The notes under the pieces were generated by a model, which saw nothing but the letters and a program-made list of their open reading frames with translations, searched no databases and was not told where the DNA came from. DNA of 64,000 nucleotides. It comes from an uncultured virus (IMG/VR IMGVR_UViG_3300037963_002172) (Duplodnaviria; Heunggongvirae; Uroviricota; Caudoviricetes). The stretch lies in the IMG/VR virus record IMGVR_UViG_3300037963_002172, one strand, 5' to 3'. The translations under genes were made by a program, and so were the position numbers. Shown here in pieces: positions 1-64,000 of this stretch. Numbering within the stretch: position 1 is the first letter of the stretch; each line of letters opens with the position of its first letter.

Positions 1-50
1 AACTTATGGGTGGTAAGAAAAAAAATAATCCTAACAGATATTCAAGCGGG
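1..50. repeat. Terminal direct repeat, left copy (circular assembly overlap)
   Basis: 1-50 is identical to 63951-64000, and an ORF reads through the junction. Confidence 0.95.
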
Positions 51-55
51 TACTA

Positions 56-214
56 ATGGCTAAGAAAGGAAGAACTAAAGGAAACAAGATTTGTCCCGCA
101 GGAATCGCTTGGGCTAAAAGAACTTTTGATAAGTACCCTTCAGCCTATGCAAATATGGCCGCAAGTAAATATTGTAAAGACCCTAACTATGCAAAGGGTG
201 CTAAAAAGAAATAG
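56..214 (+). CDS. Small basic protein, 52 aa (MAKKGRTKGNKICPAGIAWAKRTFDKYPSAYANMAASKYCK...)
   Basis: Hand-translated; TAATG coupling to the upstream ORF; below the ORF-track cutoff. Confidence 0.8.
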   Translation: MAKKGRTKGNKICPAGIAWAKRTFDKYPSAYANMAASKYCKDPNYAKGAKKK

Positions 215-216
215 TG

Positions 217-336
217 ATGAATATAAAACAAATGAAAGAAGTTGTTAAGCAACTTAAAGGTGCTTCTAAAATGCACGCAGCACAAGCAGCGAAGATTGAG
301 AAGATGATTAAAAAAATGCCTAAAAAGAAAAAATGA
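217..336 (+). CDS. Small basic protein, 39 aa (MNIKQMKEVVKQLKGASKMHAAQAAKIEKM...)
   Basis: Hand-translated; tightly packed, ATGA overlap with the next gene. Confidence 0.7.
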   Translation: MNIKQMKEVVKQLKGASKMHAAQAAKIEKMIKKMPKKKK

Positions 337-443
337 GCAAGTTAAGTAAAGCACAAAGAAAGATAGCAAGAGCTGCTATGCCTTTTGATAAGATAACAAA
401 AGCAGACTTTGTTGTTCTTAAAAAAAGAAAAAAGAAAAAGTAA
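333..443 (+). CDS. Small basic protein, 36 aa (MSKLSKAQRKIARAAMPFDKITKADF...)
   Basis: Hand-translated; ATGA and TAATG couplings on both sides. Confidence 0.75.
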   Translation: MSKLSKAQRKIARAAMPFDKITKADFVVLKKRKKKK

Positions 444-682
444 TGGGTGAGTTAGCTAAGTGGCGTAAACAAAAATGGGTACGCATAGGGACTGATGGTA
501 AAATCAAAGGGCCTTGCGGAACAAGTAAGAATAAAAAAAACCCTGATAGATGTTTGCCTTTAGCTAAAGCTAGAAGGTTGAGCAAGAAACAATTAGCAGC
601 AACCGCAAAGAAAAAGAAACGTAGTGGAGGTAAGAAACAGTTTGTTTCTAATACTAAAGCTGCAAAAGTTAGAAACTCTTAA
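443..682 (+). CDS. Basic phage protein (DUF5872-like)
   Basis: W-x3-KW...CG...RCLP...KQFV pattern; Lys/Arg-rich. Confidence 0.65.
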   Translation: MGELAKWRKQKWVRIGTDGKIKGPCGTSKNKKNPDRCLPLAKARRLSKKQLAATAKKKKRSGGKKQFVSNTKAAKVRNS

Positions 683-693
683 ATAAATAAAGT

Positions 694-984
694 GTGGCAG
701 ATAAAAGCAAAATGTCGTGCAACAAAGTTGTTGCGTCAGATAGAGCAGGAAAAAAGAAAATGGTTAAGGCCTGTGAAGGAGGAAGAGAAAAACTTATTCA
801 CTTTGGAGCAAAAGGATATGGACATAATTATTCAGCAGCTGCAAGGAAAAGCTTTCGAGCACGACACAAGTGCGGAACAGCCAAATCAAAACTAACAGCT
901 CGATATTGGGCGTGTAAAAAATTATGGGCAGGTAAAGGTGGCAGCACCAAATCGAGTCCTAAAAATAGACAAGGAAAATATTAG
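694..984 (+). CDS. Basic phage protein (DUF5754-like)
   Basis: KLIHFG.KGY...ARKSFRARHKC...ARYWAC..LW pattern; GTG start. Confidence 0.6.
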   Translation: MADKSKMSCNKVVASDRAGKKKMVKACEGGREKLIHFGAKGYGHNYSAAARKSFRARHKCGTAKSKLTARYWACKKLWAGKGGSTKSSPKNRQGKY

Positions 985-992
985 TATCTTTG
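985..992 (+). promoter_or_regulatory. Bacteroidota -7 promoter element
   Basis: TATCTTTG matches TAnnTTTG; intergenic, about 20 nt before the ATG at 1014. Confidence 0.7.
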
Positions 993-1013
993 TCAGATAA
1001 ATATTAGTAAGTT

Positions 1014-1175
1014 ATGGCAAATTTTATTCAAGAAGTATTTGCAAGAGCAAAGAAAAGAGGTACTCTCGGAGATTGTACTGGTAAAAAATTTGGAAGTAAG
1101 TCTTGCCCAAAGGGTTCTAAGAAATATAACTTTGCTAAGATGATGAGAAAAATTAACAAGAAAAAAAAGAAATAG
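1014..1175 (+). CDS. Small basic protein, 53 aa, two Cys
   Basis: Hand-translated MANFIQEVFARAKKRGTLGDCTGKKFGSKSCPKG... Confidence 0.75.
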   Translation: MANFIQEVFARAKKRGTLGDCTGKKFGSKSCPKGSKKYNFAKMMRKINKKKKK

Positions 1176-1177
1176 TT

Positions 1178-1384
1178 ATGGCAAAAAAGCAAGGATACAA
1201 CGCAAGACTTGATGAGTCTTTAGGTATGAAGCACAGAGGTGCTCACAAGCAATCTCTCAAAGATAGAAGAGATGAGTCAAAAGGTATGGCAAAGAAAATG
1301 ACTGGACACGCATATAGTGGTGACCACGGTATGTCGTATCATCATAATGTACACGAGCATTTAGGAAGCCTTATTAGAAAGTAA
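1178..1384 (+). CDS. Small basic protein with His-rich C-terminus
   Basis: ORF track; in operon context. Confidence 0.75.
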   Translation: MAKKQGYNARLDESLGMKHRGAHKQSLKDRRDESKGMAKKMTGHAYSGDHGMSYHHNVHEHLGSLIRK

Positions 1385-1385
1385 T

Positions 1386-1526
1386 ATGGGAAAGTGGTTA
1401 GTAAAAATTGGACTAAAGATTCAGAATCTTTGGTGCAGATTCCAATGTTCTTGGAATTGGTTATTATCTAAACTATCGTTTAACGTTAACGATTGCCCAT
1501 ATAAAATGTGTGAATGTAAAAAATAA
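1386..1526 (+). CDS. Small Cys/Trp-rich protein, 46 aa
   Basis: Hand-translated MGKWLVKIGLKIQNLWCRFQCSW...CPYKMCECKK; TAATG coupling. Confidence 0.7.
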   Translation: MGKWLVKIGLKIQNLWCRFQCSWNWLLSKLSFNVNDCPYKMCECKK

Positions 1527-1720
1527 TGAGACGAACTCAATTATCCAGAAACTCAGGGCCTCGTCAAAGTAGAGGTCTTGGAGATTCTATTGAAAAATTA
1601 ACTCAAGCTACTGGAATAAAGAAAGTGGTAGACACAGTAAGTAAAGTAACAGGAACACCTTGCGGGTGTGGAGAAAGAAGAGACACACTGAATAGATTGT
1701 TCCCATATCAAAATAAATAA
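1526..1720 (+). CDS. Small phage protein (GLGD...CGC..R..LN motif)
   Basis: ORF track; motif typical of aquatic phage proteins. Confidence 0.75.
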   Translation: MRRTQLSRNSGPRQSRGLGDSIEKLTQATGIKKVVDTVSKVTGTPCGCGERRDTLNRLFPYQNK

Positions 1721-1722
1721 AT

Positions 1723-2247
1723 ATGTATTCAAAAATTCAACTTAATACAGCTAACGCAATAAAAGTTATAGCGAGTGAAACAGTTCCTATTCCTGACCCT
1801 AACTCTTATGTAGCTCAACAATCAGCAGCTGGTGCAGGTGATGCATCTACGCAAGATAAATTTTCAGATGCGGGAGCATCTTTTGAGGGTAATGTTGTTG
1901 TTGGTGCTATTATTTACGATTCTACGGATGTAAGAGCATATCGTGTTACGAAAGTAGATAGCGATACGGTATTGTCTGTTACCCCAAGTATTGTTGGAGC
2001 ATCAGCTTCAGTCAATTATAAAATATACAATGCAGCAACTGAAGGCTGTGTTTTATGGGTTGGTTCTGACACTTCGTCTTTACAAGTAGACACAACCTAT
2101 GTAGATATAGACGTAGTAACGGTAGGCAATAATACTGTAGAGTTTGAAAATGCTAAGCTAGGAGAATACCTGCCAGTACAAGTATTACAGCTAAAGGAAA
2201 CAAATACTACGGCAGATTGTAGAGATAAATGTATAGCACTTTCATAA
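1723..2247 (+). CDS. Probable virion structural protein
   Basis: Beta-rich; shares an internal module with 22923..23546. Confidence 0.55.
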   Translation: MYSKIQLNTANAIKVIASETVPIPDPNSYVAQQSAAGAGDASTQDKFSDAGASFEGNVVVGAIIYDSTDVRAYRVTKVDSDTVLSVTPSIVGASASVNYKIYNAATEGCVLWVGSDTSSLQVDTTYVDIDVVTVGNNTVEFENAKLGEYLPVQVLQLKETNTTADCRDKCIALS

Positions 2248-2250
2248 ACA

Positions 2251-2535
2251 ATGGCACAGCAAATAGGAGAAGATACTAAAGTAACATTAGACTTGAAGAC
2301 TATCGGAATGATTGTCGGGTTTACTGTCTCCCTATGTAGTATGTACTTTGTTTTACAAGCAGACATTGCAAAAGCTATGGAGCTTCCTGCACCCGAAGTA
2401 ACTAAAACTGAATTCACATATAAAGACCAGATAATTCGTGATGCCATTATGACAACACAAGAGGATGTAAAAGAAATGAAAGAGACTCTTGGAAAACTGG
2501 AAGAACGTATATTTGAATTAACAAAAGAAAGATGA
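2251..2535 (+). CDS. Single-TM coiled-coil membrane protein (i-spanin-like topology)
   Basis: Hydrophobic segment IGMIVGFTVSLCSMYFVL followed by a heptad-rich tail. Confidence 0.55.
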   Translation: MAQQIGEDTKVTLDLKTIGMIVGFTVSLCSMYFVLQADIAKAMELPAPEVTKTEFTYKDQIIRDAIMTTQEDVKEMKETLGKLEERIFELTKER

Positions 2536-2870
2536 AACTATGGCTAACAATATTATTGTTAATACCAACTCTAGCCTTTTCTCAATCTTATAAAGATGGC
2601 ATTGTAGTCATCCAATTCTCGGCTGATTTTGTAAAAGCCAATGAGGTAGATATAAGCGGACTGGATGGAGCTGATAAACTCCGTTTGTACTACACACAAC
2701 ATCCTAAAATTTTTGAAAAAGAAAATATAAAATATTTACCTACTGTTATATTATTTCATAATGGTAAAACAGTATTACGTATAGAAAGTGGCATATCATT
2801 AAAACTGCCAGACAACACTCTAGATGTAATACAAGAGCACATCAACAAGATTATTAAACGTAAATTTTAG
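2532..2870 (+). CDS. Secreted thioredoxin-fold protein lacking CxxC
   Basis: Signal peptide; VVIQFSADF and IKYLPTVILFHNGK match the thioredoxin strands and cis-Pro loop; no Cys. Confidence 0.65.
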   Translation: MKLWLTILLLIPTLAFSQSYKDGIVVIQFSADFVKANEVDISGLDGADKLRLYYTQHPKIFEKENIKYLPTVILFHNGKTVLRIESGISLKLPDNTLDVIQEHINKIIKRKF

Positions 2871-2872
2871 AT

Positions 2873-4120
2873 ATGAATAGAAAAGAGAAAACTGAAAAGT
2901 TTGCCTCCAATGCATTACTATACATTATAATTGTATTTTTATTAGCAGCTTTTACATTTAGTGTACAAGCACAAGAGGCAGAAGCAGGAATTAAAAAAGA
3001 ATCATTGTTTAAAAAAGTATACAATGATTTTTTGCAATACGGTACTGCATATGTTGCAGGTAATATAAACAACCCGTATCAAAAACAATCAATAGATTAT
3101 GTAGTTAGAACAAACCCAAGCGGAAACTTATATGATGTTCCTATTGTTCAAGATGCTACTGAATATTATGAATTTGATTACAGATTTGGATTAGGTATTA
3201 GAAGAATTGCAAGATTTGATTATGAAAATAAAGAAAAAGCATATTATGATGGTACCGAAAAGAATGTAGCTTTATCTTCTCCAACAGCAGCTTTTGATGG
3301 TTGGGAGTATTTATTTCACTGGGAGAAAGAAAGGGAAAGAGGTGAGGTGTTTACAAATCACCGTTACTTTCTTAGGCATACTGGTAAAAATCACATTGTT
3401 AAACTCGAATCTAGAGAGGAAGGAAATGTAGGTTTTAAATATCAAAGTGCAGAGGTAAGAGCTAGATTACCAATAGGAAAAAAGTTTAGTATATCAGCAG
3501 GTTTAATTGCAAGAACACACGACCAAGCTTTTGGATATAATCCAGTTGAGATTTGGTTGAATGAAACTGATGAAGATGGATATGCATTAAACCCTTGGTA
3601 TACTTTAGGTTTTGAATATGGTTATGATGATATATATTATAATCAAACAGACCAGTTTGGTAATGAGGTTTCAGACTGGTACTGGATAGACCCTGACGGT
3701 AACATTGTGGCTCATACTGATTTAGAGTTTCGTGAGACAGTTTTTGCTGACTTGATGAACAGATTTAATAGAGAACAATGGGACTTGTTAGATGCATTTG
3801 CAGAAGTAGCACCTATTGTCGGAGCAGATTATTATTTATACCGTGATAGATTCTGGCTACATAGTTATGCTAATTACATATTGCCATTTCACAAATACTT
3901 TAAAGGTGATGAAGCGTTTAGTTATTTAAACAGAAATAATTGGGGGTTAGGCGGATTAAGACAAGACTCGGAGCTTGAACAATGGGACGACTACCAATTC
4001 GGTTTAATACTTGGATGGAACCTCACAAAAAAATTAGGTATTTTTGTAGAGGGAGAATACACAAAGTTTTGGGACACTGAAATTTTTAATTCAACAATCG
4101 GTTTAAATTTAGAGTTATGA
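2873..4120 (+). CDS. Putative outer-membrane beta-barrel protein
   Basis: Signal peptide ending VQA-Q; aromatic-rich alternating strands; C-terminal strand STIGLNLEL. Confidence 0.55.
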   Translation: MNRKEKTEKFASNALLYIIIVFLLAAFTFSVQAQEAEAGIKKESLFKKVYNDFLQYGTAYVAGNINNPYQKQSIDYVVRTNPSGNLYDVPIVQDATEYYEFDYRFGLGIRRIARFDYENKEKAYYDGTEKNVALSSPTAAFDGWEYLFHWEKERERGEVFTNHRYFLRHTGKNHIVKLESREEGNVGFKYQSAEVRARLPIGKKFSISAGLIARTHDQAFGYNPVEIWLNETDEDGYALNPWYTLGFEYGYDDIYYNQTDQFGNEVSDWYWIDPDGNIVAHTDLEFRETVFADLMNRFNREQWDLLDAFAEVAPIVGADYYLYRDRFWLHSYANYILPFHKYFKGDEAFSYLNRNNWGLGGLRQDSELEQWDDYQFGLILGWNLTKKLGIFVEGEYTKFWDTEIFNSTIGLNLEL

Positions 4121-4338
4121 GTATACTAGGTATAGGAAAAAATAAAAGAACACAGCGTAAGCTAGATGCTATCAAAAGAAAGATGGAAAAAATAGAAAAG
4201 ATGGAGAAAACATTAGAGGAGCCATCTGAAATGACTGGTGAAGGTTTTAACCCAATAAAAGATTATCATAGAGGAACTTTACTAGCATCTATAAAAAGAA
4301 AACAAGAAGCAATAAAACGCAAAAAAGGAAAGATATGA
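4117..4338 (+). CDS. Hypothetical basic protein
   Basis: ORF track; ATGA couplings on both sides. Confidence 0.7.
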   Translation: MSILGIGKNKRTQRKLDAIKRKMEKIEKMEKTLEEPSEMTGEGFNPIKDYHRGTLLASIKRKQEAIKRKKGKI

Positions 4339-4796
4339 AAATTAGCAAGCATATTACTTATGCTGAAGCTATCCACTCAAACACTGCTAAAAGGAAATGT
4401 ATTGACAATACACCTAACCCACAGCAGTTGGAGAATATGAAAACTACTGCTGAAATGGTATTTGAACCTTTGCGTGGTTGGGTAAATGGGCCTATTAAAG
4501 TTAGCTCATTTTTTAGGTCTCCAGATTTAAACCAAGCAATTGGTGGAGTGGCTTCTTCTCAGCATTGTAAAGGCCAAGCACTTGACTTGGATGATGTATA
4601 TGGATATAAAACGAATGCAGAAATGTTTATGTATATCCGAGAAAATTTAGATTTTGACCAATTAATTTGGGAGTTTGGCACAGACGTTTCTCCTAACTGG
4701 ATACACGTTAGTTATGTGTCAAAAGAAGAAAATAGAAACAGATGTTTGAAAGCTTATAAAGATGAATACGGAAAAACAAAATATAAAACGATATGA
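4335..4796 (+). CDS. Endolysin, peptidase M15A family
   Basis: SSFFRS..LN.AIGG..SSQHCKGQALD and WIHVSY zinc-peptidase motifs. Confidence 0.9.
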   Translation: MKISKHITYAEAIHSNTAKRKCIDNTPNPQQLENMKTTAEMVFEPLRGWVNGPIKVSSFFRSPDLNQAIGGVASSQHCKGQALDLDDVYGYKTNAEMFMYIRENLDFDQLIWEFGTDVSPNWIHVSYVSKEENRNRCLKAYKDEYGKTKYKTI

Positions 4797-5197
4797 AAGA
4801 TATATTAGTTAAATTATTTGGTGGAGGTGCTGGTGAAATAGGCGATAAACTTTCGGGAGTAATAGATAAGTTTGTTCACACCAAAGATGAAAAAGCTGCA
4901 TTTGAAAAAGAAATGACAACAATATTTATAAACGCAGAAGCTGAGATAGAAAAAAATATTTCGGAAAGATGGAAGGCAGATATGGCATCCGATAATAAGT
5001 TAGCAAAATCTGTACGACCACTTACCTTAATTTTTCTTTTTGTATCTACGGTATTGCTTATTTTTATTGACTCAGGATTTATTAACTTTGCAGTTGATGA
5101 CGAATGGAAGGAATTATTAAAAATGTTGCTCATAACAATTACCGCAGCATACTTCGGTGGGCGTAGTTACGAAAAAGGAAAAAGATTAAAAAAATAG
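4793..5197 (+). CDS. Holin (GTA-type '3TM' holin-like)
   Basis: RW.ADM.SD...VRP, TM helices, AYFGGRS.EK; adjacent to the endolysin. Confidence 0.8.
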   Translation: MKDILVKLFGGGAGEIGDKLSGVIDKFVHTKDEKAAFEKEMTTIFINAEAEIEKNISERWKADMASDNKLAKSVRPLTLIFLFVSTVLLIFIDSGFINFAVDDEWKELLKMLLITITAAYFGGRSYEKGKRLKK

Positions 5198-5200
5198 TAA

Positions 5201-5923
5201 ATGGCAAAAATAAGCACATATGCAATTTCAGCACCTGTTGTTGATGATGATAAATGGATTGGTACTGACGCAAGTGCTTTACAACTTACTAAAAACTTTA
5301 CCGCACGTGATGTAGCTATATATTTAAACAATTTTGATAAAGTAGATTCCGACTCTTTAAGATATGTTTTTCAAAACTGGGAAACAGGTGATGTTAGAAA
5401 AAGTGGTAGTATTTCTTTTTCCACTAGTGCAGTTGGAGACCAAGTAAACTTTTCTACTGTTACAGGTTTTATGTTGAGTAAATACACTAAAGCCTTAGTA
5501 GACGTTTCTACATTTTACACAAACCCTTTGATTAACTCACAAGTATTAATTTCACGTTGCGACAATGTTTCGCAGTTTGGAATTTTCACTTGGAATAGTG
5601 CTGCACAAAATGGTGGAGAACCTAATTTTTGGGATATAGGTTTAACACACGTTACCAGTAATGGTACCTTAGACAACAATGTAGATTATTTTATATCTTT
5701 GTTGCAGTATAATATAGTAGGTCAAACAGACAAAAATTATACAGAAGTTTTTGGGACACCGCTTGCAACTTGGTCGGTAACCCATAATTTAGGAAAGAAA
5801 CCTGCTGTTAGCTGTATTGATACTTCGGGCAATGAAGTTTACGGAATAGTGGATTATATTAATGACAACCAAGTTACGATTGCTTTTACAGCACCAACTG
5901 GAGGCACAGTAACTTGTAATTAA
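5201..5923 (+). CDS. Tail/virion fibre-associated protein (MAKIS family)
   Basis: MAKIS N-terminal module; C-terminal W.VTHNLGK.P.V domain. Confidence 0.65.
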   Translation: MAKISTYAISAPVVDDDKWIGTDASALQLTKNFTARDVAIYLNNFDKVDSDSLRYVFQNWETGDVRKSGSISFSTSAVGDQVNFSTVTGFMLSKYTKALVDVSTFYTNPLINSQVLISRCDNVSQFGIFTWNSAAQNGGEPNFWDIGLTHVTSNGTLDNNVDYFISLLQYNIVGQTDKNYTEVFGTPLATWSVTHNLGKKPAVSCIDTSGNEVYGIVDYINDNQVTIAFTAPTGGTVTCN

Positions 5924-5938
5924 AAAAAGTAGAAAAAA

Positions 5939-8308
5939 ATGGCAATAAATTTTTTAAATGCAGTTAGCATAGCGGGCAATTTAGATTTAAATGTAAATCA
6001 GTTAGTCCAGTTTAGAGTAGAAAACTTAACAAGCAATCCAGCAGGTACAGGAGGTAGATTATACTATAACTCTACTGATGGTACATTAAGATATTATAAC
6101 GCAGACGGAAGTTCGTGGATAACATTAGACGGTTCAGGAGATGTTGATTCTATTGCAGTAGCAAATGGCGGAACATCGAGTGGTACAGCATTAAGTGTAA
6201 ATTCATCTACAGGTTCAGTAACTATTAGCTCTTTAGCTTACGGTGGTACTACCAATGTTGGTCACGTACCAACTGGTGGTTCTGGTACTACGTTTTTAAG
6301 AGGTGATGGTACTTGGGCAACTCCAGGTGGAACATATACATCTTGGACGATTAGTGATGGTTCGAATTCTACTAGTGTTACTGATGGTCAAACTGTAACT
6401 ATCTCAGGTAGTACAGGTATTGATGCAGGTGAGTCTTCACGAACAGTTACATTAACATTAGATTTAAATGAATTAGCTACAGTTACAGCAGTATCGTCAG
6501 ACTTTGTAGCTATTGTAGACGCTTCTGACAACTCAAGTAAAAAAGCATTAATTAGTGATATTGTTGCTTTAGTTCCTCAAGGTGATGTTACTGCCGTTAA
6601 TGCTTCAACATCAAATAATAGAAAAGGTATTGCAGTAGCAAGTTCAACAGGCCCTATTCCTGAAGTAGGACTTGACATTGTAGGTCAAACTAATTTAGGT
6701 GGTACGCCTAATGATGCAGATGAGTTATTAATTTATGACGCTTCTGCTTCTACAAACAAAGTAGTAACAGTTGCAAATCTTATGGCAGCTGCTCCTCAAG
6801 GAGATATTACTTCTTTAACAGAAGGAGCTGGTATTACTATAACTAACTCTGGTGGCCCGAGTCCTACAATTGCAGTAGACTATGCAGGAACTGACAATGT
6901 TATATTAGAAGCAACTGATGATTCTGGAAATGCAGTAGCAACTAATGATTACATTATGACAAGTAATAATTCTACTAATGCAGTAGAATATCACAATGTA
7001 TCTGATTTACCATTTACAAATAACGCTGGAGACATAACTGGTGTTACAGCGGGAACGTATTTAAATGGTGGTGGTTCATCTGGTAGTGTAACAATAAACC
7101 ACGACACTACAAATAGAAGTGATACAACAAGTTCTGCTTCACCTGGATACGCAGGAACTATTGATGTTGTTGGTAGTGTCTCAACAAATGCAACTGGCCA
7201 CGTTACAGGAATAGACGTTGAAACTATTACATTTCCAGCTGCTGAAGCATATAGCTGGACTGTTGCAGATGGACAAGGTAACACAACTCCAGTTGCAAAT
7301 GGAAACACTGTAACATTTGAAGGCTCAGCAAATCAAATTTCAGTTGTAGAAAGTGCTAACACTGTTTCAGTTGGGCTTACAACAGACGTAACAATTAATG
7401 GTGACTTAACTGTAAGTGGTGGTGATATTACATTATCAGGTACAGGAAGAATACAAGGTATTGATACAGTTACAGCTGGAACTGATGCTGCAAGTAAAAA
7501 CTATGTCGACACAAGCATAGCAGGTTCTGGAGCTTTAATTTTCCAAGGTGGATATAACGCAGCAAATGACCCACCAACTGGAGCTAGTATCAAGAAAGGG
7601 TTTACTTATGTAGTTACTGGAGCTGGTAGTGGTTCAGGAGGAGCATTCTGGTCAGTACCATTAGAGATTGGAGATTTAATTATTTCAAACCAAGACAATC
7701 CAGTAGATGAAGATGATTGGACTGAAGTAAACAAAAATGTTGATTTAGCTACTACAACTACAGTAGGTGTCGCATCATTTAGTGCTACTAACTTTGCAGT
7801 TGACGCAAGTGGTGAGGTAACAATTAAAAATAACGGTGTTACTTTAGGAACTGAAACAGTAGGTGATTATACCGCAACAGTAGCTGCAAGTTCTGTCAAC
7901 AACAGAAAAGGTATTGCAGTTGCAGGTGCAACAGGAGAAGGTCAAGCAGCAGTAGTTGGATTAAATATTACTGGACAAACAGCATTGACCGCACCAGATA
8001 GTGCTGATGAATTATTAATTTACGATTCATCTGCAACAACTAATAAAAAGATAACATATGACAATTTATTAAGTCAAGTTGTTACAGATAATTCTTTTGC
8101 TGGAACTTTCCCTGCTTCGAACTCGTCATCGTTTACAGTTGCTCACGGATTGTCTAGTGTTGATTTAATTGTTCAGGTATATAGAATTTCTGATGGTGCA
8201 ACTGTATTCGCACAAGTTGAAAGAACCAGTTCATCATTAGTAACAATCACTTGTTCAGCTACGCAGACTGCAAGTACGTTAAGAGTACTTTGTACTAAGT
8301 GTGTGTAA
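5939..8308 (+). CDS. Tail fibre protein
   Basis: G/S/T-rich; internal repeats; DAASKNYVD fibre motif. Confidence 0.8.
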   Translation: MAINFLNAVSIAGNLDLNVNQLVQFRVENLTSNPAGTGGRLYYNSTDGTLRYYNADGSSWITLDGSGDVDSIAVANGGTSSGTALSVNSSTGSVTISSLAYGGTTNVGHVPTGGSGTTFLRGDGTWATPGGTYTSWTISDGSNSTSVTDGQTVTISGSTGIDAGESSRTVTLTLDLNELATVTAVSSDFVAIVDASDNSSKKALISDIVALVPQGDVTAVNASTSNNRKGIAVASSTGPIPEVGLDIVGQTNLGGTPNDADELLIYDASASTNKVVTVANLMAAAPQGDITSLTEGAGITITNSGGPSPTIAVDYAGTDNVILEATDDSGNAVATNDYIMTSNNSTNAVEYHNVSDLPFTNNAGDITGVTAGTYLNGGGSSGSVTINHDTTNRSDTTSSASPGYAGTIDVVGSVSTNATGHVTGIDVETITFPAAEAYSWTVADGQGNTTPVANGNTVTFEGSANQISVVESANTVSVGLTTDVTINGDLTVSGGDITLSGTGRIQGIDTVTAGTDAASKNYVDTSIAGSGALIFQGGYNAANDPPTGASIKKGFTYVVTGAGSGSGGAFWSVPLEIGDLIISNQDNPVDEDDWTEVNKNVDLATTTTVGVASFSATNFAVDASGEVTIKNNGVTLGTETVGDYTATVAASSVNNRKGIAVAGATGEGQAAVVGLNITGQTALTAPDSADELLIYDSSATTNKKITYDNLLSQVVTDNSFAGTFPASNSSSFTVAHGLSSVDLIVQVYRISDGATVFAQVERTSSSLVTITCSATQTASTLRVLCTKCV

Positions 8309-8332
8309 GAGCAAGACTTAATTAAATAAAAT

Positions 8333-10060
8333 ATGGCAATTAACTTTATTGAAGACCTTTCAGTAGCAGGCACAGTATCTGTTACAGCCGCAGACTCAAT
8401 AACAATTGCGGATTACATACTTCATTCAGGAGATGATAGTAAATTTGGTTTTCCTAGTAATGATAATTTTAAAATAAGATTAGCTGCTAGTGACGTGTTT
8501 ACTATGAGCTCGTCTACTATGACTTTTAATGGTGGCTTAACTCTACAGTCTGGAGGGCCAAACTTAACATTAAAAGACACGACAGATAACGATGACCAAC
8601 AAATTCATTTTGTCAATAGTAGTGGTAATATAGATTATAGAATACATACGGCTGATTTTACAGGTGCTGGTGGTGGTGATGGTTTGTATATCGGTTCTAC
8701 TATTTCTTCTGAATTTTGTTTAGTTACTAACGACACAATAGCTTTAACTTTAGATACATCACAAAATGCAACTTTTGCAGGAAGTCTATCAGCTTCAATT
8801 AGTGCTGATAGTGATAGTACATATACAGGTATTGTTGTTTCAGAAAGTGGAACACTAAAATATAGAACTAAAGCACAAATTAGAAGTGATATTGGAGCAG
8901 GTACAGGTAGTGGTAATGTTACCGCTTCGGGTGGTGCTGATAATTATGTTGCTGTTTTTTCTAGTGCTACTGTAATTGAAGGAGAGTCTAATTTTACTTG
9001 GAACGGTTCAACTTTAGCAGTCACTGGTGGCGGTAGTTATTCAGGTGCATTGCTGTGTGATAATTTAAACTTAGGAAACAACACAGATACAACATTAAGC
9101 AGAACGGGTGCGGGAGAAGTTTCGATTGAAAATCAAAGAATTTTTGCCGACAATTATCATCCTAACGCAGACGTTTGGACTACCGCAAGAACTATAACTA
9201 TCGGTAATACAGGAAAGACAGTTGATGGGTCAGCCAATGTAACTTGGACATTATCTGAAATAGGTGTCGATGGAGTTTATTTACCACTTGCTGGTGGTAC
9301 AATGACAGGAACTACAAATCACGGTGATAATGTAAAATCTAGATTCGGAACAGGTAATGATTTAACTATATTTGCATCTGGTACTACTTCAGTTTTAGAT
9401 ATTCCTGCTGGAGATTTTTATATTGGAGATTATCAAACTTTTAGTACTGGTACTTTTGCTTTTGCAAGAGTTGGTGCTGAAACTGGTATACTTCAACCTG
9501 AAGAAGGTTTGTTTGCTCTTAGTGTAAACGGAAATAATAATCACATAACTATAGGTGCTGACGGTGAAAATGTTGTAGAGATAGACCACGAATCAATGAC
9601 TGTTTCAGGTGATATAAAGCTTGAAAGTAATTCAGAAATTGAACTAGATGGTAACGGTGGTTTATTATTAAATGCAAGTGCAGACGTAATTAGCACAGAA
9701 GGAAACGGAATAATAATAAAATTCCATTCTACTGGAACAACTGCTGGTAGTATATACTATAAAAGTAATTTAGCAGCAGCTTGGTCTTTAGCTGATGCAG
9801 ACAATGATTCAGCTACTCGAATGTTAGCAGTCGCTTTAGGCAGTAACTCAGGAACAAGCGGTATGTTATTACAAGGAGTTTTCAGAAAAGCTTCACACGG
9901 TTTTAGTGCAGGTGCTCCTCTTTATCTTTCAACCACAGCAGGTGCTTTCACTACAAGCGTACCTACAGGTACTAATGATTATGCTAGGTTGGTAGGATAT
10001 GTATTAGATTCAAACTTAATATATTTCAATCCTGACAATACTTGGGTACAAAATAATTAA
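8333..10060 (+). CDS. Tail fibre protein
   Basis: MAINF N-terminus shared with 5939; YLPLAGGTMTG fibre motif. Confidence 0.8.
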   Translation: MAINFIEDLSVAGTVSVTAADSITIADYILHSGDDSKFGFPSNDNFKIRLAASDVFTMSSSTMTFNGGLTLQSGGPNLTLKDTTDNDDQQIHFVNSSGNIDYRIHTADFTGAGGGDGLYIGSTISSEFCLVTNDTIALTLDTSQNATFAGSLSASISADSDSTYTGIVVSESGTLKYRTKAQIRSDIGAGTGSGNVTASGGADNYVAVFSSATVIEGESNFTWNGSTLAVTGGGSYSGALLCDNLNLGNNTDTTLSRTGAGEVSIENQRIFADNYHPNADVWTTARTITIGNTGKTVDGSANVTWTLSEIGVDGVYLPLAGGTMTGTTNHGDNVKSRFGTGNDLTIFASGTTSVLDIPAGDFYIGDYQTFSTGTFAFARVGAETGILQPEEGLFALSVNGNNNHITIGADGENVVEIDHESMTVSGDIKLESNSEIELDGNGGLLLNASADVISTEGNGIIIKFHSTGTTAGSIYYKSNLAAAWSLADADNDSATRMLAVALGSNSGTSGMLLQGVFRKASHGFSAGAPLYLSTTAGAFTTSVPTGTNDYARLVGYVLDSNLIYFNPDNTWVQNN

Positions 10061-10065
10061 TAGTT

Positions 10066-10758
10066 ATGCCAACAATAAATGCAGGTAAATATGGGTATTT
10101 GGTGCAATCGTCTACCGTTAGTTTTACAGCACTAAGAAATGGTACTACAGCTTTACAAGTAAATAATCAACCATCAAGTAGTAATGCAATTGGTGTTAGA
10201 TTTCGTTATGTATCAGGAGGTAAAGGTAGCGAGTGGCAATTGCATAGGTCTTATTGGGCTTTCGACACTTCATCTTATTCTTCTGGTTACACAATAACAG
10301 ACCTTGAAATAAAGTTTGACCCGACAACTAGCACAACAACAAACTTTCCCGTTGCGGTAATAAAATCAACAGCACAAGGTAATGCTGATACTAATTTAGT
10401 TTCTGGTGATTGGGACAGTTTAGATTTTAACACTTTATACTCTGCTAATAGCTCAACTAATTATTGGCCAGACACAAACAGCGTAAGTACTATTGCATTG
10501 AATTCAACAGCAATAACTGATTTTAGCAGTGGATATTTAAAAGTAGCTATAGTTTGGTGGTTTGATTATACAAATGGAGGAGGTCTTGCTACTCCGCAAA
10601 CAATAAACGCATATCAAAATTTTGGTTATGTGCCAAGGTTACAATTTACTGCAACTGCTCTTGGTTATGGAAATATTGTAAATGGCGTTGAGTCAGAAGA
10701 CATAGGTAATGTAATTGGAGTTTCGTCCGCTAATATAAGTAAAGTAATAGGAGCGTAA
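10066..10758 (+). CDS. Virion/tail-associated protein
   Basis: S/T/N-rich beta protein within the fibre cluster. Confidence 0.55.
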   Translation: MPTINAGKYGYLVQSSTVSFTALRNGTTALQVNNQPSSSNAIGVRFRYVSGGKGSEWQLHRSYWAFDTSSYSSGYTITDLEIKFDPTTSTTTNFPVAVIKSTAQGNADTNLVSGDWDSLDFNTLYSANSSTNYWPDTNSVSTIALNSTAITDFSSGYLKVAIVWWFDYTNGGGLATPQTINAYQNFGYVPRLQFTATALGYGNIVNGVESEDIGNVIGVSSANISKVIGA

Positions 10759-10760
10759 TT

Positions 10761-11495
10761 ATGGCAAAAATTAGTAATCAAGTAGCATACCCAGAGATAA
10801 CCCCAACACTAGATGATTATGTGGTTATTACTGACCAAGACACTAAAGATTTAGAAACTAAGACTTGTACCTTAGCCGATATCAGACCAGTAATCACAAC
10901 AACTAATAATAACACTTATATTTCACGTGTAAAAGTAGATTTAAGTCAATTGCAAAATTTACGTTGTAGCCCTGTACTTATGGTACCAAGACCAGGCCCT
11001 AATAAAGTTATTAAACCTGAAGCCTTAGCAATTTATGTAAAGCCTGGGTCTCAGCCTTTTACAAATGCATCTGGTTATTGGAGTATTTGGGGAGGGCAAG
11101 ACCCACAATGTTCTGCATATACAGCTAGCGTACCTCCTTATACACCTCCCGCTTCTTGTCTAGACCCTAATACTCTAAGAGGGGGTCAGTGCTGGCCTAC
11201 TACAACCCCTCCCACTTATATTTACGCACCAGAGTGGGGTGCTCCAGGTGATGGTACTTGGGCTATGAACTGCTGCGGTAAAAGGTGGATAGGTATTCTA
11301 GGAATAGCTGACCTTCAAACTACTACTCCAGCTTATCATTATAAAGCTTTTGTAAACGACATTCTCCCAATAAATTACGGTGTTTACGTATGGAATGATA
11401 ATTTTTACGCAACAGGCACCCCGATAAACGGAAGTGATAGTTTTTTCTACGCTTCAATAAAATATAAAATAATAGATTTAGACCTTATAAAATAA
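10761..11495 (+). CDS. MAKIS-family structural paralogue with Cys/Pro-rich insertion
   Basis: Homologous to 11502 and 12396 at both ends. Confidence 0.65.
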   Translation: MAKISNQVAYPEITPTLDDYVVITDQDTKDLETKTCTLADIRPVITTTNNNTYISRVKVDLSQLQNLRCSPVLMVPRPGPNKVIKPEALAIYVKPGSQPFTNASGYWSIWGGQDPQCSAYTASVPPYTPPASCLDPNTLRGGQCWPTTTPPTYIYAPEWGAPGDGTWAMNCCGKRWIGILGIADLQTTTPAYHYKAFVNDILPINYGVYVWNDNFYATGTPINGSDSFFYASIKYKIIDLDLIK

Positions 11496-11501
11496 TATAA
11501 A

Positions 11502-12065
11502 ATGGCAAAAATTAGTAATCAAAACGCATACCCCCTTATTAATCCAACATTAGAAGATTATGTTGTAATAACTGATAAGGATAATCAATTGTTAACTAAA
11601 ACTACAAAACTTAGAAATATACAAGGTTTATTTGAATTAGAGCCTATTACAGTTAGTATGGCTGTAGGAGGAGCAACTGGTGTCGGTGTGCCAACGTTTG
11701 GAAACCCTGTAGAAATAATTCCTGCACCAGGGCCTAATAAAGTTCTATCGGTATATTCTGTTTTCTGTTATATCGAAGCAGGTAGTATTCCTTATGATTA
11801 TGGTGGGGATATTTTTTTTGATGTAGGTGATTATGATATTTCAAATCCTGGTCGTAATATAACTAGAGTCGGTGATGAAAAATTAAACTCAACTGTAGAC
11901 ATAGTAACACAAAGGCTTACATCAATTTCAAAAGAACCACAAATTAATGCTCCTTTAAAAATGGTTGTTCGTAATGCTTTTCAAGACCCCACTCAAGGTA
12001 ATGGTACTTTTAAAATTCTTATTACTTATGACATTATAGATTTAGCATTGTTTGATGCTCTTTGA
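11502..12065 (+). CDS. MAKIS-family structural paralogue
   Basis: DYVVITD, PVEIIPAPGPNKVL and PTQGNGT motifs. Confidence 0.65.
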   Translation: MAKISNQNAYPLINPTLEDYVVITDKDNQLLTKTTKLRNIQGLFELEPITVSMAVGGATGVGVPTFGNPVEIIPAPGPNKVLSVYSVFCYIEAGSIPYDYGGDIFFDVGDYDISNPGRNITRVGDEKLNSTVDIVTQRLTSISKEPQINAPLKMVVRNAFQDPTQGNGTFKILITYDIIDLALFDAL

Positions 12066-12090
12066 TTAAAAAAAAAATTAACTATCTTTG
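12061..12090 (+). promoter_or_regulatory. Bacteroidota -33/-7 promoter
   Basis: TTTG-18nt-TATCTTTG. Confidence 0.65.
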
Positions 12091-12121
12091 TACGAATAAT
12101 TAACAATTAAATTTATTTAAA

Positions 12122-12394
12122 ATGGCAGAAAATCAAAAACTTACAACAGAAGAATTAGGAGCTTTACAAGTTCTAAACACAAACTTTCAAAACACTAAAA
12201 TAAAAATCGCAGAATGCGAATTGCAAAAAGTTAAATTAATAGCAGAACTTGATGCATTCAGAAAAGATTTTGCGTCAATGGAAAAAGAATTAATTAACAA
12301 ATACGGAGACAAAGTACAAATCAATCTTCAGACTGGAGAGGTTAATCCTCCAAAAGAAGAAGACGTTATGGAGTCTCTAGAAAAAGTAGAATAA
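12122..12394 (+). CDS. Small coiled-coil protein (possible fibre chaperone)
   Basis: Heptad pattern, then KYG.V.INL.TGE; function inferred from position only. Confidence 0.5.
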   Translation: MAENQKLTTEELGALQVLNTNFQNTKIKIAECELQKVKLIAELDAFRKDFASMEKELINKYGDKVQINLQTGEVNPPKEEDVMESLEKVE

Positions 12395-12395
12395 A

Positions 12396-12935
12396 TTGGC
12401 AAAAATCAGTTCACTATCTTCGTATCCTTTAATTACAAATCTTGACAAAGAAGATTATGTAATTATAACTGACAAAGAAAATCAGTTAATGACAAAAAAT
12501 GTATCAGTAGAACAACTGCAAACATTTTTCGGAATCAATACAAATGTGAAGAAAGTGTCGATTAGTGCTGCTAACCTTCTTACATCATTCTCTACTCCTG
12601 TAGAAGTAATCCCTCAACCTGGTGCAAATCAAGTCTTAGACATAATATCTATAATGGCTTATTTAGATGCGGGTCTTACGGTATTCAATTTTCCTGCTAA
12701 TGTTCAGTTAAATATTGGAGCTGTAAATATAGGATTGTTAAGAGGAGCTCAGTTTTTAAATCAGAATAATGACCTTATTGAAAAAAGTAAATTACTAGAT
12801 GGTGTTTCAGGAGGTCTTATTGCAAAAGGTGCAGGGTTAAATTTGCAAGCTTTGACGGGTAACCCGACACAAGGAAATGGCACCTTATATTTAGACGTAA
12901 TGTATAGAGTGTTAGACGTAGGAACTTCATTCTAA
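12396..12935 (+). CDS. MAKIS-family structural paralogue
   Basis: Same motifs as 11502; TTG start. Confidence 0.65.
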   Translation: MAKISSLSSYPLITNLDKEDYVIITDKENQLMTKNVSVEQLQTFFGINTNVKKVSISAANLLTSFSTPVEVIPQPGANQVLDIISIMAYLDAGLTVFNFPANVQLNIGAVNIGLLRGAQFLNQNNDLIEKSKLLDGVSGGLIAKGAGLNLQALTGNPTQGNGTLYLDVMYRVLDVGTSF

Positions 12936-12939
12936 TTAA

Positions 12940-13164
12940 ATGGATATAAGAAAACTTTCAATAGGGCCTGACTATAAATCAGGTGCTATGCATTATTTAG
13001 TTGGTCAATTTGTATTAAATAATAATTATAAAATACATTTGATTAAATGGTGTACTAAAACATCTAATTATCTTATTTATATTATTCAAGAAGATAAAAT
13101 TGTTTTATGGAAATCTTTTTCACATACAATGCCAGTATCGGTTGAATATAATATAAATTTCTAA
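12940..13164 (+). CDS. Hypothetical protein
   Basis: ORF track; operon context. Confidence 0.75.
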   Translation: MDIRKLSIGPDYKSGAMHYLVGQFVLNNNYKIHLIKWCTKTSNYLIYIIQEDKIVLWKSFSHTMPVSVEYNINF

Positions 13165-13730
13165 TGCAATCTTTGTTTGACTTTATTATTACTCCAAAGA
13201 AAAATCGTAGATATAATAATACAAAATCAATAGCTGGTACTGAAATTATTACAAACACCTCTCAAGAAGACCATAGGTTTTCTAATAGAGAAGGAGTTGT
13301 TGTGAATGTTCCCAAGAACTATAAAGGGGATGTTCAAATAGGTGATACTTTGTTGGTTCATCATAATGTATTTAAATATTATTATGATATGAAGGGCAGA
13401 CAAAGAAGCGGAAGAAGTTTTTTAAAAGACAATATTTTTTTTGTAGATGAAGACCAGTTTTTTTTATACAAACATAACAACCAGTGGAAGTCGCACAGTA
13501 AATATTGCTTTGTTAAACCTCTGGAAAAACAAGAGTCAATAATTTATAAAGACACAAAATACGAACCATTGATGGGGACTATGAAATATGTCAACAAAGA
13601 ATTAAAAGACTTGGGAGTAAATGTAGGTGATAAAGTGTGTTACAAGCCTGATACTGAATATGAATTTGAGGTAGACGGAGAAAAATTATATAGAATTATG
13701 TCGCAAAGTATAACAGGAGTGTGGCAATGA
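13164..13730 (+). CDS. Tandem GroES-like (Cpn10-fold) protein
   Basis: Two repeats of the G.V..V...V..GD.V pattern; ends EFEVDGEKLYRI. Confidence 0.65.
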   Translation: MQSLFDFIITPKKNRRYNNTKSIAGTEIITNTSQEDHRFSNREGVVVNVPKNYKGDVQIGDTLLVHHNVFKYYYDMKGRQRSGRSFLKDNIFFVDEDQFFLYKHNNQWKSHSKYCFVKPLEKQESIIYKDTKYEPLMGTMKYVNKELKDLGVNVGDKVCYKPDTEYEFEVDGEKLYRIMSQSITGVWQ

Positions 13731-13760
13731 GGCGAATAAGAAAAAATAAAAACAACAACT

Positions 13761-14087
13761 TTGAAAAAGAATTTAAACCTAAAATCAAATATAATCGAAA
13801 CAAAGATAGATACCAAAAGCATAAAATTAAAAATTATAGCAGCGGGTCAGAAAGCAGTGAATGAACTAATTAAAGTTGCAGGGGAAAAAATAATTAAACA
13901 CGACCCTGAAGATGATTTATCAGCAGACAGACTTAAAAATGCAGCAGCAACAAAAAAACTAGCAGTATTCGATGCGTTTGAAATCTTAAACAGAATTCAA
14001 CAAGAGAAAGAAGCTATGGAGTTAGCTGAAAAAGGAATTTTAAGAACTGATACAAAACAAGGCTTTGCAGAAAGAAACTCAAAATAA
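13761..14087 (+). CDS. Probable terminase small subunit (start uncertain)
   Basis: Helical protein overlapping the terL start; no N-terminal ATG. Confidence 0.45.
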   Translation: MKKNLNLKSNIIETKIDTKSIKLKIIAAGQKAVNELIKVAGEKIIKHDPEDDLSADRLKNAAATKKLAVFDAFEILNRIQQEKEAMELAEKGILRTDTKQGFAERNSK

Positions 14088-16311
14088 TTTATATTTAGAA
14101 TTAACTGATGTTATTCCAAAAAGTGTTTTAACAAAAAAAAATAAAGCACGTACTTGGCTGTATGGATATAATGAAAAATACGATGTTATTGTTATATCTA
14201 AAACTGGTCAAATTGGAGAAATCATTAGCATTAGTGGGTTAGTAATTGCATTACCTCTTTCTCCTGAAATTGGTCGTAAACGACCAAAAAACAAATCAGA
14301 ACAATATTGGTCTAGGCCAGAATATCCCAAAGCTTTAGCTAAAATACCAAGTATTTTTGTCTGGAATGAAATGCCTGCTGCATTTAAAAATATGTGGATT
14401 GACTACATAGAGGAAGAATTTGAAAGAAGAGAAAAAGGTCATTGGTTTTGGAACAACGGTAAGCATACATACATAACAGGCTCACACTATATGTATTTGC
14501 AATGGACTAAAATTGATGTAGGTTTTCCAGATTTTAGAGAAGCAAACCGATTGTTTTACATTTATTGGGAAGCGTGTAAAGCCGATAAAAGAAGTTTTGG
14601 TATTTGTTATTTAAAAATAAGACGTTCAGGTTTTTCGTTTATGGGGTCAGAAGAATGTGCTAATATAGCTACCATATCTAAAGATTCTAGAATCGGCATA
14701 CTTTCTAAAACTGGTGCCGATGCAAAAAAAATGTTTACTGATAAAGTAGTTCCTATAACAAACAATTATCCATTCTTTTTCAAACCTATTCAAGACGGTA
14801 TGGACAAACCTAAAACAGAACTTGCATTTAGAGTGCCTGCGTCTAAGATTACAAAAAAGAATATGCACTTGCAAGATGATTTTGAAATGGATGGTCTTGA
14901 CACAACTATCGACTGGAAAAACACAGACGACAACTCTTATGATGGGGAAAAGTTATTATTGTTAGTTCACGATGAAAGTGGTAAATGGATAAAGCCTAAT
15001 GACATATTAAATAACTGGAGAGTAACAAAAACTTGTTTAAGATTAGGTAGAAAAATAATCGGAAAATGTATGATGGGTTCTACTTCTAACGCTTTAAACA
15101 AAGGTGGTAGTAGTTTTAAAAAACTTTATGAAGATTCAGATATAACAAAACGAAACGCAAACGGTCAAACAAAAAGCGGTTTATATAGTTTGTTTATTCC
15201 TATGGAGTGGAATATGGAAGGGTTTATCGACAAATATGGTATGCCTGTTCTTAATACTAAAGACGAATCTGTTTTAGGAATAGATGATGAATATATAAAT
15301 ATAGGTGCAATTGATTATTGGCAAAATGAAGTTGATTCATTAAAACAAGATTCTAATGCACTGAACGAGTTTTACCGACAGTTTCCAAGAACAGAATCGC
15401 ACGCATTCCGAGATGAAAGCAATCAATCTCTTTTTAACTTAACTAAAATTTACCAGCAAATAGATTATAATGATTCTTTAATAATGGAGCAACACGTTTC
15501 TAGAGGAAACTTTAGTTGGAAAAATGGAGTAAAAGATACAGAAGTAATATTCAATCCTAATAAAAACGGTAGGTTTTATTTATCGTGGATACCTGAAGTT
15601 AATTTACGAAATAAAGTGATTGTAAAAAATAATGTGAAATATCCTGGCAATGAACATATAGGTTCATTTGGATGTGATAGCTATGATATATCTGGTACTG
15701 TTGGAGGTAAAGGTTCGAACGGAGCCTTACACGGTATGACAAAATTTAATATGGATAAAGCACCTAGCAATACATTTTTTTTAGAATATGTAGCTAGACC
15801 ACAAACAGCAGAAATATTTTTTGAAGATGTTTTAATGGCTTGCGTGTTTTATGGTATGCCGTTATTATGTGAAAACAACAAACCTAGATTGTTGTATCAT
15901 TTTAAAAACAGAGGATATCGAGGGTTTAGTATGAATAGGCCTGATAAAGTTTACAACAAACTTTCAAGAACAGAAAAAGAATTAGGAGGCATACCTAATT
16001 CAAGCGAAGATGTGAAACAATCCCACGCAGCAGCTATAGAATCATTTATAGAAAAATATGTAGGTATAGACTTGCTAGGAAACTATAGAGAGAGCGATGA
16101 AATGGGAGATATGGTTTTTACACGTACATTAGAGGATTGGGCAAAGTTTGATATTAACAATAGAACAAAGTTTGATGCGTCCATAAGTTCTGGATTAGCT
16201 ATTATGGCAAATCAAAAACACCTTTATACACCTGTTAAAAAACAATCAAAAATAAGCATTAACTTTGCAAGATATGCTAACAAAGGAATATACAGTGAAT
16301 TAGTACAATAA
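14065..16311 (+). CDS. terL: Terminase large subunit
   Basis: KIRRSGFS Walker A variant, LLVHDE Walker B, GSTSN motif III, GCDSYD nuclease motif. Confidence 0.92.
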   Translation: MQKETQNNLYLELTDVIPKSVLTKKNKARTWLYGYNEKYDVIVISKTGQIGEIISISGLVIALPLSPEIGRKRPKNKSEQYWSRPEYPKALAKIPSIFVWNEMPAAFKNMWIDYIEEEFERREKGHWFWNNGKHTYITGSHYMYLQWTKIDVGFPDFREANRLFYIYWEACKADKRSFGICYLKIRRSGFSFMGSEECANIATISKDSRIGILSKTGADAKKMFTDKVVPITNNYPFFFKPIQDGMDKPKTELAFRVPASKITKKNMHLQDDFEMDGLDTTIDWKNTDDNSYDGEKLLLLVHDESGKWIKPNDILNNWRVTKTCLRLGRKIIGKCMMGSTSNALNKGGSSFKKLYEDSDITKRNANGQTKSGLYSLFIPMEWNMEGFIDKYGMPVLNTKDESVLGIDDEYINIGAIDYWQNEVDSLKQDSNALNEFYRQFPRTESHAFRDESNQSLFNLTKIYQQIDYNDSLIMEQHVSRGNFSWKNGVKDTEVIFNPNKNGRFYLSWIPEVNLRNKVIVKNNVKYPGNEHIGSFGCDSYDISGTVGGKGSNGALHGMTKFNMDKAPSNTFFLEYVARPQTAEIFFEDVLMACVFYGMPLLCENNKPRLLYHFKNRGYRGFSMNRPDKVYNKLSRTEKELGGIPNSSEDVKQSHAAAIESFIEKYVGIDLLGNYRESDEMGDMVFTRTLEDWAKFDINNRTKFDASISSGLAIMANQKHLYTPVKKQSKISINFARYANKGIYSELVQ

Positions 16312-18747
16312 ATGAAAGATATTAAAATAAATATATCTGACGTTGGTTTTCCTAGTCAGTTTGCTTCTGATGCTGAAAAAGCAACAGATAAGTATGGATT
16401 AATGATAGGACAGGCTATTCAATACGAATGGTTTAGAAAAGACTCTAGTGCGTGCAGATATTATAGTCGATGGCGTGACTTTAACCGATTAAGGTTGTAT
16501 GCTCGTGGTGAACAACCTATAGCCAAATATAAAAATGAATTAGCAGTAGATGGAGATTTATCTTATCTAAATTTAGATTGGAGTATTGTACCCATTATAC
16601 CAAAGTTTGTAGACTTGGTAGTTAATGGTATGAACGATAGATTATTCAAGGTTAATGCATATGCACAAGATGCTATGTCTCAGTCTAAAAGAAGCAAGTA
16701 TCAAGATATGATAGAGGCACAAATGGTCTCAAAAGAATTGCTTAGTAAAATTCAAGAAGGAACAGGTGCAAACCCTTTTACAATGTCTCCTGAAGATTTG
16801 CCAAATACAGATGAAGAGCTTGCATTGTATATGCAATTAAATTACAAGCCAGCAATTGAAATAGCAGAAGAAGAAGGTATTGATACAGTGTTTGCTATGA
16901 ATCATTACGAAGATATCAGAAGAAGACTAGATTATGATTTAACTGTATTAGGTTTGGCTTGTGCAAAACACGAATTTTTACCAGGAGCTGGAGTAGAAGT
17001 AAAATACGTAGACCCAGCTAACTTAATTCACAGCTATACTGAAGACCCACAATACAAAGATTGTTTTTATTGGGGTGAAATAAAAACAGTACCTATTACT
17101 GAGTTAATGAAAATTGACCAGTCTTTAACAAAAGAAGATTTAGAAGAAATTAGTCAATACAGTCAAATGTGGTACGATTATTTTAACGTAGCACAATATT
17201 ATGAAAACGATATTTTTTACAGAGATACTGTAACACTAATGTATTTTAATTATAAAACCACTAAAAAGTATGTTTACAAAAAAAAGGTAAACGAAAATGG
17301 TGCTACAAAAATTATTGAAAAAGATGATAGTTTCAATCCGCCAGAAGAAATGATGGAGGAAAACAATTTTAAAAGAATATCAAAAACAATTGATGTGTGG
17401 TATGAAGGCATTATGGTTATGGGAACTAATATAATGTTAAAGTGGGAATTAATGGAAAATATGGTAAGACCAAAATCTGCTACACAAGCAGCTTTACCAA
17501 ACTATGTAGCTACATCTCCTAGAATGTACAAAGGTGCTATTGAATCGTTGACAAAACGAATGATACCTTTTGCTGATTTAATCCAATTAACACATTTAAA
17601 ATTACAACAAGTTATTTCTAGAACTGTGCCTGATGGTGTATATATAGATGCTGATGGATTAAATGAAGTTGATTTAGGAACTGGAAATGCATATAATCCT
17701 GAAGACGCTTTAAGATTATATTTCCAAACGGGTAGTGTTGTAGGTAGAAGCTATACGCAAGAGGGAGAGTATAACCAAGGAAAAGTTCCAATACAACAAT
17801 TAACTTCAAACTCAGGTGCTAGTAAAACTCAAATGCTTATTACAAATATGAATAATTATATTAATATGATTAGACAAGTGACTGGATTGAGTGAAGCTAA
17901 AGATGGAAGTACACCTGACCCTAATGCATTAGTAGGTATTCAAAAGTTAGCAGCATTAAATTCTAACACAGCAACTAGACATATATTGGATGGTTCCTTA
18001 TATATATACAGAACTTTAGCTGAAGGTTTATCTTATAGAATAGCGGACATTTTAGAGTATGCAGAATTTAAAGATGAATTTGCAAATCAAATAGGTAAAT
18101 ACAATGTTTCTATTTTGGAAGAAATGAACGATTTATATATTTATGATTTTGGAATATTTATTGAAGTTACTCCAGATGCTGAAGAACAAGCACAGCTTGA
18201 ACAAAATATTCAGATGGCTTTACAAAAAGGTGATATTAATTTAGAAGATGCTATCGACATTAGAGAGATACATAATTTAAAATTAGCTAATCAACTTTTA
18301 AAAATGAAAAGAAAAGCTAAGGAAGAAAAAGATAGAGCTTTTGAATTACAAAAACAACAGCAACAAGGTCAGATTCAAATGCAGTCTCAACAAATGGCTG
18401 CACAAACAGCTATGCAAAAAATACAAGCTGAGAATCAAGCTAAGATGCAGTTAGAACAAGCCAAGGCTGCTTTTGAAATAGAAAGGTTAAATGCAGAGGC
18501 AAACTTGAAAGGAACACTAATGGATAAAGAGTTTGGGTATAATCAACAACTCCGAGACATAAGTGAAAGAGCTTTAAAAGATAGAGAGCTGCAAAGAGAA
18601 AGTGCAAAAGCTAGAAGAATTAGTCAAGCTAACACTGAGCAATCTAGACTTATAAATCAAAGGAAAAATAATTTACCTCCTCAAAGATTTGAGTCAAATG
18701 AAGATAGTTTAGATGGTTTTGACTTAGCTGAATTCGAACCTAGATAG
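16312..18747 (+). CDS. Portal protein
   Basis: Follows terL; PIIPKFVD.VVNG motif; long Gln-rich C-terminal coiled coil (P22-type barrel). Confidence 0.88.
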   Translation: MKDIKINISDVGFPSQFASDAEKATDKYGLMIGQAIQYEWFRKDSSACRYYSRWRDFNRLRLYARGEQPIAKYKNELAVDGDLSYLNLDWSIVPIIPKFVDLVVNGMNDRLFKVNAYAQDAMSQSKRSKYQDMIEAQMVSKELLSKIQEGTGANPFTMSPEDLPNTDEELALYMQLNYKPAIEIAEEEGIDTVFAMNHYEDIRRRLDYDLTVLGLACAKHEFLPGAGVEVKYVDPANLIHSYTEDPQYKDCFYWGEIKTVPITELMKIDQSLTKEDLEEISQYSQMWYDYFNVAQYYENDIFYRDTVTLMYFNYKTTKKYVYKKKVNENGATKIIEKDDSFNPPEEMMEENNFKRISKTIDVWYEGIMVMGTNIMLKWELMENMVRPKSATQAALPNYVATSPRMYKGAIESLTKRMIPFADLIQLTHLKLQQVISRTVPDGVYIDADGLNEVDLGTGNAYNPEDALRLYFQTGSVVGRSYTQEGEYNQGKVPIQQLTSNSGASKTQMLITNMNNYINMIRQVTGLSEAKDGSTPDPNALVGIQKLAALNSNTATRHILDGSLYIYRTLAEGLSYRIADILEYAEFKDEFANQIGKYNVSILEEMNDLYIYDFGIFIEVTPDAEEQAQLEQNIQMALQKGDINLEDAIDIREIHNLKLANQLLKMKRKAKEEKDRAFELQKQQQQGQIQMQSQQMAAQTAMQKIQAENQAKMQLEQAKAAFEIERLNAEANLKGTLMDKEFGYNQQLRDISERALKDRELQRESAKARRISQANTEQSRLINQRKNNLPPQRFESNEDSLDGFDLAEFEPR

Positions 18748-18773
18748 GCTTAATTTAGCAATAAATTAATTAT

Positions 18774-18781
18774 TAACTTTG
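18774..18781 (+). promoter_or_regulatory. Bacteroidota -7 promoter element
   Basis: TAACTTTG upstream of the scaffold gene. Confidence 0.65.
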
Positions 18782-18797
18782 TAAAAAATTAAATTAA

Positions 18798-19898
18798 ATG
18801 GAATTAAAAGTAAAAGAAGTGGTTAAGGTTGAAAAATCTCAAGCCCAAGTAGAAGAAGAACTACTAAAACAAAACGAAGAAAAACAAGCTGCATTAGAAG
18901 AAGCAGCAGAACAACCAGCAGAACAAACAGAAGCTGTAAGCGAACCTGTTCAAGAAGAAAAGAAAGAACTTGATGACCAAACAGTTTTAGACTATATAAG
19001 AAAAAGATACGATAAGCCAATTGAATCATTTGATGATTTAATGGCAAAGCGAGAATCAGAGGAAGAACTTCCAGAAGATGTAGCAGCGTATTTTAAATAT
19101 AAAAAGGAAACAGGTCGAGGAATCGAAGATTATGCAAAACTTAATCGAGATTTTGATGAACTGAATCCTGACACATTGCTAGCTGAATATTATTTAGCTA
19201 ATGAAGAAGCTATAGACTCGGAAGATGTTGAAGCCCTTTTGGATGACTTTACGTACGATGAAGAAGTAGATGAAGAAAAGGTAATTAAAAAAAGAAAGCT
19301 AGCAAAGAAAAGAGAAATTGTTAAAGCTAAGAAATTCTTTAACGAGCAGAAAGATAAATATAAACAGCCACTTGAGTCAAGAACGGATGTTGTATCAGAG
19401 AAAGCTCAAAAAGAATTAGAAGAGTATAGACAATATATTGATGATGCAAAAACGCAGAAAGAAGTACAACAAAAAAAGTACGACTGGTTTGCGAAAAAGA
19501 CAGATGAGGTGTTTTCCAATGAATTCAAAGGTTTTGAGTTTAAGTTAGGTGAAAATAGCGTAATGTATAATCCAGGCGATGTCAATGAATTAAAAAAGTC
19601 TCAGTCAAATATTATGAACTTTGTTCAAAAATATTTAGGCGAAGATGGTTTAATGAAAGATGCCACTGGATATCATAAAGCGTTATCATTAGCAATGAAC
19701 CCTGAAAAGTTCGCCCAGTTCTTTTATGAGCAGGGAAAAGCTGAAGCAATCGAAAGTGATGCACGTAAAACAAAAAATATAAATATGAATTTACGTTCAG
19801 CACCAGAAGTAGTTTCAAAAGGGGGAATGAAAATGAGAACTGTTAATAATGATTCTGGAAACAGATTAAGAATTAAAAGTTCTAGATTTAAAAATTAA
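18798..19898 (+). CDS. Capsid scaffolding protein
   Basis: Acidic and helical; lies between portal and capsid genes. Confidence 0.7.
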   Translation: MELKVKEVVKVEKSQAQVEEELLKQNEEKQAALEEAAEQPAEQTEAVSEPVQEEKKELDDQTVLDYIRKRYDKPIESFDDLMAKRESEEELPEDVAAYFKYKKETGRGIEDYAKLNRDFDELNPDTLLAEYYLANEEAIDSEDVEALLDDFTYDEEVDEEKVIKKRKLAKKREIVKAKKFFNEQKDKYKQPLESRTDVVSEKAQKELEEYRQYIDDAKTQKEVQQKKYDWFAKKTDEVFSNEFKGFEFKLGENSVMYNPGDVNELKKSQSNIMNFVQKYLGEDGLMKDATGYHKALSLAMNPEKFAQFFYEQGKAEAIESDARKTKNINMNLRSAPEVVSKGGMKMRTVNNDSGNRLRIKSSRFKN

Positions 19899-19926
19899 TT
19901 ATTAAACTTAAAAAAAATTAGAAATT

Positions 19927-21372
19927 ATGCCAGGAAGTATTGAAACAGGTGGATTGTTAAATTTTCAGTTGCAGCCAAGTGCACAACAGATTACAACGTC
20001 CACTAATTACATTACCAACTTCGATTTCTTGAGTACTTATCTTCCAGATACTTACGAAAAAGAATTCGAACGTTACGGAAACAGAACTGTATCTTCATTC
20101 TTAAGAATGGTAGGTGCAGAAATGCCTTCTAACTCAGATAAAATTATTTGGGCGGAGCAAGGTAGATTACACGTAAAATATACAGGAGTAACATCAGGTG
20201 CAGCAGCAGCACAAGACACAGCAACGTGGACAGTTCCAGCAGGGCAAATCGTACCAGGTCAGCAGCCACAAACGGGTGCAGCTGGAGGAATTGCAATAAG
20301 AATTGGTCACACTGTTATGATATCTGACTCTACGCCAGGTTCGACTTTCTCGAACAAAGCGATTGTTACAGCTGTTAACTATGCTAACAGAACATTTGAC
20401 GTAGCTTATTATGAAGCTGGTGGTCAAACTATGGCAGCAGGAGTTGACTGTGATGTATTTATTTACGGTTCAGAATTTAGAAAAGGACAGGCTTCTATGC
20501 CAGAAACTTTAATCTCTGATGATTCTATATTCAACAATTCACCAATTATCTTAAAAGATACTTACAAAGTGAATGGTTCAGATATGGCCCAAATCGGATG
20601 GATTGAAGTAAGTGGTGAAGACGGAGCAAGTGGTTACCTATGGTACCTAAAGTCTGAGCACGACACAAGATTACGTTTTGACGATTACTTAGAAACAGCT
20701 ATGGTGGAAGCAGTTCCAGCAGAAGCAGCATCAGGTGCTATTGCAGCAACTGGTATTGTAGGTAACAAAGGTTCAGAAGGTATCTTCCACGTAGTGGGAA
20801 CTAGAGGAAATGTATGGTCAGGTGGAAACCCAACTGTATTATCTGATTTCGATTCAATTATCGAAAGATTAGATAAGCAAGGTTCTATTGAAGAGAATGT
20901 ATTATTCTTAAATAGACAATTTGGTTTTGACATTGATGATATGTTAGCTTCACAAAACTCTTATGGAAACGGTGGTTCTTCTTACGGTCTATTTGACAAT
21001 GACGAAGAAATGGCGTTGAACCTAGGATTCAGAGGTTTCAGAAGAGGTTATGACTTTTACAAGTCTGACTGGAAATACCTAAATGACCCTACAATGAGAG
21101 GTGGACTAGTAGCAGGTGCAATTAATGGTTTAATGGTACCAGCAGGTTCAACTACTGTATATGACCAAATTTTAGGTAGAAATGCTAAGAGACCATTCTT
21201 ACACGTTAGATATAGAGCTTCAGAAACTGAAGATAGAAGATATAAAACGTGGATTACTGGAGGAGCAGGAGGAGCAGCTACGTCTGATGTAGACGTAATG
21301 TCTGTTAACTTCTTATCTGAAAGATGTGTATGTACATTAGGTGCAAACAACTTCTTCTTATTCAAATCATAA
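19927..21372 (+). CDS. Major capsid protein
   Basis: 481 aa after the scaffold; high-expression codon usage; followed by a terminator. Confidence 0.85.
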   Translation: MPGSIETGGLLNFQLQPSAQQITTSTNYITNFDFLSTYLPDTYEKEFERYGNRTVSSFLRMVGAEMPSNSDKIIWAEQGRLHVKYTGVTSGAAAAQDTATWTVPAGQIVPGQQPQTGAAGGIAIRIGHTVMISDSTPGSTFSNKAIVTAVNYANRTFDVAYYEAGGQTMAAGVDCDVFIYGSEFRKGQASMPETLISDDSIFNNSPIILKDTYKVNGSDMAQIGWIEVSGEDGASGYLWYLKSEHDTRLRFDDYLETAMVEAVPAEAASGAIAATGIVGNKGSEGIFHVVGTRGNVWSGGNPTVLSDFDSIIERLDKQGSIEENVLFLNRQFGFDIDDMLASQNSYGNGGSSYGLFDNDEEMALNLGFRGFRRGYDFYKSDWKYLNDPTMRGGLVAGAINGLMVPAGSTTVYDQILGRNAKRPFLHVRYRASETEDRRYKTWITGGAGGAATSDVDVMSVNFLSERCVCTLGANNFFLFKS

Positions 21373-21386
21373 GAAGTATATAAATA

Positions 21387-21418
21387 AAGGGAGGGGACTA
21401 TCTCCTCCCTTATTTTTT
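21387..21418 (+). terminator. Intrinsic terminator
   Basis: AAGGGAGGGGA-ctat-CTCCTCCCTT hairpin plus T-tract after the capsid gene. Confidence 0.8.
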
Positions 21419-21440
21419 AATCTAATTAAATTTAAATAAA

Positions 21441-22175
21441 ATGAAAAATAAAAAACTTAAAAACGAGACTTATGTCTTAACGAACGGAGAATCTCCGTTA
21501 TCTTATATGTTAGCGTCTCATCATAACAAAAGAAATACACTACTGTATTGGGATGAGGAAAAACAAGTTAATAGAGAACTTTGTTACGCTAAAAATCAAA
21601 AATCAATTTTTGCTGATGAACAAGATGGTAATAAAATTTTAGAGCCAATTGTTTTTGAAGATGGTATGTTAAATGTTCCATCTACTAACCCTATGTTACA
21701 AATGTTCTTAGAGTTTCACCCAGGATACAATAAAATATTTAGAAAAGTAAATACAGAAAGAGACGCAAGAGAAGATGTGGAAGTATTAAATGCTCAAGTA
21801 GATGCGTTGGTAGAAGCTAGAAGTATGTCCCTAGCACAAATGGAAAATGTAGGTAGAGTATTGTTTAATACCGATGTTAGCAAAATTTCTACAGCTGAAT
21901 TAAAAAGAGACATATTGGTATTTGCAAAGAATGAGCCTGAAACATTTTTAGATGTTATTGGTGACCCTATGTTAAAATTAATGGCTAAAGTTCAAGCATT
22001 CTTTGATGATGGACATTTAATGATGAAAAAACAAAATGTTCACTTTAACACAAAAACTAATAAAAAGAGAATGATGACTGTTCCTTTTGGAGAAAATAAA
22101 AATGAAATTATAGCTCATTATTTAAAATCTGATGATGGAATAGAAACATTAAAGTTTTTAGAAAAATTAAAGTAA
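21441..22175 (+). CDS. Hypothetical protein downstream of the capsid gene
   Basis: ORF track. Confidence 0.8.
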   Translation: MKNKKLKNETYVLTNGESPLSYMLASHHNKRNTLLYWDEEKQVNRELCYAKNQKSIFADEQDGNKILEPIVFEDGMLNVPSTNPMLQMFLEFHPGYNKIFRKVNTERDAREDVEVLNAQVDALVEARSMSLAQMENVGRVLFNTDVSKISTAELKRDILVFAKNEPETFLDVIGDPMLKLMAKVQAFFDDGHLMMKKQNVHFNTKTNKKRMMTVPFGENKNEIIAHYLKSDDGIETLKFLEKLK

Positions 22176-22204
22176 TCGATGTGCAGGCAACACATTTTAA
22201 TAGG

Positions 22205-22238
22205 AAGAGAGACTGCTTAAAGTAGTCTCTTTTTTTTT
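22205..22238 (+). terminator. Intrinsic terminator followed by a -7 promoter (22242-22249)
   Basis: AGAGACTGC-ttaaa-GTAGTCTCT plus long T-tract, then TATCTTTG. Confidence 0.8.
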
Positions 22239-22279
22239 GGTTATCTTTGTACTTTATTAACCTTAATTATATTATTATT

Positions 22280-22606
22280 ATGGAAAAATTTTTAAGTATT
22301 CCTGTAACAAACGAAGGCAACCAACTAGTTTCTTGCAACGATGTTAAATGTGTAGAAATTGGTGACGAAAACGGAGCAAACTTAACAACACACGTAGCTA
22401 TATTTTATGGCTCGGGTAAAGTAGTTGATATAACTTTTACACCTGCTGTTGCTGGTGGTAGTGTAGCTATGAGAACAAGTGTACAAGATGCACTAGAAGC
22501 AGCATTGTCTACTTCTTGGGTAAATGTAGCTTATGATTACCAACCAAGCGTAGTGTCAAACACTGCTGCAACAATGGTGTCAATTAGTGGTATAGATATA
22601 TCGTAA
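22280..22606 (+). CDS. MEKFL-family paralogue 1 (probable virion protein)
   Basis: ATG at 22280 preferred because the track start lies in the promoter; homologous to the next two genes. Confidence 0.7.
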   Translation: MEKFLSIPVTNEGNQLVSCNDVKCVEIGDENGANLTTHVAIFYGSGKVVDITFTPAVAGGSVAMRTSVQDALEAALSTSWVNVAYDYQPSVVSNTAATMVSISGIDIS

Positions 22607-22634
22607 TTTATTAATCTTATTATTATTATTTATT

Positions 22635-22922
22635 ATGGAAAAATTTTTAAAAGTAAATGTTGAAAGTGCTGGTGGGCCTACCCAACTAGTGTCTATTAAA
22701 GACTTAAAACTTATAGAGCAGCCAACCACTACAACAGTGACATTGGCATATGGAAGTGGCAAAGTTATAACTCTAACCTGGCCAAATGGCGAGTCAGAGC
22801 CTGCATTACTTAATTCAGTACAAAATGCAGTAAAAGAAGCTTTAGCTTTAGGATGGACAGAGGTAGCAGTACCTTATGTACCAAAGAATGATGGGTATTT
22901 AACTGGATTAGCAATCGCATAA
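22635..22922 (+). CDS. MEKFL-family paralogue 2
   Basis: QLVS..D.K..E, YGSGKV and SVQ.A...AL...W..VA motifs shared with paralogue 1. Confidence 0.7.
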   Translation: MEKFLKVNVESAGGPTQLVSIKDLKLIEQPTTTTVTLAYGSGKVITLTWPNGESEPALLNSVQNAVKEALALGWTEVAVPYVPKNDGYLTGLAIA

Positions 22923-23546
22923 ATGTATAAAGAAATGGAAAAATATTTAGAAGTAAATGTAGCTAAAGAAGTCGATAAAGGACAAGCTACATCAGATGGG
23001 ACTGGTTCAGGAAATGGGCCTAACAAATTAAATGACTCAGGTGCAACTTTTACAGCTAGTGTAGCTGTTGGTGACTGGGTTTATGTATATGCAGTAAATG
23101 GTACGCCACAAGCGTCTCCACACTTGTATCAAGTAGCTGCTGTATCTAGCAACACAGAGCTTAGTTTAACACCAAGAGGTGCTACTGCTGGGCAAGGAAC
23201 TGGAGTTGTAAACCAAGGTGATTATATAATCTACTCAAACACTGTAGGAAATAATCAAATGATATCTTGTTCGAACGTAGCATTAGTAGAAAACTTAGCT
23301 TCAAGTACAGCAAATATTTTATTTGATGTTCAATATGGTGGTGCATCAGGAATTAAATGTAGACTATTATATGGATACAGTGATACTGCGGCAGCTAATG
23401 AAGAAATGAGAAATGGGTTTCAATCAGCAATGGTTCAAGCGAATCAGCAAAACTGGCCAGAAGCTACCGCTGTATGGTTAGATAGAGAGAGCAATGCTGG
23501 AGTAAGCTCACCAATGTATAGAGTATTAGACATATTCAAAGTTTAA
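22923..23546 (+). CDS. MEKFL-family paralogue 3 with inserted module
   Basis: MEKYL at 22935; about 95-aa insert; QMISCSNV..VE resumes the homology. Confidence 0.7.
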   Translation: MYKEMEKYLEVNVAKEVDKGQATSDGTGSGNGPNKLNDSGATFTASVAVGDWVYVYAVNGTPQASPHLYQVAAVSSNTELSLTPRGATAGQGTGVVNQGDYIIYSNTVGNNQMISCSNVALVENLASSTANILFDVQYGGASGIKCRLLYGYSDTAAANEEMRNGFQSAMVQANQQNWPEATAVWLDRESNAGVSSPMYRVLDIFKV

Positions 23547-23564
23547 TTAAACTCACTAAATTAG

Positions 23565-23599
23565 AAGAGGTTACAAAAAAAAGTAACCTCTTTTTTTTT
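23565..23599 (+). terminator. Intrinsic terminator followed by a -7 promoter (23603-23610)
   Basis: AAGAGGTTAC-a8-GTAACCTCTT plus T-tract, then TATCTTTG. Confidence 0.85.
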
Positions 23600-23625
23600 A
23601 CTTATCTTTGTAGAAAGAATACGCA

Positions 23626-24345
23626 ATGATTAACTCTGTAAGAAATACTGTTTTAGCTATTTTAAATAAAAATAATTACGGATATATTTCTCCTAATGAT
23701 TTTAATTTATACGCAAAACAAGCTCAGCTTGATTTGTTTGAAGATTTGTTTTATGAATATAATTATCAACTGATAAAAGAAAACGCAAGACAGTCTGGAA
23801 CTGGTTATGCAAATATTTCTAAAGGTATACTTGAAACTATAGATTTGTTTTCGGTTACTGCACCCTTAGCTCACGTAGCTAATAATACTTATACAATGCC
23901 AGTAAACTATTATTTAATAAACAAAGTGTTGGCATATGATGCAGCGGGCACAACATTAACGGGAGAAGCAGAGCGTGTGAGTCATAGTAAAATTACTTTA
24001 CTAAATTCATCTAACTTGACTGCACCTACTACTACTTATCCTGCGTATACTACAGAAGGACAAACATTAACAGTATTTCCTGCAACTATAAATGTAGCGG
24101 GACAATTACAAGCACAATATATCAGATACCCTTTAGACCCTCAGTGGACGTATTTAAATATTACAGGTGGTGAGCCTGTGTTTGACGCTTCATCTACTTC
24201 ATATCAAAACTTTGAATTACCAAATGATTATGAGCCAGATTTAGTAAACAAAATATTACAATACGCAGGAGTATCGATTAGAGAATCAGCAGTAGTTCAA
24301 TATGCAAATACAGCTGAAATTAATGATAACGCAAAAGAACAGTAA
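23626..24345 (+). CDS. Head-tail adaptor / tail ring protein
   Basis: Position; L.ILNK...GYISP..FN..A..AQ N-terminus typical of ring/adaptor proteins. Confidence 0.6.
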   Translation: MINSVRNTVLAILNKNNYGYISPNDFNLYAKQAQLDLFEDLFYEYNYQLIKENARQSGTGYANISKGILETIDLFSVTAPLAHVANNTYTMPVNYYLINKVLAYDAAGTTLTGEAERVSHSKITLLNSSNLTAPTTTYPAYTTEGQTLTVFPATINVAGQLQAQYIRYPLDPQWTYLNITGGEPVFDASSTSYQNFELPNDYEPDLVNKILQYAGVSIRESAVVQYANTAEINDNAKEQ

Positions 24346-25268
24346 TGCCATATTTAAACGGATATCAATATTATACGAATAGTAATACTAACCCTACAGA
24401 TGCAAATTGGGGTTCGTATCAGTATGTGAGTTTGGCTGAAATAGTTAATAATTTTTTATTAATGTATAACGGCAATCATTCATTAGTTAATAATGAAGAA
24501 AGATATAAAATCTTATTTCACGCAAAACGTGCTATTCAAGAATTAAATTATGATGCGTTTAAAGAAATTAAAGCATTAGAATTAAATGTAGGTGAAACGT
24601 TAAGATTTATATTGCCACCTGATTATGTAAACTGGGTTCGTATTTCAATGTTTAAAGATGGTGTGCTTAGACCATTAACTGAAAACATTCAAATAAATAC
24701 AGCATCCGCCTATTTACAAGATAATGATTCAAATATATTGTTTGACCAAAATGGAGACATATTACAGCCTGAACATTCTACTTTAGATTTTGACAGAATA
24801 AAAGGTACAGACAAAACTATGTATTTAAATCAAGGACACGCCTTTGATGGATTAATGGGTTGGTGTTATAATGGATGCTGGTACTTTGATTTACCAATAG
24901 CAAGTCACTATGGATTAAATACTGAAACCGCTAATGCTAATCCAACTTTTAATATTGACAAAAAAGCAGGGGTAATAACATTTAGTTCTAATATAAAAGA
25001 AGAATTAGTTATAGTAGAATATATCTCTGATGGTATGGAGGGTGGTGTTGATTCAGAAGTAAGTGTAAATAAACTTTTTGAAGAATATGTGTATGCTTAC
25101 ATTCAGTACGCTATACTTAATGCAAAACAAGGTGTACAGGAATTTATAGTTAATCGTGCTAGAAAAAACAAATCAGCTTTATTAAGAAACGCTAAAATAA
25201 GAATGAGTAATATTCATCCAGGTCGTTTGTTAATGAATATGAGAGGTAAAGACAAGTGGATAAAATAA
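24345..25268 (+). CDS. Tail ring / structural protein
   Basis: Position; LPPDYVNWVRI adaptor-like motif. Confidence 0.6.
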   Translation: MPYLNGYQYYTNSNTNPTDANWGSYQYVSLAEIVNNFLLMYNGNHSLVNNEERYKILFHAKRAIQELNYDAFKEIKALELNVGETLRFILPPDYVNWVRISMFKDGVLRPLTENIQINTASAYLQDNDSNILFDQNGDILQPEHSTLDFDRIKGTDKTMYLNQGHAFDGLMGWCYNGCWYFDLPIASHYGLNTETANANPTFNIDKKAGVITFSSNIKEELVIVEYISDGMEGGVDSEVSVNKLFEEYVYAYIQYAILNAKQGVQEFIVNRARKNKSALLRNAKIRMSNIHPGRLLMNMRGKDKWIK

Positions 25269-25269
25269 A

Positions 25270-28200
25270 ATGGCTAAAACTACAAGAAATTTTATACAAG
25301 GCAGAATGAATAAAAGCGTTGATGAACGACTCGTTCCTCAAGGCGAATATATCCACGCACAAAATGTAAGACTAGGTTCTACTGAAAATTCTGAAATAGG
25401 TTCAGTTGAAAACTCAAAAGGAAATGAACTACTAGTAACCCCAAGATTTAATGGTACCGCACACGCTTGGCAATGTTTAGGTTGTTATGCCGACTCTGCA
25501 AATGAAACTATATATTGGTTTATACACGCTTCATTAACTGGTGTAGGTGCTACTTCAAAAATGGATATGATTGTTTCTTATAACACTCTTACCCAAGTAG
25601 AAACTAACCATATAGTTAGTATAGATGATGGAGGAGGAAGCAATACAACTTTAAATTTCAATCCAACGTATTTAATTAATGGAGTAAATAAGGTTGATAA
25701 TTTGTTATTTTTTACAGATAACTTTAACCCTCCTAGATTTATAGACGTTGATGCAAGATATGCACTACCTTCGGGTAATATAGATGGGTTTAACGCTGAA
25801 GATATTTTAGTTATAAAAAAACCTCCTGTTGCAGCTCCTACGTTAGAGTTGTTTGATACAGCTGAAGAAGAAACATATTTAGAAGAAAGATTTATTTGTT
25901 TTGCTTACAGATACAGATATGCAAACAATGAATACTCAGCTACGTCTCAATGGACTTTACCAGCTTTTACCCCACAAACTTTTAATTTAAGTTTAGAAAG
26001 CACATTGAATGAAGGAATGGTAAATCAATTTAATGCTTGTAGAATATCCTATAACACAGGTAGTTCTTTGGTAAAAGAAATACAAATATTATTTAAAGAA
26101 TCAGATAGTAACACTATAAAAGTAATTGAATCTTTTAATAAGCAGGAATTAGGTTTTGGAGACAACAACATACAAACAGTATTATTTGACAACAGTAAAA
26201 TATTTACTATTCTTGCTGATTCTGAAATATTAAGATTATACGATAACGTTCCGTTATTAGCAAAAGCCCAAACAATAATGGGTAATCGTTTAATGTATGG
26301 AAATTATTATGAAGGTTATGATTTAGTCAACAGTGCTGGCAATAGCATTGTTTTTGATTATATCGCTGATTTAGTTTCTGTAAATATTCAACGCTCTGAA
26401 TTAAATACGGCTACCACATCATCAACTTATAATATAGATTGTACTAGTGGTTCACCTGCTTCAGTCAGTGTTGGAAATTCATTATTAACTACACACTTGA
26501 CTGATGACGGATTATCTACAGGAGACCCATTAGATTTAAAAGCTAACTCTATATTAGAATTTGAAATTGAATTTCAACACTCTATTTACGGTGGAAATAC
26601 TAGCGGTAGTTTTTCAGCTCCCACAACTACAACTCCACAAACTAACTTAACAATAAGTTTTGTTTTACCAAGAGATTATACAAGTGCGTTTGATTTAGGA
26701 ACCAGTGAAGAATTTCTTGCATTTATGGGTAATCCTTTAAATATTCAAACAGTAGCAAATTGTGCGTCAGGTATTACTATGACAGATGAATTCAATTGTT
26801 CATTGCCAGCACAACAATCTGGTGCCTCTGGGGGTAGTAATACAACCTTAAGTAAATGTTGGAGCGGAACTCAAGACTTGTCTTGTAGCGGTAATACTAC
26901 CAGTCCGTTTTCTACTCAATTTGCCACGTTAGGTGTTTCGACTGACAACACTAGTTCTACATTCTTAGGTATTCAGCTTATGGCAATGGCTTACACAGAT
27001 ACTTGTCCTCAAACAGGAGGTAGTGTAGCGACACAAGTAGTTTATGAGTATTATGAAATAGTTTTATCGCAAGCTTCTTTTCAAAGCACGGTTCGTACTG
27101 GCAGTTTAAAAAGTAACAGAAATTACGAAGCAGCAATAGTGTATATGGATGAATTTAATAGAAGTTCTACCCCTATCGTAAGTGCGTTTAACACAGTTGC
27201 CGTACCTTGCTCAGCAGCTCCTAACAAAAATAGTATAAAAATTACTATACCTTCTACAATGAATCCGCCAAGCTGGGCTACTACTTATAAGTTTGTGGTA
27301 CAGCCTGATAGGTCTACATATCATACTATATACAGTAATTTGTTTTTTAAAGACCCGAATACAACAAGAGTATGGTTTTTATTAGAAGGAGAAAATGCAC
27401 AAAAAGTAGAAAAAGGAGATAGGCTAATTGTAAAGAGAGATACAAATGGAGCAACAACTAATTGTATATATACAACGGTATTAGAAAAAGAAGTTCAAAT
27501 ACAAGACTTTATTAAAATACCTATAGCGGGGACATCACCAGTTTTATATGAAAGTATACCACCAGGTGCCTATGTAGCATTAACACCAACTAATTGGGCG
27601 GCAAATGTGTCTGAAAACACAATTTTTAACCCAGGGACAGCAGGTTTTAAAAGTGATTGTAATTTTTTATCAAACCCCTCTATCGCTAGTTGTTGTGGCC
27701 CAGATGGTTATTATGTATTGAGTGTATTCGACCAAACAGTTTCTACACCTTCAAATACTAGCCCACAATATAAAGATGTAGATATTCCACAAGGAAGTAC
27801 TATTAATATGTCTTTCGAGTTTAAACGTAGAGGCCCAGGCGATGGAAATAGAAACTGCGAAAGAGTTATATATAATTTAGAATTAAAAAATCTAGTATCT
27901 CAAAACAATTACGCTAACTTTTATGATTGGTTTACAGGAGATAATATTGAGTCTTTATTAAATACAGGAGCTTGGGAGGTTGGAGATAGTGGTGCTGATG
28001 GAAGCTTTCAGCTTATAGATTGGCCAGTAACTGGTGAACCAATTTATTATGGAGACACCGCTACTTTATGTCAGACAGTTCAAACGGTTACAAACTCATC
28101 AGTTATGGGCGAGGCTGTCAAAGATTTTAAAATGATGTTTTTCCGTGTAAACAATGCTGCGGGAAATGCAAACTCTGATAATAGGTTGGGTATGTTTGTA

Positions 28201-30978
28201 AAGGGTGGTAGAGCTTGCGGTTCAAATGAAAACAGAAGAAGCTCTTTAAGAATGTCTGTTACAGTATTTAAAAGTGAATCAACTGTAGTTTTTGAAACAG
28301 AACCTATTGATGCAGCTCCAGGTATATTCTTTGAAGGTTCACAAACATTTGATATTACTAATAACTTTCATATGTCGGGTACCGCACCTACAGACCAAAA
28401 TCAAACTGCTACTTTACCAGCTATTATAAGTTTAGATTTTATGAATTGCTATTCATTTGGTAATGGAGTAGAAAGTTATAAAGTAAGAGATTCTATAGAA
28501 GGTAAATCAATTCAGTTAGGTAATCGTGTTTATGGTGCTAGCGAACAAATATACAAAAGAGCTCACCGATTTGCAGATATAACATATAGTGGTATATATC
28601 TGGATGAATCAAACATTAATAAACTAAACGAGTTTAATCTTGGGCTAGTAAACTTCAAACAACTAGAAGATATATATGGGCCTGTTGAAGTAATTTCAGG
28701 TAGAAAAACAGACGTTTTAACTTTGCAAGAAGATAAAGTATCTTATGTGTTAGCTGGTAAAAATTTATTATCTGACGCAGCTGGGGGTAGTGCTCTTACT
28801 TCTGTTCCTGAAGTTTTAGGAACTCAAATAGCTAGAATAGAAAAGTATGGAATAAGCAGCAACCCAGAAAGTTATACTGAGTGGGGAGCTGATAAGTTTT
28901 TTACTGATGCTAAAAGAGGAGCAGTAATACAATTAAAAGGACAAGCAGCTCGAGATGAAAATTTAGGAGTTATATCCGAAGTTGGAATGCGTGGATATTT
29001 TAGAGATTTATTTAATGAATCATTTAATTATCAAAAAATAGGTGGTTTTGACCCTTATATGAATGAGTATGTATTGAGCTTTAATACTAATCAGTTACCG
29101 CTAGATGATATATGTTATGCGTGTGGTGTATCACAAACTTTTACAGTAGTACAAGGAACACCGCAAACTTTCTGTTTTACATTAACAGAAGTCGGTGGTA
29201 ATGCTAGATTAAATTATGCGTTTGGTGACGGTAGTGGAAGTACTACAACTATAACTGCAAATTGGACAGATGCAGCAGGTAATGCTGCAACTGCTACAAG
29301 TGGTGCTGTAAATACAGACGGTTTTATTACAGTATTAAGAGACATTCCTACTATAACTAGAGTTGATGTAACTGTTACACAAACTACAGGTAATCAAGTT
29401 GTAACTTTAACACAAGATTGTCCACTAGCTGCCACATTAAACGTGGTACAAATTACTTTGACACAACCAAGCGAGGTAGGGCAATCAATATACAATCAAT
29501 ATTACTGGCAAAGATTTGCTAACCCACAGCCAGCTATTCCTACAACAGTAACACCACAGTATACTTCTGCAACTACTTCTAATTTTATTACGTTTGCATC
29601 TGGTGTGTCTGCTCCTACAGTTAGTCAATATCAAATAACTACAGGCTTGACAGGTACAGGTGAGTTTCCTCCAAGTAACGCTTATGTAGCAATACAGTCT
29701 AACAAACTCGCTCCATCTGATTTTGTTTTTTCGCCTACACTAGACTCGTTTAGATATTTAGAAAGTAACACATTATATCAAAATAATGCAACAGACATTA
29801 ATGCTTTGTTAGTGGCGGCTAGCACTACAAACGTCCAAACAGTAACAGCAGGTCAATTGTATAGAGGACAATTTGCAAGAACGCAAAATGCAACTTATTT
29901 ATATTTGATATGGGATTACCGAAGCATTCAAGCTCAGCAATTTAGGTTTGCAACAGGTACAGCTAATCCAAGTGTTGACAAGTTTAATGCTTGTTGTATT
30001 AATCCACTTCAATCTTTCTTCCCTAATGGAAGCACACTATCTTCTTCGTCAGTAGTATATCAAAATCTACAACAAACTGTTCCTGCATCAGATGGATATT
30101 ACAGTGATGGCAGTGTGGTAAGATTACAAAAATTATCTGTTTTACAACCACAAGATAATTGTTTCTGTGGTGTAGTGTGTAATAGTAACCAATTTATATT
30201 TTGGAGAGGTGCGGTGCTAAGAGTTAACAAAGCTGTTCATACATTAGGAACAAATACTGGTGCAGTAGAAATAATTTTTGACCCGTGGGATGTGCCAGTA
30301 GGTATTCAGGTTCAATACAATGGAATAAACTATAACAAATGGTATTCTATACAACACGGTGAATTATATCCAAACAGTATTAACACCCCAGTATATTTAG
30401 GTCAATCAGGATATGGAACATTACCTATAGCTGGCACATATCAAGTAGCTGAATTAACTAATACGTATCAATTTGTAGATATTCCAGGAGATACAGACTA
30501 CGTGACAGTAGGCCCTGGTTCAATAAGACTTACACCTTCTAATCCTAACGAATGTAGATTAGTAGTTCCAAAACCTGGTTCAACGGTAAATGAAATAAAA
30601 ATAACTGTGTTTAATTTAATAAGCCATAATGAATCTTTACAAAAAAATTATAGAGTAAGTTGTCCTACGAATTTTACAGCACACCCTGCAAGTGCTATCA
30701 CAAGAAGTACAGATACAGCAGCGTGTTTAGATTCAAAAACAATTAACATATACATAAGACCAGGTACTAGTATAGGTGTAAACTCACAGATATACGCAAA
30801 TGAATTTGGAGATTTAGCGGTTAACACCGACCCTACTTCACCAGGTTATGGTAACAGATTATACAGTGCAGGTGGTTGGATTAGAATTGACCAAGGTGGT
30901 TCACCAGGTAATTTTACTGCAATACAGTTGAGTGATGATAGTATGGTAATAGCAGCAAATACTAACTGTGCACCTTAA
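25270..30978 (+). CDS. Tail nozzle/stabilisation protein with C-terminal extension
   Basis: F..G.MNK..DERL.P.GEY..A.N start; propeller-like repeats; YGISSNPES. Confidence 0.7.
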   Translation: MAKTTRNFIQGRMNKSVDERLVPQGEYIHAQNVRLGSTENSEIGSVENSKGNELLVTPRFNGTAHAWQCLGCYADSANETIYWFIHASLTGVGATSKMDMIVSYNTLTQVETNHIVSIDDGGGSNTTLNFNPTYLINGVNKVDNLLFFTDNFNPPRFIDVDARYALPSGNIDGFNAEDILVIKKPPVAAPTLELFDTAEEETYLEERFICFAYRYRYANNEYSATSQWTLPAFTPQTFNLSLESTLNEGMVNQFNACRISYNTGSSLVKEIQILFKESDSNTIKVIESFNKQELGFGDNNIQTVLFDNSKIFTILADSEILRLYDNVPLLAKAQTIMGNRLMYGNYYEGYDLVNSAGNSIVFDYIADLVSVNIQRSELNTATTSSTYNIDCTSGSPASVSVGNSLLTTHLTDDGLSTGDPLDLKANSILEFEIEFQHSIYGGNTSGSFSAPTTTTPQTNLTISFVLPRDYTSAFDLGTSEEFLAFMGNPLNIQTVANCASGITMTDEFNCSLPAQQSGASGGSNTTLSKCWSGTQDLSCSGNTTSPFSTQFATLGVSTDNTSSTFLGIQLMAMAYTDTCPQTGGSVATQVVYEYYEIVLSQASFQSTVRTGSLKSNRNYEAAIVYMDEFNRSSTPIVSAFNTVAVPCSAAPNKNSIKITIPSTMNPPSWATTYKFVVQPDRSTYHTIYSNLFFKDPNTTRVWFLLEGENAQKVEKGDRLIVKRDTNGATTNCIYTTVLEKEVQIQDFIKIPIAGTSPVLYESIPPGAYVALTPTNWAANVSENTIFNPGTAGFKSDCNFLSNPSIASCCGPDGYYVLSVFDQTVSTPSNTSPQYKDVDIPQGSTINMSFEFKRRGPGDGNRNCERVIYNLELKNLVSQNNYANFYDWFTGDNIESLLNTGAWEVGDSGADGSFQLIDWPVTGEPIYYGDTATLCQTVQTVTNSSVMGEAVKDFKMMFFRVNNAAGNANSDNRLGMFVKGGRACGSNENRRSSLRMSVTVFKSESTVVFETEPIDAAPGIFFEGSQTFDITNNFHMSGTAPTDQNQTATLPAIISLDFMNCYSFGNGVESYKVRDSIEGKSIQLGNRVYGASEQIYKRAHRFADITYSGIYLDESNINKLNEFNLGLVNFKQLEDIYGPVEVISGRKTDVLTLQEDKVSYVLAGKNLLSDAAGGSALTSVPEVLGTQIARIEKYGISSNPESYTEWGADKFFTDAKRGAVIQLKGQAARDENLGVISEVGMRGYFRDLFNESFNYQKIGGFDPYMNEYVLSFNTNQLPLDDICYACGVSQTFTVVQGTPQTFCFTLTEVGGNARLNYAFGDGSGSTTTITANWTDAAGNAATATSGAVNTDGFITVLRDIPTITRVDVTVTQTTGNQVVTLTQDCPLAATLNVVQITLTQPSEVGQSIYNQYYWQRFANPQPAIPTTVTPQYTSATTSNFITFASGVSAPTVSQYQITTGLTGTGEFPPSNAYVAIQSNKLAPSDFVFSPTLDSFRYLESNTLYQNNATDINALLVAASTTNVQTVTAGQLYRGQFARTQNATYLYLIWDYRSIQAQQFRFATGTANPSVDKFNACCINPLQSFFPNGSTLSSSSVVYQNLQQTVPASDGYYSDGSVVRLQKLSVLQPQDNCFCGVVCNSNQFIFWRGAVLRVNKAVHTLGTNTGAVEIIFDPWDVPVGIQVQYNGINYNKWYSIQHGELYPNSINTPVYLGQSGYGTLPIAGTYQVAELTNTYQFVDIPGDTDYVTVGPGSIRLTPSNPNECRLVVPKPGSTVNEIKITVFNLISHNESLQKNYRVSCPTNFTAHPASAITRSTDTAACLDSKTINIYIRPGTSIGVNSQIYANEFGDLAVNTDPTSPGYGNRLYSAGGWIRIDQGGSPGNFTAIQLSDDSMVIAANTNCAP

Positions 30979-30996
30979 AATTTAAAAAATAAAATT

Positions 30997-31830
30997 ATGT
31001 CAGTAACATTTAGTGCCCAAACCGTAACATATAGCGAATCAGTAACTGGTTGGCCATCTTTCTATACTTTTATACCAGAAAAAATAGTTGGTATGAATGG
31101 CTTTTTATATACTTTTAAAAATGGCAGACTGTATAGACACAACTCAAATGTATCAAATAGAAATACTTATTATGGTGTGTTCGGGCCTTCTATAATGAAA
31201 TCTGTTTTTAATGAAGCTCCATTAGAAAACAAAGTATTTAAAACTATTGGAATTCAATCAGATGATGCTTGGTCTGTAACAATGACTTCAGATATACAAA
31301 CAACAGGTTTTATTAGTGGCAACACTAATGCTGGACAAGATAACTTTTTTGTACAAAAAGAAGGAGAATGGTTTGCTTTTTTAAGAAACAATGAAGCCAA
31401 TCCTTTATCAGGAGACTTTCCTTTACGTTCAGTTCAAGGTATTGGAGTGCAAAGAATCAGAACAGGAGTAGGAACTAACAACTGTGTCTTAACATTTCCA
31501 ACAGATATAGCTCTTGATTCTATGATAAATCAAGGCGACTTTTTATACTACGCTGTTGCACCGTTTACTGGTACTAACACCCCTATAGGAGGCGGTGAAA
31601 TTTTACAAGTAGATTTTGGTAACAATTTTATACAAATAAATAATACTGGTGGAGGCACTACTCCTTTACCCGCATCTGGTATAGAAGCATATATAATGTA
31701 CATAAAAAACCCTATAGCTGAGTCTCACGGTATTTTAGGACATTACGCTGAATTTGTACTTACAAATGAAAATACTTCAGCAGTTGAGCTCTTTGCAGTT
31801 GATTCTGACGTTATGAAAAGTTTCCCTTAA
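30997..31830 (+). CDS. Tail protein; probable separated C-terminal part of the nozzle
   Basis: TVTYSE...GWPSFY.F.PE...LYTFKNG.LY.HN. Confidence 0.6.
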   Translation: MSVTFSAQTVTYSESVTGWPSFYTFIPEKIVGMNGFLYTFKNGRLYRHNSNVSNRNTYYGVFGPSIMKSVFNEAPLENKVFKTIGIQSDDAWSVTMTSDIQTTGFISGNTNAGQDNFFVQKEGEWFAFLRNNEANPLSGDFPLRSVQGIGVQRIRTGVGTNNCVLTFPTDIALDSMINQGDFLYYAVAPFTGTNTPIGGGEILQVDFGNNFIQINNTGGGTTPLPASGIEAYIMYIKNPIAESHGILGHYAEFVLTNENTSAVELFAVDSDVMKSFP

Positions 31831-31836
31831 AATTAG

Positions 31837-31844
31837 TATCTTTG
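31837..31844 (+). promoter_or_regulatory. Bacteroidota -7 promoter element
   Basis: TATCTTTG, intergenic. Confidence 0.7.
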
Positions 31845-31858
31845 TGATAATTATTTAG

Positions 31859-32413
31859 ATGAGTAATAAAGAAACTTTGATAGCTGAACAAGTTTTAGGA
31901 GGTATTCCTCAACTCACTGGAGTTATGTGGGATAAAATAAAAACATTTCAGCAACGGTTAAACACTCTTGAAGGGTGTATGAATCACGAAGCGGGCACAG
32001 AGCAAAGTGAAGAATTGAAAAATAATCTTCCTTTGAAGCAGCATCTGGAAGGTGGTTTGTATACAAGAGAAATATTTATGCCAAAAGGTGCGGTTGTTGT
32101 AAGTATGATACATAAACAAAACCATCCATCTTTTGTTTTAAAAGGGGTGGTTTCTTATTTAGACGATAAAGGTGTTGTGAGGACAGTAACAGGCCCTCAT
32201 AAAATTTTTACAAAAATAGGAACTCAAAGAGTATTGTACATACACGAAGATACCACTTGGTGTTGTGTATATAAAACTAATGCTAAAACTTTTGTTGAAG
32301 CTGAAGCAGATGTTTATACAAATGATTATAACGACCTTCCTAAAAAGGTTATAAAAGAAATAAAGAAAATATGGCAGGAGCAGCAACAGCAATTATTGCA
32401 GGAGTCGGTTTAG
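31859..32413 (+). CDS. Cupin-fold protein
   Basis: H...GLYTREIFMPKG.VVVS.IHKQNH..FVLKG ... GTQRVLYIHEDT. Confidence 0.7.
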   Translation: MSNKETLIAEQVLGGIPQLTGVMWDKIKTFQQRLNTLEGCMNHEAGTEQSEELKNNLPLKQHLEGGLYTREIFMPKGAVVVSMIHKQNHPSFVLKGVVSYLDDKGVVRTVTGPHKIFTKIGTQRVLYIHEDTTWCCVYKTNAKTFVEAEADVYTNDYNDLPKKVIKEIKKIWQEQQQQLLQESV

Positions 32414-33342
32414 TAATGTCAGCCACTGGTATGGCATTGAATTTCTCAGCAGCAGCTAGGGCTAGAAGAGCTCAAGCAGATGCTGAATACGATGCAGCTA
32501 ATGCTATGAAAAAAGCTAGAGAAAGATTAAATGTAAATTTTTATGAAAATCTAGCTATTAACAAAGAAGCATATGAACTTGAAAGAGAAGCATTGCTATC
32601 TGCGGGAGCACAAGCAACTGCGGCAGGTGCAGAGAGCGAAAGGGGTGCAGCAGCTGTTGCTGGTCGAGTATTAGCAGCACAAAATCAAGCACAAGCAAAA
32701 CAAAGAGTAGCTATGAGCAAAGAACAAAAAGCTTTAGATGCTATGATAGCTAAAGAAGATTCCAGATTACGTGATGTAAATGTACAGTTAGATTTAGAAG
32801 AGGTTGCTGGTGCACAAGCCGCAGCAGGTAGAGCAGAACAGCAAGCGGGACAATATCAAGCGGCAGCGGTGCAAGGAGCTTTAGATACAGCTAAAGCTGG
32901 TTTAACATTTGGTGATGCACTAGACCAAGCAAAAGCGGCAAGAGGTGGAGATTTTGCAGAAATAGGCTCAAGGTTTGATAGTAAAGAAGGAATATTTAGA
33001 AGAAAGGATGCTCCAGGAACTTTAGCTTCTAATTTGCAAGGTTTTTCTCAAAGTGAAGCAGGAAAAAAACTAGGGTTTGGAGACACTGATTTTACAAGCA
33101 CATTGGAAATAGCAGACAGACCTGCTATAAACCCTGACACAAATCAGTCTCAACTATCAGGGCAAGCAGCAATGCAAGAAGCATTACTAAAGCAACTAGG
33201 CCCACAAGGAGTAAAAGAATTTGAAAGATATTTAAAGCAACAAGCCAGAATTGGTATCATACCTGGTATAGATGGTCAAGACATAGTAGACGAATCGACA
33301 TCATTAGGAGCAGTAGGTTTTACCGATGGTATGTTTGCATAA
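32371..33342 (+). CDS. Internal virion / ejection protein 1
   Basis: Gly/Ala hydrophobic N-terminus; Ala/Gln-rich coiled coil; position. Confidence 0.65.
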   Translation: MAGAATAIIAGVGLVMSATGMALNFSAAARARRAQADAEYDAANAMKKARERLNVNFYENLAINKEAYELEREALLSAGAQATAAGAESERGAAAVAGRVLAAQNQAQAKQRVAMSKEQKALDAMIAKEDSRLRDVNVQLDLEEVAGAQAAAGRAEQQAGQYQAAAVQGALDTAKAGLTFGDALDQAKAARGGDFAEIGSRFDSKEGIFRRKDAPGTLASNLQGFSQSEAGKKLGFGDTDFTSTLEIADRPAINPDTNQSQLSGQAAMQEALLKQLGPQGVKEFERYLKQQARIGIIPGIDGQDIVDESTSLGAVGFTDGMFA

Positions 33343-33354
33343 AATTTAATTAGT

Positions 33355-35481
33355 ATGGCAAAAACTTATTATGGATATGCACAGAGAGAAGTAGCAGAAG
33401 GAGTAGACTGGAGCGGTGTCGCTCGTAAGTTTACTAATATGCTCGAAGATGAAGTAAAGTTAAGAGAGGAAAGACAAGCTGCATTAGACAAAGCCGACAG
33501 TGATTTAGCTACATTACTACAAACTGCTCCAAACGGCCAGACTGAAGAACTTCATAATTATATGTTAGACTTTGCAAACAATGCGTCTAATTACCAGTTA
33601 ATGCTTAAACGTTCTGTAGATGCTGGTAATATGAGTAGAAAACAATACACGCAAGGTATAAACAATTTAATGGCAGGTACCAACCAAGCTATTACTATGG
33701 TTAATAAATTTAACGAAGTTCTTAAGAACAGAGAGGAAAAAATCAAAAACGGTACTATGTCCGCTAAAATGTTATATGAAACTGAACTAATACAAGGTTT
33801 TAATGATTTTAGTAATACCGCTCTATATATAGACCCAATTACATTTAAAGTATCACAAGGAAAAACAGTTACCAAAAACGGTGTTAGAACTATGTCTAGT
33901 AACACAGGAGACTTTAGGCCTATCAGCACAATGCTGAGCTGGATGGGTGAAGACTATGATAAGTTTGATATGAGTGCTGCTGTTACAGATATAGCTGGAA
34001 ATATGGCTACTACATATGAACAGATAGTTAATAAGGGGGGTGTAGGCGAGGTAGATGATGTGCGTTTAAATGCACAGTACGAAAAAGCTTTAGATAACTA
34101 TGTTAACTCATATATCGCTGACCCTAGAAATGTAGCTAGTATATTAGCTGATTATAGTGGTGTATCTCCAAACGGTGTAGCTTGGGAGTTTACAACAGAC
34201 AAAAAATTAAAAGACAAAGAAAATTTTATTTACATACAGCCAAACAAAAAAGGTGGGTACGATATAGATTTAGATTCTAAACACGGTAAGAGATTACAAG
34301 AATTAGCTGGAGAATATTTAAAAGCTTCTGTAGATGTTAAGTTGCCAAGAAAAGTATCAGGACAAACAACAAGTGGTAAATTTGATAAAGACTATGCTGC
34401 CTATGTAAGCGAACTTAGTATGGATGCTCGTAGTGCTGCAAACTGGATGACTCTGCAAAACGCAGAAAATTTAGAGGAATGGACTTCAGCTAAAAACTTC
34501 TGGTTAGGAAAACAAATCAAATCTGGAAACGACTTTGTTACTATTGCTGACATTAAAATTAATGATAATAACGATGGTATTGAGTTAGTAATAAACCAAA
34601 AAGAAGGTGGTCAAAAAACTATACCTGCAAGTTTTGGTAGTAACGATGCGTGGTTAAACCAAGGAGCTGGTGGAGTCTTACAAGGTATTAACGTAGATGG
34701 TCTTAAAGGAACCAAACAATTCCAACCTTTTATGACGGGTAGTAGAGCAATAGGAGAAAACAATGTTCCTGTAAACTGGTCTTCTTCAGGAGTTACTAAT
34801 CAGGGTATAAACTATGAAAACTTAGAAGTAGTTACTAAAGGTGGTGGTACTGAAGACGAACAAGTAGGTAGTGCATTAGATTTAATTAATGTAACTGAAT
34901 ATAATTCAGCTGATGATGTTATTAGCGTAGTAAATACTATCTTTAATTCAACACCTGCTAACAACCGACAAATGTTATCAGACGTAAGTTTATCACCAGT
35001 AGAGTTTAAGGGTACATCATACGCAGAAATATATTACCCTGCATTTATGTCGGCACCTATATATATTAATGCAGAAGAAGTAAACCCTAACACGTTTAAT
35101 GCTATTATGAAACAACTATATGATGCGTCTGCAAAACAAGAATTTTTAAGACCTAATGATTTCAAAGGTGTCTTAGGTGATGAGTGGGTTAATCAAGAAA
35201 CCATTATGACTGATAGAATTAAGAAGGGTGAAATTCCTGAATCAGGAAGAAATCAAAACCCAGTAACTTGGAATGGTGGTGATGGTAGAATGATACTAAC
35301 TAATAGAATTCAAAAAGAAAATCCGTTAGTACCAAAAGACATAGAGATAGCTGGATATGTAATAGGTGAAAAACCAAACCCTCAAAAAATTAAAGAAGCT
35401 AATCCTAATTCTTCGTTTACACAAATTATTAATTTAGTAAAACAAGCAGAAGAACATTATAAATTATATGGTAATAAATAA
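33355..35481 (+). CDS. Internal virion / ejection protein 2
   Basis: Position between ejection protein 1 and the giant protein; helical N-terminus. Confidence 0.55.
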   Translation: MAKTYYGYAQREVAEGVDWSGVARKFTNMLEDEVKLREERQAALDKADSDLATLLQTAPNGQTEELHNYMLDFANNASNYQLMLKRSVDAGNMSRKQYTQGINNLMAGTNQAITMVNKFNEVLKNREEKIKNGTMSAKMLYETELIQGFNDFSNTALYIDPITFKVSQGKTVTKNGVRTMSSNTGDFRPISTMLSWMGEDYDKFDMSAAVTDIAGNMATTYEQIVNKGGVGEVDDVRLNAQYEKALDNYVNSYIADPRNVASILADYSGVSPNGVAWEFTTDKKLKDKENFIYIQPNKKGGYDIDLDSKHGKRLQELAGEYLKASVDVKLPRKVSGQTTSGKFDKDYAAYVSELSMDARSAANWMTLQNAENLEEWTSAKNFWLGKQIKSGNDFVTIADIKINDNNDGIELVINQKEGGQKTIPASFGSNDAWLNQGAGGVLQGINVDGLKGTKQFQPFMTGSRAIGENNVPVNWSSSGVTNQGINYENLEVVTKGGGTEDEQVGSALDLINVTEYNSADDVISVVNTIFNSTPANNRQMLSDVSLSPVEFKGTSYAEIYYPAFMSAPIYINAEEVNPNTFNAIMKQLYDASAKQEFLRPNDFKGVLGDEWVNQETIMTDRIKKGEIPESGRNQNPVTWNGGDGRMILTNRIQKENPLVPKDIEIAGYVIGEKPNPQKIKEANPNSSFTQIINLVKQAEEHYKLYGNK

Positions 35482-35489
35482 TTTACGCT

Positions 35490-38400
35490 ATGGAAGAGTT
35501 AAATTTTTCTAACGTATATGAGGTATTAGAATCACCTGATATGTTCACTTCTCCTGAACAACTGACGGAGTTTTTTGGGAGTGATTACACTTCTGAAGAC
35601 GTGTACTCTGTTGTGAACAAAGATATCTTTCCAACCCTACAATCTTTCCAAGAGTTTTTTGAATTACCTATGACTAATCCAGCAGGTGAGGTAATGGACT
35701 TTTCAGAAGAAGACAGAGGCCCTAGTGGAGTTATAGATTGGTTTACAGCCACTACTAAAAAGTTGTTAGGTAAAGACCCTGAGTCACAAAAAGATTTTAA
35801 GCAACAAGAAACAAGAGCTGGAGAGTATCTAGATGAGGCAGGATATCAAGTTGTTGATGGCGAAATAGTATACAAGACTGGTGAAGCTCCAGAGATAGCT
35901 ACGATGGATATGCGTCAACAACCCACCACGCCTAAGAAAAAAAAAACAAAAGCCGAGGTTGCTCAAGACTTAAGAGATTCTTTAGAAATAAAATATGACC
36001 CAGCAGATTATATTAAAAACTATCCTGCACCTAACGACCAAACTGTAAACCCAGAAGGTAAACCTAAATTTGAAACAATGGAAGAGTACCAAGCTTTCAT
36101 TGAGAAAGAAGTAAATAAAGGAGTAAATACAATTATATTTAGTGCTGGAGAAAAAGGTGAAGAGATATTTGCTTTTGACCCTAACAGCGATGAAGCATTA
36201 CAAAGTAATTTAAGCACAGTTGTAAACCGAATAGGGTTTACTGCAACTGAAAGTCCTCTTGCATTAAAAAATTACCAAGACAACTATCAAAAAGATTTAC
36301 GAGCAGCTATATCTAAATACGGTTTTCTTGTAGAGAAACCAATATCTTATGATACTGGCACGGGTAGTGTTAGTGAATTTTTAGACCCTACAACACTAAG
36401 TCTCGATAATTTAAAAAAAGAACTTGAGGGTAAAAGAGAAACTATCGCTACAAAAAACCCTGAAAAATATTTAACCATTACTTCTTTAGATGGAAACGAC
36501 CAGTTTAATTTAAACATAGTAGACCCAACCGATGAAGAATTAAAACTTTTTACACAGTTTGTAAATGATAAATCTCGTTTTCCTAGTGAACCCAACCCTG
36601 ATGAAAGCAATATTGCTAAAGCATTAGATGTTAAAGAATCTAGAACAGGTGCACGTTTTAATTTAGAGACAGGAGATTATTCTTCAGTCAATATGATTAG
36701 TGTTGAAATAGACGGTAAGTATTATGCTATGCCTTCACTATATCCTAAAGACCCTAACATACAGTCTACATATTCTGATAGATGGATTGAGTTCGACCCT
36801 GAAACTCAATTAGAAGAAATAATACAAATGGCTAATGAACGGGGAGAAAAGTATGCTTTTGAAACACAAGAAGAAGCAGAAGCTTTTGCGGCAGGGTCTT
36901 GGAAAGATTACAATACAGTAGATTTAGAAAAAGAAAGATTCTTTCAAGCCAATGGTTTTGAGGATTATGATGGTATGATGGAGGCAGTCAACGACTATGA
37001 TGCTATAAGGGACGAAATAATGTTAATCAATGAAATTCAAGGAATTTCCGATGCATCACAGTTTGGAAAAAGAATTGCCAGAGGTTTGGGAGCAAGTGAA
37101 GAAGACCTAGTTACTACTCAAGATGGTATTAATATAGGAGGTCAAGTAGCACTTGACCCAGAAACTAAAATAACTATAGGTTATTTCGATAGATATAAAA
37201 TGAAAATGTTTACAGGAGATGCACCTCTTGGTTCTAATTTTACGAAAATCTATGGAGGAGAAGAATTAACTGTTGATGAAGCCACTGTTGCTCGATACCC
37301 ACAACTTTTTAATTCTGACGGAACAATGAAAGCTGAGTGGAGAGACAGAAAGGTAGAGCTTGAAAGAATGAGAGACAATCTTTACAACATAACACAAGAT
37401 GAAAAGTTTCAAGAAGTTAGTTTAAAATGGGACTTAGAAGCAGCAAAGAGAAGAGAAGCATATACTTTAGATGCAGTTAGAACAAATAGAAATGCTAATA
37501 TGGGGTTAAAAGCTCTTGACCAGTACAGCATAGAAATGTTTGGTGTAACGTCAAAAGAGTTAGAAAACTATAGATTAAATAATCTTGAAAATTTAAGCGA
37601 ACAACAATTAGAAATAATAGATTATATAGCATTAGCCAAAGGAGAGTTGGATACTCAAAAAATTTATGCAGCAGACCAGTATGTAGTAAGTCAAACATAT
37701 TTAGATTCTAAATCAATTAAAGAAGCACAAGGTATAGTGCTTGAAGGTTTTTGGCCTCAAGTAAAAAATGAATGGGTAACCCGTGGTGAAAGAGGTAAGG
37801 CCGCAGAATTAATACTGGCTATGTCTTTATTTGGTGACGACCCTACAAAAATACAAGAAATAAACGGTATGAGTAGGGAAGAAGTAGCAAAGGAGATTGC
37901 GAAGTATTTAGAAAACTCTGTTACTAAAAGCCAAGGTATGAGCAAAGAAATGCTTGAATGGAATAAAGCAAAAGGCTGGACAGAAACAATGGATGTGTTT
38001 ATGGATAATCCTCTGGATATGTCTGTTTCATTAGCAGCTGGTTCTTTTTCAGAAATGTTACCCTACGGTTTAAAAATTATCCCAGGGTTTGGTATTGTAG
38101 GGGGTGCACTAGGTTTTGAAGAATCTTTATACAGACGTAAAGGAAGAAGAACACGTGGTCAAACTACAGGACAAAGAGTTATTGGCGGTGGTGGTAGAAC
38201 TAAATTTCTTAGAGAAAATGCTGACTTAGTTTACGGAACTTTATCAGGAACTGTAAAAGGAACAATGCTTGGAGGTTCTGCTACTATATTAGCAATGGAA
38301 TACTCAAACGCTGTGTTTGAAGCAGCAACTCTCAATGGCTATGATATATTTGACGCAGAAGAAATGTTGATGGCCCTCAATGACCCAAATGTTTGGAATG

Positions 38401-41400
38401 AAGGAAGAGACGTAGGATTAGCTAGAGGTATACCTATTGCTGTTGTAGACTATTTAACTGCACGTACAGCGGGTAAAATATTCTTAGGTTCTAGAGGTTT
38501 GGGTAATACCAGAGCAGAAGCGTGGAGAGGAGCTGGTTTGTTAGTAGCTGAAAGAGCTATTGCTGACCCAGGAGGTGAAGCTTATGGTGAATACTTAGCA
38601 CAATCTGCTAATGCATTACTGAACAGTAAACCATTTAAAGCAGATGAAATAGCTCTTGAAGCTATAGGTGCGTTTGGAAGTAACACCAGTAACGCTGTGA
38701 TGAATCTAACATTAACTGCTTTAAAAAACCAACACATTTTAAAAGCAGACCAAATGACTAACACTGATTACTTTTCAGGGTCTACATTTAATAATGAGCA
38801 GACTACTAACTGGGCAAACAATATGCGTAAGCTTGGTTATATAGACGGTAATACAGAAGAAAAAATTCAAAAGAATATAGGATATAAAAGAGATGCACAG
38901 TTGTTATTAGGCCTAGGTGAAAAAGGTGTAGCAAGCACAGAGTTGTTACCTGTACAAACTAAAATGATGGATGTGTTAAAAGCTAAAGACCAGCTATCAC
39001 AGAATGAACTAACGAAACAACTATTTGGAAAAAGCATTAGAGTATTAAATCAAGAACTAGGCAACCTTGCTACTGCCAAAGCCATAGTCGATAATGAAGA
39101 AAGTGAAGAAGCTGATAAAATTGTCAATGAAGTTTTAGGAAGAACAGAAGAAAGTCCTGGAGATTTACAATTAAGTCAAAGTCCAATAGCAGATTTATTT
39201 ACAAACGACCAAACATTTAATACACAAGAAATAGCATTTGATAAAGTTGCTTTAGAAGACATAAAAGAAAAGAGAATTCCTGGTGGTACTACACGTGATG
39301 TATATGATATTGGTAACAACAGAGTTATTAAGATTGCAAAGAACCCTAGAGGATTACAACAAAACAATTCATTAAATTACGGTGATGTAAATATACTAGG
39401 GCCTTTTGTTCCAGAAATATTTGAAAGAGGAGAGGATTATGTAGTTGTAGAAAATGTACCTCGAAATGATAGAGCCGTAAGAGAATATTTAAAACCTCTG
39501 CAAAAGTTTTCACAAACAGATTTTGACAATAGAGGGAGAGAGATACAAGAGGTAATGGAAGAACTGGGATTGTCTGATTTCTTTAATTACGATGTTTTAT
39601 GGAATGATTTTAAGTCTAGAAGAAATTGGGGTCAAAGAGAAAACGGAGAGTTTGTATTAGTAGATGAAGGTGCTTTAAATAAAAATGTAACAAGTACGTC
39701 AGAAGTACCCGCTTGGGCTAGAGAAGATTGGGAGAATATTAAAAGAAGAAGAAGAGGTGAAGGCGGAGTTCAACTAAGCCAGACTGTTGCTCCTTTAGAA
39801 AACACACTAATAGAATATCAGTACGACAAAGAGACTGGCTTCTTCCCGTCCACTATTGATAATGTTCAGAAGCTTGAAAGTGTCCTTGAAAAATATGGCT
39901 ATGATTTAATTCAAACACAAAGAGAAACAGGTGAACAAGCAGGATACTATTTAGCACCTGTAGGTTCCAGAATAAAACAAGACCCGTTCAAAGGTAAAGA
40001 ATTAACTCGGGTTCAAAGAGAAGAACCAGAAGCAGACCCACAAACACGTCAGGAGCTTGTACAGCTGCTTAATAAAGCGTTCCCTGGTGTTGAGGTGCTT
40101 GATGACCAACAAGAGTTTGAAAAGTCCTTAAACGACCCAGGAGTAGTTAAAAGAACAACTAAGGATGGTTATGTAGCTTATGGAGCTACACGTGATGGTA
40201 AGGTATATTTAAACCCTGATGATAAAACATTAGAGCTGCCTATACACGAGTTTGCACATATATATCTAAATTATTTAAAAGCAAAAGAATCTGGAGCCAA
40301 AGGAACTGCATTATATAAAAGAGGTTTACAATTAATTACTTCCACAAAAGAAGGAGAAGACATATACAATGAGCAGGTAAAAATATATGGTGAAGGAGAC
40401 CAAGCTAGAGAGGAAGCATTAGTTATTTATATTGCACAAGAAGGAGCAAAGAAAACTAGAGACGCAGAAAAACAAACCAAAAGTAAATTATATAAGTGGT
40501 ATGAAGCGTTAATGAACTTTATTAAAAACGCTTATTTAAAAGCTAAAGACTTTTTTAAATCACCAACATTTGCAGATGATATAAAAGGAATGTCTTTAAC
40601 TGACTTTGTTAATATGGCGTTAGGAGATTTATTAGGAGGTGAAGTTGTAGTAGAAGATGTTATTGTAGATGAAACAGGACAAACTCAATTAGCATTGTCT
40701 CAACAAAAACAAGTCCCACGTGGAAGCAATATGGTTGAAGTTGTAACAGAAGCTAGAGAGCTAGGCATATCAGATGACCAAATAAAAGCTGTGTTAGTCG
40801 AAAGAGTAAATCGTGGTGAAAATATAGGCGTGCGTGGAGAAGAAAGGTTTACTCGTCAAGATATAGATGAAGCATTAACAGCGTTGCCTACAGAAATAGT
40901 ATCACTACCAACTGCATTTAGAAATATAGATGGCGGGTTCTTTAGAGGTATGGCTTTATTTACTGAAGTGCAAAACATTGTAAACAAAGCTATCGGTATT
41001 GGTACTACAACAGAAGTAAGAAAAAAGCATATAGACTCTGTAAAGAAAAGATTTCCTAAAGCAACTAAAGGTAAGTCTAACGCACAAATATTAAGATTAT
41101 TTCCAATAGATGAGTCTGTATTAGAAGGTTTAAAATCACCAGCTGAAATACGTAAGATAGGTTTAGACGCATTGAAAGCCAGTCCTATTTATGCTGCTCA
41201 ATCTCCTGAGGTTCAAGAACAATTAGTGGTTGATTATGACAAAGAGTTAGGTATAAGAGCAAACAGAAATGTACAAGCTGAAGTAAACAAAATAAAAAAT
41301 ACTTTACGTGCTAGAAAACAAGCAGCTAAAGATATTGCAACAGTAAAAAAAGATTTAGCAAAATTAATTAATCTAATATTTCCTAAGACCGACCTAGTAA

Positions 41401-44400
41401 ACAGAAGTGATTTAACCTATATGAATAATCGTATAGCTGCAATAAATCAAAAAAATCAACTAGCTGAAATAGAAAATGTATTAAACCGTATAAGTAAGGT
41501 TGAAGACAGAATTAAAGATAATTTAATTTCTAAAATAAAAAAGCTAATTGAAACCCAAGCTAAAACAAATGTAACAGTAACAGGTAAAACTAGAAGGGGT
41601 GCACAAATAGATGTTACTACAAAAGAGTTTTTTGTAGCAGCAAGAGCGTTATTAAACAATTTAGATACACCACAAGGGCGTGAGTTGTTCGCAAAAGAAA
41701 TGAATGATTTAGCGGGCCTAGAAAACACCATATCAAAACTTAGAAACAAAGAAAACAAAACAAGAGAAGATAGAGAGCTGATTGCTAGAGCTGATGCCTT
41801 TGCAGTTTTAGGTAATCTACCAGCAATGAATTTAGCTGAAGTAGAACAATTGTTTGATGATTTAAAAAACAAACGACAATTAGGTAGAAGCTTATACCAA
41901 GCTGAGCAGGAAGAAAGAAGAAAAGAGCTAGAAAAATTAGAAGAAGAAGCAAACGAACAAATTAAAAAAACAAATAAAGATTTATTTTTAGAAGATGGTA
42001 CACCAAAGAATTTAGATACACTAAACAGTGAAGGGCGAAATGCTTTATTAGAATATAAGAGAAGCGGCTTCCTTGGTTCTATGGAGAAACTAAGAAACAA
42101 TTTTTTAAATATTGATAATTATAAATTAGTGTTGCAGCAAATGCGTTTAAATGCATTAGACTCTTTAGCAATGGGACACGTTTTCTATTCATCATTAGAT
42201 AACCGAAACGGAAACTTTTTACTTAATAATATTTACTACAGATTAACAGGAGCTGAGGAAAACTATAACTCTATTTACTTTGATTTTTATGATAGGTTAA
42301 CCGAAATAGCGGATGAAGTTCTCGGGAAAAAGAAATACAGAAACCTTATTGCAGAAAGGCTTGGCTTAAAGATGGCTGAAGTAAACGCTTATCAATATAT
42401 TTCTGCTCTAGCAGATGATGGTAGAACCATACAGATTGAGGGAGTAAATACACAAAGAAATTTAGTAACTCAAAGCACATCTATAACTACTAGCGAGGCT
42501 ATGCGTATTTATGCATTATGGAAAAACCCTGAAAGTAAAATTATCTTAGAGAACGATGGGTTTACACAGGAAAAAATAGATAAGCTAGAAAACTTTATAG
42601 GCAAAGACCTTGCTACTTATGTTGATAAAGTAATAGATTTTTTAACTGATGAAGTCTACCCAGTGGTAAATGCAAAACACAGAGAAATATATGGAGTTAA
42701 TTTACCTTTTAGAGAGTTGTATTTCCCTAGAGCTACACAACCTATTATAGGAGATAGTAAAAGCTATGCGTTTGACGTTGACTCCACAGCTAATTTAAAT
42801 GCAATTCGTTCTATGCTGCCTGGAAGTTTATCTGAAACCGCTAGCCCAAACAATCTTAGAATGATACTAACCGATATGAATTTTTTCAACGTGTTAGACA
42901 ACTATATAGATGATGTAGCAAGATGGACGGGATATGCGACTGACGTAAAAGTTATTGAAGGAATCATCGCTATGCCTTCCGTAAATGCATTGCTTACTAC
43001 AAGTGGTATGAAAGATATGGTTATCTATAATATAAATGTAGCTATTGACCCATCAGGTAAAACAAGAGGCCCTAATAAAACAAAATGGGTATCTCAAACT
43101 GTAAACGGTATTACAAGTTATTTCTTAGCCTTACACCCTATGCAGTTCTTTAAGCAAGCTTCTTCGGTTGTATTAGCTTACCCTTTATATAACAATCCTA
43201 AATTTCAAATATTTAAAAAAACCAGAAAAGCAGGAGACCCAATCTTTACAGGTACAGGTATTAAAAATATAACTACAGATGTTTTTACATTATTATATGA
43301 TATCGCAGCAACGGGTCTTAATGAGGCTCCTAACATAGCTGCTTTTATGACTCAAGTAGTTAAAGAGTTTGCTCCAGGCAACTATCAAAAAAACAAAGAA
43401 CTAGCTAAAAAAATATCTGCTACGTTTAGAAAAAGAAATTTTGAAGCAACAGATGGAAACATATATATGCTTTACACAGGTAGGGAAAGAGCTGATTTGT
43501 TCGACAGTTCACCAGAAGGTATTAGAAGAAAAAAACTAAGTCAAAGCTTTGAAATAGTTAAAAAGACTTTTGGTTTCTTTACTTCAGAAGGGGACTTGGC
43601 TGGTGCTATGGGTTATATTATAGTATACAAAAATATGATAGCTAACGGCTTTACTCACGAGGAAGCTTTAAGAGTATTTAATGATTACAACTTAACAAAC
43701 CAATCAAGAAGAGGTGTAGACAAACCTGGAATACAAACACAGAAAAGTGGTCTATCACAAGTGTTTACTGCTTTTACAACAACACCACTTCAAATACTAA
43801 GTAATTCTTACTTGACTTTTATGAATGCAATGAAAGATTTCTTTAGAAACAGAACTCCAGAAATGAAAGATGTCAATACGTTTTTGTGGGTAGGCTTTAT
43901 CGGAGTTATGTTCTTTAAAGCAGTTAGTTCTATCTGGTTGTTACTACTAGGTAAAGATGAAGACAGAGAAAAGTTTTGGAAAGAAGTTCTTCAATGGCAC
44001 GGTATACAATCTATGATAGACGCTATACCAATAATGAATGAAACAGTATCAGCATTGAGAAACGAAATAGAAGGAACGCCTTACAAAAAAGGAAAAGACT
44101 CAACCACGTTCCCTTCAGTTGAGTACGCAGAAGAGCTTGGTAAATGGATTAGAAATGATGAAGACAGAAATGCATTAGAACAAATGCTCAAAGCAATATA
44201 TGAGTTTGCTCAGTTTAGATTAGGGGTTCAGTTAGATATTTTTGAATATCCATTACAGCAAGCAGTAGAGGGAGAAAACCATTGGGTGTATGATTTCCTA
44301 CGAATGATGCGTGTGCCTAAAAGTCAAATACCAAAACGTTTCTTGCCGCCTGATAAAACTAAGAAGAGAAAGAAAAAAACTTATAAGAAAAAAAGAACTA

Positions 44401-44411
44401 GACAATTATAA
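35490..44411 (+). CDS. Giant internal virion/ejection polyvalent protein with kinase-like and zincin domains
   Basis: 2973 aa; kinase motifs at about 39270-39680; HEFAH at 40245-40259; hydrophobic helices near the C-terminus. Confidence 0.75.
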   Translation: MEELNFSNVYEVLESPDMFTSPEQLTEFFGSDYTSEDVYSVVNKDIFPTLQSFQEFFELPMTNPAGEVMDFSEEDRGPSGVIDWFTATTKKLLGKDPESQKDFKQQETRAGEYLDEAGYQVVDGEIVYKTGEAPEIATMDMRQQPTTPKKKKTKAEVAQDLRDSLEIKYDPADYIKNYPAPNDQTVNPEGKPKFETMEEYQAFIEKEVNKGVNTIIFSAGEKGEEIFAFDPNSDEALQSNLSTVVNRIGFTATESPLALKNYQDNYQKDLRAAISKYGFLVEKPISYDTGTGSVSEFLDPTTLSLDNLKKELEGKRETIATKNPEKYLTITSLDGNDQFNLNIVDPTDEELKLFTQFVNDKSRFPSEPNPDESNIAKALDVKESRTGARFNLETGDYSSVNMISVEIDGKYYAMPSLYPKDPNIQSTYSDRWIEFDPETQLEEIIQMANERGEKYAFETQEEAEAFAAGSWKDYNTVDLEKERFFQANGFEDYDGMMEAVNDYDAIRDEIMLINEIQGISDASQFGKRIARGLGASEEDLVTTQDGINIGGQVALDPETKITIGYFDRYKMKMFTGDAPLGSNFTKIYGGEELTVDEATVARYPQLFNSDGTMKAEWRDRKVELERMRDNLYNITQDEKFQEVSLKWDLEAAKRREAYTLDAVRTNRNANMGLKALDQYSIEMFGVTSKELENYRLNNLENLSEQQLEIIDYIALAKGELDTQKIYAADQYVVSQTYLDSKSIKEAQGIVLEGFWPQVKNEWVTRGERGKAAELILAMSLFGDDPTKIQEINGMSREEVAKEIAKYLENSVTKSQGMSKEMLEWNKAKGWTETMDVFMDNPLDMSVSLAAGSFSEMLPYGLKIIPGFGIVGGALGFEESLYRRKGRRTRGQTTGQRVIGGGGRTKFLRENADLVYGTLSGTVKGTMLGGSATILAMEYSNAVFEAATLNGYDIFDAEEMLMALNDPNVWNEGRDVGLARGIPIAVVDYLTARTAGKIFLGSRGLGNTRAEAWRGAGLLVAERAIADPGGEAYGEYLAQSANALLNSKPFKADEIALEAIGAFGSNTSNAVMNLTLTALKNQHILKADQMTNTDYFSGSTFNNEQTTNWANNMRKLGYIDGNTEEKIQKNIGYKRDAQLLLGLGEKGVASTELLPVQTKMMDVLKAKDQLSQNELTKQLFGKSIRVLNQELGNLATAKAIVDNEESEEADKIVNEVLGRTEESPGDLQLSQSPIADLFTNDQTFNTQEIAFDKVALEDIKEKRIPGGTTRDVYDIGNNRVIKIAKNPRGLQQNNSLNYGDVNILGPFVPEIFERGEDYVVVENVPRNDRAVREYLKPLQKFSQTDFDNRGREIQEVMEELGLSDFFNYDVLWNDFKSRRNWGQRENGEFVLVDEGALNKNVTSTSEVPAWAREDWENIKRRRRGEGGVQLSQTVAPLENTLIEYQYDKETGFFPSTIDNVQKLESVLEKYGYDLIQTQRETGEQAGYYLAPVGSRIKQDPFKGKELTRVQREEPEADPQTRQELVQLLNKAFPGVEVLDDQQEFEKSLNDPGVVKRTTKDGYVAYGATRDGKVYLNPDDKTLELPIHEFAHIYLNYLKAKESGAKGTALYKRGLQLITSTKEGEDIYNEQVKIYGEGDQAREEALVIYIAQEGAKKTRDAEKQTKSKLYKWYEALMNFIKNAYLKAKDFFKSPTFADDIKGMSLTDFVNMALGDLLGGEVVVEDVIVDETGQTQLALSQQKQVPRGSNMVEVVTEARELGISDDQIKAVLVERVNRGENIGVRGEERFTRQDIDEALTALPTEIVSLPTAFRNIDGGFFRGMALFTEVQNIVNKAIGIGTTTEVRKKHIDSVKKRFPKATKGKSNAQILRLFPIDESVLEGLKSPAEIRKIGLDALKASPIYAAQSPEVQEQLVVDYDKELGIRANRNVQAEVNKIKNTLRARKQAAKDIATVKKDLAKLINLIFPKTDLVNRSDLTYMNNRIAAINQKNQLAEIENVLNRISKVEDRIKDNLISKIKKLIETQAKTNVTVTGKTRRGAQIDVTTKEFFVAARALLNNLDTPQGRELFAKEMNDLAGLENTISKLRNKENKTREDRELIARADAFAVLGNLPAMNLAEVEQLFDDLKNKRQLGRSLYQAEQEERRKELEKLEEEANEQIKKTNKDLFLEDGTPKNLDTLNSEGRNALLEYKRSGFLGSMEKLRNNFLNIDNYKLVLQQMRLNALDSLAMGHVFYSSLDNRNGNFLLNNIYYRLTGAEENYNSIYFDFYDRLTEIADEVLGKKKYRNLIAERLGLKMAEVNAYQYISALADDGRTIQIEGVNTQRNLVTQSTSITTSEAMRIYALWKNPESKIILENDGFTQEKIDKLENFIGKDLATYVDKVIDFLTDEVYPVVNAKHREIYGVNLPFRELYFPRATQPIIGDSKSYAFDVDSTANLNAIRSMLPGSLSETASPNNLRMILTDMNFFNVLDNYIDDVARWTGYATDVKVIEGIIAMPSVNALLTTSGMKDMVIYNINVAIDPSGKTRGPNKTKWVSQTVNGITSYFLALHPMQFFKQASSVVLAYPLYNNPKFQIFKKTRKAGDPIFTGTGIKNITTDVFTLLYDIAATGLNEAPNIAAFMTQVVKEFAPGNYQKNKELAKKISATFRKRNFEATDGNIYMLYTGRERADLFDSSPEGIRRKKLSQSFEIVKKTFGFFTSEGDLAGAMGYIIVYKNMIANGFTHEEALRVFNDYNLTNQSRRGVDKPGIQTQKSGLSQVFTAFTTTPLQILSNSYLTFMNAMKDFFRNRTPEMKDVNTFLWVGFIGVMFFKAVSSIWLLLLGKDEDREKFWKEVLQWHGIQSMIDAIPIMNETVSALRNEIEGTPYKKGKDSTTFPSVEYAEELGKWIRNDEDRNALEQMLKAIYEFAQFRLGVQLDIFEYPLQQAVEGENHWVYDFLRMMRVPKSQIPKRFLPPDKTKKRKKKTYKKKRTRQL

Positions 44412-44413
44412 CT

Positions 44414-44554
44414 ATGCCATTTACTAAGATAGGAAAGAACAAATATAAAAGTCCAAGTGGAAGAATCTTTACAGAAAAACAAGTGAAGTTATATTATGCT
44501 ACAGATGGTTTCAAAAACAAAAGACCCAAGCGTGGCGATTTCAAAAGGTCTTAA
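44414..44554 (+). CDS. Small basic protein, 46 aa (MPFTKIGKNKYKSPSGRIFTEKQVKLYYATDGF...)
   Basis: Hand-translated; its stop overlaps the convergent gene's stop. Confidence 0.7.
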   Translation: MPFTKIGKNKYKSPSGRIFTEKQVKLYYATDGFKNKRPKRGDFKRS

Positions 44555-45639
44555 AAGTAATGTGTTAGTCTAGCTACCTGACCACTTTCATTGTGGTGTA
44601 TAAAACCCTCACAAGCTTTAGGAGTTCCAGTAAAACCTTTACGACTGTGCCAGCTGTCCGTACCACTTGGAGACCGCATATATTCTACGCTAACACCTAT
44701 AAAGTCTTTTCCGTCTAACCATTTGTGTTTTACTTTATGATGAATGTGGTGTAGGTACCAATACCTATGAGTCGTAGACGACCAATCTTTAGGGTTCTCT
44801 TGTGCCATAAGCAAAGGCAGTGCGTCCATCTTTGCACCATCACCGTGCTCTAAACCTATGAGGTTAGTGCCATACTTATAATACTTTCTGTGGGCTACCC
44901 CTATATCAAATTTCACATCTTTAGCTTTTCTAAACCAACTCTTCAAGGTGTGTGCTAGATGAAAACCCGATTGGTAATCGTGATTACTCATACTATGCAG
45001 GACATCTACAGGTGCTACCTGTCTGAGCAACTCTATACATTTTACATATAACATTAAAGCTATTTCGTAATGTTCCCACCATTTACCATCTGTGTCTTGA
45101 TAAGTTCCTTTTGTAGTTGTACTGTATACGTTATCAATATGAAGGATATCATTGCCTATACAAAACAAAACTCGGTCAATGTCAAAACCAGTTGACTTGT
45201 TTATTAGACCTATTACTCCTTCTATTACTCTACTTACTGCTGTTTCACAATCATATTTTTCTCCAGTTTCTAGCTCACTGGCATACTTTCCAATATGTAT
45301 GTCTGCTGGATTAACTATCAACAGATGGTCTCCTGATGGAATTTCGATGGGTTCATAGCTAGGGGAATAAGTTTCGATAAAGCTGTTTACTTTATCCCAT
45401 ATTTGATTTTCTTCTAGCCCTATGTTTTCTTTAGTAACTACGGAGAATCTATAATCTCCACTTCCGCTTTGCCAATGTTTTACACTGACTACATCTTTTT
45501 TGTTGATGCCTCTTTCTTTTAAGTGTATGTCAAGTGCGGAATTATTATTTATGTTATCTACAACGGTTGCTCTTCTCTGTAGAATTAAATCTACTTCTTC
45601 TGTTGAAAGCCTGAGTCGTTTACCGTATTCTTTTGCCAT
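44551..45639 (-). CDS. Calcineurin-like metallophosphoesterase
   Basis: ADIHIG, GNDILH.D, SNHD, EHGD and HHIHH motifs. Confidence 0.85.
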   Translation of the reverse strand: MAKEYGKRLRLSTEEVDLILQRRATVVDNINNNSALDIHLKERGINKKDVVSVKHWQSGSGDYRFSVVTKENIGLEENQIWDKVNSFIETYSPSYEPIEIPSGDHLLIVNPADIHIGKYASELETGEKYDCETAVSRVIEGVIGLINKSTGFDIDRVLFCIGNDILHIDNVYSTTTKGTYQDTDGKWWEHYEIALMLYVKCIELLRQVAPVDVLHSMSNHDYQSGFHLAHTLKSWFRKAKDVKFDIGVAHRKYYKYGTNLIGLEHGDGAKMDALPLLMAQENPKDWSSTTHRYWYLHHIHHKVKHKWLDGKDFIGVSVEYMRSPSGTDSWHSRKGFTGTPKACEGFIHHNESGQVARLTHYF

Positions 45640-45640
45640 A

Positions 45641-45829
45641 TTATATTTCGTCTTCCACCGAATCTTGTAACGAGGAAAGAATCTTAATAATAAGAGCAGA
45701 ATCTTTTTTTACTTCGGTGTAATGTCCATCAACAAAGTTTTCATAAAGATTGTCTAGGGAGTCGTGTATCTCTTTCATCGTAAAATTGATGAACTTCAAC
45801 TTATCTTTCTCTACTCCTTGGCTAACCAT
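45641..45829 (-). CDS. Hypothetical protein
   Basis: ORF track; operon context. Confidence 0.65.
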   Translation of the reverse strand: MVSQGVEKDKLKFINFTMKEIHDSLDNLYENFVDGHYTEVKKDSALIIKILSSLQDSVEDEI

Positions 45830-45861
45830 TTATCCTATATTCTTTTACATTTTGACTAACT

Positions 45862-46266
45862 TTAGTCTTGTTTTAGACATTTGGATAAAGATAATAAATT
45901 ATTTTGTTTTTTGAGTTTTTTGACAAGAAAAATTAATTCAGCTCTGGTTAGCTCTGAATACTCATCAGCGTCTTCGCCAATTAGTTCCAGGCACTGCTTG
46001 TATTTAATTAGCAGTTCGTTGTCGTAGGACAACAACCAATCAATACTTTTTACATAATGTAAAACAGAGGCGTGATTTTTTTGTAATGAGAATGCTATGG
46101 ACTTGAATGTATTTCTTTTATCTCTTAATATTTTAGAGTAAATCATTCTTGCATTTACATAGTTTCTTTGTCGTGAAGGTGAAAGTATATCTATACCAAA
46201 CACAGAGTCTACTGCGTTTTTTACTTTCTTAAACTTACGTGTATCGTATTCTGCTAAGTATGTCAT
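45862..46266 (-). CDS. DnaA domain-IV-like HTH protein
   Basis: S.SRQR..V.ARMI...L...T..SIA..L.KNHASVLH...I. Confidence 0.75.
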   Translation of the reverse strand: MTYLAEYDTRKFKKVKNAVDSVFGIDILSPSRQRNYVNARMIYSKILRDKRNTFKSIAFSLQKNHASVLHYVKSIDWLLSYDNELLIKYKQCLELIGEDADEYSELTRAELIFLVKKLKKQNNLLSLSKCLKQD

Positions 46267-46585
46267 CGTTTAGTTTTAATGTTGTGTTGTTGTTAATGTG
46301 GTCTAAGTATGTATCAGCATCGGTTTCTACTATGCTTAAAAATACTGGCACTTCATCACTCTGATGAAAGTATTCTATTTCAAAGAAAAAGCTATGTGGT
46401 TTTGTAATTACTCCTCCTACTGCTTGCGTCCACCCATCTAGTTGAGGTAAATAATCTGCATTACAATCCATTAGAACAGCTACTGGAACACTGTACTCTA
46501 TGGGAAAACTTCTTAGTTGCTCTAAGAAACCTTCGTCCATATCGTACTCTGGCCTAGCCTCTATATATTTCTGTTTTAAAGCCAT
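46235..46585 (-). CDS. Acidic hypothetical protein
   Basis: ORF track. Confidence 0.7.
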   Translation of the reverse strand: MALKQKYIEARPEYDMDEGFLEQLRSFPIEYSVPVAVLMDCNADYLPQLDGWTQAVGGVITKPHSFFFEIEYFHQSDEVPVFLSIVETDADTYLDHINNNTTLKLNDDILSRIRYT

Positions 46586-46793
46586 ACTCTTCTAATTCTT
46601 TTAATCTATACTCTTGTAGTATAGAAAGTCTACCCTTTGGTTTTTTAACTTCGCTGAATAAAACTTCGCAATCTCGAGGCAATGCAATGATATCTGGAAT
46701 ACCATTCTTATTTGTCTTCATTAATTTAATTACGTAGTAACCTTCTGCTTCAAGCTCATCAATCCTTTTCTTTTGAATCTGCTGCTCTGTCAT
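46554..46793 (-). CDS. VRR-NUC nuclease
   Basis: E..IQ...GIPDII....F.EVK...GRLS.LQ. Confidence 0.88.
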   Translation of the reverse strand: MTEQQIQKKRIDELEAEGYYVIKLMKTNKNGIPDIIALPRDCEVLFSEVKKPKGRLSILQEYRLKELEEYGFKTEIYRG

Positions 46794-46794
46794 A

Positions 46795-48030
46795 TTACAA
46801 AGCTAAGAAATCTCTTTTAAAGTGATTTAGAGTATAATCTTTTTTCTTTGTAACAGCTTTGTATATTTGTTTTTCTATTCCGTCCCTAGCAAAAACCCAG
46901 TACACATTATTCTTTAATCTATTCTTTGTTGTCATTCTATCCCTTGACTGCCAATAACTTGTAGCTGAAAAATCTATATTATAATAAACTAAGGCAGACG
47001 CTTTCCTTAAAGATATTCCTTCTCTTCCACTCACAATTTGCAGGGCAATAGATTTATCTGTTGTGTTGAACTCTTCCAAATTGGTCGTCAACGACTCTTT
47101 TCCAAATACACTTTTTAAAGCATCAAGCTCCGCTACAAACTTGTAGAATATACCTATCTTTTTATTTTTAAACTTACGTTTTATAAACTCTGCTTTGGAA
47201 TTATCTAATACGTGTGAAGCACCTGACTCAAACTTTACTGTGCCTGAAAACATTTGATGAATCTTGCTCATCAACTTCACGGCTGTGTCGCCTAACACTA
47301 CCTCTTCATTTCCCATTAACACTTTGTCTTTTTTCAGTTTTTTTATTAAGTAGTACGTCTTCTCTTTCATTTCAACCGTCAATATATTTTCTGTTGTTTC
47401 GACTTTGAAGCCAGCCTCTTTCTGTGTGTATGAAATAGTGTATGGTCTCATTGATTCTAAAATTTTCTGCGTCCCTCCACTGTAATCTTTTATATGCATT
47501 ATACCTATAGGACGCATTTGAACATTTACATAATCATCACAAAACCTATAGAAATTTTTATACTGAGAAAAAGGATTGGTTGGTATCCCATAAACTTGAT
47601 GGTACATTTGACTATAGCTTTCAGGAGTAGGAGTTCCTGATAGTAAAATAACATACGGATTATGTTTGGTTAGCAGGGCCTTGACCTGCTTGGCCCGCTT
47701 GCTTGGTTTTGGATAAGCTCCCATTGTATGAGCTTCATCACAAATAACAACTGACCAATTTTCTTCTGGTATCTTGTGTATACTTTCATAATTAATTACA
47801 TATAAGTTGTAATCAGGATTAAGTAAATCATAATCAGAGCGTATACTTGATATAGCTTTCTTTTTGGTAATAAATAAAACATCACCGTTATCATAAAAAT
47901 ATTCTGCTAACTTCAAAGACGTAAGAGTTTTTCCCGTCCTCACCTCCATAGCTAAATATAAAAATCTATGTGAATGTAACACTTGTAACCCTTGTGTTAC
48001 AATCTCTTTCTGGTAGGGTCTGAGTTCCAT
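46795..48030 (-). CDS. SNF2-like (SF2) helicase
   Basis: LRPYQ, RTGKT, DEAH, LSGTP and QSRDR motifs. Confidence 0.9.
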   Translation of the reverse strand: MELRPYQKEIVTQGLQVLHSHRFLYLAMEVRTGKTLTSLKLAEYFYDNGDVLFITKKKAISSIRSDYDLLNPDYNLYVINYESIHKIPEENWSVVICDEAHTMGAYPKPSKRAKQVKALLTKHNPYVILLSGTPTPESYSQMYHQVYGIPTNPFSQYKNFYRFCDDYVNVQMRPIGIMHIKDYSGGTQKILESMRPYTISYTQKEAGFKVETTENILTVEMKEKTYYLIKKLKKDKVLMGNEEVVLGDTAVKLMSKIHQMFSGTVKFESGASHVLDNSKAEFIKRKFKNKKIGIFYKFVAELDALKSVFGKESLTTNLEEFNTTDKSIALQIVSGREGISLRKASALVYYNIDFSATSYWQSRDRMTTKNRLKNNVYWVFARDGIEKQIYKAVTKKKDYTLNHFKRDFLAL

Positions 48031-48254
48031 TTATTTATTCGTTTGCTGATGTTAATACATTTTTCATACTCTTCTTCTTCTATAAAAAACTGAAGCATAT
48101 TATACATAAAGTCTTTTGTGTAAGGTGCAAAAGGATTATGAGCAAAGTAATATTTGTCTGACTCCATTATCTCTTCTTCGTTTCCATCTTCAAATAAAAC
48201 TTTATACGAGTTTCGCATAGCTATGTCTAATACTTCTTTGTCTGATTTCGCCAT
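47997..48254 (-). CDS. Hypothetical protein with UVR-like C-terminal motif
   Basis: FIEEEEYEKC..I. Confidence 0.6.
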   Translation of the reverse strand: MAKSDKEVLDIAMRNSYKVLFEDGNEEEIMESDKYYFAHNPFAPYTKDFMYNMLQFFIEEEEYEKCINISKRINKWNSDPTRKRL

Positions 48255-50668
48255 TAGAAAGGTAGGGTTGGGTCTTTAGGTTTTTGTTTTGTTTTAAATA
48301 TAATCCATCGCCCGTGCATATCCCTTCCTTCATCTGGCATTACGCCTCCGCTAAATAATCCATAAGCTGTAAGCCATTTGTTAAATCTAGTTCTAGATAT
48401 TGTCATCTTCGACTTAGGTGCGTAATCAGGGTTTTCCTCAATAAAATCGTAGTACAGTTCTTGTTTGTAAATTCTTGTATTTGTTTGCAGCTTGCTGTTA
48501 ATAGATTGACCGTGCAGTAATCCACACCACTCAATAAATTCGTGTGAGGTTTCAGCTGAAAGCTGTCTCACTTCTAAGTTTACAAAGGAAGATTTAATTA
48601 AACCTTCGTTCAAGTGCAGCTGTAAACAATCTACCATATAGTTATCAAAAATACACCACTCAGAATCATCCCAGTCTCCAAACATAAGTTTATTAAATTC
48701 ATCTAAAGGAGAGTAAGCTTTATTGTAATGTTGGTGTAGTTCTATTTCCCATTTACGCCTGGCAAAAGAGTTTCCAGAACCTTTGATTGCATAGTTTGTT
48801 GTTATGGCTATCTTTGGAGATTTACTAAAAGGTATTTTAATAGCATCTTTGTTTTTCTTTTCTAATGTTAGTCCTTCTGTTACCACCGAAAACAATCTCT
48901 CAAAATCAAAATATTTTTTTACATCATCAAAGCATAAGATTTGAGTATCCGCTGATACTAACTGGTAAGCGAAAGACCTTTCAAAGTTGAAAGACTTTCC
49001 ATCAATAAACACCAACTTCTTCATATGTGCAAGAGCATTCATAAACAAACCTTTACCAGTCCCACCTTCTGGATTGTCTGATATAACTTCATCATTTAAA
49101 ATAACAGCTGGAGAGAATGATAAATTTTTATAACCGTGCATCAAATAACCAATGGTACTTTCCATTGTAGAAATACGTGATGAGTTCTGTCCGCATATGT
49201 TTGCAACAAATTGTTTGTAGTCGCAGTCCTTTACCTTGCATATTGTAAAGATTCTATTTATAACTTGTTCTCTCCAAACGTAACCACCCAAGTCTAAGTA
49301 ATCAATTGGAACAACTTCATCTTTAGTAATCTTTACTGCACAGTTTCGGTAATACAAGTAAGCTTCATCTTTAGTGTCTTCAATAAAATAAACCTCTATT
49401 GTAGATAGTAGTGATAGAAATTCTTCTTTAAAAAATCTAGTATGGTCAGCAAAGTAATTGTAGATACTCATATCTTCTAACTTCAATAGAGTATCTAATA
49501 CAAAGTCCTTAATTTCTTTTTCTGAGGTGTGGTCTATTAAGTTGTTTGACACTTTTACAAAGACGTAGTTTCTACTACCTTCGGGACAAAATTTGTAGAA
49601 CCCGTGGTCTTCCAAAAATTGTTTAAATAAAATGTGAACAATCTTAATTACCCCTTTGTTTGATTTAGTCCAAAATATTTGATGCTTGTTTTCTTCATCT
49701 GCTCTTTCAAGCACTGAATTAATTACTTCGGTATCAAATGAAGCATCTTCTAATTGACACCTGATTTCATTTTTTGGGACTCCTTGTTTTAATTTAATTT
49801 TTATGTCGCTGATTCTATCTTCATCTTCATAATATTTAGTTCCAAAGTTATGAGTGTTACTGTACGCAGACTTTATTGTTCTCTTTATTTCTTCTAAATT
49901 AAAATCTTTATTAGCATACTGACCTAGCACGTAAGATGCCAAGCTTTCACTTATGCCATAGTCATTGAATGCAGCTGCTAATACGTAAGCGTTCTGGTTT
50001 CTTTGACCCTCGTTCATTGGAAATTTTTTCTCCCACCATTTAACCAGTATCTCTACAATTTTATTTTCATCTGTAATTGGAATTGTTACTGGGTCTATAT
50101 GTTTTTTTACTTCTCTGTATTCTATCTCCTCAATTGTTGTCCATTCTTCACTATCATTATTAATATGAATTAGAGGGTCATAACTTTCGTAACAAACTCT
50201 TGATATGTTTTTTGTAGTCTTGTCAAAGTAGTTTGAATTAAAATATTTATCTAACGATTGAAAATATCTTGTGTGGTTTTCTTTGTCTCTAGGTATCTTG
50301 ACTAGAACCTTAAGGCCATTACCCGAAGGCGAAACAAAAACCGAGAATACATATTTGTTTTTAGTTAACATTTCTTTGTCCTTCAACATATCTTTGACTT
50401 TTCCATAGCCATCGAAATCTAGACAAATTAATCCGCTATGCTCAATAAGACTGTTGTCTTGTCTCTTTGTAAAAGTTCCAGAAAAACACACGGCTGGTAA
50501 AAGTTTTTTAATTTCATTTCTTTTGGCCTTATCTTTTTCTTGCCTTATTCTCTTGACTAAATCTTTGGAGGAGCCGTTCTTAATTCTTTCCAATATAGTG
50601 AAAGCATCACGGTGAAAGGGGGTTGTAGTTTCTTTAATGTTCTGGAATATCGTTATAGCGTGTGTCAT
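48254..50668 (-). CDS. Primase-helicase (BT4734/VirE-N-like + PriCT + P-loop)
   Basis: SGLICLDFD, SPSGNGLK, EGQRN, GGTGKG Walker A, CFDD, ITTN. Confidence 0.88.
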   Translation of the reverse strand: MTHAITIFQNIKETTTPFHRDAFTILERIKNGSSKDLVKRIRQEKDKAKRNEIKKLLPAVCFSGTFTKRQDNSLIEHSGLICLDFDGYGKVKDMLKDKEMLTKNKYVFSVFVSPSGNGLKVLVKIPRDKENHTRYFQSLDKYFNSNYFDKTTKNISRVCYESYDPLIHINNDSEEWTTIEEIEYREVKKHIDPVTIPITDENKIVEILVKWWEKKFPMNEGQRNQNAYVLAAAFNDYGISESLASYVLGQYANKDFNLEEIKRTIKSAYSNTHNFGTKYYEDEDRISDIKIKLKQGVPKNEIRCQLEDASFDTEVINSVLERADEENKHQIFWTKSNKGVIKIVHILFKQFLEDHGFYKFCPEGSRNYVFVKVSNNLIDHTSEKEIKDFVLDTLLKLEDMSIYNYFADHTRFFKEEFLSLLSTIEVYFIEDTKDEAYLYYRNCAVKITKDEVVPIDYLDLGGYVWREQVINRIFTICKVKDCDYKQFVANICGQNSSRISTMESTIGYLMHGYKNLSFSPAVILNDEVISDNPEGGTGKGLFMNALAHMKKLVFIDGKSFNFERSFAYQLVSADTQILCFDDVKKYFDFERLFSVVTEGLTLEKKNKDAIKIPFSKSPKIAITTNYAIKGSGNSFARRKWEIELHQHYNKAYSPLDEFNKLMFGDWDDSEWCIFDNYMVDCLQLHLNEGLIKSSFVNLEVRQLSAETSHEFIEWCGLLHGQSINSKLQTNTRIYKQELYYDFIEENPDYAPKSKMTISRTRFNKWLTAYGLFSGGVMPDEGRDMHGRWIIFKTKQKPKDPTLPF

Positions 50669-50842
50669 AGTATGTCGTTTATATGTCGTTTTTATGTCGT
50701 TTTTAATTTCATAAGTTGTTGATAATCAGTTGGTATGTCGATTATGTCGTATTTTTACACGTAAGTAAAAAAAAGAATAATAAATATATAATAAAAATTT
50801 AGAAGTTAAATATAAATTCATAAAAATTAACATATCGACACA
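50661..50842. repeat. Origin-like element A: TATGTCG iterons + IHF box + AT-rich tract
   Basis: TATGTCG at 50671, 50682, 50693, 50734 and 50743; TAAgttgTTGATA at 50712; inverted TCGACA at 50835. Confidence 0.7.
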
Positions 50843-50853
50843 AAAAAAAACAT

Positions 50854-50883
50854 AAAAAAAGAGCCGTAAGAGACTCTCTTTTT
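50854..50883 (-). terminator. Intrinsic terminator
   Basis: GAGAGTC-tcttac-GGCTCTT plus T-tract on the minus strand, after the SSB-like gene. Confidence 0.6.
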
Positions 50884-50898
50884 ACATTCATTACTAGA

Positions 50899-51189
50899 TT
50901 AGAAAGGTAGTGAAGTATCTTTCACTGGCTCCGCAACTGGCACTGGCTCTTCAACCTTTTCTTCAACCTTTTCTGCTGGCTTTTCATAGGGCTCGCTCAA
51001 CGACAAACCGAAGTATTGTTCTTCTTGTCCTTGCTCATTAGTCCTAGTATTAATCCAACCTGCTAATTCCATCTGCTTGCCATCTGGCATAGCTAATGTA
51101 CCTTTATAGTCTGGTTCTTTACTACCTTCTTTCTTGAACTTGTTTCTAAATAAATTCCCTTTGTTGGGATTGTGTTTGAATTCTGACAT
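50899..51189 (-). CDS. Putative ssDNA-binding protein (DUF736-like)
   Basis: G.LF.N..K.....PDYKG...LAGW...YFGLS; C-terminal LPF tip. Confidence 0.7.
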   Translation of the reverse strand: MSEFKHNPNKGNLFRNKFKKEGSKEPDYKGTLAMPDGKQMELAGWINTRTNEQGQEEQYFGLSLSEPYEKPAEKVEEKVEEPVPVAEPVKDTSLPF

Positions 51190-51367
51190 TTTTATTAATT
51201 TTTATAGTTCGTTCCAAATGATTCATAGTCTCAAAGATTAAATCTTCTTTCTCGACTTTACTATTAACGGACATTGGAACTCGTATCCACATAATAGTTT
51301 TGGGTGGGGTTCTTCGAGGAAGTTTACTCCTCAAATACCGCATAAACTTTACAATTTTTTGTTTCAC
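51146..51367 (-). CDS. Hypothetical protein
   Basis: ORF track; GTG start. Confidence 0.5.
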   Translation of the reverse strand: MKQKIVKFMRYLRSKLPRRTPPKTIMWIRVPMSVNSKVEKEDLIFETMNHLERTIKINKNVRIQTQSQQREFI

Positions 51368-51454
51368 AGATTAATTTTTTAGTTGTTTTTTTTATTTGTT
51401 TTTTATCCTCTTTGTGATACTTTGGGTTCTTAGAGTTTAATTTTCTTTTCTTCA

Positions 51455-52186
51455 TTATAAATCTTCATTAATATAAAACTGCTCAATATTTTCTATACTA
51501 CCATCAGCAAAATATTTATTGTACATTTCCACTGCTCTTTCTACTTTGTATTCTCCTCGTTCTAAAAATTCTGGTGTTGGTCTAAACTTGCCTAACACTT
51601 TTGATTCTTTACAAATAACATAGAACTCTAAAGGTTTGCCAAACAATTCTTGATATAGATAAGCTTGACTATCATAATTATATGTACGTGCTGAAAATTT
51701 AAAACGAGAAATGTCAGCTGTACTTTTTATATCAATAACACAATTGTCTGTAACAATGTCTGCTTTGCCTTTCCACATTACGCCCTTGATTTTTTTCACA
51801 GCTGGCTCTTCAAACTTATTCCCAGTTTTATAAATTGGCATAGCAAAGTCAAAATTTCTCAGCATAGTTTCTTTTAGCTGTTGTGCTAATTCTTTTTCTT
51901 TTTCCAAAAGCATAACATCTACTTCTCGCATCGCTATCGTTTCTTTATATAGTTTTGTAGTTCTGCTACTTGCATCTACAAACTCCCAGTCAAATGCTTT
52001 ATCTGGTTCTAAAATTAGTTGATGAAAGTATCTACCAAACAAAAAGTTTTTGTTATCGGGTACTACTTTTCTAAATTCTATCGGGTTATTTAATAAGCTG
52101 CTTATATCTGAATTAGATAAAAAGCAACGACCGTAGCTCCCGTAATAGTCTTTATCGTTTCTTAGTTTTTTGAGTATTTTTTCCAT
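51455..52186 (-). CDS. PD-(D/E)xK exonuclease (RecE/DUF3799-like)
   Basis: LSNSDI, FG..FH..ILEP, KGKAD.....VIDIKST, Y..QAYLY. Confidence 0.85.
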   Translation of the reverse strand: MEKILKKLRNDKDYYGSYGRCFLSNSDISSLLNNPIEFRKVVPDNKNFLFGRYFHQLILEPDKAFDWEFVDASSRTTKLYKETIAMREVDVMLLEKEKELAQQLKETMLRNFDFAMPIYKTGNKFEEPAVKKIKGVMWKGKADIVTDNCVIDIKSTADISRFKFSARTYNYDSQAYLYQELFGKPLEFYVICKESKVLGKFRPTPEFLERGEYKVERAVEMYNKYFADGSIENIEQFYINEDL

Positions 52187-52700
52187 TTGATATTGCGTTT
52201 GTTACTGTTTGTTTAACTTCTTCTGTAATGTTGTAGTTGTTATCTTTTAAGAACTTTATAATGTATTCCATATTCTTATCTTTCTGCGGCAGCGTTGCTA
52301 CCCATTTAAGAAACGCTTCAACATCTACATCTTGTACTTTGACTACTTTGTCGTTTAGTTTATAGTTAGCAGTTTCCTCATAGCTTGCAACACCACTATC
52401 TATACCAATACCAAAGCAACCCAACGCCCTACCCCACGCACTAGTCTCTGCATTTTCTACGTAACTTCCTTTATTAATAAAGTTAGATGCTGCCTCTTCA
52501 AAGGCCAGACCAGTTGCTACTGTAAAACCAGATTCTTTATCTACAATCTTAGCTTTAACTAAAATAGTTGTACTTGTTTTTTCTAACACCTCAGTTACTA
52601 AACCGTACTTATGTTGGTAGGTTTCTCTAAAATGTTTTAATCGGTCGTGAACCATTACATAGTCCTTGCCCTGAATGTTTACTGTTTTTAATTTACTCAT
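52152..52700 (-). CDS. ssDNA annealing protein (Rad52/Sak-like)
   Basis: GKDYV.V..RL, ATG.A.E, ENAETSAWGRAL..FGIG; adjacent to the exonuclease. Confidence 0.7.
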   Translation of the reverse strand: MSKLKTVNIQGKDYVMVHDRLKHFRETYQHKYGLVTEVLEKTSTTILVKAKIVDKESGFTVATGLAFEEAASNFINKGSYVENAETSAWGRALGCFGIGIDSGVASYEETANYKLNDKVVKVQDVDVEAFLKWVATLPQKDKNMEYIIKFLKDNNYNITEEVKQTVTNAISNGKNTQKTKKR

Positions 52701-53109
52701 TTGTTTGTTTTATTTGGTTTAACTTCTTGTTTACTTTTGTATATGAATTCATAATTCGCTCACGAGCATTCTTAAGATTCATAATGTGTTTTGCATTCTT
52801 TCGTGTGTTAACTTCTCTCTTGATTTTGTTTTCAATCATTAAAAGTTTTCTACGATAGTTAGACAAACATACGACAAAAACTGCATATCTCCAACCTTTT
52901 TGATAAAAAATTTCGTACTCTTCCTTTTTAATTTCTTGGTAGAAATCTCCGCCTATTGTTGTGTTGTGAATGATAGTATCTTTAGTGATTTTGTTCTGTT
53001 CTATTCTAATCCCAGACAAGATACGTGCTTCAAATTCTTCCCCATCTAACGTGGCTGAAAACTCGTCTGCCTTTGCTTGTTCAAATACTTCTAAGAGAGT
53101 GTAACGCAT
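52693..53109 (-). CDS. Hypothetical protein
   Basis: ORF track. Confidence 0.7.
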   Translation of the reverse strand: MRYTLLEVFEQAKADEFSATLDGEEFEARILSGIRIEQNKITKDTIIHNTTIGGDFYQEIKKEEYEIFYQKGWRYAVFVVCLSNYRRKLLMIENKIKREVNTRKNAKHIMNLKNARERIMNSYTKVNKKLNQIKQTNE

Positions 53110-53396
53110 TCCTGAATTTTTTCTCTTATAACTTGATAGTCCACATCTTCTTCCATTTTTTTGGATACTACATCTATTCCGTGTAGTATTGATGAGTGGC
53201 TTATCTTGTATCCGTTTTTGGTAAGATATTCCTGAATGTAAGTAAGTCTGATTTGTCTGTCATAACACCCATAATATAATAAGTGTCGAGCATCTACAAC
53301 CTTTCTTTCTTTTGTCTTGGTGAAAAGCTTTTCTTTGGTAATATCGTAGATGGAACATACGTTCTCTGCTATTTGATTAAAAATTGGTTCTTTCAT
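53091..53396 (-). CDS. DnaA domain-IV-like HTH protein (second copy)
   Basis: V...Y.IT...LF.KTKER.VVDARHLLYY...HSSILHG...V. Confidence 0.75.
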   Translation of the reverse strand: MKEPIFNQIAENVCSIYDITKEKLFTKTKERKVVDARHLLYYGCYDRQIRLTYIQEYLTKNGYKISHSSILHGIDVVSKKMEEDVDYQVIREKIQECVTLS

Positions 53397-53544
53397 TAAT
53401 TTTGTTTTTATTAAAAATTTTATTCCACTGTTCTCTTTCTTTCTGAATTTGTTTTAGTTGCTGAGCAGCAGCTAACAAGTTATCCATTAAGTTGTCTATA
53501 GTTTTGATTGGCTTTGACTTGGCCTTGTAATAAGTATTTTGCAT
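53377..53544 (-). CDS. Small hypothetical protein, 55 aa
   Basis: Hand-translated MQNTYYKAKSKPIKTIDNLMDNLL...; A/C-rich leader. Confidence 0.55.
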   Translation of the reverse strand: MQNTYYKAKSKPIKTIDNLMDNLLAAAQQLKQIQKEREQWNKIFNKNKINERTNF

Positions 53545-53659
53545 TTGTTTGTTTGTTGTTTGTAAAAAGAGAGAGACACAAAAACATTTAATATTTGGAT
53601 ATTATTAGAGTGCGTTGTGCACGTGCCTCTCTCCCAAATTTACATTATGAAAACTTCAG

Positions 53660-53691
53660 TAAATATAAATAATGTTTATAGATTGTGCAAA
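53660..53691 (-). promoter_or_regulatory. Bacteroidota-type promoter
   Basis: TTTG-20nt-TATATTTA on the minus strand. Confidence 0.55.
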
Positions 53692-53976
53692 TTATTTCTG
53701 ACTTTTTAATTTCTCAATTTCGAATTGTAGATGGGCTATTGCTTTGGTAAGACATTCTATACCGCCATCGTTGTGCTTTCGCTTGGAACGTAAGCAGTAA
53801 GTTACAGCATTCCCTACGTGATAAGAACAATTAAAATCATCAACAACATAGCGTGCTTGGTATTTACCTACACGATGAGTGTTGCCTACATAATATTCAG
53901 GCACTCTTTTGTCGCTTGTTGACTGGGTTGTGTCTCGATTTCTGTCGGTGTCCCAATAGTATTTACTATGCTCCAT
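53692..53976 (-). CDS. DUF3310-like protein
   Basis: P.YY...GNAVTY..R...K.....L.KA...L..EI. Confidence 0.7.
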   Translation of the reverse strand: MEHSKYYWDTDRNRDTTQSTSDKRVPEYYVGNTHRVGKYQARYVVDDFNCSYHVGNAVTYCLRSKRKHNDGGIECLTKAIAHLQFEIEKLKSQK

Positions 53977-54104
53977 TATTGTTCTATGTATTTCTTTTCT
54001 TTGTTGTATACAATAAACCCATTTTTTTCTAGCAGCTTTATTGCTTTGTCGATTTCTTTTTGCTCTGCCCTAAAGGTGTCAAATATTTGATTGTGTATTA
54101 CCAT
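53976..54104 (-). CDS. Small hypothetical protein, 42 aa
   Basis: Hand-translated; TAATG coupling. Confidence 0.6.
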   Translation of the reverse strand: MVIHNQIFDTFRAEQKEIDKAIKLLEKNGFIVYNKEKKYIEQ

Positions 54105-54114
54105 TTGAATTTTT

Positions 54115-54513
54115 TTAAAAGTTTAACAACATATCTTTAGCTATCAGTTCCCACACCTTTTTTTCTAGGTGCTTAAGGTCTAAGCTAACTTCTAATTCTC
54201 TCTGAACGTTAAGAGCATAATGTTTCTCGGGTAACAATTGAATGATTACTCCCCCTGCATATCTGATAACTTCGGTAGAGTTAGGTAATAGTTTAAAACC
54301 TAAATCAACCACACTTAAATCGTGGTCTCTATACATATTCTCATAAGTTTTCATTGTCATCAGCTGCCCAGTCTTTCTAAATGTAGTTAGACTCATCTTG
54401 CCTTTGTCTAATGATTGTTGTAGAGTTTGTATTATTTTTTTTCTTGGCGACTTCTGTGTCTTTTCCAATAAAATTTCTGCGTTAAGCAGTCTCCTTGGTT
54501 TCTTGAATTTCAT
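54115..54513 (-). CDS. Hypothetical protein
   Basis: ORF track. Confidence 0.7.
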   Translation of the reverse strand: MKFKKPRRLLNAEILLEKTQKSPRKKIIQTLQQSLDKGKMSLTTFRKTGQLMTMKTYENMYRDHDLSVVDLGFKLLPNSTEVIRYAGGVIIQLLPEKHYALNVQRELEVSLDLKHLEKKVWELIAKDMLLNF

Positions 54514-54551
54514 ATAAATAAATTTTAATTATTGTGTAAATATAGTTTAAA

Positions 54552-54746
54552 TTATTGACAACTTAAAATTTCTGTGCCTTTGAAATACCAATGGCCATCG
54601 ACTTTTATTTTGCTGATGGTGGTGATATTAAATTTTTTTCGTCTCTCCTCCACGGACGCTAATTTTTTTTCTAGACGTTTAATTTTTTTGGTGAGCTTGA
54701 CGTTGCGTGCACAAATTTTTGCAGCTGCCTCCGTTGTTAATTGCAT
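54552..54746 (-). CDS. Hypothetical protein
   Basis: ORF track. Confidence 0.55.
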   Translation of the reverse strand: MQLTTEAAAKICARNVKLTKKIKRLEKKLASVEERRKKFNITTISKIKVDGHWYFKGTEILSCQ

Positions 54747-54821
54747 ATCATTATTATTATTAATGTTATTATTACGCCCGCATATGAGATTGCTAAAAAT
54801 TTCATATTGGCCTCGTACTTT

Positions 54822-55049
54822 TTATTGTCTTTCATTTTTGGTTAGTTTATATTTTGACATATCGTTTCTAATTCCACGAGCAAATTTGGCTCTGTGCCTT
54901 CGCTCTTTCTCAATGAGGTAAGCTACCTTGAGATTTACTTTTTCTTCTTTACCACTGTATCTAAAGTAATGATTGAATTGAATATGGTTCTTCGCAAAAA
55001 TTTTTGCGTGCTCCCTCCGAACCATAAGTTCTTTGGCTACGTGATGCAT
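54822..55049 (-). CDS. Hypothetical basic protein
   Basis: ORF track; coupled to the upstream gene. Confidence 0.65.
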   Translation of the reverse strand: MHHVAKELMVRREHAKIFAKNHIQFNHYFRYSGKEEKVNLKVAYLIEKERRHRAKFARGIRNDMSKYKLTKNERQ

Positions 55050-55276
55050 TACCCTACGCTTATTGTTGAACGAGTAACATTACATCTATCTACCATATTC
55101 CAGTAGTGGTCGTAATATTTATCGAACACTTCTTGTGCTTCAGGGGTGTATTCTGTGTGAGTTCCGCAGTCAACGTTTATATCTGAATCGGTTTTTCCCG
55201 CTGCGTAAAAGTCTTTGATTGTTCTATTGCTTGCAAGTGCACAGCAAAGTTCTACTTGATTGATTTCTATATACAT
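55049..55276 (-). CDS. Hypothetical protein
   Basis: ORF track; downstream of a promoter. Confidence 0.7.
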   Translation of the reverse strand: MYIEINQVELCCALASNRTIKDFYAAGKTDSDINVDCGTHTEYTPEAQEVFDKYYDHYWNMVDRCNVTRSTISVG

Positions 55277-55304
55277 AAGTTTAGTTTGATTGGTTTATAA
55301 TAGA

Positions 55305-55336
55305 CAAAGGTACAACAATATTTAGACATAGCCAAA
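55305..55336 (-). promoter_or_regulatory. Consensus Bacteroidota -33/-7 early promoter
   Basis: TTTG-20nt-TACCTTTG. Confidence 0.85.
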
Positions 55337-55356
55337 TATCATTGTACCTTTTTCTG

Positions 55357-55377
55357 ATTGGTCGTTGACGACTAATT
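55357..55377. promoter_or_regulatory. Palindromic operator-like motif, copy 1
   Basis: ATTGGTCGT-TG-ACGACTAATT. Confidence 0.6.
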
Positions 55378-55614
55378 TTGTCGTGCTTGTTCCAACGCTG
55401 TGTTGTAAAAATAGGCCTCGTGATTGTCTAGAAATTCCCAGTAAAAATCTGTGATATCTACATTGTTGAGTTCTACTTTTTTTATTGTGAGTTCTTCCTC
55501 AGGCGGTTGGTCGTAGTCGTGAGACATATCATTGTAATAGTATTCATACTCCATTACGATACAATAGTTCTCGCCCTCTACTACGCAGACTCCATTTTTA
55601 TCTTTACGTGCCAT
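55372..55614 (-). CDS. Small acidic hypothetical protein
   Basis: ORF track. Confidence 0.7.
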   Translation of the reverse strand: MARKDKNGVCVVEGENYCIVMEYEYYYNDMSHDYDQPPEEELTIKKVELNNVDITDFYWEFLDNHEAYFYNTALEQARQN

Positions 55615-55790
55615 ACTGGTTTTTTTGGTTTATAATCTAGTTTAAATTGTTCTAACTTTACGTTAAGTTTCTTCCCCCAGTAATTGTTGGGGTCTACTTT
55701 AAAGTGCACCCACTTGCTATTAAAGTTTGAAGAATATACTTGCGTAAATGATTTGACTGCTTCATCAGTCCATACAAAATCTGTTTCCAT
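55581..55790 (-). CDS. Hypothetical protein
   Basis: ORF track. Confidence 0.7.
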   Translation of the reverse strand: METDFVWTDEAVKSFTQVYSSNFNSKWVHFKVDPNNYWGKKLNVKLEQFKLDYKPKKPVWHVKIKMESA

Positions 55791-55805
55791 AATTGTTTGT
55801 TTTAA

Positions 55806-56033
55806 TTAATAAAATATCCACATCACAACGTAGAAGATAAACCCTAACATCAGTAAGAATATAAAGTCTATCGCTGCTTGCGTGTAGTCCATTTGGTTGT
55901 TTTCAAGTTCTTCGACTTGCTGTTTTATTTGTTGAACAGTATCAAGAGTTGCCTCTTTGTTGTCCTCTGAATCGTGGCCGAATTTTATATCTTCTTCTAG
56001 CCATTCAAATAAATTTTTAAGTTTTGGTTTCAT
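55806..56033 (-). CDS. Small protein with C-terminal TM helix
   Basis: FIFLLMLGFIFYVVMWIFY at the C-terminus. Confidence 0.7.
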   Translation of the reverse strand: MKPKLKNLFEWLEEDIKFGHDSEDNKEATLDTVQQIKQQVEELENNQMDYTQAAIDFIFLLMLGFIFYVVMWIFY

Positions 56034-56037
56034 AATT

Positions 56038-56208
56038 TTAATAAATTTTTAAGGTTGTCCATTCTATATCAAAAGAAATTAATTCTTCGTGGTCATCTTC
56101 ATCTCTGTCCGAGTTGTTATCTATTAACCACTTGTCAACATCGTTTGTAATGTCAACAATGTAAGTTCTTCCAGTATTTTCGGTAAATCTAATAATTGCT
56201 ACTTTCAT
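56038..56208 (-). CDS. Small acidic protein, 56 aa
   Basis: Hand-translated MKVAIIRFTENTGRTYIVDITNDVDKWL... Confidence 0.65.
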   Translation of the reverse strand: MKVAIIRFTENTGRTYIVDITNDVDKWLIDNNSDRDEDDHEELISFDIEWTTLKIY

Positions 56209-56254
56209 AATTGTTTGGTTTTAAAATTAAACTTCAATGTAAACAAAGCAGAGG

Positions 56255-57376
56255 TTAGCTAGTAACCTCTTGCTCTGAATACATTTCATTACACACACTG
56301 CAATGATAATTCTTGTTGCTGATTTCAGTTGGGTCGAACGTAACTTCTTCCAAGCATACATTACAATACTTTGTGTTATCATCTTCCTTATCGTGTATTA
56401 ACGATAGTGATGAGAACAATGATTGCTGCTGATGGTATCGAGTGTTCGGCTCGTACGTGTACCTCTGATAATTCGGTTTAGAATATTTTGGCATTGTAAA
56501 CCTTTGTCTCATAATTGGCTTTCTGATTGGAAAGCTTTTGTGATACTCCATACTTCCCATACTTCTATAACTTGTCTCTTTGTTAATAAAGTATATCCAA
56601 GCTGTCAAAATCGTGCCGCTGCCTAGCTTGATAGGTATTCGCTTGCGTTGATAAAACTGCGGGTGTCCCTCTAGTGAATCAAGTGCAGCAAAGGTATCGT
56701 TATTTACTTTGTAGACTTCTACTTCTACGTGGTGTCCATAACCGCTCTTGTCCAACAAGTAAGGTAGCCCGCTAATCACTAGCGGGTACTTGTCTCTTGT
56801 TGACCCTTTGCCAACGAATCGCTGTCCATACAATAAGTGATGATTGTTGCCGCCTTTTTTAAGCGTGCCATACACCGCTACAACATTGTGCTGCAACACA
56901 TTGGGTTTGGAAAACCATACACCATTGTGCTTAGTCCACTTTTCTTTGTTGTAGATTTCGTATTGTCTGTTGCGTTTGTTGTAAGTAATAAATCTAGAAT
57001 CGTGCTGACCTAGTACTGCTCTTCATTGCGGCCTAGCAATAGTCCCTAGTTCGATAGCTAGTTGCTTGCTGTCGCACATATCGTGAGAGCCATATCCCGC
57101 AATAGTCCCATTGTGCATTAGTAACTCGTTAGTGTTGTTACCACATACAAAAGGGTGCGTGTTTGCTTTGTTTACTTTACCTCTTGTTGCTAATCTGAAA
57201 TGAGCAATGTAGGGTCTGTTGTTGTCAAGTACTTTCCAGTCTTTTGATTGGTAGTATTTAACTTCATTGGTATCCAGAAAAATTACGCCAAGTCCGTGAG
57301 GATTGATGCGTGAAGAATTTTTAAGTATCTCTGGCGATACTTGTTTGTCTTTCGACTTTACAATAATTATACACAT
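56255..57376 (-). pseudogene. Class-II glutamine amidotransferase-GGCT fusion interrupted by one in-frame TGA (57023-57025)
   Basis: MCII, NPHG.G, HFRLATRG, HPF, HNG; after the TGA the frame continues ...GVWFSK...VAVYGTLKKG (GGCT) and ends in a CxxC...CxxC ribbon. Confidence 0.75.
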
Positions 57377-57439
57377 AGTTTATTTGTTTGTGAGGTTTGT
57401 ACTTCTAATATCTGTACGCTGACCTCTGATTAATTTAGA

Positions 57440-57471
57440 CAAAGATACGAAAACATTTAGACATTACCAAA
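57440..57471 (-). promoter_or_regulatory. Consensus Bacteroidota -33/-7 early promoter
   Basis: TTTG-20nt-TATCTTTG; near-duplicate of 55305-55336. Confidence 0.85.
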
Positions 57472-57547
57472 TTTATTTTATACGAATTTTTATTTCGCAT
57501 TCTTCATTTGCAGGGTGAGCGGCTGCGGGGTGAGCAGGGTTCAGGCC

Positions 57548-57581
57548 AAAAAAAAAGACCGCATAAAGCGGCCTCTTTTTT
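57548..57581 (-). terminator. Intrinsic terminator (potentially bidirectional)
   Basis: GAGGCCGC-tttat-GCGGTCTT plus T-tract. Confidence 0.8.
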
Positions 57582-57599
57582 GGTCGTGTACGACTAATT
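57580..57599. promoter_or_regulatory. Palindromic operator-like motif, copy 2
   Basis: TTGGTCGT-GT-ACGACTAATT. Confidence 0.6.
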
Positions 57600-58287
57600 A
57601 GCTGATATCATATCTGCCTACATAGGTGCATTCTTCGGGTAGTGTTACACTATCCACTTCGATTACTACTCTGTCGCTACATCTGTAAAGCATATCCATT
57701 TCATTTCTGTTAAACACTACGTGTCCATTTTCATAATGGTATTCTCTTAACTTTTTACCATTTGCATATCTACTTCCTGATAAATCTTTACTTCTTAATC
57801 TGTATTTCTTTATCATACGAATTATAAAATCGTGGTCTCTAGTGTCTGAAACGTATCTCTTTTCCATTAGGTTGTTTGCTTCAGATTGTGCGTCAAAAAT
57901 TAGCGGCAATACATTTTCCACCATATGCACTTTGCTCCAGTTTAACTCCATATACGTGGTTGAGCTTTGTCTCAACTTTGGGTGTTGAGAGTGCAAAAAC
58001 AATTGTTTAAGCGGTTTAAATTGCGTGGCATTTAATCTGACTGTTTGACTATTCCAAACTCCAGTTCCTATCGGAAATGATAACCCCTTTGCTTCCCAGT
58101 TTGCGTAATAAGTGTAGCCACTTCTTTGACTGTCTGACAAAGTTTTAACAAATTTACATCTGAAATGTTCTTCTTTGTGCGGTGTAATTTGCTGAAAGAA
58201 GAAAGATTTCAAAACAATTTTTAGATTGTTTCTTTGTGCTTTTGTAAGCTTTATGCGTGAGTGCATTAATCTTGTGTGTGTGTTCAT
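57598..58287 (-). CDS. Hypothetical early protein
   Basis: ORF track, 229 aa. Confidence 0.75.
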   Translation of the reverse strand: MNTHTRLMHSRIKLTKAQRNNLKIVLKSFFFQQITPHKEEHFRCKFVKTLSDSQRSGYTYYANWEAKGLSFPIGTGVWNSQTVRLNATQFKPLKQLFLHSQHPKLRQSSTTYMELNWSKVHMVENVLPLIFDAQSEANNLMEKRYVSDTRDHDFIIRMIKKYRLRSKDLSGSRYANGKKLREYHYENGHVVFNRNEMDMLYRCSDRVVIEVDSVTLPEECTYVGRYDIS

Positions 58288-58311
58288 TTTATTTAATTTA
58301 AATTATTAATT

Positions 58312-58360
58312 CTGTTTCTGCCTTTTGGCTTCATCAGTAGCAATACACATTGCTAAACAG
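58312..58360 (-). ncRNA. Type III hammerhead ribozyme, variant with A10.1-A11.1
   Basis: Minus strand CUG-UU|UAGCAAU-GUGU-AUUGCUA-CUGAUGA-A-GCC-AAAA-GGC-A-GAAA-CAG: complete core and three stems; intergenic. Confidence 0.8.
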
Positions 58361-58388
58361 GAGCAGTTTTAACAGGTGCTCAGCTGTG
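58361..58388 (-). ncRNA. Predicted H-type pseudoknot abutting the hammerhead
   Basis: ACAG-cu-GAGCA-c-CUGU-uaaaac-UGCUC. Confidence 0.55.
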
Positions 58389-58392
58389 CGAA

Positions 58393-59469
58393 TCATCTTC
58401 TGCGGGCAAATTCGATTGCTCTTGCGTTCCATAATCTGAACGCTTTAGGCGTTGTAATTGGCCTAACAGTGTTGGCATCGAATCGATTATAAATCCAAAT
58501 AAACTCCATTACTTTTTCATTAATCTTGTTGCTTTTTAGCATTCTTCTGAACGCTTTTGACAATTCGATTAACTCGTTTACTTTGGTTTCATTGTCGTTA
58601 TACATCGACAATAAAATCGGCTTTGCTTTCTTAATAAACTTCGCATAAGTCCCTCTATCATTGACCGCAAAATCTACTAGCAGCTGCATTAACTTATATC
58701 TGTTAATCATTTGCTTTACACTGGTAAAGCGGCTCCACAATCTGAATTCAAGTAATTTGTTACCTGATTTCTCGAATATAGGTTGGTACTTCGTACGCTC
58801 TTGATTAATTCTAGTCGAATAGCTTTCAGCGTTCGTTCTAGCGGTTATGTTATTGCAGCAATACTGGTTAGCTAATCTTTTACGATTAAGTGCGTAAAGT
58901 ATTGCGTAATAAGGCCTCATCAGTGCATTTAACTCGCTTGCGGTGTGCTCTGTGCTCGATACTGTAATATGTCCCCCACATCTATAAGACCCAGTTTGAT
59001 TCATCTCATCGCTTTGGCTGTAAGCTTCATCAATTAAAGTGTCGGCCTGATACATCAGGTTAAACATTTTGTTTCTCCATACAGATGAAGGCACAAGAGG
59101 AAGAATATTTGTAATGGCCTCAAGACCGCAGCTGCCATCTCTTTCAATTCCTTTCATTAACTGGCAAAAATTTTGCAGTTCGCTGCCTCTCAAAACCTCT
59201 CTAGATATTCTCGATTTCTCGACTTCCATACCGATAGTAAATTTTGCTTTGTAAACGTATTGACCGCTCTCGCAAACTCTCGATATATTACCCGCTCTTT
59301 GTCTTGCATTCAGGCCTCTTAAATCAACTTCAAAAGGCGTGCTCGCATAGTTTTCAGGGTTTGGGCTTTGTTGATATCCCTGAACAACTGTTCTAGAGAC
59401 TGTACGACCGCTGCTATTTGCAGCTGTTAAGCTTAATTTGTCGTACTTTTTTCCGATTAAATTTTTCAT
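58393..59469 (-). CDS. Putative amidoligase (glutamine-synthetase-fold COOH-NH2 ligase, Amidoligase_2-like)
   Basis: FTIGMEVE, E.DGS...E, CGGHI.VS and LEFR motifs; neighbours GATase-II/GGCT. Confidence 0.8.
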   Translation of the reverse strand: MKNLIGKKYDKLSLTAANSSGRTVSRTVVQGYQQSPNPENYASTPFEVDLRGLNARQRAGNISRVCESGQYVYKAKFTIGMEVEKSRISREVLRGSELQNFCQLMKGIERDGSCGLEAITNILPLVPSSVWRNKMFNLMYQADTLIDEAYSQSDEMNQTGSYRCGGHITVSSTEHTASELNALMRPYYAILYALNRKRLANQYCCNNITARTNAESYSTRINQERTKYQPIFEKSGNKLLEFRLWSRFTSVKQMINRYKLMQLLVDFAVNDRGTYAKFIKKAKPILLSMYNDNETKVNELIELSKAFRRMLKSNKINEKVMEFIWIYNRFDANTVRPITTPKAFRLWNARAIEFARRR

Positions 59470-59495
59470 TGTTTGTGTGTGTTTAATTAATAAAT

Positions 59496-60203
59496 TTATT
59501 CTACTATTCCGACTGATATTCCAGTGTCAATATCAACAAATTCCTCGCTAGCAATAGGGTTTCCAGTGTCTACACCAGTTAGAACGCTAACTCCCGCTAA
59601 TTTGCTCGCTAGAAATTGCATTGCTTTTACGATTTCATCTTGCTCGTTTTTGCTAGTTAGTTCCATATTTTCGTTAATTCTAACGGCAATATTTCGCTCA
59701 GCGTTTTGGTCTACTTCTTTCACTTTAAAAGCTAGCGTGAAGATAGTCGGCACAGTAGCTGATACGCTTTCTTCTTCGTTTGTTACCAGTGCTTTGACAT
59801 ATTTGTTAAAATTGTCGATAGAACGAACAACATTTTTTCCGCTTTCTTCTTCTTCGTTACACTTCTGTAAAAAATCGCTCACATAGTTCGGGTTAACTGT
59901 AGTGCTTTTGTAAGCTTTGCACATTCTGTTCATTTGACTCTGTTTTACGTTAAAAAACTTCATCGACATTTCTTCAATTGACCAGATTTGTAAATCATTC
60001 TGTTCGAATAATCTTTGTGTAGCTGGTTTCTTTAACCATTTTTTGCATTCTAAAGCTAATTTTCCTTGCTGAATTTTAGCGTTTAATTTGGTTGCAGTAC
60101 TAGTGTTAATTTGCTCATCTAATACACTGATTTGAGCGTACGTGTTTTGAAAAGTTCTAGAATTTTCTAGCATTTGTCTTTCCATTTCTAATAAATTTCT
60201 CAT
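59496..60203 (-). CDS. Hypothetical protein, first gene of the early arm
   Basis: ORF track, 235 aa. Confidence 0.8.
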   Translation of the reverse strand: MRNLLEMERQMLENSRTFQNTYAQISVLDEQINTSTATKLNAKIQQGKLALECKKWLKKPATQRLFEQNDLQIWSIEEMSMKFFNVKQSQMNRMCKAYKSTTVNPNYVSDFLQKCNEEEESGKNVVRSIDNFNKYVKALVTNEEESVSATVPTIFTLAFKVKEVDQNAERNIAVRINENMELTSKNEQDEIVKAMQFLASKLAGVSVLTGVDTGNPIASEEFVDIDTGISVGIVE

Positions 60204-60391
60204 TTTGTTTTATTTTTTTATGAGATTATGCGGGCAATATTACCCTCGAATTTACTCCTAATATTGTCAAGTTTTACCCTGAAATTAGTCCAGTTTGTCG
60301 GCTTGTTGTCTATTAGTCGTGCATTCATAGTGTAATAATAGTTTAATTTAATCATATATGCAAGTATTTTCAACAGTATTTTTGCGGCTTG

Positions 60392-60413
60392 AATTGGTCG
60401 TATACGACTAATT
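60392..60413. promoter_or_regulatory. Palindromic operator-like motif, copy 3
   Basis: AATTGGTCGT-AT-ACGACTAATT. Confidence 0.6.
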
Positions 60414-60832
60414 ATTTTTATATCTGTTGTTCAGGGTGTTACAAAAATTTAACTGGAGCGTGTTCAATTAGTTTTGTTTGGGGTGTTTTTAGGCGGGTAA
60501 TAGGCGGCCTTTAATCTCTGTTTAAGAGCATTAAAGTTTTATTATTTACCCCGATATTAAAATAAAAAAGTAATTCCCCCTATGATTTATTTTTACTGGT
60601 AAAAAAATCGTAGAATAATTAGGGCAAATGAGACAATAAAAAAACTATTCTTATCTGTAGCAGCTATTTTAAAAAAGCTAAAAAAATCTAGATAAAACGA
60701 AAAAAAATCAGACCCCACCTTGCAAAAAAAAAATCGTTTTCTGTCAGCGGCACACAGCGTATATCGGTATGGAACCTCTCACCTCTAATTATCTCATATA
60801 AATTTTGTATCTTTACAAAAAAAATAATAGTT

Positions 60833-61084
60833 ATGTCTTATCAAAAACCTAACCCGAGTCCTAAGGTTGTACTAAAGCAGCCTTCAGCTAGTAACTACGT
60901 TGATGGATTAGAAATCAGAAACGGTAGATTAATCAATATGCGTCCTGCGTCTATGATGGGTATTGAACAAGCTGCAATGTATAGACAGCAAATGAAGAAG
61001 CAATACAAAATAGATTGCATAGCAGACGGAATTGAAAGAGCGAAAATGAGAATGGACGGAGATAGAGATATATACGAAATGTAA
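60833..61084 (+). CDS. Hypothetical protein (monocistronic)
   Basis: ORF track; TATCTTTA at 60808 upstream and a terminator downstream. Confidence 0.75.
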   Translation: MSYQKPNPSPKVVLKQPSASNYVDGLEIRNGRLINMRPASMMGIEQAAMYRQQMKKQYKIDCIADGIERAKMRMDGDRDIYEM

Positions 61085-61116
61085 CAATATAGTTTGTTTG
61101 TTTGTTTGTTGAGAGA

Positions 61117-61148
61117 AAGGGGGTAACAATCAGTTATCCTCTTTTTTT
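61117..61148 (+). terminator. Intrinsic terminator
   Basis: AAGGGGGTAAC-aatca-GTTATCCTCTT plus T-tract. Confidence 0.75.
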
Positions 61149-61332
61149 ATGTCGAGTTGTAAAGTCTTATGCTGATTTTATGTCAGAAATATGTCGATTA
61201 TAAAACTGTAAGTACTTGATTTTAAATACTTATGTCGATTATGTCGATTTCAAAACGATTCTGTATTTAAATTTTTTTTTAATAGTACGTATATAAATAT
61301 ATATATATATGTAAACGCATAGGTTCGACATA
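61148..61332. repeat. Origin-like element B: TATGTCG iterons + IHF box + AT-rich tract
   Basis: TATGTCG or variants at 61148, 61168, 61179, 61190, 61231 and 61240; TAAgtacTTGATT at 61209; inverted TCGACATA at 61325. Confidence 0.7.
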
Positions 61333-61354
61333 GATTCTTTTAATTATAAGTTTG

Positions 61355-61362
61355 TATATTTG
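61355..61362 (+). promoter_or_regulatory. Bacteroidota -7 promoter element
   Basis: TATATTTG upstream of groEL. Confidence 0.65.
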
Positions 61363-61385
61363 CTATAAATTAAATCAAATATAAT

Positions 61386-63014
61386 ATGAACCCACAAGCT
61401 GGAGGCTATACGCCCAAAGACCTGAGATTTGGAGAATCAGGCAGAACTTCACTAATAAACGGAATCACTAAAATTGCTAACGCAGTTAAATCTACACTCG
61501 GCCCACGAGGACATACAGTATTGATTGAGTCCCCGAGTCACACACGAGGTATGACTATAACGAAAGACGGAGTTACTGTAGCTAAGTCAGTAAACTTAAT
61601 TCATCCAGTAGAAAACCTTGCGGTTACAATGATGAAAGAAGCTGCATCTAATACAGCGACTACTGCTGGTGATGGGACTACTACAGCTATTGTATTGACA
61701 GAAGCATTAGTAAAAGCTGGTAATGATATAATTAAAGAGAATCATAATAGAACAGAAATACTACGAAGTGTTAACTATGAGGTAAAGAATATTATTAAGA
61801 GTTTAAAGTCATATTCAAAACCAATTAGTAAAAGAAGATTAAAAGACGTAGCTATTATTTCAGCGAATGGGGATAAAGAGATAGGTACTATAATATCTAA
61901 CACATACAACGAGGTTGGTAAGAACGGTATAGTAACAGTCGAGCGTTCACAAACAAGTGATACATATAATGAGATTACTAACGGTATCAAGGTAGAGAAA
62001 GGTATGAACTCTCCATTGTTTATCAATGACCAGAAAAAAGATGAGTGTGTTTTAGAGGATTGTTATATATTAGTATGTGATGCGTCAGTAGACAACATAC
62101 TTAATATTGAAAACATATTAAAACCTATAATACAAGAAAACAAAAAACTATTGATGATATGTCCAACGAGTGAGAATGTATTGAATACTCTTGCAGCTAA
62201 TGTTGTAAAACGTAAACTCAATGTATGTAATATTAATCCTCCGCAGTTTGGATATAAACAAACGGAACTAATGCAAGACATTGCGGTCTCTGTAAATGCA
62301 AAATACTTTTCAGAAAAGACTGGTGATGATTTAAGCTTAATTACTTTTGGTGATTTAGGTCACGCTGCTAAGGTGATAGTTAGTAGAGACTCTACAGTCA
62401 TCATTAAAGACCCCGAAGTTACTGATGCTGTAGTAGAGGAAAGAGTAGAACAACTGTGGGAAAGTCATAAGTTAACGACAAAAAAAGCAGATAAAGATTT
62501 TATCTTGTCTCGAATAGCATCATTAACTGGTGGGATAGGTGTTATATATGTAGGAGGTCAAACTGATATTGAACAAAAAGAATTATACGATAGAGTAGAT
62601 GATGCAGTATGTGCAGTACGTTCAGCATTTGCTGAGGGAATACTACCAGGCGGTGGAACAGCATTGTATCATATAGCTAAAGTATACGATACCCTAAGTG
62701 ACAAAGAAGAAAAAATTTCGAAAAAAATTGCTTACGCAATTTTAGGTAAAGCACTGAAAGCACCTCTTCAACAAATATTAACTAATGCAGGTCTAAACGA
62801 TGAAGAGATATATGAAGGCATCTTAGAACCTAAACACGGATACGATGTAAAGAATGAAATGTATGGAGACTTAGTAGAGCTCGGTGTAATAGACCCACTC
62901 AAAGTTACTAAGCACGCATTGAAAAATTCTGTATCAGTTGCAACCACTATACTAAGTACTAACGCTATAATAACAATGGCTAGAACATATGAAGCAAATG
63001 AAACCTCTAAATAA
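61386..63014 (+). CDS. groEL: Chaperonin GroEL
   Basis: TLGPRG, ITKDGVTVAK, AGDGTTTA, GILPGGG and GVIDPLKV motifs. Confidence 0.97.
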   Translation: MNPQAGGYTPKDLRFGESGRTSLINGITKIANAVKSTLGPRGHTVLIESPSHTRGMTITKDGVTVAKSVNLIHPVENLAVTMMKEAASNTATTAGDGTTTAIVLTEALVKAGNDIIKENHNRTEILRSVNYEVKNIIKSLKSYSKPISKRRLKDVAIISANGDKEIGTIISNTYNEVGKNGIVTVERSQTSDTYNEITNGIKVEKGMNSPLFINDQKKDECVLEDCYILVCDASVDNILNIENILKPIIQENKKLLMICPTSENVLNTLAANVVKRKLNVCNINPPQFGYKQTELMQDIAVSVNAKYFSEKTGDDLSLITFGDLGHAAKVIVSRDSTVIIKDPEVTDAVVEERVEQLWESHKLTTKKADKDFILSRIASLTGGIGVIYVGGQTDIEQKELYDRVDDAVCAVRSAFAEGILPGGGTALYHIAKVYDTLSDKEEKISKKIAYAILGKALKAPLQQILTNAGLNDEEIYEGILEPKHGYDVKNEMYGDLVELGVIDPLKVTKHALKNSVSVATTILSTNAIITMARTYEANETSK

Positions 63015-63255
63015 ATATATAGCAGTAGATATTATCGAAGAAGAAATAACTACAGACTCAGGATTAATATTGTCAGACAAAGACAAAGACTCATTACGTT
63101 ATCGTAAAGCTGTAGTCATAGAACCAGGTACAGAGGTTACAACTCTATCTAAGGGAGATACTATCTATTATGATAGTAGGTCAGGATACACTATGTTGAT
63201 TGACAATGTAAAGTGTACAATTATTTCTGAGAGAGACGTTGTAGTTGTTGTCTAG
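62989..63255 (+). CDS. groES: Co-chaperonin GroES
   Basis: MKPL...TDSGLIL...AVVIEPG..V....GD.I.Y...I.ERDV. Confidence 0.9.
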   Translation: MKQMKPLNKYIAVDIIEEEITTDSGLILSDKDKDSLRYRKAVVIEPGTEVTTLSKGDTIYYDSRSGYTMLIDNVKCTIISERDVVVVV

Positions 63256-63652
63256 ATTTATTTAAATCTTTTATAAAGTTCCTATATACTTTATCAGTAT
63301 AAGATACCTTTCTTAAAAATAACGGATTGTCTTTTGACATTGGTATGTCTTCACCGTTAAGTTTCTTATATATACTATTGATTACCCTCTTAGCTTTATA
63401 AGACAATTGATATAAAGCTTTTTGTTTACCAGAACGTTTACGAAAAACTTCTATCCACTTGTCCCTCAATAACTTATCAAACCTATTGACATTCCAACTC
63501 AAGAGTTCATCAAACTCTTTAAACTTGTCTTTGCTAAAGTAATCTTCTGAGTATAAAAACAACATCATATCTAACTCTCCAGTAGTCAAACCATACTTTG
63601 CTTTTACCCAATAACGTACAACACGCCAGTACTTTAAGTAATTAAATTCCAT
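63221..63652 (-). CDS. Putative winged-helix (MarR-like) DNA-binding protein
   Basis: YGLT..EL.M.LFL...L....WI..........YQLS.KA pattern. Confidence 0.55.
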   Translation of the reverse strand: MEFNYLKYWRVVRYWVKAKYGLTTGELDMMLFLYSEDYFSKDKFKEFDELLSWNVNRFDKLLRDKWIEVFRKRSGKQKALYQLSYKAKRVINSIYKKLNGEDIPMSKDNPLFLRKVSYTDKVYRNFIKDLNKSRQQLQRLSQK

Positions 63653-63665
63653 TTTAATAAATTTG

Positions 63666-63673
63666 TATCTTTG
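63666..63673 (+). promoter_or_regulatory. Bacteroidota -7 promoter element at the head of the small-gene/late operon
   Basis: TATCTTTG, 16 nt before the ATG at 63690. Confidence 0.7.
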
Positions 63674-63689
63674 TAAAAATAAGAAAATA

Positions 63690-63851
63690 ATGGCAGATAC
63701 AGATTACAATTATTTAGAGGAGTGGAAAAAGTCCGCTAAAAAAAATAAAAAGACTACCAAAGTATATAATAAACCTAAACGAAAAAAGATATTAGGATTG
63801 GCAGGTCTACAAACATTTGCCGCTACGTATAAACCTAAAGATAAAAAATAA
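63690..63851 (+). CDS. Small basic protein
   Basis: ATG at 63690 preferred because the track start lies in the promoter. Confidence 0.7.
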   Translation: MADTDYNYLEEWKKSAKKNKKTTKVYNKPKRKKILGLAGLQTFAATYKPKDKK

Positions 63852-64000
63852 TGCCAACAGTTAATTACAGTTGTCCAGACACGGGCAAGCCAATGAAAAA
63901 AGAATTTCCATATACAGCAGTGGGTAAAGCACAAGCTGATACCTTTGCAAAACTTATGGGTGGTAAGAAAAAAAATAATCCTAACAGATATTCAAGCGGG
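63851..64000 (+). CDS. Small protein spanning the circular junction (stop at 54-56)
   Basis: MPTVNYSCPDTGKPMKKEFPYTAVGKAQA...NNPNRYSSG continues into Y-stop at 51-56. Confidence 0.8.
   Translation, partial: MPTVNYSCPDTGKPMKKEFPYTAVGKAQADTFAKLMGGKKKNNPNRYSSG
63951..64000. repeat. Terminal direct repeat, right copy
   Basis: Identical to 1-50. Confidence 0.95.

Follow-up and report, generated by a model that had tools for sequence, protein, structure and literature searches.

The window, the whole stretch of 64,000 nucleotides that we analysed, encodes a portal, a virion protein, GroEL, an exonuclease and a primase-helicase, which marks it as a segment of a phage genome. On its minus strand, a gene for an amidoligase-like protein precedes a gene to which neither Pfam nor PHROG assigned a family, and two further ORFs with similarity to enzymes of glutamine and gamma-glutamyl chemistry follow (Table 1). 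When the ORFs and sequence were measured again, the stop codon of the first gene (58395-58393) and the start codon of the second (58287) were separated by a 105-nt gap, as in the original prediction, which had placed a pseudoknot and a self-cleaving hammerhead ribozyme in this gap.

Table 1. Coordinates of the genes and RNA elements at the locus (window numbering)
Feature	Position	Strand	Basis
Upstream gene, 358 aa, amidoligase-like (carboxylate-amine ligase / glutamine synthetase fold)	58393..59469	-	ORF, predicted fold, invariant residues
Stop codon TGA of upstream gene	58395-58393	-	ORF
Spacer, stop codon to first paired base, 5 nt	58388..58392	-	sequence
H-type pseudoknot, 27 nt	58361..58387	-	sequence, relatives, covariation
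Pseudoknot P1, 4 bp	58387-58384/58375-58372	-	sequence
Pseudoknot P2, 5 bp	58381-58377/58365-58361	-	sequence
Type III hammerhead	58312..58360	-	sequence, relatives, covariation
Hammerhead stem III	58360-58357/58315-58312	-	CUG/CAG + U16.1-A15.1
Hammerhead cleavage triplet GUU	58358-58356	-	sequence
Predicted cleavage site, 3' of U17	58355..58356	-	hammerhead numbering
Hammerhead stem I, 7 bp	58355-58349/58344-58338	-	sequence
Hammerhead core	58337-58331	-	sequence
Hammerhead A10.1	58330	-	sequence
Hammerhead stem II, 3 bp	58329-58327/58322-58320	-	sequence
Hammerhead A11.1	58319	-	sequence
Hammerhead GAAA	58318-58315	-	sequence
A/U-rich leader, 24 nt, without Shine-Dalgarno sequence	58288..58311	-	sequence
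Downstream gene, 229 aa, no family assigned (Pfam, PHROG)	57598..58287	-	ORF
Class II glutamine amidotransferase-like ORF (context)	57023..57376	-	GATase_4 E 1.3e-6
Gamma-glutamyl cyclotransferase (context)	56255..56899	-	GGACT E 3e-24; phrog_2520

The upstream protein had no match in Pfam or PHROG, none of 31 relatives matched in Pfam, and a sequence search of solved structures with its profile gave nothing significant. Its predicted model (pLDDT 88.5) matched glutamine synthetases and YbdK at E values of 2e-5 to 1e-3, with low TM-scores of 0.26-0.37. Residues E82, E84, E117, H167, E241 and R243 (E-x-E, E, H, E-x-R) were invariant in 53 sequences of the protein, which joined an Atlas cluster at a score of 0.96, with Amidoligase_2 found on 12% of the cluster members. 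Together with the amidotransferase and gamma-glutamyl cyclotransferase neighbours, the predicted fold, invariant residues and Atlas cluster make 'amidoligase-like' a fair version of the earlier 'amidoligase' label. Gene order is what suggests that this mRNA may be early, and a sigma-70 promoter scan gave 24 sites compared with 22.7 in shuffles. The host is probably a flavobacterium, although the indication is weak: 15 of the 24 phage records that the primase matched have Flavobacteriaceae hosts, and in the matches listed the identity was only 25-40% and covered part of the protein. A phage-encoded GroEL and a GroES-sized ORF (61386-63255) adjoin a divergent gene arm, and a palindrome at 60392-60413, upstream of the minus-strand gene arm, could be an operator or an RNA hairpin; 12-base palindromes resembling it follow stop codons in L007, L009, L696 and L709.

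Every element of the predicted hammerhead was present on the minus strand base for base, including the stems, the GUU triplet, the core, the GAAA and an A·A at position 10.1-11.1. The site has a CUGANGA and GAAA core with A15.1-U16.1, an NUH triplet and loop-closed stems I and II, and its ends lie in stem III; in place of the consensus G10.1-C11.1 pair it has A·A. A loose type III descriptor that tolerated a mismatch at 10.1-11.1 found this site as its sole match on both strands of the 64 kb, and found nothing in 200 of 200 dinucleotide shuffles. The Rfam search that the original prediction proposed as a check returned no match for the window at the gathering score. A 1.1-kb segment around the site gave no match at E<=10, and a 111-nt segment gave a mis-registered Hammerhead_3 match of 14.1 bits (E 1.3), compared with a cut-off of 48.5 bits for RF00008. 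Hammerhead_3 scores of relatives reached at most 47.5 bits in one test set, and one other relative passed with 50.5 bits; E<=1 was reached by 0/3 A·A loci, 2/11 U·U loci and 4/6 G-C loci. By its predicted anatomy, the ribozyme is a type III hammerhead that is off consensus at 10.1-11.1 and falls below the Rfam threshold. The predicted cut lies 68 nt from the downstream start codon, and in most relatives the distance from ribozyme end to start codon is 20-34 nt.

Parts of the region occur as contigs in three metatranscriptome runs. Together, the contigs of run X1 extend over the upstream gene and the cassette and into the downstream gene, with DNA carry-over possible and with contig depth that cannot rank the genes. 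The predicted cut falls in the overlap of two of them (58128-58361 and 58332-58524), neither of which has 31 letters on both sides of it, and contigs cannot show RNA ends.

Directly 5' of the hammerhead we located the H-type pseudoknot of the original prediction, with P1 and P2 where they had been described. Its joins are a 2-nt loop, a 1-nt L2 and a 6-nt A-rich L3, and both stems lie wholly 5' of stem III. The 5-nt spacer from the stop codon matches the family mode of 5-6 nt and the 4-9 nt found for hairpins at the same place in relatives (below). No further copy was found in the window, which is itself part of the model, so that its own score is circular; a search of five virus records, two of which are the same record, gave one strong match in each. 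Folding predictions for this strain revealed a nested alternative of -23.0 kcal/mol, in which the last codons and the 5' strand of P2 pair with stem I and the core. The predicted probability of stem I in the window was 0.07, and rose to 0.95 once the pseudoknot was held apart. Because of this alternative fold, cutting in this strain may depend on the pseudoknot folding first. We rejected a conserved folding switch: the alternative fold is specific to the strain, and the close relatives L003, L005 and L008, which lack the trap, form stem I without masking of the pseudoknot (0.95-0.99).

Of ten close loci, seven had the cassette after the same gene, two had it upstream of the gene and one lacked it in the available stretch. 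We measured covariation in 14 cassettes chosen from 30 pseudoknot-plus-hammerhead sequences. In these, 94.9% of cells paired, compared with 71.3% in shuffles (0/500) and 24-47% in slid controls. Changes on both sides were seen in all four P1 pairs, 6/7 stem I pairs and 3/3 stem II pairs, and in 1/5 P2 pairs. The covariation test set out in the original prediction thereby came out positive for ribozyme and pseudoknot alike in related phages. Stem III was invariant in the 14 cassettes, and its near-invariance and that of P2 arise partly because the search pattern fixed one strand of each. In a set selected by protein, CCG/CGG forms of stem III occurred, as did a G-C to A-U change in P2 (L715, L718 and L769). 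In 71 of 81 loci of the phage group, we found type III hammerheads within 2.5 kb, in many cases more than one. As judged from these comparisons, the putative ribozyme is conserved and under selection.

Other self-cleaving elements and genes were seen near such sites. Candidate type I hammerheads stand in the same gene arm in L730, L741, L746, L747 and L750, among the matches listed. A RAGATH-1 hammerhead lies 285 nt upstream of a pseudoknot copy (L577:1309-1385), a second type III hammerhead lies about 200 nt upstream of a pseudoknot-hammerhead (L632:1218-1272), and a twister-P3 lies just upstream of an amidoligase match (L717:2356-2433). Anti-restriction genes lie directly downstream or upstream of pseudoknot-hammerhead cassettes (L030:1587-2093, L036:2095-3024); in the accessible part of Perreault 2011 (PMC3088659), ardA adjoins a hammerhead similarly.

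The position 10.1-11.1 varied in a restricted way. Among 54 distinct stem sets we counted G-C in 27, U·U in 20, A·A in 5 and a U inserted before G-C in 2, and none with A-U, U-A or C-G. With A·A in 5 of the 54, the A·A noted in the original prediction is a recurring state with unchanged spacing: its presence stands, and it is better described as a variant of a subfamily than as a one-off. It also occurs in a hammerhead with a hairpin cap (L756), and in the comparison of the window with L003, stem I is changed on both sides and the core and A·A are kept. N7 at position 10.1 binds a metal ion, and an A would retain this N7. The cleavage triplets in 53 relatives were GUC (31), GUA (17), GUU (4) and AUC (1). 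GUU is a slower triplet, and because it is combined here with A·A, the window ribozyme may be slow; on sequence grounds the window copy is probably slower than the G-C/GUC majority. In L019, L028, L042, L065, L072 and L456, the hammerhead core is followed by one additional base before an intact G10.1-C11.1 pair; these hammerheads stand behind the same pseudoknot, some of them in gut phage contigs.

For an unbiased set of loci we used the profile of the upstream protein alone and took the best 80 of 222 confirmed loci. These gave 68 distinct loci, where distinct means not identical, many being close strains. In 53 of the 68 distinct loci among these best 80 of 222, the stop codon was followed by a type III hammerhead at a distance of no more than 150 nt. 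The slot 5' of these 53 hammerheads contained a hairpin with a folding energy of -8 kcal/mol or better at 44 loci, the same pseudoknot as in the window at 8 and weak structure at 1. Of the 44 hairpins, 42 start 4-9 nt after the stop codon. The 8 pseudoknot loci represent about 3 clades, and two of them are nearly identical to the window. The remaining 15 of the 68 distinct loci were scored without a hammerhead; one of these (L762) was misframed in the scoring and has a hairpin and a hammerhead. A hammerhead with a core change was found in L721, and loci without the ribozyme included L702, L704, L705 and L709, whose slot contains terminator-like hairpins with U runs. In L749, L757 and L759, tRNA-like folds with a T-arm occupy the ribozyme slot (about 3360-3500) after the amidoligase stop; neither ARAGORN nor Rfam called them, and they are possible RNase P sites.

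A second set was collected with the ribozyme pattern alone and comprised 31 good ribozymes from 121 stretches among the matches listed. A hairpin of this stability lay directly 5' in 25/31 (median z -3.7), compared with 2/31 downstream and 7/31 further upstream. In most cases the slot fold abuts stem III with 0-2 nt between them, and some of the slot hairpins in this set have U runs. From these sequences, hairpin and pseudoknot appear to be interchangeable caps, of which the plain hairpin is the commoner. The originally proposed two-part mRNA-processing device agrees with this comparative picture, in which a covarying ribozyme stands at the orthologous site in 53/68 loci and the 5' fold is nearly always stable.

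Several further structures were observed in related loci. In L712 and L727, the slot (about 3400-3510) is taken by a long hairpin common to both, which ends in a conserved GUAGAAAC word and has no Rfam match. A different possible pseudoknot precedes the amidotransferase gene in L772 and L775 (about 3530-3560), and L772 has a DUF805b motif at 1684-1718. In freshwater relatives (L708-L771), many ribozymes are preceded by a 16-base near-palindrome that makes up the cap hairpin or the core of it, and the same near-palindrome occurs at many intergenic sites, often several per genome.

We also scanned viral contigs, metagenomes and genomes with a pattern of the conserved pseudoknot bases, P1 lying mostly outside the pattern. 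A P1 of at least 4 bp was present in 114 of 143 distinct viral copies among the matches listed, compared with 15.5 when partners were shuffled (maximum 27 in 1000 shuffles). None of 24 matches from an independent scan fell within the 143-copy sample, which is therefore a small part of the whole. A hammerhead stood behind the pseudoknot in only 2 of 138 sampled phage copies with P1 (4 loose matches, 2 real on inspection). The pseudoknot is thus placed 5' of the cut as the original prediction had it, but as a part of the device it is neither special to the ribozyme nor irreplaceable, plain hairpins taking its place. A role as part of the catalytic fold was rejected, the pseudoknot mostly occurring alone, without a ribozyme.

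The placement of these copies in phage genomes was similar to that in the window. Of 71 intergenic phage copies, 59 lay between co-directional genes, 3 before a convergent gene and 5 behind a divergent gene, and 79 of the 143 copies had a start codon at most 120 nt downstream. We measured stop distances in those 127 of 270 distinct matches that had P1, sufficient flanking sequence and a stop codon no more than 120 nt upstream: the inner C lay 7-12 nt after the stop in 69/127, and closer in just 2. The putative motif is, by these measures, widespread 4-10 nt after stop codons and mostly without a ribozyme. The preceding stops were TAA (52), TAG (15) and TGA (13) (n=80), with no shared open frame beyond them. 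Because the stops are mostly TAA and no frame continues, recoding by readthrough or frameshift was excluded. At least 5 U in the 8 nt right after P2 occurred in 40/138 stand-alone copies, compared with 14.7 in shuffles (maximum 28 in 500 shuffles), and at least 6 U in 22/138. A tRNA was the next feature in 15/143 copies, 10 of them Asp and likely from related phages; RNase P processing of a following tRNA would also leave the pseudoknot on a 3' end.

The motif or a close variant lies between genes in cultured phages of Synechococcus, Mycobacterium, Paracoccus, Staphylococcus and a deep-sea thermophile, S-H35, Labelle, ParKuw1 and D6E being among the phages with it, and the whole pseudoknot-hammerhead cassette was absent from the cultured phages searched. 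Of 75 pattern matches in bacterial genomes, 34 lacked P1 and 28 of these 34 were in ORFs, so about half of the matches there are chance. The pseudoknot has no Rfam 15 family and no description in the literature searched, a search that left some motif-survey supplements outside it, and no paper in that literature joined a hammerhead ribozyme with an amidoligase. In bacterial genome contigs from Aminicenantes, Thermodesulfobacteriota and Deltaproteobacteria records (L571, L597, L621, L616 and L644), the pseudoknot overlaps the UGA stop of a cysteine-containing ORF of about 20 codons, near position 1000; three of these have a terminator-like hairpin 15-40 nt further on.

Building on the anatomy, covariation, exchange of slot elements and spacing observed here, we propose that the locus is a processing cassette that gives a terminator-like, structure-capped 3' end while transcription continues, a reading that we hold to be probable. 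The cassette begins with a stop codon and a 5-nt spacer; the compact stable fold and the type III hammerhead come next, and an A/U-rich leader connects them to the following start codon. The polymerase would read through it, and the hammerhead, whose core is intact and conserved, would cut itself after GUU. The upstream message would then end in the pseudoknot and 5 unpaired nucleotides with a 2',3'-cyclic phosphate, like an end made by a terminator. A tail of 5 nt would be too short for 3'-to-5' exonucleases to load well, and the capped end would be expected to resist them. Hammerhead cleavage chemistry leaves a 5'-OH on the downstream product; the downstream message would start with this 5'-OH and the folded rest of the ribozyme. 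The outcome would be separately stable messages from one promoter. A merely mechanical cap does not need an almost invariant P2, which makes tertiary contacts or a binding partner for P2 likely, as far as sequence conservation can indicate. With its lower limit of 4-5 nt, the distance from the stop corresponds to where a terminating ribosome would have its edge, and would be explained just as well by a fold that acts on the ribosome. Against the cassette reading stand the small number of pseudoknot clades at the site, about three, the sequence conservation of P2 and of the loops, the competing fold in this strain, and the 136 of 138 sampled phage copies that have no hammerhead behind them.

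A ribosome-facing role is the alternative to which we give most weight, while thinking it unlikely. The fold after the stop, placed at the mRNA entry channel of a terminating ribosome, would block onward scanning or re-initiation or aid recycling, and the ribozyme would be a second, independent uncoupler. The hard lower limit of about 4-5 nt, shared by pseudoknots and hairpins, argues for this, as do the co-directional genes around 59/71 intergenic phage copies and, in the accessible text of PMC10520033 and PMC10321173, the stalling of ribosomes by coremin pseudoknots. However, the same limit is expected if the terminating ribosome merely must not melt the fold, the cut alone already uncouples the genes, and the mostly TAA stops (52/80) without a shared frame leave no recoding. 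We consider it distinctly improbable that the fold instead serves the ribozyme, insulating it from upstream sequence and stacking on the 4-bp stem III to help folding. The 0-2 nt between fold and stem III in most cases would suit such a helper, and so would the rise of predicted stem I from 0.07 to 0.95 on masking the pseudoknot in this strain; yet a hammerhead stands behind only 2/138 sampled copies, and L003, L005 and L008 form stem I (0.95-0.99) without any masking. Marginally less credible to us is a leaky intrinsic terminator, pseudoknotted here, with a ribozyme that cuts read-through transcripts at the same place. The U-rich tails (at least 5 U in 8 nt in 40/138 copies, 14.7 in shuffles), the U runs on some slot hairpins and the terminator-like hairpins in the slot of some relatives point towards it, whereas the window copy has no U run after P2, 6 U in 8 occurs in just 22/138, and termination would come before the ribozyme is made.

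We rate the remaining two readings lower still. That the pseudoknot is a block to 5'-to-3' exonucleases like coremin (xrRNA-C/WCC), protecting downstream RNA, we judge very unlikely. Size and layout are the same in the accessible text on coremin (PMC6546385, PMC10321173), with a short first hairpin, a conserved A-rich spacer and pairing of loop with spacer, and a start codon follows within 120 nt in 79/143 copies. By contrast, a cut 5 nt behind the pseudoknot would leave nothing to protect, a second hairpin is not enriched (9/138 compared with 10-14 at control offsets), and RNase J was not found in 61/61 sampled genomes of Flavobacteriaceae, the putative host family, in a search whose cut-off 8/14 controls passed. 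Least probable of all, in our estimate, is that the window ribozyme has degenerated and lost useful cleavage activity. A·A, the GUU triplet, the competing fold and the core-mutated copy in L721 could be read as signs of decay; but A·A recurs with different stems in 5/54 stem sets and with a hairpin cap in L756, and stem I has changed on both sides relative to L003 while core and A·A were kept.

Comparison with known systems draws on the accessible portions of the papers cited. Hammerheads flank genes in the operons of prophages, and tandem copies cut the native polycistronic RNA in vitro (Perreault 2011, PMC3088659), where a weak stem III and a natural U10.1-U11.1 mismatch are also reported. 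The window ribozyme resembles these and RF00008 in its core, three stems, open stem III, NUH triplet and intergenic place in a phage operon, and its relatives share the presence of several per genome (PMC3088659). Unlike in those hammerheads, the pseudoknot of the window is a separate domain 5' of stem III and not a contact of loop I with stem II (PMC3088659). Section 8 of PMC3088659 does not name A·A at 10.1-11.1 among its variants, and no report of it was found elsewhere in the literature searched. RAGATH-1 (RF03152) similarly has a 5' domain with an A-rich linker before a hammerhead core in phage-like DNA, but its model has the type I topology and a stem II of a single pair, and did not match the window. 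The pseudoknot cassette is also not a permutation of the kind described in PMC10085705.

Coremin xrRNA-C / xrRNA-WCC are like the window motif in being compact and H-type, with a first stem of 3-5 bp, a conserved A-rich spacer and a place just after a stop codon (PMC6546385, PMC10520033, PMC10321173). They differ in belonging to eukaryotic RNA viruses and in having a 4-8 nt loop and about 3 pairs, compared with 5 in the window motif. Coremin blocks 5'-to-3' decay and needs a second hairpin, whereas such a hairpin is not enriched in the phage motif; in the window, stem III could act as one only before the cut. The accessible part of a paper on class 3 xrRNA makes no mention of phage (PMC12397905). 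GP20-b (RF03003) is the nearest catalogued prokaryotic relative, the first stem of its model having the same layout. Weak matches of 18-21 bits (cut-off 36.2) were found in 2/3 scaffold-type loci, where they start on copies of the pseudoknot that precede scaffold genes. The scaffold gene is likewise preceded by the motif, or by a variant close to it, in cultured phages 37 and D6E. Unlike the phage motif, GP20-b has a different P2 sequence and a second hairpin and has been described as cis-regulatory for GP20 (PMC10690425), and it had no match in the window. Finally, selective RNA processing and stabilisation (PMC4423207, PMC5927463) similarly sets the ratios of operon messages by a cut and a 3' stem-loop on the upstream gene; there a host endonuclease cuts, whereas in the window the RNA itself encodes the predicted cut, and a pseudoknot can take the role of the cap.

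That hammerheads occur in phage operons is already known (Perreault 2011, PMC3088659); the literature searched described neither the A·A variant nor the pseudoknot family, nor a slot with interchangeable caps. The accessible part of a 2019 paper (PMC6765202) called the role of ribozymes near phage genes largely elusive, with operon processing merely suggested. A fixed layout at one orthologous site, with exchangeable hairpin, pseudoknot and terminator-like elements, offers a concrete and cheap test of operon processing. The analysis also exposes a hammerhead subfamily under the Rfam cut-off, as well as an uncatalogued pseudoknot so small that it might find use as a compact stabiliser of RNA. 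More broadly, the pseudoknot might be a bacterial and phage counterpart of coremin, a sequence-specific fold of 27 nt that resists nucleases mechanically and that phages of many host phyla use as a universal end-cap. Cap and hammerhead together might then represent the general role of ribozymes in phage operons, making terminator-like ends without termination, with variants at 10.1-11.1 and in the triplet tuning the fraction cut; we put forward this wider reading tentatively and think it doubtful. At this locus, the arrangement is real and conserved and is well supported by comparison as a processing cassette in which the RNA would cut itself and shield the new end. It suggests how a marine phage could let transcription continue and still provide one gene with a protected message end of its own.
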